Below, one piece after another: positions 1 through 10,401 of a stretch of 10,401 bases of DNA. Within the stretch, counting starts at the first letter, position 1; each line of letters opens with the position of its first letter. Under the pieces are notes generated by a model. It made no database searches. It was not told the origin of the DNA and saw only the letters and a list, made by a program, of their open reading frames with translations. A program made the position numbers and the translations under genes. Origin of the DNA: Candidatus Heimdallarchaeota archaeon (GTDB lineage Archaea; Asgardarchaeota; Heimdallarchaeia; Heimdallarchaeales; Heimdallarchaeaceae). The stretch spans positions 1 to 10,401 of the forward strand of contig JAAFKJ010000132.1 of NCBI GenBank assembly GCA_021399395.1, in the 5' to 3' direction.

Positions 1-1395
1 ATTGACTATAGAAATTGCTTTTTCAATCAGATCTTGTTTTCTTTCGAGAACATAAGGGTCCCAAATCATCGCGGGTTGACCTTCAAGACATTTTGCAATT
101 ACTTGCTTGGCTATTTTGCAACTTTCAATCACATTCTCAGGAGTAGCAGCATGATTTGCTTCACTATAGCTTACAACATGAACAATATGTGGATTAAGTT
201 GCATCTGCAACATTGTTGATTGAGCTAGTTGCCCTTTCGCCATATCAAAATCTATAGGATAGCTAAATAAGCCCGTTCTTGTTTGAGTATAAACAGTAAA
301 ATTTTCATCTTGCAGAGATTCAATCATCTCTTTTTGAGCTAGCATCTTTGCCAAATCATCTCTCTGATTTGTTTGAGGAGGAGTATTAAACATATATTGT
401 GAGAAAAAATTTCTTACACCCAATTTTTTGCATATATCAGCACCCAAAAATCCTGATGCTATTGCTACTTCATCCTTTGCATCTCTCAATGACCAATGAT
501 GTGATTCAAGAATCTCAACAGGAATTTCTTTTTCAGCATACCATTTTATAGCATCAAGATGAGACCGTATGGAAGATTCTAACTCCATTGGACCTCTTCC
601 ATCCATTTGATTAAACCAAAAAATAGGTATTGCAGCCCAAGCATTATCTATTGTATCAACATAAAGCTCAGCTAATTCAACCAAATCATCTGTTCCTGCA
701 TAAGTTCGCATTAATGGAAAATTTCCAAATCTTGAAGCCTTAAAAAGTTGTACAAAATCCTCTTTTGTTCGAACAGGAACACCCCCCGCACCTTTTCCAG
801 AACTCATTCTTTCAGGATGGAAGAAGTGTGCTTGAGCATTTTGGTCAGTTCCTAAAGAAATAACATCAAGACATTTACTCTCAGCAATTTTCTTAATTCC
901 CTTAGCTGTTTCGTTTAAAGTAGGTAATCCAAAATGATGTCTTAAAACTGGAAAAGGATATTTAGAGTCTATCCTTTTAATGATATTTTGATGAGGTACC
1001 AGATATTTATCTTTCACAACTACTCCTTTAAGATAAGAAATAGCTTGTTCAGCATCATCACCTTGAAAATAAGCACTAAAGAAACCTTCTTGTTTTTCAC
1101 TCTGAACAAGTTCTGGTAAACCTCCTAGAATAAATTCTCTTTCCTGTAATCCTTCTTCTGTAATTCTTCTTTTTATTTTTCTAAGAATTTCAATTCCTGT
1201 CTTAGGAGTTAATCTATAACTCAAACCTACTACATCAGGATTATGTTCTCTAATTGCTTCAATGAGTTGGTCAGTATCTACAGCAGGACCCAAAAATATT
1301 GTTTCATAATGCTGATTTTCTGCTATTTTCAAGAATCTATGAATTCCAGCAATATGAACGCAATCACCAATGCAAGCTCCTAGTATTTTTTTCAT
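1..1395 (-). CDS. Cobalamin-dependent protein: N-terminal B12-binding domain fused to a glutamate mutase E-like TIM barrel (3' end runs off the window)
   Basis: Translated by hand: ATG at 1395, 465 codons with no stop to position 1, which is why the ORF track misses it. Begins MKKILGACIGDCVHIAGIHRFLKIAE. C12-x-H14-x-x-G17, 41 residues, S59-Y-R-L, then G91-G92 follows the DxHxxG-x41-SxL-x26-28-GG base-off/His-on motif with substitutions. Downstream segments (PVLRHHFGLPTL, DVISLGTDQNAQ, GGVPV, SYPIDFDMAKGQL, HIVHVVSYSEANHAATPE) occur in the same order as GlmE segments recalled from memory. Confidence 0.85.
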   Translation of the reverse strand, partial: MKKILGACIGDCVHIAGIHRFLKIAENQHYETIFLGPAVDTDQLIEAIREHNPDVVGLSYRLTPKTGIEILRKIKRRITEEGLQEREFILGGLPELVQSEKQEGFFSAYFQGDDAEQAISYLKGVVVKDKYLVPHQNIIKRIDSKYPFPVLRHHFGLPTLNETAKGIKKIAESKCLDVISLGTDQNAQAHFFHPERMSSGKGAGGVPVRTKEDFVQLFKASRFGNFPLMRTYAGTDDLVELAELYVDTIDNAWAAIPIFWFNQMDGRGPMELESSIRSHLDAIKWYAEKEIPVEILESHHWSLRDAKDEVAIASGFLGADICKKLGVRNFFSQYMFNTPPQTNQRDDLAKMLAQKEMIESLQDENFTVYTQTRTGLFSYPIDFDMAKGQLAQSTMLQMQLNPHIVHVVSYSEANHAATPENVIESCKIAKQVIAKCLEGQPAMIWDPYVLERKQDLIEKAISIVN

Positions 1396-1401
1396 CCTAA
1401 C

Positions 1402-2508
1402 TCATCTAGCTGCTGTTTTGTATTCTGTAATTTTTTCTAGTTTAGACACCGCTTTTAGATCTTCAAATATTGTATTAGCGTGAAGTCCTAACCTGTACAA
1501 ATTTCTTCCTTTACTTCTAAAATCAACCTTTAGCTCATTTGATGCTTTGTTTATCAATTCATCAGTATAGCTTGTATCAACATCGACAGATTTACCAAGT
1601 TCAGAAAAGGGAACAAGACCTGTAGGGATGTCTTCTGTTAAATATCTCATATCAAAAGTTGTAGGAGCTACCAATCCTGAATAGAAAGGATTGTTGTGTA
1701 AAGCATCAAAAAGATTAGTGTCTGGAAGACTATATCTCTCACATAACCACTCTCTAATTGATTGAACTTCTACTCCAAACTTTCTTGCTATATTTCGTCT
1801 TTCACTATCAACTTGTTCCATATAGTCGACTACTTCCCTTGTAGCTCCGTCTTTGTAAAAATCAAATGCTTCTTTCTTCTTTATTCTCTCTTTATTCAAT
1901 AGTGTTATTGTTGGATGGAAAACTGCCCCAATATTTCCTAAACTTGTTTTTAAGAAGTTCTCAACTGCATAGAATTGAGGATAACTTTCATTTAATTTTG
2001 AAATTACATGAGATGTACGATGATTAGGTATAACTGATACAGATACAGATTTCTTGATACCTTTAATATCACTTAATCCAGGTCTTATGGTTCTCGTAGC
2101 ATATATCAATGTATTAGCTTCAGCTACAGTTACATCTGCATCCAAACCACCTTCCAGAAGAGCATTCATAAATTCTAGAATCCCAAAAGTTCTTCCAGGA
2201 TTTAAGACAATTATTTGACCCTTTCTAAGATGAGGTGCTAATGCAGTTGCTATATCATAATGTCCAGTAGCAGTAGTTACTACCATTATTAATTCTGTTC
2301 CATTTATAGCTTCTGAAATATCGGTAGTTACTAGATTTAGCTTCCCTTTTGATTGTACTTCGCCTATTAATTCAATTTCTTTATTGTTCAAAAGTAGACG
2401 GACTCTTTCCAAAGATCTATTGTATAGATTTACTTTATTTCCTTTACTTGCTAGAAATCCTGCAATTGCATGACCTCCACACCCAGCACCAATTATTGCG
2501 ATATTCAC
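1402..2508 (-). CDS. NAD(P)-dependent opine (octopine/nopaline) dehydrogenase family protein
   Basis: 368 aa, GTG start with GGTGA RBS at 2513-2517. Rossmann motif IAIIGAGCGG, VLNPGRT, family His motif NIGAVFHP and C-terminal RYLTEDIPTGL, as in Arthrobacter-type N-(1-carboxyethyl)-norvaline dehydrogenase. Confidence 0.92.
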   Translation of the reverse strand: MNIAIIGAGCGGHAIAGFLASKGNKVNLYNRSLERVRLLLNNKEIELIGEVQSKGKLNLVTTDISEAINGTELIMVVTTATGHYDIATALAPHLRKGQIIVLNPGRTFGILEFMNALLEGGLDADVTVAEANTLIYATRTIRPGLSDIKGIKKSVSVSVIPNHRTSHVISKLNESYPQFYAVENFLKTSLGNIGAVFHPTITLLNKERIKKKEAFDFYKDGATREVVDYMEQVDSERRNIARKFGVEVQSIREWLCERYSLPDTNLFDALHNNPFYSGLVAPTTFDMRYLTEDIPTGLVPFSELGKSVDVDTSYTDELINKASNELKVDFRSKGRNLYRLGLHANTIFEDLKAVSKLEKITEYKTAAR

Positions 2509-2639
2509 TTAATCACCCACTTAGGGTTAAGTGAGTGAGGTGATTCCGTTTTAAACGCTATTTTTCTCGTAACAAAGTGGTGTTGACAAACTAATTTTAA
2601 ATTAAAGTTGCTTTCTCTGTTTTTTGTTTCTTCATACAT
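2505..2639 (-). CDS. Putative 44-aa leader peptide (uORF)
   Basis: MYEETKNRESNFNLKLVCQHHFVTRKIAFKTESPHSLNPKWVIK*. AGGTGA RBS at 2645-2650 lies 5 nt before the ATG. The TGA (2505-2507) overlaps the GTG (2506-2508) of the dehydrogenase gene as GTGA. Absent from the ORF track, probably because of its length. Confidence 0.6.
   Translation of the reverse strand: MYEETKNRESNFNLKLVCQHHFVTRKIAFKTESPHSLNPKWVIK
2513..2538 (-). promoter_or_regulatory. RBS-sequestering hairpin upstream of the opine dehydrogenase gene
   Basis: The mRNA strand reads TCACTCACTTA-ACCC-TAAGTGGGTGA: an 11-bp stem (10 Watson-Crick pairs and one U-G) with a 4-nt loop. The 3' arm contains the GGTGA RBS. The wobble pair forms only on the minus (mRNA) strand. 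Confidence 0.7.
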
Positions 2640-3014
2640 TTTTTTCACCTATTTTCTTTATATCATAGTAATAATGGCTTGTTAAGAATCACTCCTGAAG
2701 TTTCAAGGAGGAAACAGTTCTAAGTAAATAGAGTAGTTTTTGATATTTATATACCAAACAAAGCCAATTTTCGATAGAGATTCTATTATTATAGTTCCCA
2801 ATCGAGCATTATAGTTAGTCAAACAGTTAATAAATCGTATCTTTAAATAGTTATTCTTTTATTAGTCTATATTTGAACAAATACTTATAAGTAGAAATGA
2901 TAAACCATATGTTAAATCCATTATTAATTAAATCAAAGTATAAATAATATATTGTTTTCAATAGTGATTATCATAAAGAAACACTTGAGTTATGAAACTT
3001 TTTTTTCATTTAAT

Positions 3015-3033
3015 CGTAAAAAATCTTTTAAAA
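3015..3033 (+). promoter_or_regulatory. Candidate archaeal BRE/TATA promoter for the MttB-family gene
   Basis: An A-rich run CGTAAAAAA followed by TTTTAAAA (3026-3033), 48 nt before the ATG. The AT-rich context makes chance matches likely. Confidence 0.3.
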
Positions 3034-3081
3034 TGCTAGCTTATTACATACATAATTGACTAATTATCTGAGTTAACAATT

Positions 3082-4530
3082 ATGAGACCTGTTATCAATA
3101 TTCTTGAAGAGGAACTAAAGGAAAAAGTTGTAATTGAAGCAATGGAAATCCTAGAAGAAATTGGGTTTTTTGTTGAAAATAATGAAGCTATTAAGATTCT
3201 ACAAACTGAGGGAATTGATATAGATTTAGAAGAAAAACGTGCAAAACTTCCACGCGATTTAGTTAAGAAAGCATTGAAAAGTGCTCCACCCTCTATTCCG
3301 CTCTTTGATAGAGAAGGTGATTTAGTAACAAAACTTGAGGGAGATAATATTTGCTTCGATCCTGGTTCAGCAGCCTTGAATGTTTTAGATCCAGAAACCA
3401 ATGAAATAAGATCAGCTATTACAAAGGATTTTGTTGATTTCACCAAGGTAGTTGACCAACTTGAACACATTCATGCTCAAAGTACAGCAATAACTTGTTC
3501 AGACGTCCCTGCAGAAATAGGTGATAGATATAGGTTACTGATTACTTTATTATTTTCAAGGAAACCAATTGTAACGGGAACCTTCGCAAAGGAATCATTT
3601 GAAGTTATGAAAGATATGCTTATAGCAGTAAGGGGGAGTGAAGAGGAACTCAGAAGAAAGCCTTTAGCGATATTTGATGCATGTCCTTCACCACCATTGA
3701 AGTGGAGTGATTTAACATGTCAGAGTATTATTGATTGTGCAAAATATGGAATACCTTCAGAATTTGTATCAATGCCTATGACTGGAGCTAATGCACCTGT
3801 TACTATACTTGGAGCAATAGTTCAACATGCTGCAGAAACATTAGCTGGATTAGTAATAACTCAACTTGTATCACCTGGAGCGCCTGTAATATGGGGTGGT
3901 TCGCCTGCAGTTTTTGACATGCGAAAAGCGACAACACCCATGGGTTCTATTGATACAATGATACTAGATTTAGGGTATGTTGAAATCGGTAAATATCTCA
4001 ATCTACCTACTCATGCTTACTTGGGAATGTCAGATACAAAAATACTAGACATGCAATCAGGATTTGAATCCGGTATGGGGGCACTTCTTGCTGGTGTTAA
4101 GGGAGTAAACATGATATCAGGGGCAGGTATGATTGATTTTGAGACAACTCAAAGTATTCAGAAAGTTGTAATAGACAACCAGATGATTGGGATGATTTAC
4201 AAGTTCAATAAAGGGATAATCCAGAGAGATGAGCCAATTGCTAAGAATTTACTAATTGATTTAGAAGAGAAAACGCATCTACTTTCTCATGATCATACTT
4301 TGAAATGGTTCCGAGAAGAGCACTTCATCCCGAACAAAATCATAGATAGGTCCACTAATGAAGAATGGATAAACACAGGAAGAAAAAACGTCAACCAAAG
4401 ATCAAAGGAAGAGGTTGATAAACTCCTGAACAAGTATTCTGGTGTTTCTCTCGAAAAGGATGAAGTTTCTAGTTTGATAGATATAATGAGCTACAAAAAA
4501 ATTGATTTTAGAAAAAGATTGAATCTGTAA
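3082..4530 (+). CDS. mttB: Trimethylamine:corrinoid methyltransferase (MttB) superfamily protein, non-pyrrolysine type
   Basis: 482 aa with family motifs ILEEIG, ALKSAP, CPSPPL, MPMTGANAPVTILGAIVQHAAETLAG, PGAPVIWG, DMRKAT and SDTKILDMQSGFE. There is no in-frame TAG, and Met316 occupies the site equivalent to pyrrolysine. The symbol denotes family membership only; the substrate is unknown. Confidence 0.93.
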   Translation: MRPVINILEEELKEKVVIEAMEILEEIGFFVENNEAIKILQTEGIDIDLEEKRAKLPRDLVKKALKSAPPSIPLFDREGDLVTKLEGDNICFDPGSAALNVLDPETNEIRSAITKDFVDFTKVVDQLEHIHAQSTAITCSDVPAEIGDRYRLLITLLFSRKPIVTGTFAKESFEVMKDMLIAVRGSEEELRRKPLAIFDACPSPPLKWSDLTCQSIIDCAKYGIPSEFVSMPMTGANAPVTILGAIVQHAAETLAGLVITQLVSPGAPVIWGGSPAVFDMRKATTPMGSIDTMILDLGYVEIGKYLNLPTHAYLGMSDTKILDMQSGFESGMGALLAGVKGVNMISGAGMIDFETTQSIQKVVIDNQMIGMIYKFNKGIIQRDEPIAKNLLIDLEEKTHLLSHDHTLKWFREEHFIPNKIIDRSTNEEWINTGRKNVNQRSKEEVDKLLNKYSGVSLEKDEVSSLIDIMSYKKIDFRKRLNL

Positions 4531-4560
4531 TGCCGTCACTAAAATGTAATGCTATCCAGT

Positions 4561-4573
4561 AAAGGTTTTATAT
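4561..4573 (+). promoter_or_regulatory. Candidate BRE/TATA promoter for the surface protein gene
   Basis: AAAGG followed by TTTTATAT (4566-4573), about 31 nt upstream of the ATG at 4605. It overlaps the ORF-track start at 4572, which argues that 4605 is the real start. Confidence 0.5.
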
Positions 4574-4604
4574 GGCATTCAACCTAAATTATTATTGTGA
4601 TTCA

Positions 4605-6470
4605 ATGAAAATAAGAAAACAAACACAATTAGCTTTACTTACATTGGTTATGCTTTTGACAACTACTTTATCATCAGTATCCATTGGTAGAGCTCAAGAA
4701 AATAACGGAAGGGTCAACTATCAAATGAACTACACAGAAAGTGTTCCGTTAATAATAACAACCAATTCTGATCTCGTTGGAAATGCTTCCTCTGGTGATG
4801 GCTCTCCTGGTAATCCTTACATATTAGAAGATTTAAACATAACAACAACCGGAAATTATGCTATTTATATAGAAGGCACTACTAGTAATTTTATAATAAG
4901 AAATTGTCTTCTGATTGCAAACATAGCTGCAATTCACATCCAGGATGTTACTGCTAATACTGCAGATATTACAAACAACATTCTGAAAGGTGTAAATAGA
5001 GCAATTCGAATTGCTAATACAGACTATGTGAACATAACAGACAATATTTGTTATGAGAGTTCTGATGGGATGTATTTACATGATTCTGATTATCTATATT
5101 TGGAAAATAACACAATCTATGGAGGAGCAAATGGAGTCTATGCAGAGACATGCAATTACTGTAATTATACTTCCAATATCGGTTATTCAAATAGTCAATA
5201 TGGATTATACATATACAGTAGTAATTTCAATTATTTAATCAATAACACTTGCTACGGCAACACTCGTTCGGGTATTTATTTGAGTTATACTGTAGGTTCA
5301 TACGTAGCAGAGAATGAATGTTATAGTAATAACTATAGTGGAATTTACGTCCTAAATGGAGATTCTGGCACTATAGAATTTAACAATCTACACAATAATA
5401 ATAGACATGGTATAAGAGTTCAGGGTGCAGATTCTTTTTCTGTTGTGAACAATACTTTAAATGACAATGACTGGCATGGAATTTTTAATGACAATGCGGC
5501 CAATACTATTATTGCAAACAATACTGCAATTAAAGATGGTTTTGGTATATTTGCTTCAAGTCAGTCAGCTTTTACTAATTTAGTTGTTGAAGACAATATT
5601 GTAAACGGTAAACCTTTAGGGCTATTATATGGTTTAGGAGAGGTAATACTAACTCCAAATGTTTATGGTCAATTAATCTTAGCATTTTGTTCTGGAACAA
5701 CTGTACAAGACTATACTATTCATGATACAAGCATTGGTCTAATTATGCAGGGGTGTGATTCAGTAATAGTAAATAATTGTGATTTCGATGATAACAACTA
5801 TGGAAGCATCCTTGATCATTCTTCAATGAACCTTCAAATTTCAAATACAAAATGCAGTTTCAATGAAGAATACGGCGGCATATACAGCATTGGTTCTATG
5901 AATACTACAGCCTACAATTGTACAGCAAACAACAATCAATTTGGGATATTTTTCTTAGGTAATAGTGCATTCAATGTAACAGATTGTACAAGCAATTTCA
6001 ATTCTTGGTACAACACCCGCTTTCAAGGTGGCGCAGCTGGTAACATCAGACATAATGAAATTTCCCACAGTTCAAATGTAGGAATGTTACTCTACAATTG
6101 TGATTATACAAATATATCATATAATTTCTTCGAGAACAATATTGGTTATGCTATTTACTCGGATGGTGGTTCTATGTTTAATTGGATTCATCATAATGCT
6201 TTCATTAGCAATAATGGTGGTAATACCCAAGCTTATGATGACTCCTTGTTGAACATGTGGGATGACCCGTGGAACACTGAAGGAAACTATTGGGACGATT
6301 ACGGAGGTACTGGCAATTATACTTTAGATGGCATTGGTAATGCAAATGACTCATTTCCATTAGGTGAGATTCCTCCAGGAATACCAGAATTTGATAATCT
6401 AAAATACCTCATTCTATTAGTACCTGTAGTATTCATTTGCTTATCATTAATTCGAAGAAGAAGGAAATAA
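4605..6470 (+). CDS. Secreted parallel beta-helix (NosD/PbH1-type) cell-surface glycoprotein with PEF-CTERM sorting signal
   Basis: Signal peptide MKIRKQTQLALLTLVMLLTTTLSSVS; GDGSPGNPYILEDLNI motif; many N-N-x-x-G-I-Y-L-type turns; GNYWDDY near the C-terminus; ends IPEF, hydrophobic helix, RRRRK. The ORF track starts at 4572; 4605 is preferred because it puts the signal peptide at the N-terminus. Confidence 0.88.
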   Translation: MKIRKQTQLALLTLVMLLTTTLSSVSIGRAQENNGRVNYQMNYTESVPLIITTNSDLVGNASSGDGSPGNPYILEDLNITTTGNYAIYIEGTTSNFIIRNCLLIANIAAIHIQDVTANTADITNNILKGVNRAIRIANTDYVNITDNICYESSDGMYLHDSDYLYLENNTIYGGANGVYAETCNYCNYTSNIGYSNSQYGLYIYSSNFNYLINNTCYGNTRSGIYLSYTVGSYVAENECYSNNYSGIYVLNGDSGTIEFNNLHNNNRHGIRVQGADSFSVVNNTLNDNDWHGIFNDNAANTIIANNTAIKDGFGIFASSQSAFTNLVVEDNIVNGKPLGLLYGLGEVILTPNVYGQLILAFCSGTTVQDYTIHDTSIGLIMQGCDSVIVNNCDFDDNNYGSILDHSSMNLQISNTKCSFNEEYGGIYSIGSMNTTAYNCTANNNQFGIFFLGNSAFNVTDCTSNFNSWYNTRFQGGAAGNIRHNEISHSSNVGMLLYNCDYTNISYNFFENNIGYAIYSDGGSMFNWIHHNAFISNNGGNTQAYDDSLLNMWDDPWNTEGNYWDDYGGTGNYTLDGIGNANDSFPLGEIPPGIPEFDNLKYLILLVPVVFICLSLIRRRRK

Positions 6471-6497
6471 TCTTTCTTCATTTTCTCTCCTTTTTTC
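6471..6497 (+). terminator. Pyrimidine/oligo-T tract, candidate archaeal intrinsic terminator
   Basis: TCTTTCTTCATTTTCTCTCCTTTTTTC immediately follows the stop codon at 6470. Confidence 0.5.
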
Positions 6498-6559
6498 AAA
6501 TGTAGTATAATCACAATTTAGATAAGGGTCATTGTTTTTTTAGACGTGGAGACCCTCTA

Positions 6560-7558
6560 ATGGATGAAGAATACGTTAAGAACAATATGGACCCCTTCTT
6601 TACGGCAATTGAGAGAAAATATACAGGTCCAGTCTTTGACGCTCACACTCATCTTGGTAAAGTTGAAGATGTAGCAACTATGGCCAAGTATGAAAAAGAA
6701 TTCAATGTTAAGAAAATCTTTGGGATAGTTCGTGATAAAAAAAGCAGAGATGCCATTGAAGAAGCTTTTCCTGACCTTTTCGTTTATTCTATTTTCCTTT
6801 CCATTAGAGAAGCTTTACAAGACGATATCAAAGGGTCCATGGATTTCCTAGAAAAGGCTTACGCAGATGGATTCAAAATCGGTAAGCTTTGGTTCTCGCC
6901 AAGATGGGTCAATTACTTTAATAGAGATGACATGAAAGTTGAATTTCGTAGTCAGGATGTACATTTAAATGACCCCAAACTTGAACCTATATTTCAGAGA
7001 TTAGATGAGCTTAAGTTTACATTACTTCTACATGTTAGTGACCCTGATCTTCTATATTCGAAGAACTATCAACCTTCCAGTAAGTATGGTGTTAAAGAGA
7101 ATCACATTAATGCCCTTAAGAACATTCTAGAATGGTATCCTAATATCACAATTATTGGAGCTCATATGGCCAGTCAACCAGAAAACCTCAAACAGTTGGA
7201 TTCTTGGTTAGATAAATACCCCAACCTCTATGTGGACACAGGCTCAGCTAAATGGATGGTCAGGGAATTTGGTTCCAAAATCGATGAAACTCTGGAGTTC
7301 TTCAAGAAGCACCAAGATCGCATAATGTTTGGTACTGATTTTGTTGCTGGGCGAGGAGATAGAGAACCCATTCCAGGATATTACATTAACCGCTTTCTTA
7401 GTTTTCAAGCACTTTTCGAAACCAATGTAAGAGACTTACCATTTCCAATTCCTGACCCCGAGAATGATAACAAGACTAAAATCAATGGATTGGATTTACC
7501 TCAAAATATTCTGAAGAAGTTATATTGGGAGAATGCCAACAAGATATATAATCGATGA
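6560..7558 (+). CDS. Metal-dependent amidohydrolase superfamily protein (Amidohydro_2-like)
   Basis: 332 aa with the ordered motifs DAHTH, LLHVSDP, GAHMA, NLYVDTGS, RIMFGTD and the C-terminal KLYWENA. Substrate unknown. Confidence 0.9.
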   Translation: MDEEYVKNNMDPFFTAIERKYTGPVFDAHTHLGKVEDVATMAKYEKEFNVKKIFGIVRDKKSRDAIEEAFPDLFVYSIFLSIREALQDDIKGSMDFLEKAYADGFKIGKLWFSPRWVNYFNRDDMKVEFRSQDVHLNDPKLEPIFQRLDELKFTLLLHVSDPDLLYSKNYQPSSKYGVKENHINALKNILEWYPNITIIGAHMASQPENLKQLDSWLDKYPNLYVDTGSAKWMVREFGSKIDETLEFFKKHQDRIMFGTDFVAGRGDREPIPGYYINRFLSFQALFETNVRDLPFPIPDPENDNKTKINGLDLPQNILKKLYWENANKIYNR

Positions 7559-7629
7559 TAATTTCGCTACTTAAGCAAAGAATCTTTGGAGCTTAAAAAC
7601 TTAATAATCATTAGTATACTATGTGTCTT

Positions 7630-8073
7630 ATGCGTGCGGTCTTTCTTGCAGCTATTATACCAAAAACTGGACCTGAAGTTGTACTTTTACATCCAGAAGA
7701 TTTCCTTTCAAAGGATGAATTTGAAGAACTTTCTCTCAAGTGCATGCCTATGGGAAGCAAAGAAGGAGACTTCTCATCTGTTGTTTTCAATGGTTATCAA
7801 GTTGCAGGATTTCTTACCAGTACTCCACCTATTGATGAACAATTAGACCCTCGAGACACAATAGTATCAATTGGTTTTTTGCTAGATACCTATACCAATC
7901 CTATTCCTTACAGAAATTTACTAATGGATTTTGTAGCTAAGTGTGGGAAAGATGAATCATTCAATCTTTCAACATTAAAAGAGGTAATTCCAGAATTTCT
8001 TAGATTAAAAGATGAAAAGGATATTAGAATTAAAATGAAAGATGAATTGGTTTGTGAGCTTTCTTTGAAATAA
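7630..8073 (+). CDS. Small protein with probable longin/uDENN fold (NPRL2/DENND11-like)
   Basis: Pattern AVFLAAIIPKTGPEVVLLHPEDFLSKDEFE...KCMPMGS...DF...IVSIGFLL...Y matches the strand-GP-strand-P-helix start of uDENN/longin domains. The ORF track starts at 7621; 7630 fits a leaderless transcript from AAAAAC-TTAATAA (7595-7607). The CDS itself is well supported and the fold call moderately so. Confidence 0.65.
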   Translation: MRAVFLAAIIPKTGPEVVLLHPEDFLSKDEFEELSLKCMPMGSKEGDFSSVVFNGYQVAGFLTSTPPIDEQLDPRDTIVSIGFLLDTYTNPIPYRNLLMDFVAKCGKDESFNLSTLKEVIPEFLRLKDEKDIRIKMKDELVCELSLK

Positions 8074-9891
8074 CTATATTAACTCAGCAGCTTGTTCAAC
8101 ATATTCTAATGATTGATGTCTGAAATACATATCGTAAAGTTTCCAGTATTTTCCTTTCTTATCCATAAGCTGTTGATGATTACCTTCTTCAACGATATCA
8201 GCATCATCGATGACAATAATTCTATCTGAGTTTTCTACAGTTGTTAAACGATGGGCAATAATTATAGCTGTTCTGTCCTTGAGTAACACCTTAAGAGCTT
8301 CTTGAATAAGAGATTCTGTATAAGCATCTATTGCAGCTGTAGCTTCATCTAAAATCAGTATTTTAGGATCAGAAAGTAGTGCTCTTGCAAAGGCAACAAG
8401 TTGCTTCTGGCCAGCTGATAGTTTTGTCCCTTTTTCTCCCACTTCTGTGTCTAGTCCTTTTGGAAGGCTTTGTATGAATTCCCATGCATAGACTGCTTTA
8501 GCTGCTTTTACTACTTCTTCTCTTGTTGCTTTGAGTTGTCCATATCGGATATTTTCTTCAATAGACCCACTAAACAGGATGTTATCTTGTAACACTACGC
8601 CTATTTGATCGCGATAGTCTTGAAGCACATACTTACGAATGTCTGTTCCATCAACAATTATTGCTCCCTTTTCAACATCATAGAATCTAGCAAGTAAAGA
8701 CACTAACGTGCTCTTTCCTGCCCCCGTTCTTCCAACAATTGCTACAGTCTGTCCAGCTGGGATTGACAGTGTAAAATCTTTGTACAGAGGTTCAGAAGGA
8801 TTATAGTAAAATGTCATATCATTGAAATCGATTTTTCCTTGGAGTTCTGGAACTAAAACAGGGTTAAGATCCTCTACGACAGATGGTTCACTATCCATCA
8901 AACTGAAAATCCTTTCAACAGCTGCTAATCCAGCTTCAAATTGATTGAAGAATCTTGTTATTTCTAATAACGGCATAAAGAATCTATTAAGCATAAGAAC
9001 GAAGAAATAGAGAGTTGCAACACTGATATCTCCAACTGTAAATGCTATGTTTCCACCATAATAGAGAACTAAGAATGTACCTACGCCAAACAGAGTTTCA
9101 ATAATTGGGAAGAATATACTCATTCCCCAAGCTCTTACATAAGCAGCTCGGTAATTTCTCATATTGATCCCTTTGAATCTTTCGAATGCTTCTTTTTCCT
9201 GATTGAAGCTTTTTGTGACTTCAATTCCTGAGATTGATTCTGCCACATTAGCATTAACAATAGCTATGGTTTTTCTCCAGTTTTTTGAGGTTCGACGTGA
9301 GAATAAACGAATTCCTATACCTAGTCCAAATAGTACTGGAACTACTGCTAAAGTAATTAAAGCTAAACGAACATCAGTTACAAACAAGATTATTAGAACC
9401 GCTATCATAACTAAGATGTTAATTAAGAATGATGTAGTTATTTGAACCATTTGAGAGATTGTGTCAGAATCACTGGTTACTCTACTTACTAATTTTCCAC
9501 TCTTATTTTCATCATAAAATTTCATGTCATTTCTTAGAAGAGTTTCGAAGCTGTCTTTTCTTACCCTTCTGAGCATTTCTCCTGTTAAGATTGAAGTGTT
9601 ATATAATGCTCTATATTGTGCAAGCCAGAAGAAAGCATAAAGAACTATGATTGCAGCTGTTTCAACATAAAATACAACGTTGAATACACCATTTTGAACG
9701 CCTTCGATTACAAATTTTATGAAAAATGGAACACCTATTGTTGCAGCTGTTTGGAGAATCATCCACATTAGAACGGTTAAGAATGTTTTCACATCATGCT
9801 TTGCAATATACCCAAATAGACGTTTAAAGAGATAGATGTCACCGTACTTTCTATCATATTTGTCGTCTGGCAGTTCTTGTATGAATCCCAT
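8074..9891 (-). CDS. ABC exporter half-transporter (TMD-NBD), TM288-type subunit of a heterodimer
   Basis: 605 aa. N-terminal transmembrane domain, Walker A GRTGAGKS, Q-loop VLQD, signature LSAGQKQ, Walker B ILILDE, switch IAHR. RBS GGAGGGTGA lies within the end of the upstream gene. Confidence 0.95.
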   Translation of the reverse strand: MGFIQELPDDKYDRKYGDIYLFKRLFGYIAKHDVKTFLTVLMWMILQTAATIGVPFFIKFVIEGVQNGVFNVVFYVETAAIIVLYAFFWLAQYRALYNTSILTGEMLRRVRKDSFETLLRNDMKFYDENKSGKLVSRVTSDSDTISQMVQITTSFLINILVMIAVLIILFVTDVRLALITLAVVPVLFGLGIGIRLFSRRTSKNWRKTIAIVNANVAESISGIEVTKSFNQEKEAFERFKGINMRNYRAAYVRAWGMSIFFPIIETLFGVGTFLVLYYGGNIAFTVGDISVATLYFFVLMLNRFFMPLLEITRFFNQFEAGLAAVERIFSLMDSEPSVVEDLNPVLVPELQGKIDFNDMTFYYNPSEPLYKDFTLSIPAGQTVAIVGRTGAGKSTLVSLLARFYDVEKGAIIVDGTDIRKYVLQDYRDQIGVVLQDNILFSGSIEENIRYGQLKATREEVVKAAKAVYAWEFIQSLPKGLDTEVGEKGTKLSAGQKQLVAFARALLSDPKILILDEATAAIDAYTESLIQEALKVLLKDRTAIIIAHRLTTVENSDRIIVIDDADIVEEGNHQQLMDKKGKYWKLYDMYFRHQSLEYVEQAAELI

Positions 9892-10401
9892 CTAATCACC
9901 CTCCGGATATAGTTCTGTTAGCATCTGATCAGGCATCATTTTTCTTATTTCTGAAAATCGTGCAAATACTCTCCAATAATCAACAGATTCTTTGAGGAGT
10001 TCTTCATGTGAACCAATAGCCTTGATTTCACCTTGTTTAAGTACAATAATAATATCAGAATGTCTGATAGTTGAAAGTCTGTGTGTAATAATGAAACTAG
10101 TTCGATCTTTCAAAACTCTGTTAATAGCTGTATTAATTTTATCTTCAGTTTCTGAATCAACAGCTGAACTAGCATCGTCAAAGACCAATATTTTTGGATT
10201 AGCTAACAACATTCTAGCTATTGCAACTCGTTGTTTTTGCCCTCCACTTAAGGTAGTACCACGCTCACCTACTACAGTCTGATATCCTTTGTCAAATTTG
10301 ATTACAAACTCTTCAGCTTGAGCCATCCTTGCAGCTGCAAATACTTCTTCATCTGTAGCTTCAGGCTTACCATAGGATATGTTCTCTTGAATTGTTGCAG
10401 A
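9892..10401 (-). CDS. ABC exporter half-transporter, TM287-type subunit (only the C-terminal NBD part is in the window)
   Basis: The frame stays open beyond the ORF-track start at 10326 to the window edge (SATIQENISYGKPEATDEEVFAAARMAQA...). Signature LSGGQKQR, degenerate Walker B ILVFDD, D-loop SAVD, switch ITHR. Confidence 0.93.
   Translation of the reverse strand, partial: SATIQENISYGKPEATDEEVFAAARMAQAEEFVIKFDKGYQTVVGERGTTLSGGQKQRVAIARMLLANPKILVFDDASSAVDSETEDKINTAINRVLKDRTSFIITHRLSTIRHSDIIIVLKQGEIKAIGSHEELLKESVDYWRVFARFSEIRKMMPDQMLTELYPEGD

Follow-up and report, generated by a model that had tools for sequence, protein, structure and literature searches.

A conserved pair of opine-dehydrogenase-family and B12-dependent mutase-like genes in a Heimdallarchaeota contig, a candidate stress-linked biosynthetic module

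The window, a stretch of 10,401 nucleotides from Candidatus Heimdallarchaeota archaeon (contig JAAFKJ010000132.1), carries on the minus strand a B12-dependent mutase-like gene (positions 1-1395) and a CENDH-like gene of the opine dehydrogenase family (1402-2508, 368 amino acids), and on the plus strand a gene for a non-Pyl methyltransferase of the MttB superfamily (3082-4530, 482 amino acids). The mutase-like gene is present as an open reading frame of 465 amino acids out of about 504 codons, its 3' end with about 39 codons lying beyond the left edge of the window. Exactly 6 nt (1396-1401, minus strand, gttagg) separate the dehydrogenase stop from the mutase start, the junction reading ...GCT AGA TGA gttagg ATG AAA.... 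The divergent intergenic region between the dehydrogenase and MttB genes (2509-3081, 573 nt) is AT-rich and well kept in close relatives, with a mean column identity of 82% between the window and the related loci L001 and L002. The layout of reading frames, the 6-nt gap and the divergent MttB gene, as described in the original prediction, are confirmed from the sequence apart from the truncation of the B12 gene.

Upstream of the dehydrogenase gene, translation gives a putative small open reading frame of 44 codons (2505-2639, minus strand), whose stop codon TGA shares bases with the GTG at which the dehydrogenase gene begins (GTGA). A counterpart of 40-47 codons likewise runs up to the dehydrogenase start in L001, L002 and the further relative L004, and in L002 the frame outlasts a 12-nt deletion. 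This candidate gene may encode a leader peptide or a small protein.

The dehydrogenase matches the Pfam family Octopine_DH (E 3.9e-42) and, over 344 residues, the N-(1-D-carboxyethyl)-L-norvaline dehydrogenase of Arthrobacter (CENDH, PDB 1bg6; E 2.9e-70). The window dehydrogenase keeps the residues that align with H202, R292 and D297 of CENDH, which we take to be the catalytic residues of that enzyme; across 66/66 partner sequences H198 and R288 do not vary and position 293 holds Asp or Glu. At two sites the family differs from CENDH. An invariant N30-R31 stands where CENDH closes its second Rossmann strand with Asp-Ile, so the enzyme is probably NADPH-dependent rather than NADH-dependent. Where CENDH has Ala, R106 is found in at least 95% of the 66 partners and is invariant in the 32-row alignment A4, which suggests an acidic rather than a hydrophobic amino acid as substrate.

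The B12 protein is a single chain composed of an N-terminal B12-binding Rossmann domain (Pfam B12-binding, E 1.6e-11 for the window protein) and a GlmE-like (beta/alpha)8 barrel. Full-length relatives have 504-511 amino acids; one of them, P0001 (504 amino acids, 'cobalamin-dependent protein [Candidatus Heimdallarchaeaceae archaeon]' at source), is 94% identical to the window protein and gave an AF2 model with pLDDT 86 and pTM 0.85. In a Foldseek search this model found the glutamate mutase E chain 1cb7_B as best match (E 8.9e-13), 1cb7_B and 6h9e_B standing at E about 1e-12 with a moderate TM of 0.54-0.56, followed solely by other AdoCbl isomerases, with no methyltransferase barrel among the matches listed. 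Sequence-only searches of PDB with the B12 protein matched the B12 domain and not the barrel. The Pfam family Met_asp_mut_E is matched by 16/20 family members and weakly, below its cut-off, by the window protein (E 0.0099).

The glutamate mutase of Clostridium cochlearium (GlmS/GlmE; 1cb7, 6h9e), whose structure the barrel matches best, has in common with the window protein a B12 domain of the His-on type. The likeness extends to MutL, a protein that partners glutamate mutase in its operons and that is fused to the B12-protein relatives P0267, P0270 and P0271 (PF13941, E 7e-76 to 2e-55), the first two of which carry the same C-x-H-x-x-G motif as the window family. In this unusual motif the Asp that glutamate mutase has two residues ahead of the ligand His (canonical D-x-H-x-x-G) is replaced by Cys in 229/235 family proteins. 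Further differences are the single chain in place of the S and E subunits and an identity to GlmE of 16-17%. The B12 domain (residues 1-125) has no invariant or nearly invariant Lys, which would argue against a PLP aminomutase. No gene for an adenosyltransferase, a MeaB-like chaperone or MutL was found among 119 scanned same-strand neighbours. The label "mutase-like" given in the original prediction is borne out by the best structural match and the MutL-fused relatives, and the protein would be a carbon-skeleton mutase of AdoCbl type, akin to glutamate mutase.

It is very unlikely that the protein is instead a corrinoid methyl-transfer protein, as the name 'methionine synthase' in some database records would have it. 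By sequence its B12 domain indeed comes closest to corrinoid proteins of methyltransferases (4jgi, E 8.8e-5; NCBIfam MtgC at 31 bits, far under its cut-off of 370) and the gene adjoins methyl-transfer genes in Heimdall loci, but the structural matches of the barrel are glutamate mutase E and other AdoCbl isomerases, and the relatives fused to MutL, a reactivase, point the same way. The Pfam scan contains no cap domain (B12-binding_2), and no methyltransferase partner is conserved over 80 related loci.

These 80 loci, from archaea and six bacterial phyla, were retrieved by searching with the mutase. In 75 of them there is a dehydrogenase gene, on the same strand in every one, and in 68 of the 75 it lies less than 400 nt from the mutase gene. 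Since it is upstream of the mutase in 16 loci and downstream in 59, the adjacency has outlasted rearrangement. Three of the five loci without dehydrogenase end there at contig edges. Fusions into a single chain occur in both orders: mutase then dehydrogenase in L022 and P0121 (920 amino acids), and a dehydrogenase C-terminus followed by the B12 domain in P0260 and P0308. Pairwise distances of mutase and dehydrogenase correlate overall (r 0.81, 32 pairs); within Chloroflexota r is -0.02, matched by 542 of 1000 shuffles, so there is no co-evolution signal beyond deep phylogeny. Recurrence in 75/80 loci shows that the pairing is not due to chance, and the co-occurrence in other genomes on which the original prediction had staked its case is found in these loci and in the natural fusions. 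The two genes form a strongly conserved two-enzyme module, present in Heimdallarchaeia and another archaeon.

The pairing itself is already in print in two genome papers of 2009. In the text available, PMC2667541 (Zhang et al. 2009) predicts a B12-dependent family, described as novel, that is 'always adjacent' to an octopine/nopaline dehydrogenase and has asparagine synthase and D-Ala:D-Ala ligase in its vicinity, and PMC2626281 reports the same pairing as the putative operon Hore_09740/Hore_09750 of Halothermothrix orenii; as far as these texts go, they cover 11 bacteria in four phyla and leave the function without a name. The 'cobalamin-dependent protein' P0045 of H. orenii, 52% identical to the window B12 protein, is presumably Hore_09750. 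Our neighbourhood analysis independently reproduces the architecture and the constant dehydrogenase neighbour of the family of Zhang et al., extends it to Heimdallarchaeia and several more bacterial phyla, and adds the c-di-AMP and ion-homeostasis context. The barrel here is C-terminal and GlmE-like, whereas the available 2009 text has a 'TIM-barrel-like structure' at the N-terminus. In the literature we found no characterisation of the pair or of a pathway joining an opine dehydrogenase to a B12 mutase; the candidate undescribed pathway of the original prediction is, as far as we found, uncharacterised, though its pairing had been described.

The third gene, mttB, has a different status. Its product matches Pfam MTTB (E 3.5e-82) and aligns end to end with the Pyl-MttB of M. 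barkeri (7xcl, E 3.5e-59) and with the non-Pyl MtgB (PDB 2qne, 9yce; E about 1e-52). In distinction to Pyl-MttB it has Met316 (ATG) at the pyrrolysine position and scores 376.8 bits against TIGR02369, under the cut-off of 525; the reading frame is uninterrupted up to codon 483, with no in-frame TAG, in line with the non-Pyl assignment. In L001, the nearest relative, genes for an MtgC-like corrinoid protein, a homocysteine S-methyltransferase (S-methyl_trans) and a MetH-activation-like (Met_synt_B12-like) protein lie beyond the pair as seen from MttB, a place that corresponds to the left of the window. MttB is probably a component of a corrinoid-based route of methyl transfer from methylamine to homocysteine, the remaining genes of which would be located immediately left of the window; the likely acceptor enzyme in L001 is the homocysteine S-methyltransferase and not a tetrahydrofolate methyltransferase.

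A three-gene pathway would start with MttB removing a methyl group from a quaternary or N-methyl amine; the mutase would then rearrange what results, and the dehydrogenase would split the C-N bond. This reading draws on the divergent position of MttB in the window, L001 and L002 and on the corrinoid methyl-transfer genes which flank the pair on both sides in Heimdall relatives. However, MttB adjoins the pair in only 2/80 loci, L001 and L002, both Heimdall relatives more than 80% identical, while L004 (80% nucleotide identity) keeps the pair with a different gene where MttB would be, and in L001 MttB has plausible partners of its own. MttB is a neighbour and not part of the module, and such a pathway is highly improbable. 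The original prediction had called the MttB link the weaker one (2/80 loci against 75/80 for the dehydrogenase); its three-gene version falls with an adjacency confined to close Heimdall relatives, and its order of demethylation, rearrangement and oxidative C-N cleavage finds no support.

Among the bacterial loci, a c-di-AMP riboswitch lies directly upstream of the operon in 3/80 loci only, from three Bacillota families (L042, 113.9 bits; L034; L036); in L031 this position is taken by a fluoride riboswitch. Genes for c-di-AMP receptors are near the pair in 7/80 loci. Neighbours of ion or osmotic type, counted raw with no random-gene baseline, occur in 26/80 loci, which are not independent events because most are from related Chloroflexota; they include Na+/H+ and Na+/Ca2+ exchangers, MscS, CitMHS with TrkA_C, DUF389, DUF2179, CBS and a mannosylglycerate-hydrolase-like protein. 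The window itself contains no osmotic or ion gene in the Pfam scan and no riboswitch in the Rfam scan, where no family reached its gathering score. According to the available text of PMC3751872, the Thermoanaerobacter dehydrogenase Teth514_2108 is up-regulated in an ethanol-adapted strain. Asparagine synthase genes are found in 19/80 loci, Ddl-like or RimK-like ATP-grasp genes in 6/80 and GNAT genes in 6/80, with no overlap between the three sets (31/80 in total); in P0238, 57% identical, the mutase is fused to a RimK/GshB-type ATP-grasp domain. The single asparagine synthase scanned with NCBIfam, that of L070, is an ordinary one by the AsnB equivalog (559 bits, cut-off 499) and could simply make asparagine.

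This context bears on a catabolic use of the pair, in which an amino acid or opine-like compound would be degraded for energy or carbon with the dehydrogenase working oxidatively, for instance in a methylaspartate-route variant of glutamate fermentation or in cleavage of N-carboxyalkyl amino acids. In its favour are the catabolic role of the known glutamate mutases, the reversibility of opine dehydrogenases, the fermentative anaerobic life of the hosts and the fold class, which the mutase shares with fermentative AdoCbl isomerases. Yet the invariant Asn-Arg instead of an NAD-type Asp suggests NADPH, and the neighbours include no recurrent methylaspartase, substrate transporter or further catabolic enzyme; in distinction to glutamate mutase operons, the place of methylaspartase is taken by the dehydrogenase (75/80 loci). 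What recurs are ATP-dependent amide-bond formers and an acetyltransferase. Control by c-di-AMP riboswitches is also at odds with catabolism, none being known on catabolic operons in the available text of PMC7266159. We regard degradation as unlikely. The original prediction had left open whether the locus degrades or builds; because of the invariant Asn-Arg, the biosynthetic neighbours and the c-di-AMP riboswitches, the building of an unusual opine is favoured over degradation.

The riboswitch is no proof of an osmolyte role, since its regulon also includes cell-wall genes (PMC7266159, text available). The pair might make an unusual acidic amino acid, perhaps D-configured or branched, which a Ddl-like ligase joins and an asparagine-synthase-like enzyme amidates for peptidoglycan or another envelope polymer. 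Such a use is consistent with Ddl-like ATP-grasp genes in 5 loci and asparagine synthase in 19, with the L034 ligase, which reaches 215 bits with the subfamily model for D-Ala-D-Ala ligase (cut-off 243), with class A PBP genes nearby (cluster c12, ORFs in 4 loci), and with a weak Peptidase_M15_3 match (E 5e-4) in the relative P0251. It is nevertheless distinctly doubtful, given the pair's occurrence in archaea, with no such partners in the window, and the poor fit of the ion-transport, c-di-AMP-receptor and mannosylglycerate-hydrolase-like neighbours; moreover, ligase, amidotransferase and acetyltransferase genes stand in for one another rather than forming a fixed set.

We favour, with a probability of roughly 50%, a stress-linked and probably osmoadaptive biosynthetic module whose product would be an unusual derivative of an acidic amino acid or opine; its AdoCbl use, substrate, product, reaction direction and osmotic role we infer from the evidence above. 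The two enzymes would act in sequence on a small, multiply charged amino-acid-like substrate. The mutase, with its GlmS-like B12 domain, Cys for Asp in the His-on motif and GlmE-like barrel, would turn glutamate into 3-methylaspartate or rearrange an N-substituted analogue. The dehydrogenase would then act as an imine reductase in an NADPH-driven reductive condensation with a 2-oxo acid, which would pull the unfavourable rearrangement and leave an N-carboxyalkyl, opine-type end product. In many bacteria a third enzyme, asparagine synthase, ATP-grasp ligase or GNAT acetyltransferase, would modify this product.

A functional analogy, with no claim of homology, is offered by anaerobes in which AblA/AblB make N-epsilon-acetyl-beta-lysine or beta-glutamate is converted to beta-glutamine. 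In this design a radical isomerase converts a common amino acid to an isomer that is not metabolised, and a charge-neutralising enzyme, either an acetyltransferase or an amide former, completes the compatible solute, which is the likeness to the 31/80 loci with GNAT, AsnB or ATP-grasp genes; in distinction to it, the isomerase here is B12-dependent and not radical-SAM, and the dehydrogenase is an obligatory partner. The product of the pair seems to be linked to salt and ion stress, and its role would most likely be in stress adaptation, above all in osmotic and ion homeostasis, as a metabolically inert solute drawn from the glutamate pool.

The left 4.5 kb of the window carries, as described in the original prediction, three genes. 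On the reverse strand are the B12 mutase-like gene (1-1395), which runs past the left window edge and is present with 465 codons, and the opine-dehydrogenase-family gene (1402-2508; Pfam Octopine_DH, E 3.9e-42), whose stop is separated by 6 nt from the start of the mutase gene. On the forward strand, divergent from this pair, is an MttB-superfamily gene (3082-4530; Pfam MTTB, 3.5e-82). The closest relatives of the window mutase are 504-511 residues long, and the closest protein of all, named in its source as Candidatus Heimdallarchaeaceae archaeon, is 94% identical. Window positions 1-4508 are collinear, at 87% nucleotide identity, with L001, a Heimdallarchaeota MAG that is the nearest of the related loci from other genomes (L-numbers). 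Just upstream of the dehydrogenase gene lies a small ORF (2505-2639, reverse strand) with counterparts in three Heimdall loci, L001 (6748-6891), L002 (1676-1798) and L004 (1996-2139), so that it is found in four out of four Heimdall loci with a length of 40-47 codons. Its stop overlaps the dehydrogenase start (GTGA or GGTGA) and its frame survives a 12-nt deletion in L002. By these features it may be a leader peptide or a small protein, its coding status being unproven since the surrounding non-coding DNA is well conserved too.

The right part of the window contains a right-handed beta-helix (NosD-like) protein of 632 residues (4572-6470, forward strand), an Amidohydro_2 protein (6560-7558, forward), which is kept in L001 with 85% amino-acid identity, a 150-residue ORF (7621-8073, forward) with no Pfam or NCBIfam family and no counterpart among the 80 loci, and two tandem MsbA-type ABC exporter genes on the reverse strand (8074-9891 and 9892-10401), the second being cut by the window end. 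The NosD-like protein has a hydrophobic stretch at its N-terminus and a C-terminal hydrophobic anchor which ends in RRRRK; L001 has a 649-residue TPR protein in its place.

One genome for each species was scanned with a family alignment as query, and relatives turned up in at least 572 stretches of these species-representative genomes, the best 80 of which were kept as loci. By record title these include Heimdallarchaeota (5), one other archaeon, Bacillota (6), Bipolaricaulota (2), Melioribacteraceae (2), Fraserbacteria (1), Mycobacteriales (1) and many Chloroflexota. For 75 of the 80 loci a dehydrogenase homologue was found, sharing the strand of the mutase gene every time and less than 400 nt from it in 68 of the 75, which bears out the proposed linkage of the two genes. 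In L010, L016 and L070 an asparagine synthase gene lies between the two. Three of the five loci lacking the dehydrogenase are cut by contig ends (L005, L047, L066), while from the fetched flanks of L048 and L052 the gene is truly absent. Co-occurrence was counted by TBLASTN, because the ORF calls were crude and antisense ORFs hid some of the dehydrogenase ORFs; in L018 and L020 no mutase ORF was called. Sixteen loci (from archaea, Bacillota, Melioribacteraceae and, in three cases, Chloroflexota) have the dehydrogenase upstream of the mutase and 59 have it downstream, so that adjacency has outlived rearrangement.

The two enzymes are also found as a single chain. L022 has one 920-residue mutase-dehydrogenase ORF, which could be an assembly variant, since an unfused 549-residue protein (P0122; P-numbers denote mutase-family proteins) matches its mutase portion with 100% identity. 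P0121 is an independent fusion, also of 920 residues, 55% identical and with 13 member sequences, and in the predicted proteins P0260 and P0308 the dehydrogenase C-terminus runs into the B12 domain. The two enzymes are thus encoded together nearly always and sometimes as one chain, and we regard their functional coupling as almost certain. A mirror-tree comparison gave an overall r of 0.81 (32 pairs), which adds no evidence of co-evolution because the signal is absent within the 21 Chloroflexota (r -0.02, reached by 542 of 1000 shuffles). In a quick mutase tree the archaeal rows group together and the Melioribacteraceae fall among the Bacillota rows. The two Melioribacteraceae mutases (L044, L080) adjoin that of Thermoanaerobacter and have a deviating amino-acid composition; both features may hint at lateral transfer of the pair.

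The original prediction also included the MttB protein as the third member of a B12 pathway. The three genes do lie together in the window, and the protein is of the non-pyrrolysine type: it belongs to the MTTB fold family, has no in-frame UAG, carries Met316 (ATG) at the pyrrolysine position of the M. barkeri enzyme and has its sole stop at codon 483. With the model for trimethylamine methyltransferase MttB proper (TIGR02369) it scores 376.8 bits against a cut-off of 525, and contains no TAG. The three-gene pathway fails at the level of conservation, since among the 80 loci MttB homologues are confined to two close relatives, L001 and L002, and L004, which has 80% nucleotide identity over the pair, carries an unrelated 351-residue ORF in its place. 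Matches to the Rfam family PYLIS_3 were seen inside the MttB genes of L001 (5270-5369, reverse strand, 47.8 bits) and L002 (191-290, reverse, 45.4 bits), above the gathering score of 38, and none at the gathering score in the window MttB gene. The L001 and L002 genes have Met or Leu, not UAG, at the pyrrolysine place linked to PYLIS_3, and the matches probably represent coding similarity to Pyl-type mttB.

A different partnership for MttB is suggested by L001 9508-12673, the DNA corresponding to the left of window position 1. Past the mutase gene this region has two flavodoxin-like fragments on the same strand and, on the opposite strand, a protein resembling the MetH activation domain (Met_synt_B12), a homocysteine S-methyltransferase (S-methyl_trans, 1.5e-62), a 211-residue corrinoid protein with B12-binding_2 and B12-binding domains (MtgC 222 bits, below cut-off) and an HxlR regulator. 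L004 and L005 have the same block after the pair, and L002 has the first gene of the block there. The window itself contains neither a cognate corrinoid protein nor a second methyltransferase for MttB; judging from L001, its left flank would match that of L001. The simplest reading of these annotations is that MttB and an L001-type block may form a methylamine-to-homocysteine methyl-transfer system, which looks like a split, methylamine-fed methionine synthase, with the pair merely lying between in this lineage.

The B12 protein belongs to a large and sharply conserved family. Among 8000 candidates scored, 7031 clusters (90% identity) pass E 1e-5; with clustering at 50%, the threshold of E 1e-30 is passed by 132 representatives and that of E 1e-3 by 652. 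Alignment columns spanning archaea and bacteria have a mean identity of 60%. Neither the mutase nor the dehydrogenase is covered by an NCBIfam model, and the source names of the family proteins are 'cobalamin-dependent protein' and occasionally 'methionine synthase'. The cobalamin-binding Rossmann domain is found by Pfam (B12-binding) in the window mutase (E 1.6e-11) and in 20 of 20 family members. Pfam Met_asp_mut_E, the model for the glutamate mutase E chain, gives a weak, sub-threshold match in the window mutase (E 0.0099), and matches 16 of 20 family members scanned singly (best E 7.9e-7), with P0238 passing the Pfam cut-off (27.5 against 26.6 bits). A search with P0045, a stored mutase homologue, in the Atlas returned its own family only, apart from two weak leads, one to MutL (0.78) and one to the glutamate mutase epsilon subunit (0.77).

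Sequence searches of the PDB, either with a single sequence or with a 20-row profile, matched only B12 domains and never the barrel, for which reason a comparison of folds was needed. The AlphaFold2 model of the full-length relative P0001 (pLDDT 86, pTM 0.85) starts with a Rossmann domain and continues into an alpha/beta barrel of eight strands. Its top Foldseek hits are glutamate mutase E chains (GlmE; 1cb7_B, E 8.9e-13, and 6h9e_B, E 1.0e-12; TM 0.54-0.56), followed by ornithine 4,5-aminomutase, methylmalonyl-CoA mutase, lysine 5,6-aminomutase and 2-hydroxyisobutyryl-CoA mutase. The protein is therefore predicted, from the model and the Met_asp_mut_E matches, to have the AdoCbl isomerase fold, with a (beta/alpha)8 barrel nearest to that of glutamate mutase. 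Methyl transfer is the competing function for the B12 protein, in line with the occasional name 'methionine synthase' and with the methyl-transfer genes beside the pair in Heimdall loci. We rejected it as a corrinoid methyltransferase because the barrels listed by Foldseek for P0001 are those of AdoCbl isomerases, with no methyltransferase barrel among them. A PLP-dependent aminomutase was also rejected, as the lack of a conserved Lys in the B12 domain would argue against it. That the protein is an AdoCbl-type mutase we consider very probable.

In distinction to the canonical D-x-H-x-x-G motif of base-off/His-on B12 proteins, the mutase family has C-x-H-x-x-G. Two positions ahead of the His that ligates cobalt, 229 of 235 family proteins carry Cys, 4 carry Asp and 2 some other residue, the His and Gly being invariant; the window mutase reads G-D-C-V-H-I-A-G. 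A sister group (P0269, P0279, P0294 and others; 610-635 aa) with a longer N-terminus and 34-40% identity over the barrel carries the canonical D-x-H-x-x-G. The residues R152, R209, R230, R267, R304, R373, E294, E297 and H299 of the barrel are invariant within the family; so many invariant Arg, His and Glu residues would be expected for a small, multiply charged substrate.

Some relatives are fused to further domains. P0267, P0270 and P0271 have a C-terminal MutL domain (PF13941; E 7e-76, 2e-82 and 2e-55, respectively), the MutL-fused relatives being 826-1266 aa long. Since MutL accompanies glutamate mutase genes, these fusions add to the case for a mutase. No separate MutL gene is present among 119 scanned neighbours or in the window. 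P0238 (863 aa, 57% identical to the L001 mutase) is fused to a RimK/GshB-type ATP-grasp domain, and P0251 shows a weak Peptidase_M15_3 match (E 5e-4).

The dehydrogenase aligns over 344 residues with N-(1-D-carboxyethyl)-L-norvaline dehydrogenase (CENDH, PDB 1bg6; E 2.9e-70). It has the dinucleotide fold (G7-A-G-C-G-G12; NAD_Gly3P_dh_N, E 4.4e-9) and the helical Octopine_DH domain. H198 and R288, aligned to CENDH H202 and R292, are conserved in 66 of 66 partner sequences, and position 293, aligned to D297, is Asp in 57 and Glu in 9 of them. H202, R292 and D297 are the catalytic residues of CENDH, and by this alignment the catalytic residues of an opine dehydrogenase are intact in the window enzyme. 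Two differences from CENDH bear on cofactor and substrate. CENDH is NADH-dependent, and its second Rossmann strand ends in Asp-Ile; each of the 66 partner dehydrogenases has Asn-Arg there, which by the usual rule would indicate NADPH and hence a reductive, biosynthetic direction. Arg106, shared by no fewer than 95% of the 66 partners and invariant in a 32-row alignment (A4), takes the place of an Ala in CENDH. CENDH prefers hydrophobic amino acids, and a reasonable reading of Arg106 is that the partner enzymes may accept a substrate with an extra carboxylate.

For the gene neighbourhood, crude ORF calls were made (longest ORFs of at least 70 aa, overlaps removed) and the 1013 ORFs clustered. 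Pfam was run on the cluster representatives, on the Heimdall and L019 neighbours and on 119 of the 159 ORFs that form unbroken same-strand runs with the mutase gene, the other 40 belonging to the Heimdall and L019 set or lying farthest from the pair in long runs, with no regard to their content. Since many loci are from related Chloroflexota, neither the riboswitch counts nor the neighbour counts (BLASTP with Pfam-checked seeds, per 80 loci) are independent events: asparagine synthase is present in 19 loci, a GNAT acetyltransferase in 6, a Ddl-like ATP-grasp protein in 5 and a RimK/GshB-like one in 1, and the asparagine synthase, ATP-grasp and GNAT sets do not overlap, together covering 31 loci. 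The single RimK/GshB locus, L019, has two copies flanking the pair and then a class-I glutamine amidotransferase/Peptidase_C26. The full-length asparagine synthase of L070 passes the NCBIfam AsnB equivalog cut-off (559 against 499 bits); this locus also has a shorter paralogue without the N-terminal part.

A second group of neighbours is related to ion homeostasis, with any c-di-AMP-receptor, ion or osmotic-type gene in 26 of the 80 loci. It comprises the c-di-AMP receptor PF06153 (7), DUF2179/DUF5698 (10), DUF389 (7), CitMHS (8), Na+/H+ (7) and Na+/Ca2+ (6) exchangers, CBS (4), a mannosylglycerate-hydrolase-like protein (4) and MscS (3), and, in single loci, an Mrp antiporter, NhaA and an amino-acid permease fused to Usp. 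Rfam, run on the window and all 80 loci, placed a c-di-AMP (ydaO) riboswitch directly upstream of the operon in three loci, all Bacillota: L042 (Thermoanaerobacter; 6671-6802, 113.9 bits, the dehydrogenase starting at 6904), L034 (5618-5758, followed by a Ddl-like gene, the dehydrogenase and the mutase) and L036 (Syntrophothermus; 577-778). The leader of the dehydrogenase-mutase operon in L031, a Bacillota MAG, has a fluoride riboswitch (6685-6746, 50.3 bits) at the position of the c-di-AMP riboswitch in those three. The same Rfam run gave no riboswitch in any other locus, those of Chloroflexota, Bipolaricaulota, Ignavibacteriota and archaea included, and none, a ydaO-type aptamer in the operon leader included, in the window. 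A riboswitch review describes the ydaO regulon as made up of transporters for K+ and for amino acids, together with genes for cell-wall remodelling and osmotic shock (PMC7266159).

From these data the mutase and the dehydrogenase would work one after the other on a compound resembling an amino-dicarboxylate. The obvious choice of substrate is glutamate, as suggested by the fold, the Arg-rich pockets and the neighbouring enzymes which handle aspartate or glutamate, i.e. asparagine synthase and the RimK/GshB-type and Ddl-type ligases. The mutase would convert glutamate to 3-methylaspartate, and an NADPH-driven reductive condensation of this product with a 2-oxo acid would give an opine. The equilibrium between glutamate and 3-methylaspartate favours glutamate; the order of mutase, then dehydrogenase, is thermodynamically sensible because the condensation with NADPH would pull the unfavourable rearrangement. 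In the possible alternative order, the opine would be formed first and rearranged afterwards. The specific route from glutamate through 3-methylaspartate to an opine is, as a whole, rather unlikely. As to direction, a catabolic role of the pair competes with a biosynthetic one; the Asn-Arg cofactor motif points to reduction. On balance we lean modestly towards biosynthesis.

As a rival reading, the pair might make a cell-envelope building block, which is consistent with the Ddl-like ligases and with the cell-wall genes of the ydaO regulon; the receptors, cation exchangers and mechanosensitive channels point to osmotic or ion stress. Anaerobes make amino-acid-derived compatible solutes, such as N-epsilon-acetyl-beta-lysine and beta-glutamine, by a known design in which a charge-neutralising enzyme acts after a radical isomerase. 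This analogy, together with the c-di-AMP riboswitches and the ion-related neighbours, makes a solute for osmotic or ion stress the best single reading, and the chances of such a role we put at about even. In the most far-reaching reading the pair would form the core of a widespread, hitherto unrecognised compatible-solute or glutamate-buffering pathway. A new class of AdoCbl mutase, marked by the Cys-x-His motif, would isomerise glutamate or an N-substituted glutamate, a dedicated NADPH-dependent opine synthase would trap the product as a new, metabolically inert imino-polycarboxylate, expression in bacteria would be under c-di-AMP control and the Asgard archaea would use the pathway too. To this reading, with all its details taken jointly, we give a probability of about 0.22.

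The pairing of mutase and dehydrogenase was already flagged in two genome papers of 2009 (PMC2626281, on Halothermothrix orenii, and, on the B12 family, Zhang et al., PMC2667541). The dehydrogenase Teth514_2108 is reported to be up-regulated in an ethanol-adapted Thermoanaerobacter strain (PMC3751872), and a study of hyperosmotic Thermoanaerobacterium (PMC5577258) mentions neither octopine nor cobalamin. In literature since 2009, searched mainly outside subscription journals, no published function for the pair was found. The system is not categorically new, because both enzymes are members of known superfamilies and have been noted as a pair since 2009. A one-chain, Cys-motif relative of glutamate mutase with an obligatory opine-dehydrogenase partner is an uncharacterised variant, of which the window holds an Asgard copy. 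To the 2009 notes the present analysis adds the GlmE-like fold, the fusions to MutL, ATP-grasp and dehydrogenase domains, the C-x-H-x-x-G and NADPH signatures, the setting of c-di-AMP and ion homeostasis, the wider distribution, which takes in archaea and more phyla, and the exclusion of MttB from the module.

B12-dependent isomerases form a short list, which the chemistry of this pair, once known, would extend by a novel reaction or, at the least, by a novel architecture and ligand motif. It would also give opine dehydrogenases a role beyond crown galls, invertebrate muscle and metallophores. The link to c-di-AMP riboswitches makes the question testable in cultivable Thermoanaerobacter and Halothermothrix, and the product might be a stress solute of abundant anaerobes of sediments and digesters, including Anaerolineae, Bipolaricaulota and Heimdallarchaeia.

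Follow-up and report, generated by a model that had tools for sequence, protein, structure and literature searches.

The locus described here raises the question of how ribosomes reach the first enzyme of an archaeal operon, and why a short upstream open reading frame (uORF) should end precisely on the start codon of that enzyme. The window, which is the whole stretch of 10,401 nucleotides analyzed, had originally been predicted to hold a leader peptide whose translation opens a hairpin over the next ribosome-binding site (RBS), possibly in response to a metabolite. From sequence comparison, the uORF is probably a dedicated ribosome-delivery element, which would enforce obligatory translational coupling of a downstream dehydrogenase. 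The host was correctly taken to be an archaeon, since the 16S rRNA of a congener fits the archaeal SSU model; two full-length actin-family genes in the lineage make an Asgard affiliation probable.

The short frame and the operon below it

The uORF, its hairpin and the two genes that follow are all located on the minus strand. The first of these genes (1402-2508, 368 aa) belongs to the opine-dehydrogenase family (PF02317, E 3.9e-42) and matches N-(1-D-carboxyethyl)-L-norvaline dehydrogenase (PDB 1bg6, E 2.9e-70). The second (1-1395), which starts 6 nt past the dehydrogenase stop and runs off the contig, codes for a protein with an N-terminal B12-binding domain (PF02310, E 1.6e-11). This gene pair is kept in every locus that extends far enough.

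The uORF (2505-2639) comprises 44 codons and a TGA, and would encode the near-unconstrained peptide MYEETKNRESNFNLKLVCQHHFVTRKIAFKTESPHSLNPKWVIK. The predicted AGGTGA RBS is indeed present (2650-2645), 5 nt before the ORF (2639-2505), separated by a run of five A's (2644-2640) from the ATG at 2639-2637. A GTG at 2648 appears in the ORF listing as an alternative start, yet relatives exhibit indels of 1-2 nt between the GGTG and the ATG, which identifies the ATG as the start. The anticipated overlap of the ORF's stop with the next GTG is likewise found, in the form of a GTGA at 2508-2505 that sets the uORF TGA on the dehydrogenase GTG (2508) at -4 spacing. The Shine-Dalgarno (SD) sequence of the dehydrogenase, GGUGAUU (2511-2517), is thus embedded in the uORF, and its GGUG starts at -9, the modal SD position in the genome; the GGTG of the uORF SD begins at -10, adjoining that position. 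This genome uses SD-led initiation: SD-like 4-mers occur at -18 to -4 in 440 of 1649 long-ORF starts, versus 114 in a background window, with GGTG most frequent at -9.

The surroundings of the uORF offered few further signals. In Rfam 15, a search of 2300-3200 on both strands at a permissive threshold gave four matches, all far below gathering scores (best E 0.87). A consensus promoter/terminator scan returned no terminator-like site; its promoter model is the bacterial sigma-70 type and is uninformative for an archaeon. A TATA-like TTTAAAA occurs about 70 nt 5' of the ATG in relatives and is degenerate here (TTTCCTCC), which counts against the coupling model.

Open frame and hairpin across relatives

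The comparison covered 24 orthologous loci, 20 from genomes and four from metagenome contigs, the latter with dehydrogenase identities of 76-83%. The metagenomes yielded no relative to a single-protein query and nine loci to an alignment query. The loci are kin from two genera and represent about seven distinct peptide lineages, so that locus counts overstate their independence.

In all 24 loci the frame stays open up to a stop on the downstream start, and the order uORF, dehydrogenase, B12 gene is kept throughout. In the 120 nt before the dehydrogenase start, the uORF frame is free of stops in 19 of the 20 genome loci and has one in L015, where the uORF is 28 codons long; each of the other two frames contains two to eight stops in the 20 genome loci. 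The indel within the uORF is of 12 nt, a multiple of three, while those between SD and ATG are of 1-2 nt. An NTGA overlap is found in 20/20 genome loci even though the start codon varies (GTG 14, ATG 4, TTG 2) and in three of the four metagenome loci, the fourth having TAATG, which brings the total to 23/24. For the dehydrogenase SD, the first base is at -9 in 21 loci; the remaining three have it at -13. The uORF SD is less uniform, with GTGA retained in 13 of the 20 genome loci and only a weak SD or none in the L013-L020 lineages, an observation that is counted against the coupling model.

Beyond this group, dehydrogenase homologues at 30-50% identity (L021, L023-L027, L058, L059, L061 and L063) showed no comparable uORF or hairpin, and no such ORF was seen at more distant dehydrogenase-B12 pairs (38%/46% identity). 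In L060 the gene start is absent.

The second component of the locus is the hairpin. The 11-bp stem originally described as burying the GGTGA of the next gene (2513-2538, pairing 2517-2513) is recovered as the minimum free energy (MFE) structure of both 201-nt and 51-nt segments; in the latter it reaches -16.3 kcal/mol (z = -3.1), a stability matched by 2 of 200 dinucleotide shuffles. The register common to relatives (2511-2545) is slightly shifted and longer, whereby a lower stem of AAUCACC (2545-2539) and GGUGAUU (2517-2511) is topped by a variable upper stem. The 5' arm, AAUCACCUC (2537-2545), contains 8 nt identical to the 3' tail of 16S rRNA, which ends in GGAUCACCUCC in the congener, and is in this sense an anti-SD mimic. 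Its TCAC is invariant in 20/20 loci, and all five SD bases are predicted to pair with UCACC in the MFE structures of 23 of the 24 loci (four of five in L062). Codon choice in the arm follows the same trend: TCA is used in all 20 loci versus 29% genome usage, and among 19 arm proline codons there are 15 CCC (genome usage 11%), four CCT and no CCA (genome usage 42%). Such a pattern indicates that the AAUCACC arm is constrained at the nucleotide level. In five loci (L004, L005, L006, L008 and L056) the 12-nt deletion brings the arms to within about 6-8 nt of each other.

In the same genome, the SD pairing probability of 0.995 ranks third among 209 GGTGA-preceded candidate starts. A genome scan for short ORFs overlapping long-ORF starts left 16 after filters, among which the present locus is the most stable and alone has an evident anti-SD/SD stem; the pattern TCACC...GGTGA occurs at 29 palindromic places genome-wide, a few of them 5' of starts.

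Could open frame and stem have arisen by chance, without function, in an AT-rich leader? Masking by itself is not rare, since 10% of the 209 candidate starts exceed 0.9 in this crude folding. Covariation in the hairpin is also lacking: two-sided changes occur in none of 13 alifold pairs and none of 12 named pairs, and a shuffle control was not exceeded, in alignments where MAFFT puts the upper stem out of register between lineages. Support for the predicted stem is therefore confined to invariance and codon choice. Against such an origin, however, a rate of about 0.07-0.12 stops per codon, taken from base composition and from 189 off-frame stops in 1600 codons, would allow a 40-codon open frame with a probability of 0.007-0.05 per independent lineage, and about seven divergent lineages keep the frame, together with the fixed codons of the hairpin arm. 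Recent copying of the loci is opposed by dehydrogenase identities of 74-90%. Chance is thus extremely improbable, and as far as sequence can tell, conservation is the decisive argument beyond it. The comparison with relatives foreseen in the original prediction accordingly bore out the overlap, the frame and the hairpin, and gave neither compensatory stem changes nor a conserved peptide.

Peptide drift and the conserved ACG block

An open frame with its own SD, conserved in a constant gene order, might simply code for a functional protein of 4-5 kDa, such as an accessory subunit for the dehydrogenase/B12-protein pair, in which case the overlap would be ordinary operon coupling that keeps stoichiometry. 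Overlapping pairs are reported often to encode complex subunits (PMC10666635). The evolution of the peptide speaks against this. Its median dN/dS is 0.79 (range 0.27-5.04), versus 0.165 (0.12-0.24) for the dehydrogenase, over 21 pairs from seven loci. Pairwise differences at the three codon positions number 507/555/440 for uORF codons 2-31 (12 loci), with no third-position excess, and 432/292/1391 for dehydrogenase codons 2-100 (11 loci). Length varies from 24/27 to 57 codons, and M1 and S33 are the sole invariant residues among 14 aligned peptides. The peptide has no Pfam or NCBIfam match, and a word-indexed search of a 5.8-billion protein collection returned only its own 44-aa entry. The absence of the ORF at the distant dehydrogenase-B12 pairs weighs in the same direction. 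The peptide therefore appears near-free in evolution, without the purifying selection that would mark a functional small protein, and plain coupling to an accessory protein, which had been offered as the fallback reading, is unlikely and not favored.

Outside the hairpin, one part of the uORF escapes this drift. The nucleotide motif UUACGAGAA (2564-2572; codons 23-26, F-x-T-R-K) is conserved and includes the rare threonine codon ACG, which is used at Thr24 in 16 of 20 loci versus 4.5% of threonine codons genome-wide. Motif and rare codon both fall outside the coupling model and are counted against it.

They also invite the reading closest to the original prediction, namely a regulated leader peptide, in which the ribosome would pause or arrest on account of its nascent chain or of a rare codon read slowly, in response to a metabolite or charged tRNA. 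The pause would tune the number of ribosomes reaching the overlap, an upstream pause thereby changing the coupling; in a variant, TnaC-like arrest at the UGA would lower reinitiation. The semi-conserved F-x-T-R/K-K motif, which lies 19-23 codons before the stop, is consistent with this, as are the rare ACG and a stop that is always UGA or UAA on the start codon. It may be added that blocked independent initiation pays only if uORF translation carries information. The peptide is otherwise near-neutral, however, and the features formerly linked to a metabolite response do not bear this out. The internal CQHH is replaced in relatives by VYQNY, VHFHC, VYRFG and others, and the C-terminus, SP...WVIK, is dictated by the two hairpin arms and the SD, with codons fixed at the nucleotide level. 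No amino-acid-conserved arrest motif was found. The third base of the ACG is itself fixed, which suggests that the constraint acts on the RNA and not on the amino acid.

Geometry bears on the same question. Given the general size of a ribosome footprint, a ribosome pausing with the ACG in its A site would leave about 10 nt between its leading edge and the hairpin, and would thus unmask nothing. The SD is in the uORF, 4 nt from the overlap, and in five loci only some 6-8 nt from the 5' arm; a ribosome stalled on that arm would therefore cover the SD too, and the ErmCL/MifM-style exposure of an SD outside the stalled ribosome is excluded. Of the two roles once suggested for the ribosome in the leader, a dependence of the operon's first enzyme on traversal is very probable, being in keeping with the conserved open frame, overlap and masked SD, while stalling or metabolite sensing of the ErmCL/SecM/MifM type is not upheld. 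A regulated leader in the broader sense is unlikely. That the uORF is a true sensor, in which UUACGAGAA/F-x-T-R-K with its fixed rare ACG would pause the ribosome in a programmed way, or respond to a factor or ligand, and so gate how many ribosomes arrive at the overlap, can likewise be entertained only as a slim possibility. If true, an opine-dehydrogenase/B12-protein operon would be switched translationally by a leader peptide in an Asgard-type archaeon; within the literature searched, no leader-peptide translational switch has been demonstrated in archaea.

The conserved block may be read in yet another manner, as part of a promoter inside the uORF. A shorter transcript would then begin with the hairpin as a 5'-terminal stem that limits or stabilizes the dehydrogenase mRNA, the frame being open by accident or for the benefit of another transcript. 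A T/A-rich CTTTATTAC lies about 60 nt before the dehydrogenase start, and the block TTTAYTACGAG, conserved at the nucleotide level, precedes the first hairpin base by about 25 nt, much as a TATA element usually precedes the transcription start in archaea. T/A-rich octamers are common in a genome of 34% G+C, however, and this reading leaves unexplained the stop-free frame in 24/24 loci, the indels in threes and the conserved stop/start overlap with three start codons. It is considered very unlikely.

Proposed mechanism and its known counterparts

Obligatory coupling through the uORF thus remains the probable explanation. The mRNA would offer an accessible A-rich initiation region that serves a uORF of about 40 codons, whereas the dehydrogenase SD (GGUGAU) would be locked against the anti-SD mimic AAUCACC some 25 nt upstream, inside the uORF, so that free small subunits could not start at the dehydrogenase. 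A ribosome translating the uORF would melt the hairpin and terminate at the UGA of the NUGA overlap; held by the freed SD, it may then reinitiate at the overlapping GUG (termination-reinitiation, TeRe). Alternatively, it may open the site for fresh initiation. As the overlap lies on the start and the SD in a conserved hairpin, synthesis of the dehydrogenase is probably limited to ribosomes that have translated the uORF beforehand. By this mechanism, the output of the first enzyme would be set by uORF translation and not by the enzyme's own RBS. We infer that the uORF is included in the transcript and translated, that in vivo the hairpin prevents initiation, and that ribosomes reinitiate rather than enter de novo. 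The co-directional, overlapping ORFs, with the downstream SD inside the uORF at a functional distance, are those of termination-reinitiation, and the predicted pairing of the downstream initiation region with uORF-internal sequence is that of structure-dependent coupling (UTNI). That no locus tolerates a stop within its uORF is an indirect sign that dehydrogenase translation would be lost if uORF translation ended early.

This type of mechanism, translational coupling, is already known, and no new principle is revealed. In Haloferax volcanii and E. coli, experiments have established that overlapping gene pairs are strictly coupled, and local structures were proposed to prevent de novo initiation at coupled pairs (PMC6728339). 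PPE2 expression in Mycobacterium tuberculosis needs translation of a uORF, mainly via termination-reinitiation (PMC11260477), and a 2025 review presents the proposal that a uORF may 'deliver' the ribosome (PMC12548453). In Methanosarcina mazei, 10% of unannotated small ORFs are situated in 5' UTRs and were called potential uORFs (PMC11456600). Functional archaeal uORFs have so far been mostly Ribo-seq candidates. The present locus adds a clean comparative signature of a uORF apparently selected for being translated and not for its product, combined with an rRNA-mimicking anti-SD arm. It provides a natural coupling element that is compact, at about 135 nt, and, the host being a probable Asgard archaeon, a concrete testable case of SD-led initiation, RBS masking and reinitiation among the prokaryotes closest to eukaryotes.

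The known leaders ErmCL, SecM, MifM and TnaC resemble this locus in having a short leader ORF, a hairpin-held SD and a ribosome whose position decides the opening. In those systems the leader stops short of the masked SD, or the SD stays clear of the stalled ribosome, and an arrest sequence is conserved; here, in contrast, the SD forms part of the leader, conservation of the peptide is limited to residues dictated by the RNA, and in five loci both arms fall within one ribosome footprint. The uORF of ppe2 in M. tuberculosis is closer in mechanism, being essential for the main ORF and acting mainly through termination-reinitiation (PMC11260477). According to that report, however, the system is bacterial and a B12 riboswitch controls the uORF, whereas the present locus gave no credible match to a riboswitch or any other Rfam family.

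The TeRe pairs of Haloferax volcanii and E. coli (PMC6728339; PMC10666635) share with this locus the -4 (NTGA) overlap and the downstream SD inside the upstream ORF. A local structure has been proposed to act against de novo initiation there, as here, and one of the two tested organisms is archaeal. In those reports the upstream partners are ordinary protein genes, while here the partner is a frame of 24-57 codons with a near-unconstrained peptide; the predicted masking arm is moreover a literal copy of the rRNA anti-SD. With structure-dependent coupling, the locus shares a pairing, predicted here, of the downstream initiation region with the upstream ORF, which translation of the latter would open. 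In the classical cases this pairing is often long-range and the initiation regions are independent, whereas here the stem is local, spanning about 35 nt. It also ends 4 nt before the stop/start overlap, and this arrangement favors reinitiation by the same ribosome.

The locus and its neighbours

The contig (10.4 kb) is coextensive with the window, and the feature under study lies on its minus strand. Read from the sequence, a Shine-Dalgarno (SD) element AGGTGA (2650-2645) precedes five A's and the ATG (2639) of a 44-codon upstream open reading frame (uORF), whose TGA (2507-2505) has two bases in common with the GTG (2508) of a gene of the opine-dehydrogenase family (368 aa; PF02317, E 3.9e-42), which also matches PDB 1bg6, an N-(1-D-carboxyethyl)-L-norvaline dehydrogenase (E 2.9e-70). 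On the same strand, 6 nt past the dehydrogenase stop, begins the next gene, which has a B12-binding domain at its N-terminus and leaves the contig edge; residues 313-459 of its product, part of the C-terminal region, show a weak similarity to methylaspartate mutase E (E 0.0099, under the cut-off). The dehydrogenase/B12 pair (1-2508 in the window; L021 and L023-L026 among the compared loci) is kept down to 38% and 46% identity, respectively, in another family of the class, and this conservation points to a functional unit.

Divergently, upstream of the uORF, lies an MttB-family methyltransferase gene (3082-4530, plus strand), which neighbours the operon in nine of the 20 loci. Its reading frame is uninterrupted, with no in-frame stops, and it scores 376.8 bits against a cut-off of 525 for the trimethylamine methyltransferase equivalog; it is thus probably a non-pyrrolysine family member with a different substrate. 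The spacer between this gene and the uORF holds three blocks (~2836-2868, which includes AACTATTTAAAGATA, 2796-2825 and 2718-2747) with 94-99% mean pairwise identity across nine loci, exceeding both the surrounding spacer and the uORF. They have no Rfam match, and could be promoter or operator elements that serve both divergent genes, or else an RNA that has escaped recognition. Relatives carry a TATA-like TTTAAAA about 70 nt 5' of the uORF ATG, where the window reads TTTCCTCC. Elsewhere, a predicted 150-aa ORF (7621-8073, plus strand) has no match in Pfam or NCBIfam.

Host genome and translation signals

The metagenome-assembled genome (81.8% complete, 34% G+C) contains no 16S gene; its congeners and family members have an archaeal SSU rRNA with the 3' end GGAUCACCUCC. 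Actin-family genes in this genome include two of full length (G000:C48:1239-2348 and G000:C37:21058-22170; 448 and 437 bits to PF00022) and a third with a weaker match, and the two full-length genes suggest an Asgard-type archaeon.

This genome uses SD-led initiation. SD-like 4-mers occur at -18 to -4 of 440 of the 1649 ATG starts of long ORFs, compared to 114 in a background window, and the genome-wide position of GGTG peaks at -9, which is where the dehydrogenase has it; that of the uORF is at -10. In both this genus and the sister genus, the 16S rRNA also has an insertion of ~31 nt between ...CCUGCGGA and UGGAUCACCUCC, immediately 5' of the anti-SD tail (L054:1481-1560 and L053:1471-1560, both minus strand, compared with L051 and L052). 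The insertion forms a hairpin with a stem sequence that changes from one genus to the other (GUAUGUA/UACAUAC versus AUACAU/AUGUAU) with pairing preserved, and it is absent from two complete genomes that represent a different genus of the family.

The open frame and the predicted masking hairpin

Orthologues of the dehydrogenase, with 71-90% identity, are present in 18 of the genus's 24 other species and in both species of the sister genus, and 20 genome loci include the gene start, the basis of all counts out of 20. The original prediction looked to relatives for the stop/start overlap, and there it holds: in 20/20 loci a frame ending as NTGA on the start of the dehydrogenase stays open over 28-44 codons, measured from the start that corresponds to ATG 2639 in the window (an earlier in-frame ATG gives 62 codons in L011 and 43 in L016 and L020). 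The overlap is kept even though the start codon varies (GTG in 14, ATG in four, TTG in two). Within the 120 nt before that start, the uORF frame contains no stop in 19 loci and one in L015 (the 28-codon uORF), while each of the other two frames contains 2-8. Four metagenome contigs, two of which are near-duplicates of genome loci, retain the arrangement (dehydrogenases 76-83% identical), one with TAATG in place of NTGA. Indels within the uORF are multiples of three (12 nt are deleted from the hairpin loop), and in the run of A's that separates its SD from the ATG they are of 1-2 nt.

The encoded peptide is a different matter. Pairwise differences at codon positions 1/2/3 number 507/555/440 in the uORF (codons 2-31, 12 loci) and 432/292/1391 in the dehydrogenase (codons 2-100, 11 loci); over the same 21 pairs of seven loci, dN/dS has a median of 0.79 (0.27-5.04) and 0.165 (0.12-0.24), respectively. 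Among 14 aligned peptides M1 and S33 alone are invariant, so the conserved peptide to be looked for in relatives did not materialise, and relatives have unrelated residues in place of the internal CQHH, which had been linked to a possible metabolite response. Because the frame is intact while dN/dS and codon positions show little constraint, selection, as judged from these comparisons, holds the frame open and leaves the peptide nearly free, which is the pattern of a uORF whose translation is what selection preserves.

In its final third, the uORF is predicted to form a hairpin that pairs the GGUGA of the dehydrogenase. The uORF with its SD, the 11-bp hairpin burying the next ribosome-binding site and the TGA/GTG overlap were all confirmed in sequence and folding, and the proposed register (2538-2513) is the minimum-free-energy fold of both a 201-nt and a 51-nt segment (-16.3 kcal/mol for the latter, z = -3.1; 2/200 shuffles fold equally well). 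In predicted folds the SD is paired to the UCACC arm in 24/24 loci, with all five bases in 23 and four in L062 (predicted energies from -12.5 to -19.8 kcal/mol over 62 nt), and the 5' arm AAUCACC(U/C)C equals the rRNA anti-SD across eight bases. Compensatory changes were not found: 0/13 alifold pairs and 0/12 named pairs are altered on both sides, and the hairpin does not exceed a covariation shuffle control. With the structure in register, 83.8% of cells are paired, compared to 36-57% when the register is slid, a biased control, since the structure derives from the same sequences.

Codon choice offers independent support for the hairpin and shows nucleotide-level constraint. The Ser codon of the 5' arm is TCA in 20/20 loci (29% genome usage), and its Pro codon is CCC in 15/19 (11% usage) or CCT in 4/19, both able to pair with G, and never CCA (0/19) despite 42% usage. 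This constraint also accounts for the 'conserved' C-terminal SP...WVI residues. The dehydrogenase start ranks third in SD pairing among 209 GGTGA-preceded candidates in the genome, of which 10% exceed 0.9, so masking by itself is unremarkable.

Probable translational coupling and known control systems

Obligatory translational coupling is the simplest reading of these sequences. The masked SD would be unusable by free subunits; a ribosome translating the uORF would unwind the stem and terminate inside the NUGA overlap, and the freed SD could then serve reinitiation by the same ribosome or entry of a fresh one. Of the ribosome-controlled switch first envisaged, dependence on ribosome traversal is thus supported by the open frame, overlap and hairpin, while metabolite-sensing arrest is not.

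What coupling leaves unexplained is the conserved nucleotide block UUACGAGAA (F-x-T-R-K; 2572-2564, minus strand) within the uORF, where Thr is encoded by the rare ACG in 16/20 loci (4.5% usage). With ACG in the A site, and given the size of a ribosome footprint, a ribosome would end ~10 nt before the hairpin, badly placed to unmask the SD. The block could act as a pause site, bind a protein or an RNA, or belong to an internal promoter, and it leaves a low probability for a regulated leader, in which the uORF would gate dehydrogenase translation.

The arrangement of uORF and hairpin seems to have arisen inside this genus-level lineage, because the distant dehydrogenase/B12 pairs (38%/46% identity, another family of the class) have neither uORF nor hairpin; both are also absent from G+C-rich metagenome contigs with pairs of 49-50% identity. 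When the genome was crudely scanned for short ORFs that overlap long-ORF starts, 16 were listed, among which this locus is the most stable and has the sole evident anti-SD/SD stem. Literature searches within an open-access library gave no description of an archaeal uORF with an anti-SD hairpin. The device is probably a new archaeal case of a known type of control, backed by unusually clean comparative evidence.

Switches of the ErmCL, SecM and MifM type do not fit. The leader here contains the SD, 4 nt from the overlap; the 12-nt deletion in five loci brings the arms ~6-8 nt apart, inside one ribosome footprint; and neither the 14 aligned peptides nor dN/dS reveal an arrest motif conserved in amino-acid sequence. 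Coupling has published precedents. Overlapping gene pairs of H. volcanii and E. coli have been shown to be strictly coupled, with local structures proposed to act against de novo initiation (PMC6728339). A recent review gives 'a short upstream ORF that delivers a ribosome' as a proposed role (PMC12548453), and PPE2 of M. tuberculosis requires uORF translation for expression, chiefly via termination-reinitiation (PMC11260477).
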